A DNA stretch of 64,000 nucleotides. It comes from Mobula hypostoma (taxonomy: Eukaryota). Shown in pieces: positions 1-64,000 of this stretch. The stretch is taken from assembly GCF_963921235.1 (NCBI RefSeq), contig NC_086108.1, positions 38,318,001 to 38,382,000 on the forward strand, given 5' to 3'. The number at the start of each line of letters is the position of its first letter. The first letter of the stretch is position 1. The notes beneath the pieces are model-generated. The model had not been told where the DNA came from and made no database searches. It was given only the letters and a program-made list of their open reading frames with translations. The position numbers were made by a program, and so were the translations under genes.

Positions 1-375
1 TTTCAAACTTAATCTCAAACCCTCTCACAAACAAAAATGCAGCAAGACAGTCTCCTAAATGAGTATGCACACAACCCTCTGGCATCCTAAACAGTAAGTA
101 ACAAGCTTTCACAACTGGTGGTCTTGCCTCAAACTACCCAAGACTGTCTGACAGCTGTTTTTTTACACAAACACACATGCACACACACCAGATTTGTGTA
201 TTTACCAGTTCAGCTCTCCACCGTGTTCTTTGATAATTTGTGATCCTGTGACCGTTGACCTGAACAGATCCAAGCATGAGTGCTATTTTTTTAAAATGCT
301 GCTCACTTATTACAGAAAAGGTACCAGCATTGATAGAGCATTGCCTCCTGCAAATCAGCCAAAGACTGGAAATAA

Positions 376-1185
376 CCAACACTCACAACACGCTGGAGGA
401 ACTCAGCAGGTCGGGCAGCATCCGTGGAAACGATCAGTCAACGTTTCGGGCTGGAACCCTTTGTCAGGACTGAAGAGGGAAGGGGCAGAGGCCCCATAAA
501 GAAGGTGGGGGGGAGGGTGGGAAGGAAAAAGCTGGTAGGTTCCAGGTGAACAACCAGTAAGGGGAAAGATAAAGGGGTGGGGGAGGGGAAGCAGGGAGGT
601 GATAGGCAGGAAAGGTGAAGAAGGAATACAGGAAAACACAATGGGTAGTCGAAGGAGGCAGAACCATGAGGGAGGTGATATGTCCATACATGGCCTCCTC
701 TACTGCCATGATGAAGCTAAACTCAGGTCGGAGGAGCAACACCTCATGTACCGTCTAGGTAGTCTCCAGCCCCTTGGTATGAACATTGAATTCTCCAACT
801 TCTGGTAATTCCCTCCCCCTCCCTTCCCCCCTCTCTATTTCACTCTGCCCCCTCCTCCAGCTGTCTATCACCTCCCTCATGTTCCCGCCTCCTTCTACTA
901 CCCATTGTGTTCTCCCCTATTCCTTCTTCACCTTTCCTGCCTATCACCTCCCTGCTTCCCCTCCCCCACCCCTTTATCTTTCCCCTTACTGGTTTTTCAC
1001 CTGGAACCTACCCTCCTCCCACCTTCCTTATAGGGCCTCTGCCCCTTCCCTCTTCAGTCCTGACGAAGAGTTCCAGCCCGAAACGTTGACTGATCGTTTC
1101 CACAGATGCTGCCCGACCTGCTGAGTTCCTCCAGCGTGTTGTGAGTGTTTCTTTGACCCCAGCATCTGCAGAGTATTCTGTGTTT
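376..1185 (+). mobile_element. Penelope-like element 3' fragment (GIY-YIG C-terminus plus pseudo-LTR) with an inverted copy of its 3' end at the 5' side
   Basis: ~678-808 encodes MSIHGLLYCHDEAKLRSEEQHLMYRLGSLQPLGMNIEF, a PLE GIY-YIG C-terminus; ~378-680 is the reverse complement of ~866-1149; flanked by imperfect 15-bp TSD aaagactggaaataa (361-375) / aaagtgtggaaataa (1186-1200). Confidence 0.85.
1055..1092 (+). ncRNA. Minimal type I hammerhead ribozyme motif in the PLE pseudo-LTR; degenerate mirror copy at 435-472 on the minus strand
   Basis: cagtc-CTGACGA-agag-ttccag-ccc-GAAAC-GTT-gactg: stem I cagtc/gactg, core CUGANGA and GAAA, palindromic ACGU stem III; stem II has a mismatch; the mirror copy reads CUGACAA. 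Confidence 0.7.
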
Positions 1186-1244
1186 AAAGTGTGGAAATAA
1201 AAGGATCCTTTTCTGGGTGGCTGCTGGTGTTTCCTTTTTATGTT

Positions 1245-2175
1245 GTATGTCAGTAATTTGGATGACAGAATTAATGACTTTGTGGCCATGTTTGGAATGA
1301 CATGAGGACAGGTGGGGGAGCAAGGAGTGTTGAGAAAGCAGGGAGGCTGCAGAAGGACTTAGATTAGGAGAATGGGCAAAGAAGTGGCTGATGAAATAGT
1401 GTTGGGAAATGTATGGATATGCACTTTGGTAGAAGGACTAAAAGCATAACTATTTTCTAAAGGGAGAGAAAATTCAAAAATTCAAAGTGCAATGAGACTT
1501 GGGAATCCTTGTGTAGGATTCCCTAAAGCTTAATTTGCAGGTTGAGTCAGTAGTGGGGAAGGCAAAAGCAATGTTGGCATTTATTTTGAGAGGACCAGAA
1601 AAAAAAGCAAGGATATAATGCTGAGGCTTTATAAGGCACTGGTGAAGCTCCACGGAGTATTATTAGCGGCTTTGGGCCCTCATCTATGAAACAATATGCT
1701 GATATTGGAGAAGTTTCAGAGGAGGTTCACAAGAATGAATCTGGGAATGAAAGGGTTAAGCATGAGGAGGATTTCATGGCCTGTATCACTGGAATTTAGA
1801 AGAATGAGGGGAGATCTCATTGAAACTTATCAAATGTCGAAAGGCCCAGATAGAGTAGATGTGGAGAGGATGTTACCTATAGTGGGGCAGTCTAGAACTG
1901 GATCACAGCCTCAGAATGGAGGGTTGACCATTTAAAATGGAGATGATGAGGTAATTCTTTAGCCAGAGGGTGGTGAATGTGTTAAATTTGTTGCCTCAGG
2001 CTGTTGTGGAGGCCAAGTCACTGGGTATAATTAAGGTGGAGGTTGACAGGTTCTTGATTAGTCGGAGTATGAAAAGTTATGAGGAGAAAGCAGGAGAATG
2101 GGGTTGAGAGGGAAAGTGGATCAGCCATGATGAAATGGTGGAAACCTAATTCTGCTCCTATGTCTTAAGGTATTA
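1245..2175 (+). mobile_element. CR1-type LINE 3' fragment (degenerate RT C-terminus and 3' UTR)
   Basis: LEKFQRRFTRM...EFRRMRGDLIETY (1696-1935), typical CR1 ORF2 C-terminus; ends ctaattctgctcctatgtc. Confidence 0.85.
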
Positions 2176-2599
2176 TATTTTGAAAATTTCATTCCTATTC
2201 CCCTGTAACTTTTGAAATACCAAATATATTTAGGCACACAGCTACAGATGCGTAACTAGAAATCTCAGCATCTCAGAGTTTTATTATCTTCCGTTATCAT
2301 GGGAAACATTAATGATCTGTAAACACAGGTACCCAAATCATTTTGGATTTCTATGCTTTGAGTTCTTTGCTATTTAGAAAATATTCCCTGCTGTGCTTTT
2401 AATGCCCAAAGTGGATAATTCCATTTGCCTATGTTGAAAACCATTTTGCCCAGTCACAGATCTGATTAATAATTGGTAATTTAATTTTTCCATTTATACT
2501 GCTTTCAGCAATTTTGCCTGCTTATAAATGGAAAACTTTTATTCCTGTTTTTCTATCTTTTCATTCAACTTGTTCACCATTAAAATTTAAACAAAACAA

Positions 2600-4560
2600 C
2601 GGGAGAAGTAGGACAAGAGCTAATAAGGATGCGGGTGAGGAGGTGTTGATAGGCATAAGGAGTCAGCTGGGGGGAAGAGAAAAGTGGAGGTAGTGACAGA
2701 ATTTGGGAGGTGAGTGGTGGAAACAAAAGGCTGCAGATGATGGAATCTGATAAACGAACCTGAAGAATGGAGCCAAGGGTGAGATAATGGACAAATTGGG
2801 ACAGTGGGGGAGGTGGAGATAGGGAGCCCTCAGGTGTGAGTGTGTGGGTAGGTGGAGTAGGTGAGGCTTGGAAAGGAGGAGGCTGGTAAGAGGACCTGGA
2901 TGGTTTGAAATGAGAGAGAAAGGGACAGAGGGGAAGAGTTTACCTGAAATTGTAGACTTCAACGCATCTGCCTTTGGTTTGTAGACTATGAGGTACTGTT
3001 CCCAGTGGCCACACATTTTAATTCCACATGCCATTCCCATTCTGATGTCTATCCACAACCTCCTCTACTGTCAAGATGAAGCCACACTCAAGTTGGAAGA
3101 ACAACACCTTATATTCCGTTTGGGTAGCCTCCAACCTGATGGCATGAACATTGACTTCTCTAACTTCTGTTAATGCCCCACCTCCCACTCGTACCCCATC
3201 CGTTATTTATTTATATACACACATTCTTTTTCTCTCTCTCCTTTTTCTCCCTCTGTCCCTCTCACTATACCCCTTGCCCATGCTCTGGGTTCCCCCCCAC
3301 TTTCTTTCTCCCTAGGCCTCCCATCCCATGATCCTCTCATATCCCTTTTGCCAATCACCTGTCCAGTTCTTGGCTCCATCCCTCCCCCTCCTGTCTTCTC
3401 CTATCATTTTGGATCCCCCTCTCCCCCTCCCACTTTCAAATCTCTTACTAGCTCTTCTTTCAGTTAGTCCTGACGGAGGGTCTCAGCCCAAAACATCGAC
3501 TGTACCTCTTCCTATAGATGTTGCCTGGCCTGCTGCGTTCACCAGCAACTTTTATGTGTGTTGCTTGAATTTCCAGCATCTGCAGATTTCTTTGTGTTTT
3601 GAGGTACTGTTCCTCTAGTTTTCATCTGGACTCACTCTGTCAGGGGAGAAAGCAGAGGGTGGACAAGTTGATGCGGGAATAGGAAGGGGAATTAAAATGG
3701 CTGGCAATCAGGAGCTCCAGGAACTCTTAAAGGCAGAGCAGAAGCGTGAGGCAAAGTACTGGGATAGAAAGCACCCAGTCTGATTAATGAAGTGGAGGCC
3801 AACTTGTGAGCACCAAATGCAGTGGCCGAGTTTGGAGGAGATGCACATGAATATTTGCCTCACCTTTGAGGATTCTTTAGGACTGAGTGGAGGTGAGCAA
3901 GGAACAAGTGTTTCAAGGGAAAGTGCCTGGGAAGAGGAAGGGATGGGTGGGGAGGAATGAGTGAACCAGGAAGTCATGAAGAGATTGTTTCCCACAGAAT
4001 ACAGAAAGGGGAAGATTTGGCCAGTGGTGGAATCACGTTGTAGCTAAATGAATGATGTGCTGGATATGGAGGCTTGTGAGTTTAACAGTAAGTAGCTAGG
4101 GAACTCTTCCCCTGTTCTGTCTGGGTTGTGGGAATGTGGGGAAGAGAGCAGAAGTACAGAATATGGAGAGGATACAGGTGAGAGCTCCATCAACCACTCT
4201 GGGGATAAAGCTGTGTTTTCTGAAAATTAAGGACATCTCAGATATCTTAGAGTGGAAAACTTCATTTCATGAATAGATACAGTGGAGATGGAGAAACAGA
4301 GAAAGGGAAAGCATCCTTACAGGAGATATAGTGGAGGAGACATAGGGGATGTACCTGGATAGGTGTGCAGGCCAGTAGGAGAGAAAGAGAAATCAAAAAA
4401 GATGTGTCAAAATTAGCCAATGTGAATTTGAAGTCAGGGTAGAAGTTAGTAACGAAATTGATAAAAATTGATGAATTCCATGCGGCTGCAGGAAAAAAGC
4501 ACCAATCAGTTCAGTAATTCAGTAAGTTGTATGGCTTCTGAAGTAGATGAGAGAGATGGT
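2600..4560 (-). mobile_element. Old Penelope-like element remnant, interrupted at 3003-3599
   Basis: Minus-strand QIFMCISSKLGHCIWCSQVGLHFI (3708-3995) resembles the PLE GIY-YIG region; purine-rich pseudo-LTR on the + strand at 2600-2940. Confidence 0.65.
3003..3599 (+). mobile_element. Younger PLE 3' fragment inserted into an older PLE
   Basis: Perfect 14-bp TSD tgaggtactgttcc at 2989-3002 and 3600-3613; encodes LLYCQDEATLKLEEQHLIFRLGSLQPDGMNIDF; degenerate hammerhead at ~3466-3502. Confidence 0.85.
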
Positions 4561-5563
4561 CTGAGAACTATTCAATGCATCTTGCACTTTATTGTTTATG
4601 CACTACACTTTCTCTGCAGCTTTTACTTTTATTCTGCATTGTTACTGTTTTATCTTGTTCTACCTCAATGCACTGTATAACAATTTGATCAGCATGAACA
4701 GTATGAAAGTCAAACTTTTCATTGTTTGTGTGCATGTAACAATAATAAAACAATACCAATTCATATTTGTTCTGAAAATGTCCAACAAGTGTATTTTTGA
4801 TCAACATAAATTAATATTCCAACTAATGTTCCATTCGACCATTGCACGGAGCATTACGGCCTTTCAATCAGAGTCCAATGTAATGCATCATCTTGGTTGC
4901 AAGAATGATTAACCACCAAAAGTATTTGCTCAGATTTCTGGAGTAATAAAATTCTACCTGGTAATCACTGTGATGATGTTCTGCACTGGGAAGCAATATA
5001 TCTTCATATATGCTTAAATAAATTACCCAGATACAGATTTCTAGTTAATTTTGTTAACCTTTCTAACATTCTTTTTCAATACCTGGCATCTTTTGCCATC
5101 TATTGTTCTTTCTCCTTGCCAACAGAATTTGCACATGTTTCACATAAACATTTTGTATTCTCACTTTGAGCTCTATGTTGCCCCTTGATCATTCACATCT
5201 ATTTTCTTACCTATTAAATTATTAAATATCTGTCTATCATAAGTTCTCTTTTGTATACCTTTATTGATCATCAATAAATATATCCATTAAGAAATTAGCT
5301 AAATTTGCCAAGTACATTTCCCACCTAATCACAAAAGTACACCTTCCATGCACCTTTAATATCTTAGCTATTTAATATTTGGATTTCTCTTTTCATTACC
5401 ACTTCAAGATTAGTCCTATAAACTAATGGAAATTTACAAGAAATAGCAAAACTCTCTATGGCATAAGTGCACGTGTATCAAAGAGTCTTGCATGACCACA
5501 GATGATGTCAATGGATTCCACTGAAGCCATTAAGTCCATCAATTAAATCCAATCTTGCTGATA

Positions 5564-6802
5564 TCTAGCTATATACTACTAAAATTCTCACACTCTGTTT
5601 GTCTGTTTGTGACCTCCAATTAGCCCAAACGGTGCATTACAGCGGCACTTTTTTTTGACTAAATCAACTAAAAATGTACTAACTTACAGAATGCAGGCAA
5701 AGTTCAGGGTTATATATTCGAATAAAATTGCTCATTCCCAAAAATCAACAGGCTGTCTTTCACCTGAGAGCCCATCCGCCGTCATGGAAATCGGGACGCA
5801 ACAGCCCGACACATGCACACGGCCAGCCTCAGCAACGACACCTACCGGAGCAAAAGGACAGGGCAGATCTATTTCCAGGGGTCACATTCTGCTAATCACT
5901 ATCAGCATGTACAGGATTGGGACAGATCTAACTGTCACCCGTCAATAAGAAATAATTAAATCTTATTGTAATGACATACTTCGAGACACCCATAAAACCC
6001 TTTGCTACAATCAAAGGACAGCTGTGACTATATCACATCCATTTAGGAGAGTGCCAACCACACCATCAAGAATAATCAGCATCCTTTGGTGTTCCTGCTT
6101 CAAATTTTCTATCCAGCATTAGGGTAAAAAAAAATCGTCAGCCTAATTATGCCGCGTGGAAAGGGAAGGGGGATATTATCATCAAGGGATGACGCCAAAC
6201 ATCATCGGGAAGCAGCAAGGAGAGGGAGAGAACAAGAATCGGATGAAGCCAGGGCTGCATGACTCCAGGATCAAAGAGTCAGGACAAAAAAAAGATGAGA
6301 GAAGAAGAGACAGAGGAGGAGAGGCATGCATGTCTCCAGGATCAGAGACAAACAACAAACAGCGCAAGAGATGAAGAGACAGGGGGATGAAAGGGCTGCA
6401 CGTCTCCAGAATGACAAAAACAGGCACAGGAGGAGGAAAGAGGAAGAGACAAAGGAGCAGCGAAATGCACTTCTCCATAATCAGAGACAAAGAACAAACA
6501 GCAGAAGAGATGAAGAGAAGGGGTATGAAAGGACTGCATGTCTCCAGAATGACAACGTGAGGCACAAGGATGGCAGATAAACCAGAAATGATGCCATCAC
6601 AAGTGTCATTCGTTAAACGAGGAGGAGCTATATTTGCTTTGCTACGTGTCATTCTTCTTTAATAAACTGAGGTTTACTACTTCGGTTTCCAAAGCAAAGC
6701 GATACCAATGGCATTCAGGAACATTTAATGTTCATTCTGGTCACATCAGACTGCACTACCCTTCTCTCAAAGGGTGCCCCAACGGGTCACCCCGTTGTCC
6801 AG
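5564..6802 (+). mobile_element. Non-autonomous Helitron, copy 1
   Basis: Starts A|TCTAGCTATATACTACT; 3' hairpin caacggg-tcac-cccgttg (6780-6797) then CCAG (CTAG variant); internal E/R-rich ERAARLQ repeats like RepHel N-termini. Confidence 0.85.
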
Positions 6803-7572
6803 TATTCATATAAAATTGCTAACTCGTCAATCAACAGGCCCCACTTTCCACAACCCGAGCCGATTCCAGCTTTAACGGAAACCGTGATACGACACCATGA
6901 CACATGCGCATGACTAGTCTCAGCAGCGCCTCACGATGCTCATAGCAGGGACACCAACCGCAGCAAAAGGCCAGGGCAGCTCGATTTCAAGCAGTCACAT
7001 TCTACTAATCACCATCGGCATGTGCAGGATTGGGACAGATCAAACTGCGACCCATCAATAAGAGATAATTAAATCGTATTGTAATGAAGTACTTCGAAAC
7101 ACCCATCAAACCCTTTGCTGCAGTCAAAGGACAGCGGTGACTATATCACATCCATTTAGGAGAGCGCCAACCGCACCATCAAGAGAAATCAGCATTATGG
7201 AGGCTTTGGTGTTACTGCTTCGTACCTTCTATCCAGCATTAAAGTAAAAAAAATATGGTCAGCCTAATTATGCTGCATGGAAAGACAGAGGGACATTATG
7301 GTCAAGAGATTATGCCAAACGTTGTCGGGAAGCAGCAAGGAGAGGGAGAGAACAAGAATCGGATGAGGCCAGGGCCTCACGACTCCAGAATCAAAGAGTC
7401 AAGACAAAAAAGATTAGAGAAGAAGAATCAGAGGAGGAGAGGCATGCACGTCTCCAAAATGACAACAATAGGCACAGAAGGAGGAGAGAACAGGAACTGG
7501 ATCAGGCCAGGGCCGCAAAACTCCAATATCAGAGAGAAAGAACAAATGGTAGAAGAGATGAAGAGATGAAGG

Positions 7573-8335
7573 ATGAAAGGGCTGCACGTCTCCAGAATGA
7601 CAACAACTGCCAACGAAGTGGCTGTCATTATACCAAACAGCACCGAACCTGAAGCAAGATCACGGCATCCCCTCATCTCAATGAGGGACTTGGATCCGCC
7701 AAGGCTTTGCAATGGAATGCAAATGATGGTGGGAGAACTGCAGAACGATCTCATCGTAGCAAAGATAAACATTGGTGCATTCAAAAATGGCATTGTCATG
7801 ATCCCAAGAATTACTCTCAGTTTATCAAAAGGCAAAGATGTCGGCTGGTGGCGCAGTAACATTAGCGCTGGACTCCGGAATGGAGGTTCCCGGGTTCGAA
7901 TCCAGTCAGGCCGATCGTCAGGTACGTTTTCCATCCGTGCCGGGTTGAATGTTGAGCTCGCAACTCAACCTCATTAAATAAATACAGTACTGCGAAATAT
8001 CTCTGTGAGGAGTGGCACCCCACACAGTCTCTCGTTCTGCGCCTTGTAAGGCATGAAAATGCCCGACGTTGGCCACTCAGGCCTGAGTTGATGTCATCAT
8101 CATCGAAGATGTCCCTCTTCAGTGGAGCCAGTTCCCGATACAGTCATGCTTTGCTATGACTATACATAAGGCACAAACCATGGAGAAGGTGTTGATCTAT
8201 CTGGAGAAACCGCTATTCCAGCATGGTCAGCTGTATCTGGCTTTAAGCCGGGGAAAAAGAAATGAAAACGTTAGAGTATTCTTGAAAGGTGGCAGATCAA
8301 CCAGAAATGTTGTCATCAAACGTGTCCTTTGTTAA
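7573..8335 (+). pseudogene. Helitron RepHel helicase C-terminal remnant, split by a SINE
   Basis: Removing the SINE (7843-8105) and one TSD copy joins ...SKGKDV to PLQWSQFPIQSCFAMTIHKAQTMEKVLIYLEKPLFQHGQLYLALSRG...RNVVIKRVLC* in frame. Confidence 0.85.
7843..8105 (+). mobile_element. tRNA-derived SINE
   Basis: A box tggcgcagtaa; B box GGTTCGAATCC (7893-7903); (cat)n tail; 8-bp TSD aagatgtc at 7835-7842 and 8106-8113. Confidence 0.85.
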
Positions 8336-8867
8336 AAGAAGAGGAGCTATATTTGTCTTGCTACGCGTCTTTCTTCTTTAATAAACTGAGCTTTTCTTCT
8401 TTAACTTCCAAAGCAAATTGATAGCAATAGCATTCAGGGAAATTTAATGTTCATTCTGGTCACAGCAGACTGCACTACCTTTCTCTCAAAGGGCGTCCCA
8501 ACGGGTCACCCCGTTGTCTAGTTGTCACCAAAAATAAAATAAAATAGCTGAAATAACTGAGCCCAGAACACACACACACTTACAACTCAAATATTCCTTT
8601 TATTTTACTTGTGCACAAGGAGAACTGCATGGACCCCTGTAACCCACACCATACTGTAGTCTGACAGAAAACTTATTTTTATTATACAGAATTGGCTTAT
8701 CAGTTATGGACATTGATCACTGTAAATTGTATATGTTTCAATTTCACACTCGCAATTATTAATCACCATTCACAATAGAGGTGTTATAAGTCAATTCAAA
8801 CTTATAGGAGATAGCCGATGATACTTTGAAATTAGTAAAGACAATAAAGCCTTGGTTGCTAAGTGTT

Positions 8868-9280
8868 ATCAGAATCAGGTTTATTATCACCGGCATGTGA
8901 TGTGACCGGCAGTTCAATGGAATACATAATAAAAAAGAAGAAAAAAAAATAAAAATAATAATAGTAAATAAATAAATTACAGTATACACATGTTGAATAG
9001 ATTAAAAAAACATGCAAAAACATGCAAACAGAAATACTGTATATTAAAGAAGTGAGGTAGCATCCAAGGGTTCAATATCCATTTAGGAATCAGGTGGCAG
9101 AGGGGAAGAAGCTGTTCCTGAATCGCTGAATGTGTGCCTTCAGGCTTCTGTACCTCCTCCCTGATTGTAACAGTGAGAAAAGTTCATGCCCTGGGTGCTG
9201 AAGGTCCTTAATAATAGACACTGTCCTTCTGAGACACCGCTCCCTGAAGACAGCCTGGGTACTTCGTAGGCTAGTACCCA
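8868..9280 (-). mobile_element. Rex1/Babar-like LINE 3' fragment
   Basis: Minus-strand IIKDLQHPGHELFSLLQSGRRYRSLKAHIQRFRNSFFPSA; (ttctga)n-type tail. Confidence 0.8.
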
Positions 9281-9499
9281 CATTAGAAGCTCTTCGACAA
9301 ACGCAAAGACTTGCTAAACTCCTATTCACATAGTGTGTTGAAATAACTATCAAGTTTGGATTTGAAAGTCTCTAAGGTACTACTCTCAACTACACAACAA
9401 AGTAGTTTGTTCCATATGTCCACAACTTGCTGTGTAAAGAAATGCTTCCAAATGTTAGTCTGAAATCTCCCCTTTGATCCATTTAGGAATCCAGTAAGG

Positions 9500-9890
9500 T
9501 ACCAAACTTATTAGAGTTCAATCACTTTGTGCACAACTGTTGGAGCTCAATTAATGGGGTCCTCATTCCACCATGCGATCCCCTCCGACCCCTCGACTCG
9601 CCGCTGGGGACCAACCACGGCGGTCGACCAGAGCGTGTCCAGCAAGTCCTTCCTCTTTGGTTCTCCTCCCAAAAAGCCCGCCAAACCACACGGTTCTCAC
9701 CCATATGAGACAGAATATCACCCACAAAAAGAATAACATGGTTCGTTCTCTCTCTTATCAATAATATAACCCAAACAAGCAGAGAACTCCTTACATCACA
9801 GTTATTACAGAAAAGCCATTTTTATTATAACATAACAAAAAACCCGTTTTTTTAGCCGTAGCAGTAACATAAAAGAAGAAACCCCTTACA
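9500..9890 (-). mobile_element. Probable LTR fragment
   Basis: Minus strand begins TGTAAGGGG at 9890, abutting a Helitron 3' end; the other terminus was not recognised. Confidence 0.4.
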
Positions 9891-11094
9891 CTTCTCTCAA
9901 AGAGTGCCCCAATAGGCCACCCCATTTTCTAGTATACTACTAAAACTCTCCTGCTCTGTTTGTCTGCTTGTGACCTCCAATTAACGCAAACGGTGCATTA
10001 CAGCGGCAGTATTTTTGGATAAATTGACTTAAAATGCGCTAACTTACAGAATGCAGGCAAAGTTCAGGGTTATATATTAGCATAAAATTGCTCACTCACC
10101 AAAATCAACAGCCCCGCTTTCACCCAAGAGCCGATGTCAGCCATGATGGGAACAGCGACGCGACACCAAGATGCATGCGCACGGCCAGACTCAGAAGTGA
10201 CTCAAGCAACACCAACTGGAGCAAAAGGGCAGGGCAGCTCAATTTCGAGCAGTCACATTCTGCTAATCACCATCAGCATGTGCAGGATTGGGACAGAACA
10301 AACCGCCATCCAACAATAAGAGAAAATTAAATTTTATTGCAACGACGTACTCCAAGGCACCCATCAAACCCTTTGCTGCAGTCAAAGGACGGTGGTGACT
10401 ATATCACATCCATTTAGGAGAACGCCAACCACATCATCAAGAATAATCAGCATCCTGGAGGCCTTGGTGTTACTGCTTTGTATCTTCGATCCAGCATTAG
10501 GGTAAAAAAAAATATGGTCACCCTGATTATGCCACATGGAAAGAGAAGGAGGACATTATGGTCAAGAGATGATGCCAAATGTCGTCAGGAAGCGGCAAGG
10601 AGAGGAAGAGAACAAAATCGGATGAGACCAGGGCCGCATGACTCCAGGATCAAAGAGTTAGGACAAAAAAGATGAGAGAAGACGAGACAGAGGAGGAGAG
10701 GCATGCACGTCTCCAGAATGTCAAAAATTGGCACAGAAGGAGGAGAGAGGAAGAGATAAAGGAGCAGCGAGATGCACGTCTCCAGGATCAGAGACAAAGG
10801 ATAAAGAGCAAAAGGGATGAAGAGACGGCGGATGAAAGGACTGCACGTCTCCAGAATGACAACAAGAGGCACAAGGGTGGCAGATCAACCAGAAATGATG
10901 CCATCAAAAGCGTCTTTCGTTAAACGAGGAGGAGCTATATTTGTTCTTTTTTAATAAACTGAAGTTTTCTTCATCAATTTCCAAAGCAAAGCGATACCAA
11001 TAGCATTCAGGAAGATTTAATGTTCATTCTGGTCACATCAGACTGCACTAACCTTCTCTCAAAAGGTGGCCCAAAAGGTCATCCCATTGTCCAG
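9891..11094 (+). mobile_element. Second Helitron tandem: 3'-end remnant (9891-9932) joined head-to-tail to a full non-autonomous copy (9933-11094)
   Basis: Junction ...cattttCTAG|tatactactaaaa; body aligns by eye with copy 1; ends with a degenerate hairpin and CCAG|T. Confidence 0.85.
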
Positions 11095-11099
11095 TATCT

Positions 11100-11470
11100 A
11101 ATATTTCTACTTGCTATACATTTACTTACATTACGTTTCATCTGCCACTTATCTGCCCACATCTGGATTTTGTTTAGATCTAACTGTATTGATTCTGCCC
11201 CCTGAATGTTTTCAGCCCATCCCCCTAATTTTGTGTCATCAGCAAACTTTACTATTTTATATGTTATATGCTTATCCAAATCATTAAATTAGAAACAGCA
11301 GTGGCCCCCAAAATGATCCCTGTAGAACCCCACTTTAACATCCTCTAGGTGTGAAAATGACCTTCTCACTATAAACCCGTTTTCTGTTTTTGAGCCAATT
11401 CTGCACCCATTCTCACATCTTACCCTGAATCCCTACCTCCTGTAATTTGGGTGATTGCCTGATACATTGG
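11100..11470 (-). mobile_element. CR1 LINE RT fragment
   Basis: KFADDTKLGG...IQLDLNKIQMWADKWQMKRNVSKC. Confidence 0.8.
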
Positions 11471-11559
11471 ATTCTATTATGTACATAAACGTTGAATTGC
11501 CTTGTTTCATTTAAAACATAACTGAGTACAGTTAAATAACTTGATATCTTGCAGAGTGT

Positions 11560-14260
11560 CCAGCACTTCGGTTATCATCTCAATTGCTACTACAACAGCA
11601 CCGATTTCAAGCCTTTGTAGGGCGAGACCAGGTTTGGAGCAAGTTTTGCCTCTCCCTGAATGAATTCAACTTCACTATATCCAGCAACATCTGTAATCTT
11701 CAGAAATGCCACAGCAGCAACAGCATTAGTTGATATATCCCAGAAGATGCAGACTTCTTCCTTTTGGACTATTGATAGTGAAACTATCATGTAGGTTCTT
11801 CAAATTTTCAAGCCTTTAAGATCCTGAAGAGAACATCACTGCTGCTACTGCTCACTTACTCATTTGGGAGTGAATCATTCCATCCATAAATGTCCAAGGT
11901 CAGCTCTCTTATGGTAAAGCATCCCTGGATACTAATAATCCAAGCAAGTCAAATAAGCAGTTAATAGTCGACAGCATGCCATGACACGTAGTGTCTTTTG
12001 GTATCAGTGACCTAGAATGTAAGGTATCAGGAACAAGGTCTCATCCAAGGCCGAGACTACACTGCACAAGAGGGAGGCACTATCAAAGATCAAGTTGTTG
12101 TACACCTTCAGCTAGATCTTCAGATGGGAAACATTGGATGACCACAGCACTGTTGTACGTAAACTTATGCAATCTGAGTTGAAACTTGCCCAAATGTCTT
12201 GCCCTATTTCTTCTGCACTAGAAAATGATTTAAGACCATCATCAACATGGAAACGTTTTTCTATGTACCTTAGTGCTTCAGTCCTGAATTCCTTCTTTAC
12301 CTCAATAGCTGTCCTCTAAAGGCCATAGATTGTGCTACAGCCAGCGAGAGACAGTTACCAAATTCATGAATTTTCATGCAGTACTCCAGAATCTCAGGTA
12401 GCTCAAGAATCTGCAGTAGCCTTGATGATCCTCTCTCACCAGAAAGCTGTGGAACACTTGTTCAACATCTGCCATCACAGCAACCAACTCAGTTCTGAAG
12501 CAGACAAAGACCCTAAGCAGACTGTTATTGAGGTCTAGACTCCACAAGAGCTCACTTTTCAGTGATACACCTTTGAACTGCAAACTTGAATCAAAGATGT
12601 TTGTATTTGAGCAGGCTTCTGTGGATGGTAGACACAAAGTTGAGCAAATTCCAATTTTCTTTGCTGGGATCCAGTGAAGGGGCCAACTCAGCATAATTGT
12701 TCCTGAAAAGTCTCTCTATAAACTCTGCACAATGATCCTTTCATATCTGGTTTCCTTCTCAATGTGCAACTGAGGGACATAAGTCAATTAGGAGCCTGTT
12801 CTCTGTTGTTTGATAAGAAATGTCATAGAGAGCAGAAAAGTAAAGAAGCTACTCAACTATGACACGTCTTTGCTGAGCTCTTTGCTCACGAAAGGCCTCA
12901 CCTTTGATGGAAAGTGCCGGCTTATAATCATTTTCCAAGTGGCAGAAGACTAATTTGCCAAAATCTGGTTGAGCAGAGCTCAGGGTGCTTGGTTTGCTCA
13001 CCTACAATGTTCTCCTTCACGTACATTCTACTCTCACAGGGTCTGTAACAACGTGGGTGCCCATTCTTCATGATATTGAGAATGGGCTGACTTAAACGTG
13101 CTGACTGTAGGCTGAGGAGCACCACTGAGCAGACCTCAATCACTACGATCCAATCCAGGTCCAGTCTTTTGGTATTGCACTGTTCACATCCCTTACGTGT
13201 ATGGATGGTGTCTCTGCCAAGCAACAGGAAATATCAGCACAAGAGTCAGCAAAGGGATCTTCTCAGCAATGGCATTCAGATGTGAGTGACTGCGTGCAGC
13301 TTCAGGAGTTGGGATTTAATCCCTTTTGTTGAGGTGCTCCTTTGGGCAGATGTTGGCTAGATATATTTTACAGCAGGATTTGCACTGGAAGCCTTCCCTG
13401 CATACCACTGTGCATGAGGAATTGGCTACTTCTGATGGATGCTCAGCTGGCCCCCCGCCATGTTGTGTTGTCGGTGTCCTGGATCCTGTAGTAGCCTAAA
13501 ATGCTGGCCTTGAATCAAGTGCTGAAATGTGCACTCAGTGCAGTGTATAACAGCTTCATAGTCTTTTGTTGCATGGCTGTGTACAACACTTGAAACATAT
13601 TGAGCGCTTTTTAAAAAATCATCTCTGGCCTGCAAGCAGTTTTTCTATGAACCCTCTGCATTTTCTTCAGGATGAGGTTTTGGTTTTCCATGCTTTTGTT
13701 GGAGACCTTTCATTGACTGAGGTGTTACCAGAATTTAAGAGCATAAAACTGGGATCATTTCATATTACTGCATGGTAGCATATAAAATCCATAAAGATTG
13801 TTAAAGGTGGATAAGATGCATGATGCTTTGTTTTATAACTGAAACGTTCAGATATCCACTGTCTTGCATTTTGTTCAGTACTTCTTCCACTCTAGGGTTT
13901 ATTCCTCTTGCTGTGTCCAAGAAACTCAGCCCAGGCAGGCAAACCTCACTTTTAGCAGTTTGCAGTTCCAACAGGAGATAAGCAAGATCCTGTAATTTCT
14001 GCAGTTCTTGGTGTAAGAGCTCTGGAAAATTTTCAAGTCTCCTGAAGCGAAATTCTTTGATTATCTCTAGAGAGCCATCACATTTATCCAGCATCTGCCG
14101 CAGTATTTGTAAACCTGTAGCTGGATTACTAATATGCACTGCTTTTTGCATGTTGCAGTAACTCTTCACCAATCCACTAACAGAGAAGGTCTAGCTTTTC
14201 GCTGTTGAGACTTAATCCTTCCTCTACCTTGCAGAAGCTTGACTTCCAAGGCAAATACAG
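11560..14260 (-). mobile_element. BEL/Pao LTR retrotransposon remnant, 3' part (gag C-terminus, RT, RNase H)
   Basis: LLELQTAKSEVCLPGLSFLDTARGINP (gag); LNNSLLRVFVCFRTELVAVMADVEQVFHSFLVREDH and FHVDDGL (RT); CIFWDISTNAVAAVAFL...GEAKLAP (Pao RNase H); many stops and frameshifts. Confidence 0.85.
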
Positions 14261-16160
14261 TAGCTGGCAAACTGCTAGACCAGCTGGGATGCCAGGCAGG
14301 ATAGTGGACTGCTCCTCTTGAGGAACGTGGTAAGACAGGGAACAACCTCCAGTGTCCTTGATGTCTACACCTACAAGAAGTACATCTAGCTGCAGCTTCT
14401 TGTAGACTGTGTTAAGTTATTGGAGCTGCAACTACAATGGATGATCTCCAGATCATTTGGGAAGCAGAGGGGTTGACTGACAAGGCATATAGTGATATAG
14501 TTACACCCAAGGGGCAGGACGCATCTAACTGGGTGACAGTCAGACGAGGAAAAGGGAACAGGCCACTAGTGCAGAGTACCCCTCAACAAGAGTTATACTG
14601 CTTTGGAATCTGTTGGGGGAGGGTTAATCTAGCAGAGAAACCCCCACAGAGGTTAGATCTCCAACACTGTGTCTGGCTCTCTGGTACAGAAGGGAAGTGG
14701 AAAAGAGGAGGCAAGCTGCATTGATCGTGGAAATAGGGGAAATAGACAGGAGATTTGGTAGACAAGAACAAGATTTCAGGATATGTTGCCTCTCGGGTTA
14801 CAGGGTCAGGGATATCTCATATCGAGTCCACAGCATTCTTAAGTGGGAGGGTGAGCAGCCAGAAGTTGTGGTTCATGTCAGTAGCAATAACATGGGTAGG
14901 AGGGGTGACAAGGTCCTGCAAAGTGAGTTCAGGCAGTTAGGTACAAAGTTGAAGGACAGCTGCTCTAAGTTGTGATCTCATGGCTGCTACCTGTGCCATG
15001 TGCAAGTGAGGCCAGAAATAGGAAGATTATACAGTTTAACACAAGGACTATTGGAAGATAGGTTAATGAGCTTAGGGCATGGATCAGCACGTGGAATTAG
15101 GACATTGCAGCCATCAGTAAAACTTGGCTGCAGGAGGGGCAGGACTGGCATCCCAATGTTCCAGATTGCTGTTGCTTTGGACTTGATAGAGTAGGAGAGA
15201 TTAAAAGGGGGAAGGGTGGCACTAAGTCAGGGCAAATGTCACAGTTGTGTTCAGACAGGACAGACTGGAGAGTTTGTCTACTGAGGATTTGTGGGTGGAA
15301 CTGAAGGATAAGAAAGGGATTACCACATTAATTAGATTATATTACAGACCACCCAACAGTCTACGGGATTTAGAGGAGCAAATTTGTGGCAAGATCACAC
15401 ACGGTTGCAAGAAACATAAGGTTATAATAGTAGGTAAGCTTACCACATATTGACTTGGAGTCCCATACTATAAAAGGGCTAGATGAGAAAGAGTTTGTCA
15501 AATGTATTCAGGGAAGTTTCCTTAATCAGTACACAGAAGTCCCAACTAGACAGACTGAGATTCTAGATCTCCTATTGGTGACAGAAGTCTGTGTAGGGGA
15601 ACACTTTGCATCTAGTGATCATAATGTCATTAGCTTCAAAGTAATTTATGCAGAAGGATTGGTCTCGTCCTTGGGTTGAGATTCTAAATTGGAGAAAGGC
15701 CAATTTTGATAGTAACAGGAAGGTTCTTGTAAAAGTGGATTGGGACAAGTTGCTTTCTGGCAAAGGTGTATTTGGTAATTGGAAGGCTTTCAAAAGTGAA
15801 ATGCTGAGAATACAGAGTTTGTATGTTCATGTCATAATAAAAGGCATGGTTAACAGGTTTAGGGAACCTTGGTTTTTGAGAGATAGTGAGGACTTAGTTA
15901 AGAGAAAAGAAGGAAGTGCATTGCAGATATAGGCAGTAAGGAGAAAATTAGGTACTTGACGAGTATTAGAAATGTAAGAGAACACTTAATAGGGAAATCA
16001 GGAGGGTCAAGAGGAGGCATGAGGCTGTCCTAGAGGACAAGGTGAAGGTGAACCCCAAGGGCTTGTACAATTATATTAAAAACAAAAGGGCAGCAAGGGA
16101 CAAAATTGGTTCTGTTTAGGGTAAGATAATTGGGAGAAAGGTACATAATTCACAACAACC

Positions 16161-16952
16161 CGAAAGGGATTGAAGATGGTGGAGCTTAGTTACTATGGCG
16201 CTAAACGGCAACTCCTTTGCTTGCGTCTTCAGAAACAGCTCTATTTCCATCTTTAATATCTCTATTTTGCCCTTTCAGGGTTCTTTTGAAGACCCTAACC
16301 GGGAGTTACACACTGACTTTGGTTCGTTGCAGGAATGGGACCCGTTTTCGGAATTTCATGACCGGCCATTATTCGACATGTCAAGGACATGACCGAAGAG
16401 CTTAGCTTGCTTTCAGAGGTCCAAGATCCTGTGGCTCTGGAAATGGGCAGATCGAAGGTCAGTGTCCCGGCAGGAGATCGGTGTGTTGTGGAAGTCAGAA
16501 GATTTCTGGCTGTTCTGACAGAGTTCAGAAAAAGCAACGCAACAGACATTTAACATCATAAACCAGTGAGTTGTTTGTTATGTTTCCCTTCTCACTGTGA
16601 AATGGAGGCATCCCTTTCTCCCTTATTAGGGAGAGAGAGAGAGCCTGTGGTATGTCGAATACCGGGTGAACAAGTAGCCTTTGGGGTACTGCAAGTCTGT
16701 GTCTTTACTGTAGACTTGAGTGTAGGTGGGGTGTGCAGATATTTTTTTTTGTTGCTGGGGGAGGAGAGATTGTTGCTTTGCTGCTGCTTACATGTGGGAG
16801 GGGGAGCTGGGGGAGCATTGTGGGGTTCTAACATTTAACTGTCATTCTTTGGGGGCACTCCTCTGTTTTTGTGGATGGTTGTGAAGAAAAAGCATTTCAT
16901 GATGTATATTGTATAGAGTTCTCTGACATTAAATGTACCTTTGAAACCTTTG
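16161..16952 (+). mobile_element. Non-coding retroposon inserted into the Gypsy LTR
   Basis: aagatgg head; attaaa signal then (cctttgaaa)n tail; possible aacc TSD; no credible ORF. Confidence 0.6.
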
Positions 16953-17340
16953 AACCACCAAGATCGAATTGGGGTTTTGCTTTAAGAGGTTGGTCTGATT
17001 GTGATGACATTGTTACAGAAAGATTTTTAGTGCACTCTTGTTTTTAAGTTCAGGGTATCAATAAAATGTGCTAGGGGTTTCATTAAACATAAAATGCCTC
17101 ACTTAATTTTATCTTCAAAAACCTACATTGTTGACCCTGATGCTCTAGGATGAGTCGAGAGTTATTGAACACATCAGCCAACGCAGTCGCTTTGAAACTG
17201 GAGTGTTGGGAGCAAAATGCCATTGCTTAGTTTTTACAGGCTGAGGCCCAGATTGCTCTGCAAGAAATCTCCGCCAACAACACCAAATTCTACTACATGG
17301 TAGCAGTGCTCAGTCATTCCATGGCTGCAAGAGTAGTAAG

Positions 17341-18152
17341 CAATACTCTCTCTAATTTGTAATGGCCAGTGTGCGCAAAAATCTTGTGCTGTGCAATTTT
17401 TTGACCAGAAACAACAATATGTGTACCCTGAATTTTATATGTAGAAATATTCATTTTAATACCTAGCAAAGCACTGTCAATAAGAACTTTGTTCTCCTCT
17501 AGGTGTGACCATTTTTGTTCTCGTTCACCTGCACTCTCACAACACATACATAGCAGGCCTATCGTGGGTAATGAAGGATTTTCTTGTCGGAGCTTTTGCA
17601 CACCATTTGCTTGCTAAATGATGCTTTAAAAAGTCGTGTTTCCAAATACTACTCCACTTCTTCCCACCCGCAAATTCTCCAGCAACTTTTGTATCGCGAC
17701 AATACACACAAGTAATACCAGTTTCTGTATTTTACATAAATATTTCCCATAGCTGCATGTTCCTGACTACGTGAGCTTTCGATGTAACAGTTTCTAGTGT
17801 TTTATCAAGCCATTCCGCCTTAAATGTACTAGCAGTTCTCTTGCACTTCACGAACTTCGTTTCTTTGGAATTCAACATAGTGAATCAATAACTTCTTCAA
17901 TAAAAACTGTATAAATAAGCCAGTTCTAAAATCTGCAGACAAATCATTACAACCTCCACATTGTCAACACCGTCCCGCATCAGAAATTGGAAAAGGAAAT
18001 ATGATTGTGTACAATTGTGAAATATACTTAACATTCCAATGAGGTAGAGGGTAACAAGCTTTTGTGTGCAGTTTAAATTCATTTGTGCACGAGTAGCAAA
18101 ATATATGAGCATATACACATGCACACATGCACACACCTTAGAGGGAACATTG
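17341..18152. mobile_element. Non-autonomous hAT DNA transposon inside Gypsy gag
   Basis: Imperfect TIRs caatactctctctaa / ttagagggaacattg; degenerate 8-bp TSD gtagtaag (17333-17340) / gtggtgaa (18153-18160); gag reading resumes afterwards. Confidence 0.75.
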
Positions 18153-19191
18153 GTGGTGAATTTGCTTGAACACGGTAAATACTATTCACTAAAACCTCAC
18201 CTTTTATAGACTTTTGGACTATTGAAGTCTGAGCGTGCCAAACAGTTACTCTCCGAACACAGTCTCGGCAAAGCTAGGCCTTCGGAGCTAATGGACCACA
18301 TGATGTCTCTCCTGGGAAATCAGCAAATGCCTGATCAAGTTGGTGTAGCCCTAGCTAATGCAGCCGTGATGAGCTATAGGGTGCTTGCTAATAATGGCTG
18401 ATAGTCTACACTCAGGTGGGCAGTGGTGCAACATTCTTCCTCCTTTCTCTACCTCAATAAGCCCGGTCAGCAAGGCCGCCGACATGTGAAACAGACAGTG
18501 CCAGGTCTGTGTTATTACCATGTTTGCTTTGGTACGAATGTTAGGAAGTGCCCACCACCTTGCAGCTTCAACAGTGCCCGTGCATTGTGAACACGGTGGG
18601 TTCAGCTGCTGGGGTAATCTACTGTTCATTACAGACACCCTTTCAGGACGATGCTTCCTGTGTGACACAAGTGCTCAAGTGAGTATGCTGCCAGCATCGC
18701 CGATTGATGAGAAGGCAAAGAGCGACAAACCCTTGCTGGAGGCCGCCAATGGCAGCAAGACCCAGACTTATGGGCAACACTACACATGGGACTTCATCCT
18801 GGTTAAAGTGGCTAGATCTCCGCTGGGTATGGATTTCTTGTGTGCCCAAGGACTGTTAGTCGGGGTCAAGAAATGCCAGCTTGTGGATGTTAAAGACTTT
18901 TGGCCATTAACCTGCTCCCCCAGCAAGTGCCCCACAATGACTCTTGTCAAGTACATGCACCACCGCACAAAATTTACTCAACTGCTGGATGAATTCCTAA
19001 ACCTCACCAAGCCCACATTTTCAATTACAGTTACCAAACATAGGCTGGAGCACCATATTCCCACAACTAGCCTGCCAGTCCATGCTCACTGGACCCAGAA
19101 AAGCTCGCCACCGTGAAGGCTGAGTTTGCCAACCTGGAAAGGCTCAAAATTGTATACCGGTTGAATAGCCCCTGGGCTTTGCCCCCCCATA

Positions 19192-19811
19192 GAAATCAGA
19201 AACAGGTTTATCATCACTGACATGTAATGTGAAATTTGTTAACTTAGCAGCAGCAGTTCAATGCAATACATAATCTAGCAGAGAAAGAAGTTAATAATAA
19301 TAAATAAGAAAAAAATAAATAAACAAGTAAATCAATTACATATATTGAATAGATTTTTTTTAAGTGCAAAAACATATATACTGTAGATTAAAAAAAAGTG
19401 AGGTAGTCTCCAAAGATTCAATGTCCAGTTAGGAATCGAATTGCAGAGGGGAGGAAGCTGTTCCTGAATCACAGAGTATATGCCTTCAGGCTTCTGTATC
19501 TCCTACCTGGTGGTAACAGTGAGAAAAGGGGATACCCTGGTGTTGGAGGTCCTTAATAATGGACACTGCCTTTCTGAGACACCACTCCCTAAAGATGTCC
19601 TGGGTACTTTGTAGGCTAGTACCCAAGATGGAGCTGACTAGATTTACAACCTTCTGCAGCTCCTTTCGGTTCTGTGCAGTAGCCCCTCCATACCAGACAG
19701 TGATGCAGCCTGTCAGAATGCTCTCCACAGTACAACTATAGAAGTTTTTGAGTGTATTTGTTGACATGACAAATCTCTTCAAACTCCTAATAAAGTATAG
19801 CCGCTGTCTTG
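19192..19811 (-). mobile_element. Rex1-like LINE 3' fragment inserted into Gypsy RT
   Basis: RQRLYFIRSLKRF...NFYSCTVESILTGCITVWYGG; TSD ccata at 19187-19191 and 19812-19816. Confidence 0.85.
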
Positions 19812-20326
19812 CCATATGGTCCCCAAGTCCGATGGTGGTTGCTGCCCATATGGTGAATACTGACACCTTAACCAGGCCACAACCCTCGATCGTTACCCAG
19901 TACTAGACACTTAAGGCTTTTTGGCCATTGGGGCTACCATCAGGTGCCTGTGTGCTTTAAGGACATTCCCAAATCAAGTGTGATAACCCTTTTTGATCTT
20001 TCAAAGTTTCTGCTCAAGTCGTGCTGCTATTTGCATCTGTGACAGATGAACACAGAGTCTATCAAAGTGAGAGAAAGAGGCAGTGAGGTCACAGATCCTT
20101 TACAGAATACAGAGGAGGAGGTGTTTGCTGTGTTGAGGCAAATTAGGGTGGATAAATCCATAGGGCCTGAGAATGTGTTCCCTCGAACGCTGTGAGAGGC
20201 AGAAATTGCAGGGGCCCTAGCAAAGATGTTTAAAACATTCTTAGCCACGGGTGAGATGCTGGAGGATTGGAGGATACCCAATGTTTCTCAGTTGTTTAAT
20301 AAAGGCTCTAGGAATAAGCCGGGAAT

Positions 20327-20956
20327 ATGGCGACGTGACGCATCTTGATGGTGGCGTGACGCAGCTCGCAGCGGCCACTCCGGTGAATACTATCTGTTAT
20401 CTGTCAATTGGGTGCCGTGCACAATCCTGATTTGATGGATACAGACGTGAGAGCACGGAGGAACATCTGGTGAAACTTCTGAAATGCCTGTTTCACTGCT
20501 GCTGCTACTGTGTGATCCAGAATCTCCGGAGGGGAAGGGCCCAAGTCCTCGGCTTTGCTTGTTGCTTGGCAGCCGGGGCGAGGTCGAAGTGCTCGGCAGA
20601 GATGGTGCTCGGTGCTCGGTGTCGTAGGGCTGGTTAGAGGCTCGAAGTTTTCGGACAGATTCAGAGACGGCTGTGGTCGGGTGCTTCCAATGCATCGGCA
20701 AGATTGCGGCGCTTCCGTCTGCGTGAGATGATGGGGCTATCCGGACTTAAGACTTTTTTTTTTACCATGCCCATGGTCTGCTCTTTATCAAATTACGGTA
20801 TTGCTTTGCGCTGTTGGAACTATATGTTATAATTATGCGGTTTTGTCAGTTTTAGTCTTGGTTTGTCCTGCATTTCTGTGATATCTTTAGGAAGGAACAT
20901 TGTATCATTTTTTAATGCATGCATTTCTAAATGACAATCCTCATAATCTAATCTAA
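20327..20956 (+). mobile_element. Non-autonomous retroposon with (aatct)n tail, copy 1
   Basis: GC-rich atggcg head; ends cataatctaatctaa; splits CR1-A between PG and NYRP; homologous to 26095-26685 and 46619-47166. Confidence 0.75.
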
Positions 20957-21192
20957 GAAATTATAGGCCAGTGAGGCTGACATCAGAGGAGGGTAAGCTA
21001 TTGCAAGGCATTCTGAAGGACCAGATATACAAGTATTTGGATAGACAGGGACTGATTAGGGATAGTCAACATAGCTCTGTGCATGGTAGATCATGTCTAA
21101 ACAATCTTAGAGTTTTTCAAGGAAGTTACCAGGAAATTTGGTGAAGGCAATGCAGTGGATGTGTCAACATGGACAAAGCCTTTGACAAGATC

Positions 21193-24100
21193 CAGGACAT
21201 CTTTAGGGAGCAAGAAGGCTGTGCGTGACTGGCTGATTTTCGGAGCCAAGGCAGTTTTTACCACTCTGGGTAAAAGAGAGGCCAGACCGCGCAGGTGCGT
21301 GACGTCAGCCAGTAGGACGCGAAAGGTTTAAAAAGAAGACCGCCATATCCAGCGGGCAGCGGAGTGAGAGGCAGCAGAGTGATAGGGCTTTGGCTCAACA
21401 GGTGTGTAGGGTAACAGGATGAGGCAAGGTAGGTTTACCGGTGTTATTTATGGAAAGAAGGAAATATGTGTGTGAGGCCAGTTTTCTGTGCTCGGTCTCA
21501 GATGCGGGAGGTCCTGGAGTCTTCCAGCCTCCCAGACGGCCATATCTGCACCAGGTGTGTCGAGCTGCAGCTCCTAAGGGACCATGTTAGGGAACTGGAG
21601 ATGCAGCTCGATGACTTTCGCCTGGTCAGGGAGAGTGAGGAAGTGAGAGAAAGGAGTTACAGGCAGGTGGTCACACCAGGGCCACAGGAGACAGACAAGT
21701 GGGTCACAGTCAGGAGAGGGAAGGGGAAGAGTCAGGTACTAGAGAGTACCCGTGGCTGTACCCCTTGACAATAAGTACTCCTGTTTGAGTACTGTTGGTG
21801 GGGGGGGGACAGCCTACCTGGGGGAAGTGACAGTGGCCGTGCCTCTGGCACAGTGTCTGGCCCTGTAGCTCAGAAGGGTAGGGAAAGGAAGAGGAAGGCA
21901 GTAGTGATAGGGGACTCTATAGTTAGGGAGTCAAACAGGCGATTCTGTGGACGCAGGAAAGAAACTCGTATGGTAGTTTGCCTCCCAGGTGCCAGGGTCC
22001 GGGATGTTTCAGATCACGTCCAAGATATCCCGCAGTGGGAGGGAGAACAGCCAGAGGTCGTGGTACATACTGGTACCAATGACATAGGTAGGAAAGGGGA
22101 AGAGGTCCTGAAAAAAGACTACAGGGAGTTAGGGAGTTAGGAAGTTGAGAAGCAGGACCGCAAAGGTAGTAATTCCAGGATTACTGCCTGTGCCATGCAA
22201 CAGTGAGAATAGGAATAGAATGAGGTGGAGGATAAATGCTTGGCTGAGAGATTGGAGCAGGGGGCAGGGATTCAGATTTCTGGATCACTGGGACCTCTTT
22301 TGGGGCAGGTGTGAAGGTGACCTGTACAAAAAGGATGGGTTGCACTTGAATCCCAGGGGGACCAATATCCTGGCGGAGGGGTTTGCTAAGGCTACTGGGG
22401 AGAGTTTAAACTAGAACTGTTGCGGGGTAGGAACCTAACTGAAGAGACTGGAGAAGAGGAGGTTGGCTCACAAATAGAGAAAGCTTATAGACAGTGCGAG
22501 AGGGAGGATAGGCAGGTGATAGAGAAGGGGCATGCTCAGACCAAAGGTTTGAGATGCATCTATTTTAACACAAGGAGTGTTGTGAACAAAGTGGATGAGT
22601 TTAGAGCGTGGATCAGTACTTGGAGATATGATGTGGTGGCCATTACAGAGACTTGGATAGCGCAGGGACAGGAATGGTTTCTTCAAGTGCCAAGTTTTAG
22701 ATGTTTCAGAAAGGACAGGGAGGGAGGCAGAAGAGGTGGAGGCGTGGCACTGTTGATCAGAGATAGTGTCACGGCTGCAGAAAAGGTGGACGTCATGGAA
22801 GGATTGTCTACGGAGTCTCTGTGGGTGAAGGTTAAGAACAGGAAGGGGTCAATAACTTTACTGGGTGCTTTTTTATAGGCTGCCCAATAGTAACAGGGAT
22901 ATCGAGGAGCAGATAGGGAAACAGATCCTGGAAAGGTGTAATAATCACAGAGTTGTCATGATGAGAGATCTTAATTTCCCAAATATCGATTGGTATCTCG
23001 CTAGAGCTAGGGGTTTAGATGGGGTGAAATTGGTTAGGTGTGTTCAGGACGGTTTCTTGACACAATATGTAGATAGGCCTACAAGAGGAGAGGTTGTACT
23101 TGATTTGGTATTGGGAAATGAACCTGGTCAGGTGTCAGACCTCTCAATGGGAGAGTACTTTGGAGATAGTGATCATAATTCTATCTCCTTTACAATAGCA
23201 TTGGAGAGAGCTAGGAACAGACAAGTTAGAAAAGCATTTAATTGGAGTAGGGGAATTATGAAGCTATCAGGCAGGAAATTGGAAGCTTAAATTGGAAACA
23301 GATGTTCTCAGGGAAAGGTACGGAAGAAATGTGGCAAATGTTCAGCGGATATTTGGGTGGAGTTCTGCATAGGTACGCTCCAATGAGACAGGGAAGTTAT
23401 GGTAGGGTACAGGAACCAGGGTGTACAAAGGCCGTAATAAATCTAGTCAAGAAGAAAAGAAAAGCTTACAAAAACTTCAGAGAGCTCGGTAATGTTAGAG
23501 ATCTAGAAGATTATAAGGCTAATAGGAAGGAGCTTAAGAAGGAAATTAGGAGAGCCAGAAGGGGCCATGAGAAGGCCTTGCTGGGCAGGATTAAGGAAAA
23601 CCCCAAGGCATTCTACAAGGATGTGAAGAGCAAGAGGATAAGACGCAAAAGCATAGGACCTATCAAGTGTGACAGTGGGAAAGTATGTATGGAACCGGAG
23701 GAAATAGCAGAGGTACTTAATGAATACTTTACTTCAGTATTCACTATGAAAAAGGATCTTGGTGATTGTAGTGATGACTTGCAGCAAACTGTAAAGCTTG
23801 AGCATGTAGATATTAAGAAACAGGATGTGCTGGAGCATCAAGTTGGATAAGTCGCCAGGACCAGATGAGATGTACCCCAGGCTACTGTGGGAGGCAAGGG
23901 AGGAGATTGCTAAGCATCTGGCGATGATCTTTGCATCATCAATGGGAACAGGACAGATTCCAGAGGATTGGAGGGTTGTGGCTATTGTTCCCTTATTCAA
24001 GAAAGGGAGTAGAGATAGCCCAGGAAATTATAGACCAGTGAGTCTTACTTCAGTGGTTGGTAAATTGATGGAGGAGATCCTGAGAGGCAGGATTTATGAA

Positions 24101-25756
24101 CATTTGGAGAGGTATAATATGATTAGGAATAGTCAGCATGGTTTTGTCAAAGGCAGGTCGTGCCTTACAAGCCTGATTGAATTTTTTGAGGATGTGACTA
24201 AACACATTGATGAAGGAAGAGCAGTATATGTAGTGTATATGGATTTCAGCAAGGCATTTGATAAGGTACCCAATGCAAGGCTTATTGAGAAAGTAAAGAG
24301 GTATAGGATCCAAGGGAATATTGCTTTGCGGATTCAGAACTGGCTTGCCCACAGAGGTGGTTGTAGACGGGTCATATTCTGCATGGAGGTTGGTCACCAG
24401 TGGAGTGCATCAGGGATCTGTTCTGCGACCGTTCCTCTTCATGATTTTTATAAATAACCTGGATAAGGAAGTGGAGGGATGGGTTAGTAAGTTTGCTGAT
24501 GACACTAAGATTGGAGGTGTTGTGGATAGTGTGGAGGGCTGTCAAAGGTTACAACGGGACATTGATAGGATGCAAAGCTGGGCTGAGAAGTGGCAGATGG
24601 TGTTCAACCCAGATAAGTGTGAAGTGGTTCATTTTGGTAGGTCAAATAGGATGACAGAATATAATATTAATGGTAAGACTCTTGGCAGTGTGGAGGATCA
24701 GAGGGATCTTGGGGTCCAAGTCCATAGGACGCTCAAAGCAGGTTGATTCACAGGTGCGGTTAAGGCGGCGTACGGTGTATTGCCCTTCATCAATCGTGGA
24801 ATTGAATTTAGGAGCCAAGAGGCAATGTTGCAGCTATATAGGACCCTGGTCAGACCCCACTTGGAGTACCATGCTCAGTTCTGGTCGCCTCACTACATGA
24901 AGGATGTGGAAGCCATAGGAAGAGTGCAGAGGAGATTTACAAGGATGTTGCCTGGATTGGGGAGCATGCCCTATGAGAATAGGTTGAGTGAACTCGGCCA
25001 TTTCTCCTTGGAGTGACAGAGGATTAGAAGTGTATAAGATGACGAGAGGCATTAATCGCGTGGATCGTCAGAGGCTTTTTCCCAGGGCTGAAATGGTTGC
25101 CACAAGAGGACACAGGTTTAAAGTGCTGAGGAGTAGGTACAGAGGAGATGTCAGGGGTAAGTTTTTTACTCAGAGAGTGGTGAGTGCATGGAATGGGCTG
25201 CCAGCAACAGTGGTGGAGGCGAATACCATAGGGTCTTTTAAGAGATTTTTGGATAGGTACATGGAGCTTAGAAAAGTAGAGGGCTATGGGTAAGCCTAGT
25301 AATTTCTAAGATAGGGACATGTTCAGCACAAGTTTGTGGGCTGAAGGGCCTGTATTGTGCTGTAGGTTTTCTATGTTTCTATGAGCAGTATCTCAGAAAA
25401 TCAGCGTCCATTATTAAGAACCTCCAGCACCCAGAGCATGCCTTTTTCTCACTGTTATCATCAGGTGGGAGGTACAGAAGCCGAAGGCACACACTCAGCG
25501 ATTCAGTAACAGCCTCTTCCCCTCCACCATCCGATTCCTAAATGGACATTGAATCTTTGGACACTACCTCAATTTTAAAAAAAAATACAGTATTTCGGTT
25601 TTTGCACATTTTTAAAAATCTATTCAATATACGTAATTGATTACTTATTTATTATTATTTTTTCTCTGCTAGATTATGTATTGCATTGAACTGCTGCTAC
25701 TAAGTTCACAAATTTCACATCACATGCCGGTGATAACAAACCTGATTCTGATTCTG
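21193..25756 (+). mobile_element. Rex1-like 3' fragment (21193-21212 plus 25383-25756) hosting CR1-B
   Basis: TSD aagatc at 21187-21192 and 25757-25762; (ttctga)n tail; sequence caggacatctttagggag|cagtatctcagaaa is continuous across CR1-B. Confidence 0.8.
21213..25382 (+). mobile_element. Essentially full-length CR1 LINE (CR1-B), frameshifted: ORF1 zinc finger plus SGNH esterase; ORF2 APE endonuclease plus RT
   Basis: ICTRC zinc-finger half; VVIGDSIVR, GTND and DGLH esterase motifs; VAITETW, SDHN; PGPD, NYRPVSLTS, DFSKAFD, FADDTK; (tttctatg)n tail; TSD gagca at 21208-21212 and 25383-25387. Confidence 0.92.
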
Positions 25757-26094
25757 AAGATCACATATAGAAGGTTGGTCAAGAAGGTTCAGTTACTTAG
25801 CATTCAAGATGAGATAGTAAATTCAATTGACATTGGTTTTATGGAAGAAGCTAGAGAGTGGTAGGAGATGATCGCTTCCTTGACTGGAGGTCCATGATTG
25901 GTGGTGCACTGCAGGGATCAGTGCAGGAGCTACTGTAGTTTGTTATGTATATCAACAATCTGGTTGATAATGTGATAAACTGGATTAGCAAATCTGCGGA
26001 TGACACCAGGATTAGGGGTTTAGTGGATAGTGAGGAAGACTACCAAAGCTTGCAGCGTGATCTGGACCAACTGGGAAAATGGGCTGTAAAATGG

Positions 26095-26685
26095 TTAGAT
26101 TATGAGAACACTCAGTCCTCTTTTATTGTCATTTAGAAATGCATACATGCATTAAGAAATGATACAATGTTTCCCCGGCATGATATCACAGAAAACACAG
26201 ACCAGAGACTAACACTGACAAAACCACATAATTATAACATATAGTTACAGCAGTGCAAAGCAATACCATAATTTGATGAAGAACAGTCAGTAGAAAAACT
26301 AGTCTCTAAGTCCCCGAGTCGATCTACTCCTGAGTCCCCAATAGCAGCGACAAAAAGGAGAAACTCCCTGCCATAAACATCCAGGCTCCATCAACTTGCC
26401 GATACCTTCGAAACAGCCGACCCCAGCCGACCCTGAGTCCATCCGTCCGAAAACTCCGAGCTTCCGAGCAGCCTCTCTGATACAGCCTCCCGAGCGCCAT
26501 CCTCTGCCGAGCGCCTTTGACCTCTCCCCGGCCGCTGAAACACGCAAAGCCGAGGATTTCGAGGCCTTCAGCTCCAGAGATTCCGGTTACCACACAGTAG
26601 CAGTGGTAGCAAAGCAGACACTTCAGAAGTTTTCCAGATGTTCTGCTATGCACTCACGTTTGTCTCCAACAAATCAGAATTGTGC
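26095..26685 (-). mobile_element. Non-autonomous retroposon with (aatct)n tail, copy 2
   Basis: Reverse complement of most of 20327-20956; splits CR1-A at aaatgg|ctgatgg. Confidence 0.75.
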
Positions 26686-27205
26686 TGATGGATTTAATGC
26701 AGGTAAGTGTGAGGTGTTGAACTTTTGGAAAGTAAACCAGGGTAGGGCTTACAGTAATCAGTAAGGCATTGTGGATGCTGCCTGAGTTAAAGGAAAAGGT
26801 TGAACAGGTTCTGATTTTATTCTCTAGAGTGTAGAAGAATGAGAGGAGATTTGATATCAGTATACAAAATTATGAAGGTATAGATATGGTGAATGCAAGC
26901 AGGATTTTCCACTCGCTAGAACTAGAGATCATGGGTTAAGGGTGAAAGGTGAAATAATTAAGGGGAAGATGAGGTGGAACTTCTTCACTCAGAGGGTGGT
27001 GAGAGTGTGGAATGAGCTACTAGCGGAAGTGGTGCATGCGGGTTCAATTTCAACATTTCAAGAGAAATTTAGGTACATGGATGACAGGAGTATGAAGGGC
27101 TATGGTCTGGGTGCAGATCAATATGACTAGGCAGATTAATAGTTTGGTACAGATCAGATGAGCCAAAGGGCCTGTTTCTGTGCTGTCATGCTCTATGACT
27201 CCATG

Positions 27206-28400
27206 ACAGGTTCTTGAACATTTTTAGTCCCGCTGGACTTGGTCTTGATGAGCCAAATACCAAGCCAAATCTAATGCACCTGCAGCTTTTGGATGAGAGA
27301 GTTGTGGAGACTGGTTTGCCAAATGTGTGTTCTGGGATGGATGAAGTTCAGTCTGTCCATATCTGTGCAAGTGGGATTGGCTTCAGCAGTAACTCTTGAC
27401 TCAGGTCTTTGCTTTGATGGAACTACAGAAGGGTCTGTTGTGGATCTTTGCTGCTGTAGACTTTGACTTTAAATACCTGGACAATGTGAAAGACCTGTTG
27501 GCTGAGTGGTATGTGCAACTTCTCCTTGTAGAGCTGAAGCACTGTCTTTTTTTTAATAGCCGAAATGCTTTTGGACATATTCTTCAGTAAGATACATTGG
27601 CTGTTGTGATGGCAAGTCATGACTGGTTCTGGTTATAGACTCGCAACTGTCCTAGTCAGCTGGCGCTTCATGCACTTCTGCCTCTACTGAGGCAGCCTCA
27701 GCTTCACACTCTTCCTGGAGCACACTTAAAGTAACCTCTATATGTGCCCTCTCCAATTCTATATGTGCTTTCTCCACTTGCATCTCATTTTCACACTTAG
27801 CATAAACTGTTCTCAGTCTTGCAATTTCAGCTTTGGTGTGAAGTCGTGCTGCCACTAAGCTAGTTATGGCTCCATGAAGATGCGGTAGATGAGCAGCATT
27901 CTGATTTGGCCTCCAGGTCTTGATGATCAACATTGCTCAAGTCAGAAGCTGACATTATCGTCTACAGTGATCAGATGTGTCTCTAGTCCAGAAGACAGGC
28001 CGTGATACTGAGGCAGAATGATAGCCATGAAAAGTCGTCTTTTCACTCCACTGCACTCACTGTCTGTGTGAACACAGCTAAGCAGTGAGCTGAACAACTT
28101 CTTGAAAATCACCAGAGTCCAACGCTCTCTTTCAGGGTGTTTAAAAGAGATTTCTTTCTTGTGAAACCGTAGAGGGTTAAATAAAATGCTTATTAAATTT
28201 TGTACAGAATATTCACACACCTGAATATACTAATACTGTTGATCATTCTCACAATAGGTGTTAAACACGGTAATACACATACGTAACACTCCATATCTAT
28301 ACAGCGTAAACAAGAATAAACACACAGCACAAAGATAAACAGTATACTTTCTTCTAAGTGTGTTTACCAATATTACCAAAAACTTGAGACTCAGAGATAT
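27206..28400 (-). mobile_element. BEL/Pao remnant, 5' part (probable LTR and gag N-terminus)
   Basis: AARLHTKAEIARLR...EKAHIELERA...LQEECEAEAA coiled coil and DLAWYLA motif typical of BEL gag; continues at 14260 (LYLPWKSSF); left junction shares acag. Confidence 0.65.
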
Positions 28401-28974
28401 TGCTGTTTCAAAGGCAAATAGAGAGTGAATGGAGATGCATGTCTTTCCACTGTGAGCATCAAATCAAAATAAAAACTAACCCCCACAGGAAATGGTCTTT
28501 AAAACAGCTTATGTTTCGGAAGTGATGTTCATACAAAATGACCTGTGCCTCTGAGGCCAGAACAACTTGATTCATCTTTTCCTTGTGGCTGAAAGACTGT
28601 TCAGAAAGCTAGATTCTGTAGCTATCATTCTGCCTCAATGTCACGGCCTTTCTTCTGTTAAAGTACACATGGGTCTTTCTCGATAAAAGTGAGTTCACCT
28701 ATGGAATGCCCACAACTAGGAAAATCAACTGAATCCTTTGATTCACATTGGAATCTCCTTGCAAACTCCACACAAATTTCCCCATGCCCATGCTCTGTGT
28801 TATCTGTAAACTTGAATATAAAGCAGTTCGTCTCCTCCAGCCAAACTGTGAATAGGTGGAGTCCGAACACCAATCCCTATATTATCCCAACGGTAATCTC
28901 CAGACACTTGGAAAGGAGCCTGTTTATTTCTTTTCAATCAATTTTCAATCCATAAGATAAGCTTCTTTCAGTAC

Positions 28975-30785
28975 TTGGCCTTTCAGCCCCATTGAGTCTG
29001 CCCTACCATTCGATCATGGCTGAGTTTTATTTTCCAAGACCATTCTCCTGGCTTTTTCTGGACCCTCTTACCAATCTCAATCTCTATCAATCTCAACCTT
29101 AGATACAAACAATTACTTTGTCTCCAATGTCCTCTACGGCAATGAATTTCACAGATTCAATACACTTTAGAACATAGAAATTTACAGCATATTACAGACC
29201 CTTCGGCCTAGAATGTTGTGCTGACCATGTAACCTACTCTAAAGAATGCCTAGAATTTCCCTAGTGCATAGCCCTCTATTTTTTCTAAGCTCCAAGTACC
29301 TATCTAAGAGGCTCTTAAAAGACTCCATTGCATCCGCTTCCGCTGCTGCCGCCAGCAGTGCATTCCACACACCCACCACTCTCTGTGTGGAAAACTTACC
29401 CCTGACATCCCTTTGGTACCTATTTCCAAGCACCTTAAAACTATACCCCCTCGTGTTAGCTATTTCAGCCCTGGGGGCAAGCCTCTTGACTATCCACAAG
29501 ATCAAAGTTTCTCATCATCTTAAACACATGCATCAGGTCATCTCTCATCCTCTATCACTCAAAGGAGAAAAGGCCAAGAACACTCAACCTCTTCTCATTA
29601 GGTACGCCCTCCAATCCAAACAACACCCTTGTAAATCTTCTTGGCACTCTCTCTACAGTATCCACATCCTTCCTGTAGTGAGGTGACCAGAACTGAACAC
29701 AGTACACCAAGTGGGGTCTGACTAAGTTCTTATTTAGCCGTAACATTACTTCATGGCTCTTGAACTCAATCCCATGGTTGATGAAGGCCAATGCACTGTA
29801 TGCCTTCTTAACTGTCAATCTGCGCAGTTTTGAGTGCCCTAAGGACACAAACCCCAAGATCTTGTTGATACTCCACACTGCCAAGAGTCTTACCATTAAT
29901 ATTATATTCTGTCTTAAAATTAGACTACCAAAATGAATCACTTTACACTTATCTGGGATGAAGTCCATCTGCCACTTCTCAGCCCAGTTCTGCATCCTAT
30001 TGATGTCCCGCTGTAACCTCTGACAACCCTCCAAACTATCCTCAACACCCACAACTTTTGTGTCATCAGTAAACTTACTAACTCACCCTTCTACTTCCTC
30101 ATCCAGGTCATTTATAAAAATCATAAACAGAAGGGGTCCCAGAACAGATCCCTCCAAAACACAACTGGTCACGGACCTCCATGCAGAATACAAATTATCT
30201 ACAACCACCCTTTGCCTTCTGTGTGCAAGCCAATTCTGAGCAAGGTCTCCTTGGATCCGATACCTCCTTACTTCCTGAAGAAGCCTTGCATGGGGAACCT
30301 TATCAAATGCCTTACTGAAATCCATATACACTGCATCCACTGCTCTACCTTCATGAATGTGTTTTGTTACATCCTCAGTGAACTCAATTAGGCTCGTAAG
30401 GCATGACCTGCCCTTGACAAAGCCATGCTGACTATCCCTAATCAGATTATGTCTCTCCAAATGCTCTTTAATGGAACATGGCTATGCAGAACTCCAAGGT
30501 CTACTTACTTTGGCTGAAGAACTTCTTTCTTCATTGGTTTAAACAAGCAACTCTTTATTCTGAGGCCATGCCCTTGGAACCTAGACTTTCCTAATATTCA
30601 GGCCATTTAGAACCGGTAAATTTCAATGAAACCTCCCCCTTATGCTTCTGAGCATCAAGTATATCAAACACTTCTCATACGCATGTTCAGCCTTTCATTG
30701 CTGGGATCATTCTTCTGAGACTCCTCTGTGGTTTTCCGGGACCAGCTCCTCTTTCTTAAATACTGGGCCTAAAATTGCTCACAAT
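28975..30785 (-). mobile_element. CR1 3' fragment (29169-30466) nested in an older CR1 3' fragment
   Basis: [30 protein letters not shown] and VQFWSPHYRKD on the minus strand; the older CR1 3' UTR flanks both sides. Confidence 0.85.
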
Positions 30786-30786
30786 A

Positions 30787-31350
30787 CAAGTGGATTCTGG
30801 TTAATTGGGACACATTGGATCAGTATATTTTGGCCCAATTAAGCAGCTGCCCCAATTATCCGGAGTTTCATGGAAATAGTTAAAAATGTATAAAAACGAC
30901 AAACTACCATTTAACTGGGTAACAAATTATGCATTTAAATGAAATACAGAACAAGTTAGAGCACTACCAATATTACTACAGTGCTATTAACCTGCGTACT
31001 AATTCCTAATAGTTATTGACAGAGGAATTTATCCAGTGAACGCTGCCACACGTTTGATTGACTGTAAATGAAAAAATAATCAGTACAGGCACCGAGTGAA
31101 GATAATGGAATGCCTTCATATAATGCTATCAATGATTGCATCCTCCAAATCTTAATTTTCATGATTACATTCAAGATGATTGTTGATAACTTCAAATTCT
31201 TCGTAGTTCCTACCTTACTGAAGTCATGTAGTTGTTTAATTTTCACTCCTGGCTATTTCTGGCATCTCCAAGTCTAAATGCTTGAAACTGCAATGAGCAT
31301 TTCAGTTCTAAATTGTCTCACTGCTTATTTCTCACTAACTATCAGTGGCA
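30787..31350. mobile_element. Tigger/pogo-like DNA transposon fragment
   Basis: TA followed by caagtggattctggttaattgggac with a nearby sub-terminal inverted cccaattaa; second TIR not found. Confidence 0.5.
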
Positions 31351-32024
31351 CATGCCCTCATCCCACCAGTAACGGAAGACATGATCACCAGCTAACTAGG
31401 AGGATTCAAGCTATGCTTCACTTCAGCCCACTTTACTACCAGGTGGCAAGACCTCCAAAAAGAGATTGCAACCTGCAGTACCATCTCCCCCAGCAACACA
31501 CACAAACTACTGGAGGAACTCAGCAGGGCAGGCAACATCTACAGAAAAAATTAGTCAATGTTTCGGGCCAAGAATCATCTCCCCATTTTATTTGTCATGG
31601 GTATGAACCTCCTCATATCAGCAGCAGCAGACGTAACCTGAGGCCCAGTGTTGGAGCCCGGCATTGCACAAACTGCAATACAGGGGTTAATGGGTGACAT
31701 CACAGTAACCACTGTAACCCATGTCCAAGCAGGATGGGTATGGGAAAACCTGGACAACTACCTAGCTACCAGGGCTAGGATGACCTTCAAGGCCAGGAAG
31801 TCCAGATGCATAGTGATCAAAAAAGGGCAAGGTTACGAGCAAATTCAGTCTTCAAATACAGGGAGAAGTCATTCCATCCATCAGAGAACAAACCAGTAAA
31901 GTGCCTCAAAAAGCAGTTTAATGCCCAACAATGAACAGCAGCAACATCCCCGACACTGGAAAGCAGACCGAAGAGTGGCTGAAGAAGATTGATAAAACCG
32001 GACTCCCTGGTAAATTTAAGACAT

Positions 32025-33807
32025 TGTCATACGAGGCTGGCTGGGAACGGACCCAAGTGCAAGACAGAGACACTGAAGTACTAGGGACAGGACTAGGATA
32101 CAGGCTGAGGGCAAGGACGTGGATACGAAAACCGGGAACCCGGAACAGGACTGGACAAGAGAGCTAGGAGCCCGGGTTTGGACTCCGAGCCAGAGACTGG
32201 ACAAGGATCCAGTACCTGGGTCTTGCCTCTGGCTCGGACCCCAGAACTAGGCAAGGATGAGGCTTGGCAGGCAGGCAGGATGAGGCTGGAATCTTCTGGC
32301 TTGAGGCTAGAGGCGAGGCTTGGCAGGAGGCTGGAGTCTTCAGGCTTGAGGCTAGAAGCGAGGCTTGGCAGGAGGCTGGAGTCTTCAGGCTTGAGCCCGG
32401 GCTTGGACTCCGAGCCAGACACTGGACAAGGACCCAGTACCTGGGTCTTTCCTCTGGCTCAGACCCCAGAACTAGGCAAGGACGAGGCTTGGCAGGCAGG
32501 CAGGACGAGGCTGGAGTCTTCTGGCTTGAGGCTAGAGGCGAGGCTTGGCAGGAGGCAGGAGGCTGGAGTCTTCAGGCTTGAGCCCGGGCTTGGACTCCAA
32601 GCCAGAGACTGGACAAGGACCCAGTACCTGGGTCTTTCCTCTGGTTCGGACCCCAGAACTAGGCAAGGACAAGGCTTGGCAGGCAGGCAGGACGAGGCTA
32701 GAGTCTTCAGGCTTGAGGCTAGAGGCGAGGCTTGGCAGGAGGCAGGAGACTTGAGGCGAGGCTTGGCAGGAGGCAGGAGACTTGAGGCAAGGCTTGGCAG
32801 AAGGCTGGAGTCTTCAGGCTTGTGGCTAGGCAGGACGCTGGAGTCTTCAGGCTTGAGGCTAGGCAGGACGCTGGAGTCTTCAGGCTTGAGGCTAGGCAGG
32901 ACACTGGAGTCTTCAGGCTTGAGGCTAGGGCAGGAGGCTGGAGTCTTCAGGCTTGAGGCTAGGCAGGAGGCTGGAGTCTTCAGGCTTGAGGCTAGGCAGG
33001 AGGCTGGAGTCTTCAGGCTTGAGGCTAGGCAGGAGGCTGGAGTCTTCAGGCTTGAGGTTAGGCAGGAGGCTGGAGTCTTCAGGCTTGAGGCTAGGCAGGA
33101 GGCTGGAGTCTTCAGGCTTGAGGCTAGAGGCTAGAGACTTGAGGCGAGGCTTGGCAGGAGGCAGGAGGTGGAGTCTTCAGGCTAGAGGCTAGAGACTTGG
33201 CTTGGCAGGAGGAAGGAGACTTGAGGCTGGAGGCTCCTCCTGGGCAGGGCGCGGATCACCACCCAACGGAGGCAAGGGACAGGAAGGGACAGAAGGGACA
33301 GAACCAACCGTAGGTAACAGCAAGACGGCCTGGCTTACCGGACAGAGGCAAGGGACAGGAAGGGACAGAACCAACCGCAGGTAACGGCAAGACGGTCTGG
33401 CTTACCTGGGCGGAGGCAAGGGACAGGAAGGGAGCTAGGTATAGAATGGCTCCAGGACAAGACTGCAGGCGAGATGAGGCGAGAGTTACCAGCAAGACAA
33501 GGCAAGGCTTCAGGCAATGCAAGGCACAACGAGAACTTCAGGCAAGGCGAAAGTTACCGGCAAGACAAGGCAAGGCTTCAGGCAAGGAAACAGAAGGCAG
33601 ACGAAGGGATACAAGGAGTAAGGACAAGAACAATCCAGCAGACACGTCCTGGTCTCTGGAGGCATTTATGCAGCCAGCCCCAACAAGCATCAGCTGCCTC
33701 AATGAGCTCAACAAGAACAGAAACAGGGTAGATAGGAAAAACTGGAGCAAGGGTCGATGGACCGGACCGTGAACCGGAAAACAGACTTCACGGACTGGAC
33801 CATGACA
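32025..33807 (-). mobile_element. Solo LTR (Gypsy-type) with internal tandem-repeat expansion
   Basis: Termini TGTCAT...ATGACA; 5-bp TSD gacat at 32020-32024 and 33808-33812; removal restores the HERO frame; no retroviral ORF; orientation inferred from tgcacttgggtcc near the minus-strand 3' end. Confidence 0.8.
32165..33230. repeat. Minisatellite with 33-bp and 45-bp units and ~190-225 bp higher-order units
   Basis: Unit aggctggagtcttcaggcttgaggctaggcagg repeated about ten times at ~32800-33125; block gagcccgg.ttggactcc recurs near 32168, 32393 and 32580. Confidence 0.9.
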
Positions 33808-35041
33808 GACATGGCTGTACCAACATGGTCTTCTATCAAGGCTGCTCTGGTTTTTCACAGGGTACGAGTTCCCCATGACCATTGTATTAGCCACTGAGAG
33901 GAAAGTTAAAAAGCACATGCGGAGATGGTTGGGGATTCCCCCAAATTTTTCTTCAGTGGGGATCAGATCAGGCCAGCTACAGCTCACATTGTCATCAGCA
34001 GTGGAGGAGTTCAAGGTGGTAAAGTGTAGACTTATGTTAACACTGAGTGGCTCTGAAGACAAGCTAATAAATCAAGCAGGAGTCATAACAAGATTGGGCC
34101 AAAAGTGGTCTGACAACTCAGCCACAGACCAGGCAGTGAGCTCCCTGCAATTGAGAGAGATCATCGACAACGCGTGCTGGGATGGCAAGGCCTCAGCTCT
34201 GCATACTTCCAACAATGGGGGGCGGGGGGCGTGTATGTGCAAGGGATAGGCGTGACATGGTGAAGACAGGTATGAACCACGAGGGCAAAAGGCAGTTATC
34301 GAAGGCAGTGGAGATGGGGTTACATGGTGCCTGGATGAAATGGGATTTTCCCAAGCACAAGATCACTTGGACAGAGCTTTGGAAACTACAGCCCTTCCGC
34401 ATTTCTTTCCTCCTGCAGTCCGTGTACGACACTCTCCCTGCACCATCACAGCTGCACACGTGGGGCCTGAGAGAGAACCCTAACTGCAAGCTTTGTGGTC
34501 AGCAGTGTTCACTGGCACATGTGCTGTCAGGATACAAAACAGCTTTAACACAAGGACAGTATAGGTGGCACCACGACAAGGTCCTGCTGTCCCTTACTGA
34601 CACACTGAATTGGGAGAGGTGTAAAAGGAGACCAGCTGGCAGAGAGATAAACAGGGCAGTCATTTTCATCAAGGAGAGGACCACACCAGTCATATCAAAG
34701 AGGCCTAAATTCAATCTGTGGCAAACTGCCAATTCATGGGAGATGAAGCACCTTCAATTACTCCAAAAGACTGAGGTTTGGTAAAATACTGAAAGGCTTT
34801 TATTCGCTGTACAATACGACCTCCACAGTGAGTGTCTGCCCCCAGACTGAGGGGGAGGGGCAAGGGGAACACCTTTATACAGGACTCTGTGGGAGGAGCC
34901 ACAGGGTCAGTCAGCAGAGGTGTGTGTCCAGACAGGTAACCGAGTTACAACCTATATACATGGTTTACCACATTCACCCCTCCTTTTTTTAAAAAGAGTC
35001 CCGCGGGGTGAAGTGACTGACAATATTTACAGGAAGTATAT

Positions 35042-38000
35042 TTACAGGTCAAGTCTATCAGGCGGTCGAGTCCGTCGCTGTGATCTACATAGCACCGGTG
35101 GTGATTGCACCGGCGATGGCGGTTGTGCTGGCTCTGGCCTGACTTCAGGTGCCAGCACGTTAGGCGTCGGTAATCCCTCGTGCGTGTGCGTCGCGCCCGG
35201 TATGGGAGTGTCGTGTGGTGTCTGTATAGGGTTTGGGGTGCACGGTGTCTCGTAGGTACATACATTGGTGGGTACGGGGTCAATAGTCACCACGGAGTGT
35301 TCAGGGTAGGGGCCCGGTGCTCCTGCGGGCGCCAGGTCGCGGATGGAGACCGTGTCCTCCCGCCCATCAGGTAAAACCACATAGGCATACTGGGGGTTCG
35401 CATGAAGTAAGTGAACCCTCTCGACTATCGGGGAGTATTTATTGCTCCTCGCATGTTTCCGGAGCAGCATTGGCCCTGGGGACATCAGCCAAGTTGGTAG
35501 GGTGGTTCCAGTGGTCGATTTTCTGGGAAAAGAAAAGAGCCGCTCATGAGGGGTGGCATTGGTGGCTGTGCATAACAGGGAGCGGATGGAGTGGAGTGCC
35601 TCGAGAAGGACCTCCTGCCAGCGAGAGACTGGCAGTCCCTTTGACCTGAGGGCTAAGAGTGTGACTTTCCACACTGTGCCATTCTCCTTCTCTACCTGTC
35701 CATTCCCCCGGGGATTATAGCTCGTGGTCCTACTGGTCGCAATTCCCCTAGCCAGTAGATATTGGCGCAGCTCGTCACTCATAAACGAGGACCCTCTGTC
35801 ACTGTGGATATAGCATGGGTATCCGAGCAGAGTGAAGAGCTTGCGCAGGGCTTTTATAACTGACGTGGTAGTGGTGTCGGGGCAGGGGATGGCGAAGGGG
35901 AACCGCGAGTACTCGTCAATTACATTAAGAAAGTACACATTACGGTCGGTGGAGGGAAGGGGACCCTTAAAGTCAACACTCAGTCACTCAAAGGGGCGGG
36001 TGGCCTTGATGAGTGGTGCCTTTTCGGGTCGGTAGAAGTGCGGTTTGCACTCTGCTTAGACCTGGCAGTCCCTGGTCATCATCCTGATCTCCTCAAGGGA
36101 GTAAGGCAGGTTCCGGGCTTTCACGAAGTGGAAAAGCCGGGTGACTCCCGGGTGGCAAAGGTCTACATGTAGGGCGCATAGCCGGTCGATCTGTGCGCTG
36201 GCGCATGTTCCCCGGGATAGGGCACCGGAGGGCTCGTTGAGCTTCCCAGGCCTGTACATGATGTCATAGTTGTAGGTGGAGAGTTCGATACTCCACCTCA
36301 GAGTTTTATCATTTTTGATTTTGCTCCGCTGCTGATTATTAAACATGAATGCAACTGAGCGCTGGTCAGTTAGCAGGGTGAACCTTTTGCCGGCAAGATA
36401 GTGCCTCCAGTGCCTTATAGCTTCTACTATGGCCTGGGCCTCTTTCTCTACCGCAGAGTGCCGAATTTCAGGGCCTTGAAGGGTACGGGAGAAGAACACC
36501 ACTGGTCTTCCTGCCTGGTTGAGGGTAGCAGCCAGCGCAAAGTCGAAGGCGTCACTCTCTACTTGGAAGGGAATGGCCTCATCCACCGCATGCATTGCTG
36601 CTTTGGCAATGTCCCCTTTTATGCGGTTGAAGGCCGCGTGGGCCTCGGCAGACAGGGGGAATGTGGTGGACTTGACCAGGGGGCGGGCCTTGTCTGCATA
36701 GTTAGAGACCCATTGGGCGTAATATGAAAAGAAGCCCAGGCACCTTTTGAGGGCTCTGAGGGTATTGGGAAGAGGGAGTTCCAACAAGGGGTGCATACGG
36801 TCGGGGTCAGGGCCAATGACTCCATTCTCCACGACACACCCAAAGATAGCAAGTCGGGTGGTCCCAAATACACACTTATCCTTGTTATAGGTGAGGTTGA
36901 AAGATTTGGCCGCTTGGAGAAATTTTTGGAGGTTGTTGTCGTGATCCTGCTGGTCGTGACCACAGATGGTGATGTTATCCAGATATGGGAACGAGGCCTT
37001 CAGTTGGCACTGGTCCACCATCTGGTCCATTGACCTCTGGAAGACAGATACACCATTCGTGACACCAAAGGGGATGCGCAGGAATTGATAAAGCCTGCCG
37101 TCCACCTCGAAGGCAGTGTAAGGGCGGTCCTCCCGGCGGATGGGGAGCTGATGGTAAGCAGATTTTAGGTCTATGGTCGAGTACACCTTGTACTGTGCTA
37201 TCTGATTGACCATATCCACGATGCGGGGTAGAGGGTACGCGTCAAGCTGCGTGAACCTATTGATGGTCTGGCTATAGTCCACGACCATCCTATTCTTCTC
37301 CCCGTTCCGAACAACCACCACCTGCGCCCTCCAAGGACTTGTGCTTACCTCAATGACCCCCTCCCTGAGCAGCTGTTGCACCTCCGACTTAATGAAAGCT
37401 CTGTCCCCCGCGCTGTACCTCCTGCTTTTAGTTGCCACAGGTTTACAGTCGGGGGTCAGGTTGGCGAACAGCGTTGGGGGAGGGATCCTGAGGGTGGAGA
37501 GGCCGCAAGTGGTGTCGGTAGTGTGGCAGTTGGCATGATGTTGGGTGGGATGCACGGGTCGGTGTGTGTGTGTGGTCAGTAGTGGGGTACGTGACATATC
37601 TCTACAAAACAGGGGATTTATGACAGTAATTGGCAGGAGGGGCCCATCATACTTCATTGTCACACTTTTCAGGTGGCTCTGGAAGTCCAACCCCAACAGC
37701 ACAGGGGCACACAGTTGAGGCAAGACCAGTAACGTAAAGTCCCGATATTCTGTGCCGTGCACCACTAGTGTCGCTACACAACCCCCCCGGATGTATGTTG
37801 TATGCGACCTGGAGGCCATGGTGACCCTCCGACTTACCGGCCGTATCATGAGTCCATAATGCTACACCGTGGCCAGGTGGATGCCTGTGTCAAACAGGCA
37901 GCTTGTCCTGTGCCCCTCCACCAGGATGTCCATTATTGACCTTGCCAGCTGGTGGGGAGCGCTTTGGTCGAGGGTCACGGAAGCCAGGGTGGGGTCGCTG

Positions 38001-38947
38001 TCTTGGTCCGGCGTGGTGGGGTGGCCCGTGAGCACCCGTTGGTCGTAGGCGGTGGGAGGTGGCGCCGACCAAGATGGCCGCCCCCATGTCTCGCACGTGA
38101 TGGTGGCGTGCAGGGAAGATGGCGGCCTCCATGTCTCGCACGTGGTGGCAGTGTGCAGGGAAGATGGCGACCCCCACATCTCGTACGCGGTGCTGCTCGA
38201 TCCCGCTCACGGTTTTGACTTACAGACCTTGGCGAAGTGGCCCTTCTTTCCGCAGCTGGAGCAGGTAGCTTGTCGGGCCGGGCAGCGTTTCCGGGGGTGC
38301 TTCTCCAGTCCGCAGAAGTAGCACTTCGCGGACTCACGACTGGCAGCAGCCGAGGTCGATTCGCCGGCAGGTTGCGGGGTCTGTGGCACCCACGAGGCCA
38401 TCGGGGGATCGTGTGCCTGGAGAGCCTCGGAGTTATGCAGAGTGGCCTCCAACATATCAGCCAGCTCCATCGCCGAATTTAGGGTAAGATCGGCTTTTTC
38501 CAGCAGCCGCTGGCGCACGTACACTGACCTGGTCCCCGTAACGAAGGCGTCCCTCACTAGGAGCTCTGCATGCTGCGTCGCCGTCAGCTCCTGGCAATTG
38601 CAGGCCCGCATAAGTGTCTGTAGGGCCTGGACGAACTCAGCACTCGATTCCCCGGGGCGTTGTTGCCGTGTCGCTAAACGGTGCCAAGCATAGACGCTGT
38701 TTATCGGCCACAGGTATTGTTTTTTGAGTGCGTTCATTGCGCCGTCATAGTTCGGCTGGTCTCTGATCAGTGAATAGACCCGTGGACTGACCCTGGAGAG
38801 TAGAACTCTGCGTTTCGCTACGGGGTCGGTCGCTTTAATCTCCTCTAGATACGCTTCGAAGCAGGCCAGCCAGAGTTCGAAAGCGTTTCCAGCTTCAGGT
38901 GTTTGCGGATTGAGGTCTAATTTTTCTGGTCTCAGGGCCTGTTCCAT
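35042..38947 (-). pseudogene. Single-frame gag-pol polyprotein with three in-frame stops (38207-38209, 37862-37864, 36056-36058)
   Basis: ORFs starting at 38947, 38179, 37849 and 35938 share one frame; zinc knuckles CYFCGLEKHPRKRC and CSSCGKKGHFAKVC; PR LFDTG; RT IPFG and YLDN; RNase H VESDAF; IN HSDRGSSF and GNGQVE. Confidence 0.9.
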
Positions 38948-38957
38948 GTTTTAAAAC

Positions 38958-38972
38958 GTACAGCGAATAAAA
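38958..38972 (-). promoter_or_regulatory. Non-tRNA primer-binding site complementary to the element's own LTR
   Basis: Minus-strand TTTTATTCGCTGTAC, 1 nt after the 5' LTR end, is the exact reverse complement of LTR GTACAGCGAATAAAA (39028-39042; 34798-34812). Confidence 0.75.
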
Positions 38973-39684
38973 TTGAAGCACCTTCAATTACTCCAAAAGA
39001 CTGAGGTTTGGAAAAATACTGAAAGGCTTTTATTCGCTGTACAATACAACCTCCACAGTGAGTGTCTGCCCCCGGACTGAGGGGGAGGGGCAAGGCGAAC
39101 ACCTTTATACAGGATTCTGTGGGAGGAGCCACAGGGGCAGTCAGTAGAGGGGTGTGTCCAGACAGGTAACCAAGTTACAACATATATATATGGTTTACCA
39201 CAGGAGAGGAGGTTGATGTGGGGAGGAAGTTACAGTTCTCCGAGGTGGTGCAAACCACACTTCAACCGACATTGTACCGTGGTCCACTGAATACAAGAAA
39301 ATCATCCTGGTGGAGCTCTCAGTACCATGGAAGGAAGAACATGAGGAGGCTCATAAGAGGAAGGCCCTGAAGTACCAGTCCTTAGTCCAGGAGTTTACCC
39401 TCATCTATTCTACCAGTTCAGTTTCAGCAGTTTGCCTTCATCTATTCTACCATCTACATTCTCAAAAACTACAAAACACTTAAAGATTAGTTTTGTCACA
39501 TGTACTGTACATCAAAACATACAGTGAAGTGTGTCATTTGCATCAATGATCAACACAGTCCAGGAATGTTCTAGGACCTGCCCACAAATGTCACCATTCT
39601 TCTAGTGCCAACACAGCATGCCCATAACTTACTAACCCTAACCAATACTTGTTAAGCATGATTTCTATTTCATGTGTATTTTTC

Positions 39685-39815
39685 CACAAACAAGAGAATA
39701 TCTGCAGATGCGGGAAACCAAAGTAATACACACAAAATGCTGGAGGAAATCAGCCGGTCAGGCAGCATTGATAGAAAAGAGTAAACAGTTGATGTTTTGG
39801 GCTGAGACCCTTCAT
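39685..39815 (-). mobile_element. Short PLE 3'-end copy ending within a degenerate hammerhead
   Basis: Same tail as the other PLE copies; flanking tgtattttt direct repeat. Confidence 0.7.
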
Positions 39816-42319
39816 TGTTTGTATTTTTATAATTTTCCCTGCCATTGTTAACTTAGCAAGCTTCCATTGTTTCTTCCATCTGTACTTTCTTAGTACTCTG
39901 ACATTTACCTGACCATATCTTTGCATAGAAGAATCAGAATCAGGTTTATTATCACGGCATGTGTCATGAAATTTGTGAACATCTTTGTGGCCACACTACC
40001 TCTCCTTCCTCAACTGTATTATAAAGAAATTTGGATATATTATACCTTAGCTTCACAAAAAGTGATTAAAATAGAAAATAGCTGGGACCCCATGTCTGAT
40101 AATTACAATTCACTTCAGCAATCCTTCAGGATCGAGGATAACTTGCTTCACTTTGCTTCTACAAGTTCTGAAGTGACAGATGAGACCAATGTGGGGACTG
40201 CAGATTCTGCCACAGAGAAAACAGGAGGCTTCTAATAGGCGGGTGAATGGTTAGTTTGAAAGACAGTGCATTCTTTTTTTGCTTACACTGAGCTTCTGTG
40301 TATTGCATTATTCTCAGTATTATCCCAAAAGCTCTTTCTCAAATTTGAGTGGCTAATACTCCTAATAGCAGGAATGTTGAACTTCTTTTGTAAGGAAGCT
40401 TCAAGCACATTCCTAAACTTGTTTTCCTCAGTGTGCTTGGAAATGTCTTCCATTTATGGCAACATTCCTCTCACTTTGCAACAGTTTGAGTTCCAACTCA
40501 TTGACAAGGTCATTTTTATATGAAAACGTTAAACCATTTCTGTTTACAAAATGCAATAAAATATCTGCCCTAATGGCTTTATAGTTGCTATTTTAATTAT
40601 TGAAAACAACAATGATTCCACAATGTTGTCATAGTTTTATAGTACACTTTGCAGAAATATTTTATTATCTCCAGGCAACCTACAACTGTGTATTGGTTAT
40701 TTTAAAGCAATCATTCATAGGTGCTCTTGTATGTTGGAGTAAAACAAAATGATCTGCACTATTCAATAATTTCTAGCATTCTAAGTTTTCTCAAGAGTCA
40801 CTTAAAGAGATGGAATGAATCATTCACTTGTTTTTATTATACTGTACTCATTTTGTTGTGTCGAATAATATATTGTGTGTGCAAATAAACTTTTACTGAG
40901 AATCATAATGACACTGTTACTATGCTTTTACTGTAGCACATAGTAAGACACATTGGGTCCCACATCCCCACACAGAAACAAGTAAACACAATTAATACCT
41001 TACTTGGTTTCGCACAAAAATCCTTTTTCTGCATACCTCTTGAAATCTAAAAATGTGCAAGAATAACTCATTGCAAAGACACAAGAATTCAGAATCTGAT
41101 AGAAACAGGTATTCGATTCTTCAGCCAATAAATGCAATGAATTTTTCTAAGAAATTGCAATTGTATCTCAGTTAAGTAAATTTGAACAACACTTCCGTGG
41201 ATAAGTGGCTAATGACTGGGAATATTCACAAAACCAGGGCAAATCAAGAATGGATAATTTGCACTCAAAGAATACACTTGAATGGAGAATGATATGAAAT
41301 GGAGACAGCACCACACTCCCCCACAGAATGGTTAACATTGAGATACTACCAGCAATGACTTAATCACATAACAAAACGATGCATTGCAATTTCATCATTT
41401 ACAATCAAGCAATGCAACAAAAACATGGCGAAGAAAATTAAGTCTGAAAATAGAAATTTACTGATCCAAGCCTACAGGTACACCTTGGTAGGAAAAAAAA
41501 CAGAAAAGCATATTCTATACATTCTTGGTCATTGGGAAAAACTGGGGAATGTTGGAATTTTATGAAATCTTGGTGTCCTTACACATAATTTCTATATGGT
41601 AAATAAACTGTGGTAACTATGGAGGCATCTCCCTAGTTACTTTTCCTCTCAGTGGCCAAACAGCTGTTCACAAAATTACAATGTGAATTCCAACCAGAGA
41701 GCCAAAATAGACACGACTTTAACTCGCAGTATCTTCAAGAGAAATGAAGTGAGCAACATTAACACTTCTTTCAATTCTGAAGTTTTGACTACTTCAGACA
41801 AGAGGCATTCAGCTACAATGGTGAAATTCATCTCTATCTTATGCTTGCTTTGTGATTATATATAAAACATAATCCTATTTCAGAGCAAATTTCTGTTTAA
41901 AGCAGTTTCAAACAAGGCTGCACCATTGGCCTGATACTTTCAGCCTTTCTCATTACACTTCACAAACTTTCCACAGCATTTGGACCTAATCTTCAAAGCT
42001 ATCAAAGACCAAAGCTCAGGTAACTTCAGTCCAGAAACAATATCAACTCAAATTCAGTTGACCATCAGTAGAATGTCAAAAATGCCTGTGTTTACATACA
42101 CTGCAAGCAACTGTGCACTTCTTCAAAGCAGCTTGCAAAAGGTCGCAGCATACTGTACACTCAATGCCCACAAGGCAAAGGTTCTCTTCTAATCTGCCCC
42201 TGCTAGACAACACTATCCTCTAGTAATAAAGTATGATGATGAGACTTTAGAAAACATAGGCCATTTCTCACATCATAGGTATGATCTCTCAGCCTTTGAG
42301 TGATTGAGCAAAAACAACT

Positions 42320-42590
42320 AAAGTCCTAGGTTCAATTCCTGCCACCAGCTGTATGGAGTTTGTACATTCTCCCCATGACTGCCTGTGTCTCCCCATGACT
42401 GCCTGTGTTTCCTCCGGGTGCTCCACTTCCTCCCACAATCCAAGCACATACAGGTGGTAGGTTAATTGGTCATTGTAAATTGTCCTGTGATTAGGCTAGG
42501 ATCAAACTGGGGATTGCTGGGCAGCAAGGCTTGAAGGGCCAGAAGGGCCTATTCCACACAGAATCTCAATAAAAAATAAAATAATAAAAT
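42320..42590 (+). mobile_element. V-SINE (HE1-like)
   Basis: B-box-like ggttcaattcc; V-domain ggagtttgtacattctcccc...tttcctccgggtgctcc; LINE-like 3' end gggccagaagggcct; A-rich tail. Confidence 0.75.
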
Positions 42591-42599
42591 TTTAAGATC

Positions 42600-43310
42600 T
42601 GGTACATGTTGGAGGCACTCAGCAAGTCAGACTGCATCCACAAAGGAATTAAGAGTCAACATTTCGAACCAAAACCCTTCATCACGACTGGAAAGGAAGA
42701 GGGCAGAAACCAGAATAAGGTGGTGAGAGAGGGGAAGGAGTACAAGCAGGCAGGTATTAGGTGAGATGGAAGGTGGGGGGGGGGATAATGCAAGAAACTA
42801 GGAGGTGATAGGTGGAAGAAATAGAGGGCTTTGAAGAAGGAATCTGATAGGACAGGACAGTGGAGTAAAAGGAAGGAGGTGGGAAACAGAAGGGAGATGA
42901 TGGAGGGTCCTGAGGATGTGGGGTGGAGAAGAGAAAGAGGGTCATCAAAATGAAAGAGAAAAGAAGAAGAGTGGGAAGGGGGATAAAAGAGGGCTGAGGT
43001 TACCAAAAGTTACAGAAATTGATATTTCTCAGGTTGGAGACAATCCAGACTTCCCCCACTCTGTGCTTGGCCTCACTGTGGCAGTAGAAGAGAGGTCAGA
43101 CAAATCTGTGAGGGAATGGGAATTAATAGCCACCTGAAGATACTGCCTTTTGTGGTAGCCACCTGAAGATACTGCTTTTTTTGCTGCTTAACAATGTAGT
43201 CACCCAGCCTGTGTTGGGTCTCATCAATGTAGAGAAGGCTGCACCAAGAGAGCAGGATACAATGAATAATCCTGACACACTCACTGGTGAAGACAAACCT
43301 TGAATAGCTG
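42600..43310 (-). mobile_element. Degenerate PLE fragment
   Basis: IIHCILLSWCSLLYIDETQHRLGD GIY-YIG-like; degenerate hammerhead at ~42654-42690. Confidence 0.7.
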
Positions 43311-43426
43311 GGGTCCAAACAGCAATCTCTGCCATCCCAACAGTGACTACAATATACTTGGATTCGTTATCTCCTATATGCATCTGAGCTCTAGACACAA
43401 GGCGCTCAAAGATACCATCAATATTA

Positions 43427-43720
43427 GGGCACCATGTAGAGTAGCGTTTAGAGCAACGCTATTACAGTTCTGGAGTTTAGTGTTCAGTTCTGGTGCTGTC
43501 TATAAGGAGTTTGTACGTTCCCCCTTGAGTGCATGGGTTTCCTCTGGGTGCTCCAGTTTCTTCCTACAGTCCAAAGAGATACCAATTGGTCATTATAAAT
43601 TGTCCTGTGATTACACTAATGTTAAATAGGTAAGTTGCTGGTTGGTGTGGCTTATTGGGCAGGCTGGACCTGTTCTGCACTGCATGTCCAAATAAATAAA
43701 ATAAATTACAAATAAATAAT
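43427..43720 (+). mobile_element. V-SINE (HE1-like), second copy
   Basis: V-domain ggagtttgtacgttcccc...gggtttcctctgggtgctccagtttcttcctacagtccaaag; (aaat)n tail. Confidence 0.75.
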
Positions 43721-45911
43721 ATTTTATCTTTGAAGATGAGCAGTCCAATGTTATCGTCCCTATTTGGGCCAACATCTTTTACAATTAGTTAACTCTCCTT
43801 CGGTTTTTGCATGCCCAACTTCAGACCCCCAAAATAAATACTTTTAAGCAAGTACAATCACAGAAAAAGATTGCCACAGAGACAGGAAAATATTCAAGCT
43901 ACAATGAAAGAAAGATACTGCTTGTCCATAGGTTGCTCAGAATCCATGGCCCACGACCCCCCAAAGTGGGAGAGGGTGCGCCCAGGATAGCACTGGTAAC
44001 TAAAGCACATAGAAGTCCTGCATAAGAGGTGAAAGGAGTGCAGCAACTAACAGACTAACATCAGATACTTCTTGCCTCATCTGTGGAAGAATCTGGATTT
44101 CTCACATTGAGTTCATCACTATTTCAGGACCAATAGAAGCAGAGTAAAAGCAAATCATTTTCAATGCATAGGGACTGACCAAAAAGATCAAAGTACCAAA
44201 GTGCAAGAACAGTTACCTTAGTGGACTGCAATTATCAAGGACCTTGTTGAGATTACATCTAGAATATTATTTACTGTTGCAGTCTCCTTCCTAGAGGAAC
44301 AATATACTTGCTTTAGAGGGAGTTCAGCAAAGGTTAACTAGATCTTTAGATTGGAAACAAATAACCGCTTTCAGATGTTGACAATGGCAAAATAGTATGA
44401 ATAATGCAATGAATCAAATTCAAATTTAAAAACAAGCCAAAAATCTTTAGCTGTTGTACTCAGCATGATACATCTTAAATGGCCCTGGTAACAAAAATAG
44501 AATTACCGCACAAAAAGCAAAGAAAAGAAACGCTGAATGTTGAATCAGGACCGGGGGAGTGGGCAGGAAGAACTGTGGCAAAAAGCTTATTCAAAATGAA
44601 TAACATTGGAGATATTTCTAAAAACGGAATAAGGCAAAAGAATTAGGGGTGATGGTGGTAGGAGACTTGGACCAAAGCAAGCTAATTGATGGATCAGTCA
44701 CCGGGTTATAAAGAGTTACAGTACTTGAAAGAAATTCAGAGAGCCCTTTCACCAAGTACAAGGCACAAGTCAAGAGCATCAAGGAATACAGTTCACTTCA
44801 CTGGAGTGAATAATCAATAATTTTCAAGCTCAATGCTGTCCAGAATGAAAGCAACTTATTGATTAGTATCCCAAGAAGCGTTCATTCCATGCACCACTAG
44901 ACCATGGCTGCAGTATGTTCTATCCACATAATGCGTTACAATTACTCACCTAAGCCACTTTGGCATCATCACCCCAACTCACAATCTCTACTACCAAAGA
45001 CAATGTGTGGACACACCACCAACTCAAAGTCGCACAGCATCCCAACTTATGAAGCATCCCTATTCCTCCATTGTCTCCTGAACTCTTTAACTAAATAGGA
45101 GTTCCTTTTCATGAAGGACAGTGGTAAGTCAACAAAATCAGCTCGCCACTACCCTCCCAAGGGATACTGGGGATGGGCAAGAAATCCTGGTCTTGTCAGC
45201 CACAGCCACATCTGGAAAAATGAATAAGTCAAAAAGACAGTCAAAATGCTGAAGGATAGTAATTTTAGCAATAGAGTGGGCTACACAGCTAGAGAGGCCA
45301 GGGTGGAATCAAAAAAAAATACATTCACTAAATTGCAGAATAAAGAGACAATTTAGGTCTATGCTGACAAAGACATTATGCTAGCATAATGGGTTGCAAG
45401 ATAGAAAACAAACTACATAGCTCTGGATGAGCAGAGAGCAGTAGAATAACCAGACTTGAAAGTGACAGATTAATGGGTGTTTTACTATCAAAGGCTTATT
45501 ATGATGCAAAGGTGGTTGATACAACAAAGCAGAAGTTGATATGTCTGGACATTAAATCATGCAGTACTATTTATTTCTGAACCACCTGACTGAACATGAA
45601 GCTTCCACAGGAAAGGCACCGTGACTATCTGTAGGTCCTAGGAGTTACAATCTGATGAAACACGGAGCTACCATGGGAAAGACAGCATGACTATCTTTAG
45701 GTCCTGAGTGTTACTGATGTTTGTAGCCGCAGGTACAAAATCAAAATGCTCATTGCCACAAGATTGAAACTTCAGCCTTTGGATGAATATTCACAATGAT
45801 TTAACCAGAGACAGAGACCCTGCAAGAGGACGTAGAGGACCCCAATAGCATCGACTTTTCTGGTTATGATCCATTTCTCAATAAAGGGCTCCTCAAGCTT
45901 AAAGAAGATCT

Positions 45912-47365
45912 GAAACAACAGACATACAATGTTGCAGGTCAGGCATCATCTATGAAAATGAATAAACAGTCGACGTTTCAGGCTGAGGCCCTTCTTCAGG
46001 ACTGAAAAAGAAGGGAGAAGATGTCAGAATAAGCAGGTGGGTCGGGGGAGGGAAGTCGGATAGTTAGGAGGTGATAAGTGAAGCCAGGCTGGTAGGAAAG
46101 GTAAAGGACTGGAGCAGAAAGAATCTGACTGGAGAGGAAAGTGGGCCATAGGAGAATGAGAAGGAGAAGAGGACGTAGGAGGATGTAATAGGCAGCTGAG
46201 AAGAGGCAAGAGGCCAGAATAGGAAATTGAAGAAGAATGGAGGGGAGGAGGAAGGAAAATTTGTTTTTACCATAAGGAGAAATCAATATTCATACCATCA
46301 GGTTAGAGGCTACCCAGATGGAATATAAAGTATTGCTCCTCAGTCATGAGGGTGGCCTCAATGTGGCATAAGAGGGGGCCATGAACCAACATATCAGAAC
46401 AGAAATAGGAATTGGAATTAAAATATTTGGCCACCTGGAATTCCTGCTTTTAGCGGATGGATTGGAGGTGCTCATCAAAATGGTCCCCCAATTTATAATG
46501 GATCTCACCAATCGGAAGCACCAAACACAACAGACGGCCTCAGCAGATTCACAGGTGAAGTGTTGTCTCACTAGAAAGAACTGTTTGGGGCCTTGAATGG
46601 ATGCGAGAAAGGAAGTGCCTTCTGAAATGCCCGCTTCACTGCCACTGCTACTGTGCGATTGAGAATCTCCGAAGGGAAGGCCCCAAATCCTCGGCTTTGC
46701 CTATTGCCTGTCGGGGGGGCCGGGGTCGAAGTGCTTGGCAGAGATGGTGCTCAGTGCTCGGTGTCGGAGGGCTGGTCGGAGGCTCGAAGTTTTTGGACGG
46801 ACTCAAGAGTCGGCTGTGGTCGGGTGCTTCCAGGGTGCTGCATCGGCAAGTTTGCGGTGCTGGAGGTTCATGGCAGGGAGAGTTTCTCCGTTCAACCGTC
46901 TGCGTAAAATGATGGGACTTTCGAGAGACTTTGAGAATTTTTTTTAAACTGTGCCCATGGTCTGTTCTTTATCAAATTACAGTATTGCTTTGCACTGTTG
47001 TAACTATATGTTACAACTATGTGGTTTTTGTCATTTTTTTTAGTTTTGGTTTGTCTTGTGTTTTTGTGATATCATACCGGAGGCACATTGTATCATTTCT
47101 TAATGCATGCATTACTAAATGACAATAAAACAGGACTGCGTGTCCTCATAATCTAATCTAATCTAAGCGAATGGGTGCCTGTAGCACTTAGGCCGCTTGC
47201 AGGAACAAGTGCCAGGACAGAAATTAGTGGGGAGGGACAAATCACTCAGGGAGCAATCCCTGTGGAAAGCAGAGGTGGGTGGGAGTGGGAAGAAGGGAAA
47301 GGTACATGTCTCGTGGTAAGATCCCTTTGGAGGTGACGGAAGTTGCAGAGAATGATTTGTTATGA
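45912..47365 (-). mobile_element. PLE fragment with intact-looking hammerhead (45968-46004), interrupted by a retroposon at 46619-47166
   Basis: RQHFTCESAEAVCCVWC and GTCSCKRPKCYRHPF (PLE zinc finger/GIY-YIG region); minus strand cagtc-CTGAAGA-agggcctcagcct-GAAAC-GTC-gactg. Confidence 0.8.
46619..47166 (+). mobile_element. Non-autonomous retroposon with (aatct)n tail, copy 3 (5'-truncated)
   Basis: Homologous to ~20475-20956; ends cataatctaatctaatctaa. Confidence 0.75.
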
Positions 47366-47639
47366 TCTGAAAACCAATTTTATGCACACTTACATGAATT
47401 CTTAAAGATTTTTCAAAGTAGGAAAGTTTATTACAGAAATACAAACATCTTCAGGAATTAATATATTTTTAATTTTTAAAAATCTGTTTACATGCAATCT
47501 CCCCATAGAAATCAAACAAACACTAATGTCATGAAAAGTGCAGGCTGCTAGTTCACAGATGGAGGCCATTCAAATTAATTTGTTTGGAAAATTGACAAGG
47601 CAATCTTTTCCATAGATATTTGTAATATATTTTATCAAT

Positions 47640-48832
47640 AAACACATTGATGAGGGAAGAGTAGTTCATGTAGTGTATATGGATTTCAGCAAGGCATTTG
47701 ATAAGGTAGCCCATGCGAGGCTTATTGAGAAAATAAGGAGGCATGGGATCCAAGGAGACATTGCTTTGTGGATCCAGAACTGGCTTGCCCACAGAAGGCA
47801 AGGAGTGGTTGTAGATGGGTCATATTCTGCATGGAGGTCAGTGACCAGTGGTGTGCCTCAGGGATCTGTTCTGGGACCCTTCGTGATTTTTATAATGACC
47901 TGGATGAGGAAGTGGAGGGGTGGGTTAGCAAGTTTGCTGATGACATAAAGGTTGCGGGTGTTGTAGATAGTGTGGAGGGCTGTCAACTTTTCCAGCGGGA
48001 CATTGATAGGATGCAAAACTGGGCTGAGGACTGGCAGATGGAGTTCAACCCAGATAAGTGTGAAGTGGTTCATTTTGGTAGGTCAAATATGATGGCAGAA
48101 TATAATATTAATGGTAAGACTCTTGGCAGTGTGGAGGATCAGAGGGATTTTAGGGTCTGAGTCCACAGGACGCTCAAAGCAGCTGCACAGGTTGACTCTG
48201 TGGTTAAGAAGGCATACGGTTATTCGTGGAATTGAATTTAGGAGCCGAGCGGTAATACTGCAGCTATATAGGACCCTGATCAGACTCCACTTGGAGTACC
48301 ATGCTCAGTTCTGGTCACCTCACTACAGGAAGGCCGTGGAAGCCACAGAAAGGGTGCAGAAGAGATTCACAAAGATGTTGCCTGAATTGGGGAGCATGCC
48401 TTATGAAAACAGATTGAGTGAACTAGGCCTCTTCTCCTTGGAGAGATGGAGGATGAGAGGTGACCTGATAGAGGTGTAAAAGATGATGGGAGGCATTGAT
48501 CGTGTGGATAGACAGAGGCTTTTTCCCAGGGCTGAAATAGTTGCCACAAGAGGACACAGGTTTAAGATGCTGGGGAGTAGGTACAGAGGAGATGTCAGGG
48601 GTAAGTTTTTAAAGAGTGGTGAGTGCATGGAATGGGCTGCCAGCAACGGTGGTGGAGGCGGATACAATAGGGTCTTTTAAGAGACGTTTAGATAGGTACA
48701 TGGAGCTTAGAAAAATAGAGGGCTATGGGTAAGCCTAATAATTTCTAAGGTAGGGACATGTTCGGCACAACTTTGTGGGCTGAAGGGCCTGTATTGTGCT
48801 GTAGGTTTTCGTTGTTTCTATGTTTCTATGTT
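47640..48832 (+). mobile_element. 5'-truncated CR1, same family as CR1-B
   Basis: [24 protein letters not shown]; 3' UTR nearly identical to ~25260-25382; (tttctatg)n tail. Confidence 0.9.
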
Positions 48833-50294
48833 TAATATGTTACATCCATTGATACTTTAAAGTAACTGAATTCAGATTCTGTCCCATTACTATTACACGG
48901 GGAAGGCAAGAATTAAATGTTCATGGTAATCGACCGTTACTGAAATTATTTCTGATGTACAGAAAAATTGATTAACAGATATTTTACAGGATCAGAATCC
49001 TTACATAACCTGGATACTGCCTCTACTTAGGACACAGCCGATCCGAGGCCAAATACACAAAAGACCATAAGCAAGACAGATCCAATCATCATGGCACTGT
49101 TAGTTGTGGCTCTTTGACAACAGATTTGTCTCAGTGTTAGGAGCTGTGGGTTCTCTTTAGATTTAAGAACAAAAAAACTTGAGTAAAACTCTTAGGGAGA
49201 ACTGAGGTCTACACCATCAGATATACCCCCTTTTTAAATTATGTCCAAAGGCGCTGTCTGTTCACTCATGTATCAGTAAGAAATCCCATGATATTATTTT
49301 CAAGGGGAAATATGTCCTGCATCTTGGCTGATACCTATGCCACAATCAATATCATCTAAAACATAGTGGTTATCTCTCTGTGGTTGCAGATCCATTAGAA
49401 AGTCTATTGCTACGTAAACTATTTTGCCCACCATAACCATCCTTGGAAAATAACTCTTTATCTGTAGAACACATTGGGGTCATAAAAACATCTATACAAG
49501 TACAGAAGCATGATAATCTCTCTCTCTCCCCCCTCTCTCATAGTGAATAGTGCTCAAATTAATCAGAAGCCCTAATTTCATGCCATCACAAGCTTTGCGC
49601 ATTCTCTGTGCAATTGTGTGAAATTCCTTTTCGTCCTGAAGTTTCCTCCTGCACCTTACAAGGTACACTGGCAAGTTCTTTGGGTTCTATAAATTACCTG
49701 TAATGTAAGTCACAAAGTGGCGGAGTGGACAAGCTCAGAAGATAGTAAATGGGTCACATGGAAATAAAAGGGTGAATGACACTAAGGTGATTGCCCATCT
49801 GGCACCACCACAAACTAACTGAATCAAAATGCAACTGACAAATTACTCTTTACTTCCTTTCTATTTCCACCTTGGTGTCATCACAAGCTTGTCAGTCCTG
49901 ATCTCAGAGAAAGGTGACACAGCTCCACATCCTACTCAAGGGCCCAAGATTCCATTTTCTAAATCTATTTGAACAACTACAAACGTTTGTATATCCAATA
50001 CTTTCATTCTCTTGAATGTCTCTTTTTCCAGTATGTTGAGCAGGTGGTGTGCTGATGTTGATCTTTGAAAGTTCTAGTGATGGGAGTGTGGTCGTGGAAT
50101 CTACTTTGGACAATGTGCAAAAACAATCTTGGGCATCATTTGACTGCACTTTGAGCTAATTGTGTACATCTCCATATTCACTCATGATTTTGTCAGCAAT
50201 CTGGAGATAATACTTGGAACAACAAACAGTAACAACTCTCCTGATTTCCCATTGGCCTTCATTTATTTTGCTAAGGTGAGTTCAGAACTCTAAA

Positions 50295-50433
50295 AAGGTC
50301 CTGCTGAAGCATTTCGGCCTGAAACATCGACTGTACTCTTTTCCATAGATTCTGCCTGGCTTGCTGAGTTCCTCCAGTACTTTGTGTGTGTTATTCGGAT
50401 TTCCAGCATCTGCAGATTTTGTCTTGTTTGTGA
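50295..50433 (+). mobile_element. Short PLE 3'-end copy starting at the hammerhead motif
   Basis: 13-bp TSD tcagaactctaaa at 50282-50294 and 50434-50446; begins aaggtc-CTGCTGA-agcatttcggcct-GAAAC. Confidence 0.8.
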
Positions 50434-50633
50434 TCAGAACTCTAAACGGTTGTTGACATGAAACCCTCTCCCCATTAAGTTCAACTTATAATAATTTTTA
50501 ACTCTTAATCCTGTTCTACATCTTCATTTAATTACAGTTGTACTAGACTCAGACTCATCTGACCCCTTTCAAAAGAAACTTGGGCATTCTGTACTTATTT
50601 GCATTAATGGAGTTCTACGTGTCAACATATGTA

Positions 50634-50830
50634 GGCTGGTGGTGTAGTGGCATCAGCACCAGACTTCGAGGCATGTGGTCTCGGGATCAAATCCAGCCGG
50701 CCCCTTGCACACTTTCCATCCATACTGGGTTGAGCACCAAGCTACCAACTCAGCCTCGGAAAAAAAAAACTGACAGAATGCTAAAGAAACAGTAAGGTTG
50801 ATGCCTGAGGCGTGGAGCAGAATCACAGCA
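50634..50830 (+). mobile_element. tRNA-derived SINE related to 7843-8105
   Basis: ggctggtggtgtagtgg A box; gggatcaaatcc B-box-like; shared tttccatcc...gggttga...caactca core. Confidence 0.65.
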
Positions 50831-51719
50831 ACATTTCAACAGGAAAATTTGCCAACATTCTATGTTAGAAGATGAGAGTACTTTAATTACTTCCTTGAGG
50901 CTTTTGATTATTTGGCATAATAGTTAGCTTGATTTGGGCAACATTATGTATTTGGTAGCAATTTTTCCCTTCATAAAATCTTGAAATTGGCGTGAGCAAA
51001 GCTAGCCTCTGGTCACAAACCATTTCCTCTAGTATGCCACAATGCGCAAAAATGATTTTTGATTCATCTAATAGAGATTTCACAGTAAAAGCTCCTTACA
51101 GTTGGAGTGCCTTTCAATGAGCAGAAAAATTTGCCAGTTCTCCCTTCACAGAAATCTGCTTGGACTTACTGGAAAGATTTTTTCTCTCCCACAGGTGTTG
51201 ACTAGCTCTGTAGGCAGGTGTAACATTGACTGATCAGCATCTCTTGATCAGGATCCAAACCAGTATGTAAAACTATGAGCAAATGCCCTCATTGCCACCA
51301 TCCATATGTAATACATACAGTATGTATACATAGAACTGCAGGATTTACCACACAATACCTTATTTTTAAAATGTAATTCAACAATTGTTCATTTCATCGA
51401 AAGCAAAAAAGAAACCTAGCATGTCATCTATACCAGCCTTTGACCCTAGTCTAGTGGTCCCTCATACGAAATGTTAACTGGATTCTCTTTCTACTGATGT
51501 TACTTAATAGAATGAACTCTTCCAGCATTTTCAGTTTTTGTTTCACAAAAAGTAGGTTTCTGAGTACTGGACACAACTGATTTTTTTCCTGTTTATTCTG
51601 CAATTTCAGAAATTATTCCCAACTTCTGGGCAAACTAAATGCATTCGGGTACAGTGTAGTTACAGGAATAGAAAGTACATCCATATAAGGAAATAAACTA
51701 CAGTCTTTTGTTGTTATCG

Positions 51720-52250
51720 GAATCAGAATCAGGTTTAATATCACTGGCATATGTCATAAAATTTGTTTTGCAGTAACAGTACATGGCAATACATAATAAT
51801 AAAGGAATCTATAAATAATAAATACATATGACAAAATAAATTAAATATGTAGTGCAAAAAGAGAGGGAAAAATAATGAGGGAGTGTACATAGGTTCACTG
51901 TCCATTCAGAACTCTAAGTAGCAATGAGCAGAGGGCATGTCCTGGGTGATGGGCTCCTTAATGACGGATGCCACCTTTTTAAGACATTGCCTTTCTGAAG
52001 ATGTCCTCTATGCTGGGGATGCCATGATCGACCTGCATGAGTTTCCAACTTTCTGCAGTGGCCCCTCCATACCAGACAGTGATGCAGCCAGTTAGAATGC
52101 CCTCCGTGGTACATCTGTAGAGATTTTTGAGCATCATTGGTGACATAACAAGTCTCCTCCAACTTCAATGAAATATAGCCGCTATCTGTGGTGCCTCCTT
52201 TGTAACTGCAACAATACGTTGGGCACAGGGAAGAGCTTCAGAGTCACTGA
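51720..52250 (-). mobile_element. Rex1-like LINE 3' fragment
   Basis: aatcagaatcaggtttaat tail; ccataccagacagtgatgcagcc block shared with the other Rex copies. Confidence 0.75.
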
Positions 52251-52289
52251 CACATGCTTTTGGCTTCCCAAAGACCCAATATTTTAATT

Positions 52290-53660
52290 CTAGTGTTAGA
52301 GTGGAGAGGCTTTGGCTCATCAGCTTCGGTGACAACAGGCTTGGGCGAGGTACATATCTGGCAAGTTTCTTCTTCATTCTTCATTCGTTAGTGCACAGTC
52401 AGAGCAGTGAGGATGGCTCCAGGGGCTGTGTTGTCATCTTCGTGTAAGATGTGAGAACTCTGGGAGGCCTCTAGCCTCCCAGATAACCATATCTGCACCA
52501 GGTGCACCAAGCTGCAACTCCTCAGGGAAAGAGTTAAGGAAAGGGAGCTGCAGCCTGATGACCTTCGGCTCATACGGGAGAATGAGGAGGTGATAGATTA
52601 GAGCTACAGTGAGATAGTCACCCCTAAGTTGCAGGAGGAAGGTACCTAGGTGACTGTCAGGGAGAAAAAAGGAATGGGCAGCCAGTGCAGAGTATCCATA
52701 TGGACATTCCCGTCAATAACAACTATAACATTTTTGGTAACTGTTTGGGGGGGGAGGTCCTACTGAGGAAAGCAGTAGTGACTCTGGCACTGTCAGGCAC
52801 TGTAGTTAAAGGAGTAGCCACGAGATTTTGTGCAAGCATTAGAGACACCCAGATGGTATGTTGCCTTCCAGTTGCCAAGATCAGGGATGTATCAGATCGG
52901 ATCTACAGCATTCTTAAGGGTGATGATGAACTGTGAGTAATCTAGGTACATTTGGCATCAATGGCATAGGAAAAGGGAGTAGGTCCTGAAGAGAGAATAT
53001 AAGGAGCTAGGTGGAAAACTGAAAGCAGGATCTCCAGGACAATAATCTGTGCCACTAAGGGTAAGAATAGGATGATTTGTAGATGACTGCGTGGCTGGGG
53101 AGCTGGTGCAGGAGACAGGATTTCAGATTTCTGGAAGATTGGGATCTCTTCTGGAGAAGGTATGATCTGTACAAAAGGGACGGGTTACACCTGAACCCAT
53201 GGGGTACCAATATACTTGTGGGCAGGTTTGTTAAAACTGTTGGGGTGGTACTTAGAAGACAATATTCATAATATGCTTGAATTCACTCTGCAATTTGAGA
53301 AGGAAAAGCTAAAGGCAAATGTGGAAAGGATGTTTCCTACTGTGGAGGAATCTCGGACCAGAGAGCACAACCTCAGAATAGTGGGACATCTATTAGAATG
53401 GAGATGAGGAGGAATTTCTTTAGCCAGCAGGTGATGAATCTGTGGAATTTGTTGCCATGGGCGACTGTGGATGCCAGATCATTGGGTATATTTAAGGCAG
53501 AGGTTAATAGATTCTTTATTCTGATAAGTCAGGACATGATAGGTTACAGGAAGAAGGCAGGAGAGTGGGGTTAAGAGGAAAAATTGATCAGTCATGATCA
53601 AATGGCAGAGCAGACTCGATGGGCCAAATGCTCTAATTCTGCTCCTATGTGTTATGCCCT
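52290..53660 (+). mobile_element. Internally deleted degenerate CR1 (ORF1 and 3' end)
   Basis: HICTRC region; WDLFWRRYDLYKRDGLHLNPWGTNIL esterase; CR1 3' UTR. Confidence 0.75.
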
Positions 53661-54075
53661 TATTGACACCCTGGAACTTGCAATTGCTCACTCCTTCCAC
53701 TGCTGAACTCTCGATGAGAACTGGTATGTGTTCCTCGATGTCCTGTTTTTGAAATTCACAACCAATTCCTTGGTGTTACTGATGTTGAGTGCAAGGTTGT
53801 TATTGCGACACCACTCAACCAGCTAATCTCCTGCTGATGGGTTTCGGCCTGAAACGTCAACTGTACTTTTTTTTTTCCATAGATGCTGCCTGGCCTGCTG
53901 AGTTCCTCCAGCATCCTGTGTGTGTTGCTTGGACTTCCAGCATCTGCAGATTTTCTTTTGTTTGTAATCTATCTCACTCCTGTACTCCTCCTCGTCACAG
54001 TCTGAAATTTTGCCAACAATAATTGTGCCATTGGCAAATTTATAGATGGTGTCTGAGTTGTGCCTAGCCACACAA
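53660..54075 (-). mobile_element. Rex1-like RT fragment interrupted by a short + strand PLE 3'-end copy (~53829-53967)
   Basis: IYKFANGTIIVGKISDCDEEEYRSEI; insert begins tc-CTGCTGA-tgggtttcggcct-GAAAC-GTC. Confidence 0.7.
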
Positions 54076-55680
54076 AATCCAATTGGATTCAGCATAAGGA
54101 TAGTTCCAATCATGCAGACAACAGACTGCTGCTACTAGAAATTGACGATATAGACATTTTCTTTATTAATAAGCAGGTGTACAGGTGTAACTAAAAATAT
54201 GGCCACTGAGTGCAAATCTTCTTTAAAATTCTAAGTTCAATGTTCATAGTACATTTATTATCAAAGTATGTACACTATATACAATAACCTTGAGATTTGA
54301 CTACTTACAGGCAGCCACAAAACAAAGAAGCCAAACTGAACCCATTAAAAAAATAGAAGACCGTCAAAGATCCAATGTACAGAAAGATGAAATAAATCAT
54401 GCAAACAAAAGAAGTAAGCAAATAGCTTCTGAACTGAAGTACATGAAAGTGAACTGACAGGCACAGAGCAGCCGATCCAGCAACCCACTAGTTTCAAAAG
54501 CATTGACAAATAAATAATTAATAGAAATGCTTCCCTACATGAAACATACTGCAGCCCTTACTCCACCTGCGGAGTAAGTCAGAATACGTGCTGCCGCATA
54601 CTTTCAATATATTTTATATGTTCATTGCATTTTGGTTTTCACTGACTCCGTTGGAGTGGCAATTGAGTCACTATGAGAATCAGGCAGAGAAGTTACATAT
54701 CGGAATCACCTTCCATATAGTTTAATGTGTAGATTAAAAATATAGTCTTTTAGTTCAGACTCCTTCAGCGTTTCCTCTTTGCTGCCTTCAAGCATTTCCC
54801 ATTTAGAATAAAGTGGATTTTGTATCCCAGACCTTATTTTACCTTGTCATTTCCTCTGAACAGCTTATACCTTCCATTAAACTTGCACTATATCTCAGTT
54901 GAGCTATTTAATTCAAGCTAATGAAAAATATTTACACAGCACCAACTCCTTTTATTACTACAGGTGATGCGGATAGAATGCAAATACTCTCTCCACCTCT
55001 GATGAGCACAACGTTTCTCTTTTAATTCCACCATCAGCTGCAAAATATTTAAACATCTTATGTAAAATTCTTGCAATTACTTTCCTAATATATACATCAG
55101 TGCCTAATTTATTTTTAATATGCATCTTTAACTAAGCCTCCAAGCTAATTAATTGAATCTTAATATTCTTTGGCCACCGGATGCTAATTCATCCAAGTAT
55201 TTTTCACTGCCTCTGATATTTGCTTAATTTTCTCTCAAAGATACAACAATACCTGCATCAACCATCCGTTTAATAGAGCATATTGTGATCAAAGTGGTCA
55301 AATGAAATTTCTCTGAATCTCAGCTCTCTTATGAAACCATCTCTCTTTATAAAACAATACAAGTATTTTCCCTTTTTTTAAAGAAACAGCATTAAAATGT
55401 TCAGTAAAACTTTCAGGAAAAAATGTATTTGAAACTTTTGGTCATTCTTGTTCACATAAAATTTTCAGTGAGTCCTTTTATGGTACAATGATGTAGATCT
55501 CACCACAGTAGTTCATTCTTCCTGCTTCCCCCCTCAGTCAGAGGACTACCAATGCCATTCGCTCACCACATCACCAACACACAGTAGCAGCAGTTTGCAC
55601 TACCTATAGGATGCACTATACCAACTCACCAAGTTTCCTTCAGCAGCACCTTCAAAACCCACAACTTATACCATCTAGAA

Positions 55681-55763
55681 CTGAGGTCCCCAACATGGGG
55701 TCCATGGATGCCAGGGTTAAAGGCAGGGGGTCCATGGCATAAAAAAAAGGTTGGAAACCCCTG
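55681..55763. mobile_element. Tiny hAT-Charlie-like MITE inside an old LINE remnant
   Basis: Imperfect TIRs ctgaggtccccaac / gttggaaacccctg; left flank atctagaa fits an NTCTAGAN target; right TSD degenerate. Confidence 0.5.
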
Positions 55764-56019
55764 ATTGCAAAGGACAAGGGCAGCAAAGCCATGGAAATAC
55801 CACCACCAGGAAGTCACCCTCCAAGTAGCACACCATCCTGATTGGGGAATACACAGTCATTAATTCGATGCTGCTCAGTCAAGATCATATAACTTCCCCA
55901 CACCTGCCCCACCCCAAAGAGCATTGTACCCACACATTGAGTTCATCAGTTCAAGATGACAGCTCACCACTGCCTTCTCAAGGATAACTCCATCTGCAAA
56001 GCCCACATCCCCTGAATTA

Positions 56020-59000
56020 AGCTGAATTGAATTGACTTCATTACTTACATCCTTCACATACATAAGTAAAAATATTTACGTTTCCATCTAAATGAGCAGC
56101 ATGCAATTTATAGCAAGTTGTAATAAATAGTTATGTACATCAAAATCAGAATCATCATCAGCATGCCTTGTGAAATTTGTTAACAGATTATGTGCATAAT
56201 ATAGAAGAAAAAAATAATAAAATTATAATAAATCAATTATAGTATACATATATTGAATAGATTAAAAATTGTGCAAAAACAGAAATAATATATATTAAAA
56301 AAGTGAGGTAGTGTTCACAGGTTCAATGTCCATTTCGGAATCAAATGGCAGACAGGAAGAAGCTGTTCCTGAATCACAAACTGTGCACCTTCAGGCTTCG
56401 GTACCTCCTTCCTGATGGTAATAGTGAGAAAAGGGCATGCCCTGAGTGCTGGAGGCCCTTAATAATGGACGCTGCCTTTCTGAGACATCACTCCTTGAAG
56501 ATGTCCTGGGTACTTTGTAGGCTAGCACCCAAGATGGAGCCGACTAGATTTACAACCCTCTGCAGCTTCTTTCGGTCCTGTCCAGTAGCCCCTCCATACC
56601 AGACAGTGATGCAGCCTGTCAGAATGCTCTCCACAGTACATCAATAGAAGATTTTGAGTGTATTTGTTGACATACCAAATTCCTTCAAACTCCTAATAAA
56701 GTATAGCCGCTGTCTTGCCTTCTTTATATGTTGGGATCAGGTTAGGTCCTCAGAGATCTTGACGCCCAGGAACTTGAAACTGCTCACTCTCTCCACTTCT
56801 GATCCCTCTGTGAGGATTGGTACGTGTTCCTTCGTCTTACCCTTCCTGAAGTCCACAACCAGCTCTTTCGTCTTATTGATGCTGAGTGCCAGGTTGTTGC
56901 TGTGGCACCACTCCACTAGTTGGCATATCTCGCTCCTGTATGCCCTCTCGTCACCACCTGAGATTCTACCAACAATGGTTGTATCATCAGCAAATTTATA
57001 GATGGTAATTGAGCTATGCCTAGCCACACAGTCATGTGTATACAGAGAGTAGAACAGTGGGCTAAGCACACACCCCTGAGATGCGCCTTGATCATCAGCG
57101 AGGAGGATATGTTATCACCAATCTGCACAGATTGTGGTCTTCCGGTTAGGAAGTAGAGGTTCCAATTGCAGAGGGAGGTGCAGAGGGAGGTACAGTGGCC
57201 CAGGCTCTGTAACTTCTCAATCAGAATTGTGGGAATGATGGTGTTAAATGCTGAGCTACAGTTGATGAACAGCATCCTGAGTTGGTGATTGCATTGCCCA
57301 GGTGGTCTAAGGCCTTGTGAAGAGCAATTGAGATTGCATCTGCTGTTGACCTATTGTGGTGATAGGCAAACTACAGTGGGTCCAGTTCCTTACTGAGGCA
57401 GGAGCTCAGTCTAGTCACGACCAACCTTAAAGCATTTCATCACTGTAGACGTGAGTGCTACTGGGTGATAGTCATTAAGGCAGCTCACATTGTTCTTCTT
57501 AGGTACTGGTATAATTGTTGCCTTTTTGAAGCAAGTGGGAACTTCCGCCCTTAGCCGAGAGAGGTTGCAAACTCCTGCTAGACGGTTGACACAAGTTTTC
57601 AGAGCCTTACCAGGTTTTTTTCACCAGCCTTACCGGCTGTGTGGTGAAAAAGCATAACAGTGCCTCTTTCACCTCAGATGGTTGAAGAAGTTTGGTATGG
57701 GTCCCCAAATCCTAAGAACTTTCTACAGGGGCACAATTGAGAGCATCCTTACTGGCTGCATCACTGCCTAGTATGGGAACTGTACCTCTCTTAATTGCAG
57801 GATTCTGCAGAGAGTGGTATGGACAGCCCAGCGCATCTGTAGTTGTGAACTTCCCATGATTCAGGATATTTACAAAGACAGGTGTGAGAAAAAGACCCGA
57901 AGGATCATTGGGGCCCCGAGTCACCCCTTGCAAGGGTTCACCCTCTTTAGAGACAGCCTAACATCTGCCTCTGAGACACAGATCACGGAGTCACCAGGGA
58001 TCTTTACAGCTCTAGTTGTGTTCTCCCTTTCAAAGCAGGCATAGAAGGCATTGAGTTCATCTGGTAGTGAAGCATTGCTGCCATTCATGCTATTGCGTTT
58101 CGATTTGTAGGAAGTAATGTCTTGCAAACCCTGTCAGAGTTGTCGTACATCCGATATTGCCTCTCACCTCATTCGAAATTGTCTCTTCACCCTTGAAATT
58201 GCCCTCCGTTATTTTAATATAACATCAATATAACTTAAAAATACAATACAAATTTTATCAGCGTGAATTAATCAGTCTCATGGCTTGGTAGAAGAAGCTG
58301 TCCTGGAGCCTTTTTGTTCTGGCTTTTATGCTGCGGTACCATTTCCTGGATGGTAGCAGCTGGAACAGTTTGTGGTTGGTGTGACTCAGGTCCCCAATGA
58401 TCCTTTTTACACACCTGTTTTTGTAAATGTCCTGAATAGTGGGAAGTTCACATCTACAGATATGCTGGGATGTCTGCACCACCCTCTGCAGAGTCCTGCA
58501 ACTGAGGGAAGTAAAGTTTGAATGTGAATTGAATTTATTTCTTACATCCGTCACATGCTTGAGAAGTAAAAATCTTTACATCATGTCTCCATCTAAATGC
58601 GCAATCATAGTAATTAATGATAATTTATAATAAATAGAACAGTCAATGTAACATAGAAATACACTCAAATCAATGTAAGTTAATCAGTCTGATGACCTGC
58701 TGGAAGAAGCTGCTCCGAAGCCTGTTGGTCCTGGCTTTTATGCTGCGGTACCGTTTCCCAGACGGTAGCAGCTGAAATAGATTGTGGTTGGGGTGACTCG
58801 GGCCCCAATGATCCTTCGGGCCCTTTTCTCACACCTGTCTTTGTAAATGTCCTGAATCATGGGAAGTTCACAACTACATGCCACTCCATACCACTCTCTG
58901 TAGAATCCTGCAATTAAGGGAGGTACAGTTCCCATACCAGGCAGTGATGCAGCCAGTCAGGATGCTCTCAATTGTGCCCCTATAGAAAGTTCTTAGGATT

Positions 59001-59400
59001 TGGGGACCCATACCAAACTTCTTCAACCATCTGAGGTGAAAGAGGCACTGTTATGCTTTTTCACCACACAGCCGGTATGTAAAGACCATGTGAGATCCTC
59101 AGTGATGTGTATGCCAAGGAACGTAAAGCTGTTAATCCTCTCAACTCCAAAATCCATTGATGTCAATAGGAGTTAGCCTGTCCATTCCTCCTGTGGTCCA
59201 CAACCAGCTCCTTTGTTTTTGCAACATTGAGGGAGAGGTTGTTTTGTCAGGGTGATGACTTCTTCACTGTAGGCTGCCTCATTATTACTTGAGATTAGGC
59301 CAGTAAATGTAGTATTGTCAGCAAATTTAATTAGCAGATTGGAGCTGCGGGTGGCGACACAGTCATGGGTATACAGAGAGTAAAGGAAAGGGCTGAATAT
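56020..59400 (-). mobile_element. Cluster of Rex1/Babar-like LINE fragments with one + strand inverted segment (57632-57927)
   Basis: [25 protein letters not shown]...[10 protein letters not shown]...KTKELVVDFRK; ASLPDELNAFYACFE. Confidence 0.85.
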
Positions 59401-59861
59401 AAAAAAGGTTTATGCCTGTGCCAGACTGAGTATATGCTTCTGGAGAGCATGGAGACTGAGAAGTCAAGTAACTGCCTTAAACAAGGGAACTTCAACAAGA
59501 TAAGGGGGCGGTCATTTTAAACTGATGCACAGAATAGGTTTCTTTTCATAAAGTTCAGTGAATATCTGAAATTCTCCATCCAGAGGATGGTGGAAGCTAA
59601 ATTTTTGGAGGTATTTAAAGAAAAGATAGTAATTTATTTTATTATTATTTTTTTAAAATCGAACAACTTGTCAGAACAGCAGATGAAGCTTGGGGAAGGG
59701 TACATTGAATGACAAGGCATATTTGAAGAGCCAATTAGACTTCATCTAATCCTACTTTCCAATTTCTTATGTCTCCCAGTCTGTGGCAAAAGTTACTTCT
59801 CCCTAACGCTGCATGAGGTTATAGTTCTCAGAGCTCATCAAATCAAAATGGTCTCAAGTAA

Positions 59862-60118
59862 CATACATCAAAGTTGCTGGTGAACGCAGCAGGCCAAGCA
59901 GCATCTATAGGAAGAGGTGCAGTCGACGTTTCAGGCCGAGACCCTTCGTCAGGACTAACCGAAGGAAGAGATTCTTCCTTCAGTTAGTCCTGACGAAGGG
60001 TCTCGGCCTGAAACGTCGACTGCACCTCTTCCTATAGATGCTGCTTGGCCTGCTGCGTTCACCAGCAACTTTGATGTATGTTGCTTGAATTTCCAGCATC
60101 TGCAGAATTCCTGTTGTT
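59862..60118. mobile_element. Palindromic PLE-end insertion with a hammerhead ribozyme on each strand
   Basis: 110-bp arms at 59860-59969 and 59973-60082 with one mismatch and a 3-nt loop; TSD tggtctcaagtaa at 59849-59861 and 60119-60131. Confidence 0.9.
59986..60021 (+). ncRNA. Minimal type I hammerhead ribozyme; identical copy on the minus strand at 59921-59956
   Basis: agtc-CTGACGA-agg-gtctcgg-cct-GAAAC-GTC-gact: intact core, GUC cleavage triplet, palindromic ACGU stem III. Confidence 0.85.
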
Positions 60119-62193
60119 TGGTCTCAAGTAAAGTAACTTGCCCATGACTTTTCTCTTATTTACTGTGACCCAACAGATCATGAGTCTGGCTGCTAGAATA
60201 TCCTAACACAAAGGTTACACATAACTTCTCAGTTATCAATTCAAACACAATAATTATTCTTCAAGATTATTATCTGCTTTGCATGACTCCTTTACAAACT
60301 TCTGCAAGTATGAATCAATGATCAGATGAGCTTCAGGAATGTGGCAATTTCTGAGAGAGGATACAACTGTACAACTAAACATAATGCTAAAATATATGCT
60401 TTGCTCAGGATTTATCCATCAATCCTGACAGATGGAGATAAACAATAAGGGTAAAAGAAAAGCATAGAGTTAAATTAAATGTTTTTATTCCTGGGAAGTA
60501 TACCTGACATTAATTGTTCCCATCATGCTCTCCATCCCCTTGCTTTCAGCTTACATTGACCATTGATAATAAAATACATAACAAACTCCTTTACTCCATT
60601 CTGCAAATTATATTTTCTGCATTTTTAGCCTTTTACACAATATTCTTCTGAGTTCATTTTAGCAGTAGACTTAGAACTTGCAGCTCAACTCAAATCAGTT
60701 GGTGTGCTCGGGAGAAGGACCCTAACAACCTTCAAAGTCCTTCAGAGCCAGTCACTTACCAAGCAAAAAGGCATAGTGATTCATTGATCAACTGAGAGCT
60801 GATGTGCTACTGGCAGCTGGAGACTGAAGTCATTCTGGTAGTAAGAGTTGTCAGAGAGGAGACAACTTACAAATTTCACAGCTTGATGATTATTGGGAGT
60901 TCCACCTACACCAAGGTTCATCTGTCACCAGGCTGCCCTTTCAATGATATACTACTTTCACAGTGTAGTCACTGTTATATAGGAACTGCCAAGGCAGCCA
61001 ATTTTCACACCGTAAGATCTCAGCAAGGGAGAGAAATCTCAGTATTTAACTATCACAACACAACCGAGATTTTAGTCTGCTTTCAGTGAAGTTGTTTTAA
61101 GGATAAATATTAGATTAAGCACAAATAAAAACTCTACTGAGAAAATCAGGAGTCTCTTGAATTCTTACGTATCCAACAGAGAAGGAAGGTGGGACGTAGG
61201 CATGGCTTCTCTTCGGAACGTTGTCACTTCCACAATATAGCTCTCAATTCATTCTGTACCACGTTTACATGATTAATTTTTTGAAATGCAAACATCTTTT
61301 AATTCAGAGGTGGAAATGTTATTAACTATGTAATAGATAACACAATTAAAAACTCCGCAACTTTTGCCTATTGATCATCATTTTTTCAAAATGTTTATTT
61401 TTACCAATACATTAAATATTAGTAGACATATGCTGGAAATGTGAATAATCTCCTGAGTTATACTTCAATGTGACACTAACAAATGATTGTGACATTACCA
61501 GGACAATTATCTTAATATTATCTCATCCGTAAAATTCCCAGCTAGCACTTACTTAGTGGTTCAAAAAAGCAATACTATTATTCCCTGTTGAGGGGATGCT
61601 TACTGTTCCCAGTTTCCCTTCATGACATCTGCAACTACTAAGAAGCAGAAATGAGCATCAAAGCTGACTAATGATTAATAATCTCCTCTGCAAATAACAC
61701 AAACCCCACTGGGTTAGTTCTCTGAAAGCCTAATCAGATAATGGAAAAAGTGTACACAATGAGTGTGAATGAAGATTAGTACGTATTTTTAGCCTCTGCA
61801 GAGTAATATATCATAAAATAACAGCTACTGCTATTTTGATTAAATGTTTCTTAGAAATGCTAAGGAAATGTGTTAATAATGCACCTGGGAATGCTGGAGT
61901 TACCCCAAGCATATAAAAAAAATACTTTTAAATGTACAGAGTAGAGAACTTTGTTTGGAGACAAATCATATAATTCGGTTTTTATTACAAGAAAATGCTG
62001 TACTCAACTTTTCATCTCAAATAAATGATATTAATTTCTAAGGCATAGACTAAAATCTTGAAATATGTTGATATTTCCCAGGAAGAAAAACGTGGCAGAA
62101 AAGGAATAGTCAGTGCAAGGAAAGGGATTCAGTGAAAGGTTTTAGGCAAACACAGACAGATTGTGAAAGGCATCATACCATTGTCAGTCTTAC

Positions 62194-62199
62194 CGTTTT
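62194..62199 (-). other. Candidate 6-nt microexon of an unidentified minus-strand gene
   Basis: ccttctctccccattactgtttcttttcAG|AAAACG|GTaaga in non-repetitive sequence. Confidence 0.35.
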
Positions 62200-62479
62200 C
62201 TGAAAAGAAACAGTAATGGGGAGAGAAGGATAAATATGCATATAAATAATCGCCAGAGATAATATTGACTACTGTTTACAACATTTGAATCAGAATTCTG
62301 CAATGACACTATGTTAAATTAAACACTCACAAATTCAATACAAATGATTAGTAATCTGGAACTGATGAACTCGTAAATCAAAGTAATAACTGAATGGTCC
62401 TATTTGACATTCTAATTAAATGCTAAGAATAAAAACAATGACAAGATGTGCAGCTGCTCATGTGAACAAATGTTGCCAT

Positions 62480-62700
62480 TACTGGAAGTTCATCAGGTTG
62501 GAGGTTACCCAGACGGAATACAAGGTGTTGCTCCTCCAACCTGAGTGTGGCCTCATTGCAACAGTAGAGGAGGCCATGGATAGACATGTCGGAATGGGAC
62601 TGTGAAATGGAATTAAAATGGGTGGCCACTGGGTCATCCTGCTTTTATTCCAAAAACATCATCTGGCCTGCTGAGTTCCTCCAGCATTTCATGTGTGCTG
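62480..62700 (-). mobile_element. PLE GIY-YIG fragment
   Basis: ATHFNSISQSHSDMSIHGLLYCCNEATLRLEEQHLVFRLGNLQPD. Confidence 0.75.
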
Positions 62701-63059
62701 CCATATGAAAGTTACAGACCATGATCTTAGGGTGTCCCTAAAATTTTACAGCCAAATAAGTGTTTTGGATACTTTATCACATTTGTAATGTAAGAATCAC
62801 AGAGGCCAATTGGTATACAGCAAACTCCCACTAACAGCAGTGATAAGTTAATAACCAGATAATCTACTTAAATGATGTTAAGTAAGGGATAGATATTAGT
62901 CTCATAACTGAATGTTCCCTATGCTCCTTGTGAAATAGTACTATGGGATCTTTTATCATCCATTTGACAAAATGGATGAAGCCCGGGTTTAATGGTTGAA
63001 CTGAAAGATAGTTCCTCCAGGAATGCACCAAATCTTCAGTACTGCACTGGTGTCAACAT

Positions 63060-63630
63060 TCATAGAGTCTACAGCACAAAAACAGGCCACTTGGGCCAAG
63101 TCATCTATACCACTCTGATATTCTGCCTACTGCCATCTACCTACAACCAGACCATATCCTTCCAAACCCCTCTCATCCATGTACCTATCCAAACTTCTTT
63201 TAAATGTTACAATGGAACCCTCATTCACCACCTCCATTGGCAGTTCCTTCCATGATCACACTGCTGTCTGAGTGACACTGTTTCCCCTCAGATTCCCCTT
63301 GAATATTTCACCTTTCACCCGAAACCCATGACCTCCAGTTCTAGTCTCACACCACCAGAGGCGAAAAGCCTGTTTGCATTCACCCTATCTATACTGCTCA
63401 AGATTCTACATACCTCTATAAAATTTCCCCTCATTCTCCTACACCCCAAGGAAAAAAGACCTAACCTATTCAACTTTTCACTATAATTCAGGTCATCAAG
63501 TTCTAGCAACATCTGTGTCAATTCTCCCTGTATTCTTTCAAGCTTATTAATGTCTTTCTTGTATGTAGGTGACCAGAAATGCACACAGTGTCACCAATGT
63601 CCTGTGCAATTTCAACAAAATATCCCAATT
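63060..63630 (-). mobile_element. CR1 3' fragment
   Basis: FWSPTYKKDINKLERIQ...LGLFSLGCRRMRG. Confidence 0.8.
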
Positions 63631-64000
63631 CCTGTACTCAATGCTCTGGGAAGATTCAGTGTGATGCCCAGTTAAGAAAAATACTATGGTGGCAGAAAAC
63701 TTACCCCCACCACCCCCACCCCTCAACATATTCCAAGGGATTTGGAAGCATAAATGAAAACAGAAATTACATTCTGCCATTTTCTATACACATGAGCAAA
63801 AAACATTGAGTGACAACAGGCACAAACACATAATTACCAGAGTACCAATCCTATCTGCATAAATTTTTGCCAGTTCTATTCTGTTCCCTAACAGGTTCCA
63901 AATTACAGTTAATTCAAATTGAAATGTTAATTTTACTTATCTTTCTGCAAATGCTGCTTAAACCTGATGCCCATTTTTGCCATTTGCCATTTTTTAATTC

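Follow-up and report, generated by a model that had tools for sequence, protein, structure and literature searches.

To our knowledge, self-priming of reverse transcription has been proven for the Tf1 retrotransposon only, and is regarded as a trait of the Tf1/sushi chromoviruses and of a few plant lineages. In the accessible text of the corresponding reports, the initial 11 bases of Tf1 RNA act as the primer, cut by RNase H (PMC7175516), a copy of the primer site is present on about half of the Tf1 cDNA (PMC11042837), and the Tf1/sushi elements combine a chromodomain with a primer at the 5′ terminus and a structure of three duplexes (bioRxiv 2022.12.06.519325; PMC4600332; PMC5341516). Self-priming has also been predicted for Tcn1 (Gypsy) and for TAR/Houba/Osr-1 (Copia), from a primer site that complements the 5′ LTR (PMC6317226, in the part available).

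Here we describe a Gypsy element from the genome of Mobula hypostoma, located in a stretch of 64,000 nucleotides (hereafter the window), which illustrates a real and conserved feature of a widespread animal Gypsy clade, likely self-priming with an internal primer that overlaps the poly(A) signal. Tf1 and Tf2 (Schizosaccharomyces pombe), Tj1 and Tosmo1-3, as they appear in the text available on them, share with this element the lack of a tRNA site, a site after the LTR that complements an LTR segment, and flanking helices. In those elements, however, the RNA's first 11 nt serve as the primer and a chromodomain is present, whereas the window element has a pairing segment that ends in the poly(A) hexamer and whose predicted place is 36 nt into the RNA, and no chromodomain was found in it. 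Tcn1 and TAR/Houba/Osr-1 differ by belonging to fungal and plant lineages, Tcn1 being a chromovirus and TAR a Copia element, and a link to the poly(A) signal is not mentioned in the accessible part of their description (PMC6317226). The Mag lineage and the mollusc and annelid clades (A, B, C; MolGy) resemble the element as non-chromoviral animal Gypsy with short LTRs containing AATAAA, as far as their partly available descriptions go (PMC3601003, PMC6238403). Skipper, from Dictyostelium, also has no TGG and an unconventional priming has been proposed for it, but it is a chromovirus and, in the accessible text, its LTR has no complementary region (PMC5006619). The arrangement reported here is undescribed in the available portions of PMC3601003, PMC6934838, PMC2774666, PMC6238403, PMC3587641, PMC12440569 and PMC13524379. 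A literature search returned no account of self-priming in this clade, though one could still lie in subscription journals, in the texts of Repbase, in supplements on bioRxiv or in some supplementary files.

Structure and classification of the element

The element lies on the minus strand (34744-39202), as do all the parts described below. Its two LTRs of 229 nt, both TG...CA (5′ LTR, 38974-39202; 3′ LTR, 34744-34972), show 11 differences between them, and the target-site duplication TCTCC flanks the element on both sides (39203-39207 and 34739-34743). A polypurine tract occupies 34973-34990. The gag region (38207-38947), whose ATG stands 10 nt past the primer site, encodes two Cys/His knuckles, a twin arrangement that is a trait of the Mag lineage, and continues in the same frame into protease, reverse transcriptase (RT), RNase H and integrase (35042-38206). 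In the window copy, the coding region is interrupted by four in-frame stops near 38207, 37862, 36056 and 35984.

The LTRs, the duplication, the polypurine tract and the order of the enzymatic domains are those of Ty3/Gypsy elements, and among solved structures the RT is closest to Ty3 (E 2e-47), followed by the caulimovirus-type 8r0s (6e-32) and by retroviruses (2e-14 or weaker). The element shares with Tf1/sushi a complement of its own LTR after the 5′ LTR and the lack of a tRNA site. At E values up to 1, no chromodomain was detected in the window integrase or in five long relatives (P0017, P0018, P0022, P0024 and P0027), and the element was not filed in Tf1/sushi, though it likely works like Tf1. 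A literature search for ‘Selfy’, possibly a group name of Repbase, gave no match. Motif searches for a clade name in the searched supplements of PMC6238403 and PMC8556966 returned nothing, and no reference sequences.

A primer site complementary to the poly(A)-signal region

The 5′ LTR is followed by an unpaired 1-nt spacer, A (38973), and then, at the position of the primer-binding site, by TTTTATTCGCTGTAC (38958-38972). These 15 nt exactly complement GTACAGCGAATAAAA within the LTR itself (LTR positions 161-175; 39028-39042), as the first-pass annotation of this DNA had reported. Anchored at the LTR end, the best exact complement thus reaches 15 nt, against a maximum of 9 and a mean of 4.7 over 2000 dinucleotide shuffles of the LTR. 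The pairing segment, predicted to be the 3′ part of a self-primer, does contain the AATAAA that had been noticed in it (39029-39034) and ends in AATAAAA. The absence of a tRNA-type site, also claimed from the outset, was borne out: no TGG follows the LTR, and an Rfam scan of the region gave no tRNA or snRNA family, with three sub-threshold matches to other families (E 1.1-6.6).

Upstream of the segment, a TATA-like box is predicted at 39104-39109; TATAAA starts at 39109, 31 nt ahead of the A of an Inr-like TCAGT (39076-39080), in agreement with the spacing first proposed, and the predicted transcription start is this A at 39078 (LTR position 125). The leader between this start and the segment, predicted to form the 5′ part of the primer, would measure 36 nt (39043-39078), close to the initial estimate of about 35 nt. 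The stops of leader copies in aberrant insertions (see below) support the predicted start independently. Downstream of the segment, the remainder of R and U5 (54 nt, 38974-39027) starts with GCC.

Conservation and covariation among copies and families

The family of the window element (family 1) counts 2109 candidates, and 442 exact normal junctions between LTR and primer site were found in the genome. The complementarity is kept in other copies, one of the checks that had been suggested: among the 58 family-1 loci that best matched the queries, 15 of 15 positions pair in 38, 14 in 14 and 13 in 6. A second family of the same genome (family 2) has arms with letters unlike those of family 1, complementary again, and its 30 best-matching loci pair at 15 of 15 positions in 17 cases, at 14 in 12 and at 13 in one. 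It also keeps the spacing between TATA box and Inr, with AATAAAG as the box. Against a self-copied primer, 7 of these 30 copies retain a G-U pair that primer copying should tend to erase.

Metagenomic relatives were taken as the best 80 of 232 loci from a gag alignment, 77 of them testable and 3 having too little upstream DNA. Under one fixed rule (at least 12 of 13 positions paired, starting 1 nt after CA), pairing was found in 49 of the 77 loci, many of which trace to few hosts, against 3 of 1540 shuffles. Another 19 pair at 10 of 13 positions or fewer; two of these are TGG-type outsiders and the rest are truncated, rearranged, decayed or unexplained (L120, L114). The outsiders (L126, L139), recovered by the same gag search, have twin knuckles and a TGG-starting site just upstream of gag; with an RT identity of 26-32%, they are placed apart from the self-complementary clade, a long branch lying between.

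Eighteen families, from this genome and from metagenomic animal DNA, were grouped by eye and represented by one copy each, hand-picked as the best preserved. Cross-family multiple alignment of such short regions was uninformative, and pairing was scored by script. Covariation, another of the suggested checks, is clear among these families: the match of a primer site to its own LTR has a median of 15 nt, and cross-family matches reach at most 9 nt in 306 pairs. The own-LTR match extends over 11-19 nt in 17 of the 18 representatives (8 nt in the last, a decayed copy), and positions 1-13 are paired in 17-18 of the 18 families, with a drop to chance level past position ~16. None of the 18 primer sites starts with TGG, and the distance from site to ATG is 0-26 nt. 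In 17 families an AATAAA-like hexamer closes the segment, and in 13 the next bases are GCC. Matched changes also occur inside families (L065 versus L075; L082 and L132 versus L084; L143 and L170 versus L144). A TATA-like box lies upstream in only 4 of the 18 families, which weighs against the start proposed here. In one family (L105:1290-1372), the segment ends in TTTTGAAGA and the primer site is changed to match, so that pairing is kept with no poly(A) hexamer.

The RTs of these families are ~46-66% identical to that of the window and, in a tree of 33 sequences that includes no named references, the families with enough RT form one clade on a long branch (FastTree support 0.91). The closest named proteins come from rays, namely Mobula hypostoma (90%), Hypanus and Hemitrygon. 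Relatives at 31-46%, compared as proteins alone, occur in catshark, whipworms, anemone, sea cucumber, snail, crustaceans, scorpion and butterfly. The viral contigs searched contained no relative. Contigs of presumed RNA runs span the element; they reveal neither starts and ends nor the strand, and were left unused.

Predicted folding and upstream motifs

The early suggestion that R, U5 and the primer site fold into one long hairpin is supported by a z-score of -4.4, none of 200 shuffles being equally stable. In this predicted fold, the 54 nt downstream of the segment form a stem stacked on the primer duplex. A helix of at least 4 bp beginning at the first base past the segment was found in 15 of 18 families, compared with a mean of 7.7 and a maximum of 15 in 500 shuffles, and with 6-9 families when the start position was slid, two registers of this test being set by hand. 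No conserved third duplex, as in the ‘pretzel’ of Tf1/sushi, was seen in the folds; the helix conserved in these 15 families is the one stacked 3′ of the segment. The masking of the 5′ poly(A) signal by the pairing, likewise put forward at first, stands as a folding prediction: the hexamer has an unpaired probability of 0.00-0.01 in the 5′ context, whereas it is predicted to be mostly unpaired in the 3′ LTR (0.95-0.99 for its four central bases).

Two motifs were observed upstream of the segment. A pyrimidine tract ending in YAG, resembling a splice or trans-splice acceptor, lies within 60 nt of it in 9 of 18 families (e.g. L099, L127, L128 and L092; 39077-39093 in the window), against 1 on the reverse strand and a mean of 3.7 in shuffles, 0.6% of which reach 9, under a rule set after seeing the data. 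The tract coincides with the Inr in the ray families. With an internal primer, a spliced leader would be harmless. L079, L083 and L113 each have a YY1-like CCGCCAT motif 26-42 nt ahead of the pairing segment; that of L083 comes after TATA- and Inr-like motifs, which suggests an upstream start in distant families too.

Aberrant insertions carrying copies of the leader

About 80 insertions were found in which the LTR end and the primer site run on into the complement of the LTR leader, many of them with target-site duplications; in this integrated DNA, the start of the minus strand is joined to the leader of the element itself. For family 1, a pattern search of the genome gave 28 exact loci with such extended junctions, and 55 when two mismatches were allowed. 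For family 2, the junction pattern had 29 matches, of which 28 were examined (26 extended, 2 normal) and one, a known normal copy, was omitted. These loci include palindromic insertions of ~405 bp with two U3 ends and target-site duplications (L171-L198, L217-L243, L199-L206, L254-L273), and shorter insertions bounded by U5 at one end and U3 at the other (L200, L206, L233, L234, L259, L265, L270, L271). The inverted arm reaches the LTR start in 50 of the 55 family-1 loci, and at least 7 family-1 loci run on into the polypurine tract and pol. Of the 27 family-1 palindromes whose two ends are complete and which do not run on, 24 are flanked by target-site duplications, and two of the three exceptions are 3′ LTRs; such duplications are also present at the ends of 6 of 8 inspected long rearranged elements. 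Given these duplications, the palindromic and the rearranged insertions are reverse-transcription products inserted by integrase.

Eleven arms have a clear internal stop: five of these stops lie 29-39 nt away from the junction and six 50-60 nt away, with the predicted cap at 51. Expressed in nt from the junction, these stops are, in family 1, L172 50, L218 50, L187 52, L185 55 and L228 31, and, in family 2, L199 55, L255 60, L201 33, L203 39, L205 29 and L254 31. Six of the 11 sit from 1 nt inside to 9 nt beyond the predicted start, and all 11 fall between 9 nt before and 20 nt after it. From 61 nt up to the last 18 nt of an arm there is no stop, and the search patterns are blind to stops shorter than 19-24 nt. 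The ambiguous L261, together with L221 and L243, which are deletions in full arms, was left out of this count. The second cluster and its sharp edge, small as the numbers are, argue against simple fall-off, which would leave a tail. Both these leader copies and the promoter spacing suggest that transcription starts 36 nt upstream of the segment, and the inverted insertions are best read as fossil copies of a leader primer of ~51 nt. Against this reading, the internal stops are few and sited at microhomologies, and the 50 family-1 products that pass the predicted cap to the LTR start, some entering the polypurine tract and pol, need an added template switch.

The inverted arm differs in haplotype from the forward LTR in at least L217, L226, L191, L237, L258, L268 and L272, which rules out a snap-back origin at these loci. 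Simple DNA snap-back and slippage of host replication were each rejected as the sole source of the palindromes, given these haplotype differences and the target-site duplications that most of them carry. In L258, U5, primer site and inverted arm are of one haplotype and the forward U3, leader and segment of another, a pattern that fits two co-packaged RNAs provided that the start of strong-stop DNA lies downstream of the segment. LTRs broken at the predicted cut, counted over the whole genome, showed no enrichment (4, versus 2 and 4 at two control positions). In 11 of the loci with a truncated or folded forward LTR, the break lies at LTR 171-177, at microhomologies, which offers a hint only.

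Proposed mechanism and alternative explanations

That the element primes itself in some form appears highly probable to us, and the form that we retain as probable has minus-strand DNA primed by the capped leader of the element itself, ~51 nt long, following a predicted cut immediately 3′ of AAUAAAA. Transcription would begin near 39078, and nucleotides 37-51 of the RNA would pair with the primer site, as predicted by folding and backed by covariation, with a short GCC/GGY helix stacking on the duplex; the 5′ hexamer would thereby be buried and that of the 3′ LTR left open. By analogy with Tf1, RNase H would then cut between AAUAAAA and GCC, freeing a 3′-OH opposite the spacer A and the end of the LTR. 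The strong-stop DNA would comprise LTR positions 176-229 only and would jump by homology to the short stretch of R that separates the hexamer from the poly(A) site, a transfer that would explain why the hexamer stands at the very end of the primer. Plus-strand synthesis would finally copy the primer, thereby keeping site and segment complementary, the unpaired leader being normally trimmed beforehand; when left untrimmed, it could be copied up to the cap, with a possible switch to a second RNA that would yield the inverted insertions.

The best surviving alternative, which we hold to be unlikely, takes as primer the 3′ LTR copy of the segment, at the 3′ end of the same or of a second genomic RNA trimmed to AAUAAAA. 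It accounts directly for the products that run to the LTR start and, at the family-1 loci mentioned above, into the polypurine tract and pol, as well as for arms derived from different molecules, but it does not predict stops at the cap, where 6 of the 11 internal stops sit. Moreover, the 5′ segment, 55 nt from the site, should win the pairing, and L258 requires a strong-stop DNA that ends 3′ of the segment.

Less plausible still is the plain geometry of Tf1, with a transcript starting at the pairing segment and its first 11-19 nt as the primer. The TATA box and Inr keep their spacing 36-39 nt upstream in both ray families and a cluster of internal stops lies 50-60 nt from the junction, both at odds with such a start, although stops under 19-24 nt would be invisible to the search. 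The complement of 11-19 nt with its fairly sharp end does resemble a cap-terminal primer; most invertebrate families are also devoid of a TATA box, and the start site proposed here is a prediction.

We consider it very improbable that masking of the 5′ poly(A) signal is all that the duplex does, priming being achieved by other means such as a host RNA or protein. The hexamer ending the segment in 17 of 18 families and its predicted burial at the 5′ end only would suit such a role, and snap-back of plus-strand DNA could give palindromes whatever the primer. Masking, however, needs no complement starting exactly 1 nt past CA in every family, and L105 pairs without a hexamer. The 18 families have different sites, none of them starting with TGG, so that no shared host primer is possible; the space ahead of the ATG amounts to only 0-26 nt, and Rfam gave no tRNA or snRNA match. 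Finally, template switching clearly occurs at this repeat, yet the idea that the repeat is a functionless by-product of it can practically be set aside, contradicted as it is by the fixed register and matched changes across families with such divergent RTs.

Returning to priming by the capped leader, we favor, with more reserve, a broader reading in which a pan-animal Gypsy clade gained self-priming with an internal primer independently of Tf1/sushi, the same duplex silencing the poly(A) signal of the 5′ LTR and, after cleavage at AAUAAAA/GCC, acting as the primer. The leader upstream of it, not needed in the copied genome, could then be long, spliced or trans-spliced, and fossils would map the RNA start. 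If so, a second clade, widespread in animals and primed internally, would represent a repeated escape from host tRNAs, priming would be tied to the control of polyadenylation, and elements that pipelines score as having no primer-binding site would find an explanation. Genomic fossils of primer copying would also map the RNA start without RNA data. Through the inverted insertions, intermediates of reverse transcription can be read in the genome, and such insertions can be looked for wherever a genome holds many copies; moreover, the cleavage step is directly testable on an RNA of ~120 nt.

Other features of the window

The element splits a plus-strand reading frame (34155-34743 and 39203-39483), the halves of which seem to resemble that end of a non-LTR retrotransposon which carries the zinc knuckle and the restriction-like endonuclease. 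A GC-rich tandem array with units of ~33 and ~45 nt occupies 32168-33232, and near-perfect inverted repeats of a short interspersed repeat are found at 378-1149 and 59854-60088, one pair being 3 nt apart.

What the first reader, a model, noticed from the sequence alone, without database searches (positions are those of the whole stretch)
59849..60131. 257-bp near-perfect palindromic insertion encoding an intact hammerhead on both strands
Seen: 110-bp arms with one mismatch and a 3-nt loop, a 13-bp TSD, and no coding sequence. Each strand carries CUGACGA/GAAA/GUC with a palindromic ACGU stem III. The left junction has microhomology (target tcaagtaa versus element tcaagcaa). Known: PLE pseudo-LTRs carry minimal type I hammerheads thought to cleave as dimers, and inverted pseudo-LTRs occur in PLEs. 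Inference: this is a recent insertion in which both target ends primed near the RNA 3' end and met just beyond the ribozyme. Any read-through transcript would form ~110-bp dsRNA that sequesters the ribozyme and could yield siRNA or A-to-I editing; the DNA could extrude a cruciform.
Basis: partly seen in the sequence, partly recalled or inferred. Interest (0 to 1): 0.7.

Follow-up and report, generated by a model that had tools for sequence, protein, structure and literature searches.

The report
Two-armed Penelope retrotransposon stub
This palindrome is a young insertion of two back-to-back end pieces of a very common Penelope-type jumping gene, one of thousands in this genome, and it was likely built on the spot when both cut ends of the target DNA began copying the same RNA; the layout and its small ribozyme motif are already known.

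Summary
In detail: 110-bp arms with one mismatch, a GAT loop, a 13-bp target-site duplication (TSD) and a minimal hammerhead motif on each strand. A related organism has the empty site, so the insertion is young.

It is not unique. It is a stub of a protein-coding Penelope-like element (RT + GIY-YIG), with at least 4,890 tight head-to-head pairs genome-wide. In an unbiased sample, 35 of 85 insertions are inverted. All 35 pair one tailed with one tail-less arm, against 48% expected by chance. Arms share subfamily variants but rarely private mutations, and 85 of 89 centres differ. This supports priming from both target ends on one RNA.

Arm ends pile up 19-60 nt upstream of the ribozyme cut site and nearly stop beyond -60. 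That fits an RNA start site better than ribozyme cleavage (inferred). Cleavage, dsRNA, siRNA and cruciform were not tested. The layout is published (PMC8557442, PMC3846280), and this scan has already noted the same thing on other DNA of this genome.

The parts
59849..59861 (.). Left TSD copy (13 bp); its 3' end is the inferred primer of the tail-less arm and matches the element 7 of 8
   Evidence: single copy at the empty site of organism B
59862..59970 (-). Tail-less arm: element positions about -46 to +62 relative to the hammerhead cut site
   Evidence: proximal end zone +55..+68 in other copies
59920..59957 (-). Minimal type I hammerhead motif on the minus strand, predicted cut 59925|59924
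59970..59972 (.). Loop/junction GAT (the G is templated, AT is filler or slipped sequence); this exact 21-bp centre occurs at 4 loci with different haplotypes, in both orientations relative to the tail
59973..60080 (+). Tailed arm, palindromic part: element positions -45 to +62
59985..60022 (+). Minimal type I hammerhead motif: stem I 5 bp, core 59990-59996, stem II 3 bp, GAAA, ACGU, predicted cut 60017|60018
60081..60118 (+). [quoted passage not shown]
60119..60131 (.). Right TSD copy (13 bp); its bottom-strand 3' end is the inferred primer of the tailed arm

Best explanation
This is a young, two-armed stub of an endonuclease-bearing Penelope-like retrotransposon, likely made in one step when both ends of a staggered 13-bp cut primed reverse transcription on the same element RNA. 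Shown: the parent encodes RT and GIY-YIG; copies end at two zones about 37 nt apart; inverted insertions carry one end of each kind, 13-15-bp TSDs, matching subfamily variants and locus-specific centres. Inferred: the enzyme nicks both strands, leaving two 3' overhangs; one primes at the distal zone (giving the tail) and the other at the proximal zone, helped by a few bases of chance pairing. Both cDNAs run through the uncut hammerhead towards the RNA's 5' end, which likely lies at an initiator-like motif about 60 nt upstream of the cut site; their 3' ends are trimmed and joined head to head by microhomology or filler. The stub is probably inert: each strand has one minimal hammerhead, which would be buried in the hairpin.
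For: Parent ORF: RVT_1 and GIY-YIG Pfam hits, both below Pfam's cut-off (also L242), and a pLTR-ORF junction in L245. Abundance: 53,009 exact 24-mer matches; 4,890 head-to-head pairs at gap 10-80 against 532 at gap 81-151. Pairing: 35 of 35 in the unbiased sample, with singles 30 proximal to 20 distal, p about 7e-12; 41 of 41 in a second, overlapping sample; 89 of 91 overall, and the 2 exceptions resolve on inspection. Shared template: within-locus arm difference 3.1% against 5.7% between loci; 71 of 73 concordant at a roughly 50:50 site; rare variants in one arm only 74 times, shared 5 times, so later gene conversion is rare. Either arm can reach further upstream (tailed 13, tail-less 18, ties 4 of 35). 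Short or long arms go together (Fisher p=0.001). TSD 13-15 bp in 69 of 91. T at +3 beyond both primer ends (38 of 67 and 42 of 67), and microhomology above shuffled controls at both junctions. 81 of 152 arms end at -19..-60, 0 at -61..-66, 6 at -67..-96, 65 beyond -126. In vitro, the Anolis PLE protein nicks and extends both strands and starts RT at two internal sites flanking the tail, and uses uncut RNA (PMC11167929).
Against: No biochemical or raw-read test was possible. Junction sequences alone cannot separate two-cDNA joining from cDNA fold-back, since both need inverted microhomology. The RNA start site is inferred only from copy ends and an initiator-like motif (consensus recalled); the boundary is not absolute. 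PMC3846280 reads such palindromes as self-priming. PMC11167929 reports priming without homology, whereas modest homology is seen here. A few arm pairs are discordant at diagnostic sites (2 to 7 of 73-76 per site). One pair of loci looks like a whole palindrome re-copied (L247/L248). The unbiased samples come only from the first 3-5 Mb of one contig, and BLAST ends near centres are uncertain by up to about 23 nt.
Confidence: 0.75

Rival explanations
1. Self-priming or fold-back: one cDNA (or an antisense template, as proposed in PMC3846280) snaps back at an inverted microhomology and copies itself, then joins the second target end.
For: It explains identical variants in both arms and the overlaps at centres (54 of 91 junctions overlap by 1 base or more). 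A natural CCTTC...GAAGG inverted repeat sits at -41..-19, inside the hot zone. It is the published reading.
Against: The tail-less arm ends in the same zone as the sole 3' end of single-arm copies, so that end behaves as an independent priming site. The tail-less arm reaches further upstream than the tailed arm in 18 of 35 pairs, which a copy of the tailed cDNA cannot do without extra steps. Both junctions show the same target bias.
Confidence: 0.13
2. Double priming as in the best explanation, but the meeting zone is set by the ribozyme: RT stalls at the folded or protein-bound hammerhead, or the RNA is cut there.
For: Peak termination (-25..-42) overlaps the 5' half of the core and stem I.
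Against: There is no spike at the cut site: 8 of 120 arms end within +8..-5, against 6 and 9 in the neighbouring 17-nt bins. Termination stays high to -60, about 27 nt beyond stem I, then falls (21 of 92 against 4 of 71, p=0.004). Arms pile up at -58..-60 in a non-random pool. Hammerhead mutants did not alter insertion in vitro (PMC11167929).
Confidence: 0.2
3. The palindrome is itself a mobile unit (a hairpin SINE/MITE-like element or retrozyme) copied from a master.
For: L247 and L248, 840 kb apart, share a filler-containing centre and a private variant in one arm but have different TSDs. The window's centre recurs at 3 other loci.
Against: 85 distinct centres among 89 palindromes. The 4 loci with this centre carry different haplotypes and both polarities. 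Arm lengths range from about 30 nt to 2.7 kb. There is no tandem hammerhead pair on one strand, which retrozymes need (bioRxiv 10.64898/2026.07.22.740005).
Confidence: 0.05
4. Assembly artefact (a fold-back chimera).
For: No listed contig spans the centre.
Against: Perfect TSD; a tail on one side only; one arm mismatch; both junctions in organism A contigs; an empty site in organism B exactly at the TSD; thousands of like structures with their own TSDs.
Confidence: 0.02

Closest known systems
EN+ Penelope-like element insertions with an inverted 5'-truncated copy, a one-sided 30-40-bp tail and a TSD (Craig et al. 2021, PMC8557442; Adineta Pen2a, PMC3846280; D. virilis Penelope, PMC2377424)
   Same: Head-to-head inverted end pieces, tail on one end only, TSD, variable truncation, parent with RT and C-terminal GIY-YIG.
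   Different: Here both arms are cut down to about 110-146 nt with no ORF, and such stubs number in the thousands. The strict one-tail/one-tail-less rule and the -60 boundary were not found in the passages read.
Poseidon of Anolis (PAc) in vitro (Frangieh et al. 2024, PMC11167929)
   Same: Two internal RT start sites flanking the tail at the pLTR-ORF junction; both strands nicked and extended; uncut RNA used; predicted dimer.
   Different: Different clade (the parent here has the Neptune/Nematis-type linker). PAc priming was reported without homology, while here modest microhomology is seen. Inverted two-armed products were not discussed in the parts read.
[quoted passage not shown]
   Same: Conserved core, 5-bp helix I, bulged base after position 9, palindromic 15.2-16.2 with no real helix III.
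   Different: Helix II is only 3-4 bp (7-8 bp in the Schistosoma motifs), and 10.1-11.1 is G.U rather than G-C. Activity was not tested here; a single motif was inactive in that paper.
L1 twin priming (recalled, not from a call)
   Same: Second target strand primes on the same RNA and gives an inversion with a TSD.
   Different: In L1 the two cDNAs cover different, adjacent parts of the RNA; here they cover the same part, giving a palindrome, and both start sites are fixed zones.
Non-LTR retrozymes (bioRxiv 10.64898/2026.07.22.740005)
   Same: Non-coding, hammerhead-bearing, derived from PLE pLTRs.
   Different: Retrozymes are direct tandem repeats with two or more hammerheads on one strand; this is an inverted pair with one per strand.

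Membership tests
EN+ Penelope-like element (parent family) | Single ORF with RT followed by C-terminal GIY-YIG endonuclease | tested here: met
   RVT_1 E=1.7e-5 and GIY-YIG E=4e-4 in L112, both under Pfam's cut-off; 679-aa open frame with both in L242
EN+ Penelope-like element (parent family) | CCHH motif in the endonuclease, cysteines between GIY and YIG | tested here: met
   VIYCVRCSRCGLLYIG ... FAEH ... ATHF read by eye in translations; definition in PMC8557442
EN+ Penelope-like element (parent family) | Pseudo-LTR from partial tandem, with optional 30-40-bp tail at the ORF start | tested here: met
   L245 and L219 continue from the tail into the ORF; 3' ends bimodal at about +65 and +101
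EN+ Penelope-like element (parent family) | RT groups with PLE RTs in a tree | not tested
   no tree was built
Neptune clade | CX2-5CxxC linker between RT and EN | tested here: met
   CKRNKCYTC; shared with Nematis per PMC8557442, so it does not separate the two
Neptune clade | Phylogenetic placement | not tested
   no reference sequences were available
Minimal type I hammerhead | Core CUGANGA, GAAA, UH with helices I and II | tested here: met
   both strands; helix I 5 bp, helix II 3 bp
Minimal type I hammerhead | G10.1-C11.1 pair | tested here: not met
   G.U here; the C variant exists in a minority of family copies
Minimal type I hammerhead | Rfam hammerhead model match | tested here: not met
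   none at E<=1; unsurprising for a motif without helix III (inference)
Minimal type I hammerhead | Self-cleavage as dimer or with protein | not testable with these tools
   predicted cost of the hammerhead fold is 6-8 kcal/mol in one arm and about 78 in the hairpin
Non-LTR retrozyme | Direct tandem units with at least two hammerheads on one strand | tested here: not met
   inverted pair, one per strand
MITE-like or master-copied palindrome | Copies share one centre and both termini | tested here: not met
   85 distinct centres in 89 copies; termini differ by the tail

The most novel reading that the evidence does not exclude
Penelope-like elements integrate by obligate paired priming: one enzyme complex cuts both strands 13-14 bp apart and assigns one end to each of two RT start sites on a single RNA. 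The tail, the inverted pseudo-LTR and the TSD are then one event. Transcripts that start about 60 nt upstream of the hammerhead yield thousands of roughly 250-bp perfect hairpins, a few of which are re-copied whole. This would replace the published self-priming reading and can be tested directly in the existing in vitro system.
Probability: 0.55. Interest if true: 0.55.

Novelty: new member of a known kind. Interest (0 to 1): 0.27.

Why it matters
The locus itself is ordinary mobile-element debris. The family statistics matter more: how Penelope-like elements finish integration is still open (PMC11167929 leaves the later steps unvalidated), and the one-tail/one-tail-less rule, shared template and -60 boundary give sharp predictions for that system. 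About 40% of sampled young insertions are inverted, so this family is also a large potential source of long hairpins in host transcripts, which was not tested.

Tried and rejected
Rfam search: no hammerhead hit; the miRNA hits are hairpin look-alikes below gathering score. A DNA search of the genome with the single arm returned nothing because common words are skipped; it is uninformative. An apparent rule that the two arms differ at positions -46 and -36 in the top BLAST hits vanished in the pooled pattern-anchored loci (1 of 41 and 1 of 58 arms of inverted insertions; 0 in single arms), so it was ascertainment. A spike of arm ends at the ribozyme cut site was not seen. Gene conversion as the cause of arm identity was rejected. 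No RNA holder was listed for this stretch; this says nothing on expression. Laying three guessed-RNA runs and one DNA run on a pLTR-ORF junction showed no usable start site, since all were contigs. Host gene context: none of 57 of the 76 frames of 62 aa or more in 44-64 kb that were scanned hit Pfam; the other 19 were left out as likely LINE pieces, and short exons would be missed, so intron status is unknown. The tail-anchored sample (30 loci) gave no arms in the hazard count because its anchor ran past the reference end; the 152 arms come from the other two samples. The script stopped with an error after printing the table used. A look-up of earlier findings by sequence was empty. Literature searches listed no paper whose title, abstract start or read passages state paired priming for PLEs; the library lacks most subscription papers, and no supplements were read.

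Full report
1. Observation. The sequence is as described: a 257-bp insert at 59862-60118 between two copies of a 13-bp TSD, with 110-bp arms (2 bp of which lie in the left TSD), one mismatch and a GAT loop. The fold is far beyond chance (z = -32). Each strand has a minimal type I hammerhead motif, with predicted cuts at 60017|60018 and 59925|59924. Rfam found no hammerhead. With the bulged base that PMC4209133 describes, the 10.1-11.1 pair is G.U rather than G-C.

2. Age and reality. Contigs of a related organism B run from 59848 straight into 60119, an empty site with one TSD copy, in two runs of one sample; its flanks differ from the window at 18 of 1,066 positions. Contigs of organism A span each junction, none listed spans the centre, and they may come from the assembly's own sample. 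The insertion therefore post-dates a recent split.

3. What the arms are. A 24-mer of the arm matches 53,009 times and an 18-mer 96,331 times in the 3.5-Gb genome. [quoted passage not shown] No tree was built. [quoted passage not shown] That the host is a ray-like fish is recalled and echoed in earlier notes, not tested.

4. The palindromic form is routine. Head-to-head pairs of an exact 14-mer number 4,890 at gaps of 10-80 and 532 at gaps of 81-151. I fetched all of the first 100 matches of a 3'-anchored 18-mer (first 3.03 Mb of contig C1). They give 85 insertions, 35 inverted and 50 single. 3' ends fall in two zones, about +55..+75 and +94..+101 or slightly beyond, counted from the cut site. 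Singles use either (30 proximal, 20 distal). All 35 inverted insertions have one of each, against 48% expected (p about 7e-12). A second, overlapping sample gave 41 of 41. Over all 91 inverted events, 89 scored so, and the other two are a duplicated tail arm and a microhomology overrun. TSDs are 13-15 bp in 69 of 91; shuffled flanks never exceeded 8. Both arms cover the whole hammerhead in 15 of the 35, so that feature of this locus is not special.

5. Same template, made at insertion. In 80 of 91 pairs with enough overlap, arms differ by 3.1% within a locus and 5.7% between loci. At diagnostic sites they agree (71 of 73 at +6, 72 of 75 at +27, 69 of 76 at +17, 63 of 69 at +60). Rare variants are in one arm 74 times and in both 5 times, so the agreement is not from later conversion. 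Centres are 85 distinct among 89. The window's centre recurs at three other loci with different haplotypes and both polarities. One contrary case: L247 and L248 share a filler-containing centre and a one-arm variant with different TSDs, which suggests occasional whole re-copying.

6. Two primers rather than fold-back. The tail-less arm ends where single copies end. Either arm can reach further upstream (13, 18 and 4 ties of 35). In 67 of 91 events with clean junctions, both primer ends show excess matches to the element's continuation (first positions 0.70 and 0.58 against about 0.3) and the same T at +3 beyond the TSD edge (38 and 42 of 67). This agrees with PMC11167929 (parts 1-2 of 4 read): both strands are nicked and extended, RT starts at two internal sites that bound the tail, and uncut RNA is the substrate. 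It disagrees with the self-priming reading in PMC3846280 (passages and Discussion read), though junction sequences alone cannot exclude that.

7. Where the arms meet. Of 152 arms that reach -19, 81 end between -19 and -60, none at -61..-66, six at -67..-96, none at -97..-126, and 65 run further at a rate more than ten times lower. Short arms pair with short arms (p=0.001). There is no spike at the cut site. A non-random pool shows a pile-up at -58..-60, at a TCAAATC motif that fits the initiator consensus (recalled). PMC2377424 (passages) places the Penelope promoter, with an Inr, inside the pLTR, and PMC3846280 notes Inr-like motifs there. I infer a class of RNA that starts near -60 and is trimmed during end joining. 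A stall at the ribozyme remains possible. RNA contigs could not decide.

8. Function of this copy. The hammerhead fold costs 6-8 kcal/mol in one arm and about 78 in the full insert. A transcript would hold only one motif, and a single minimal motif was inactive in PMC4209133 (passages). So cleavage here is unlikely. Whether the locus is transcribed is unknown; dsRNA, siRNA, editing and cruciform remain untested.

9. Comparison and verdict. Inverted 5'-truncated copies, a one-sided tail, TSDs and minimal hammerheads are all described for PLEs (PMC8557442 passages; PMC3846280; PMC4209133; PMC6155905 passages). It is not a retrozyme as defined in bioRxiv 10.64898/2026.07.22.740005 (parts 1-2 of 5 read). 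The pairing rule and boundary were not found in eight searches of an incomplete library. Earlier notes of this scan reached like readings on other loci of this genome; I read them after my own counts (note), and they are not independent support. Verdict: a new member of a known kind, interest 0.27.

Noticed in passing
L247 (G000:C1:8875281) and L248 (G000:C1:9715513): Two palindromes 840 kb apart share a filler-containing centre and a private variant in the tail arm only, with different TSDs and flanks and the loop flipped relative to the tail; possibly a whole palindrome re-copied plus loop inversion.
   Followed up: partly
window 1056-1172, 3453-3598, 39689-39813, 45934-46019, 50298-50428, 53829-53962: Six older single-arm copies of related PLE ends (73-90% identical); three of them also begin at or just before the hammerhead core.
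   Followed up: partly
window 35042-38950 (-): LTR-type retroelement with long gag-like, RT/RNase H and integrase frames.
   Followed up: partly
window 33806-34784 (+): Fragments of a non-LTR element with a zf-RVT hit; looks like a restriction-like-endonuclease clade (recalled).
   Followed up: no
window 7248-7977 (+): Frames resembling a Helitron PIF1-like helicase piece (recalled from motif; no Pfam hit).
   Followed up: no
window 58257-58878: Two diverged direct copies spaced about 412-420 bp (81-89% identical), not identified.
   Followed up: no
L237 (G000:C1:46045500-46051500): Three direct tandem hammerhead-bearing units about 440 bp apart, a retrozyme-like arrangement of the same family.
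   Followed up: no
L052, L099, L123, L169 and others: Inverted insertions in which the tailed arm is little more than the tail (starts at +41 to +57).
   Followed up: partly
family-wide, window position 60009: The sampled young copies mostly have T at hammerhead position 11.1 (G.U pair); the canonical C variant is a minority among close copies (samples partly selected on T).
   Followed up: partly
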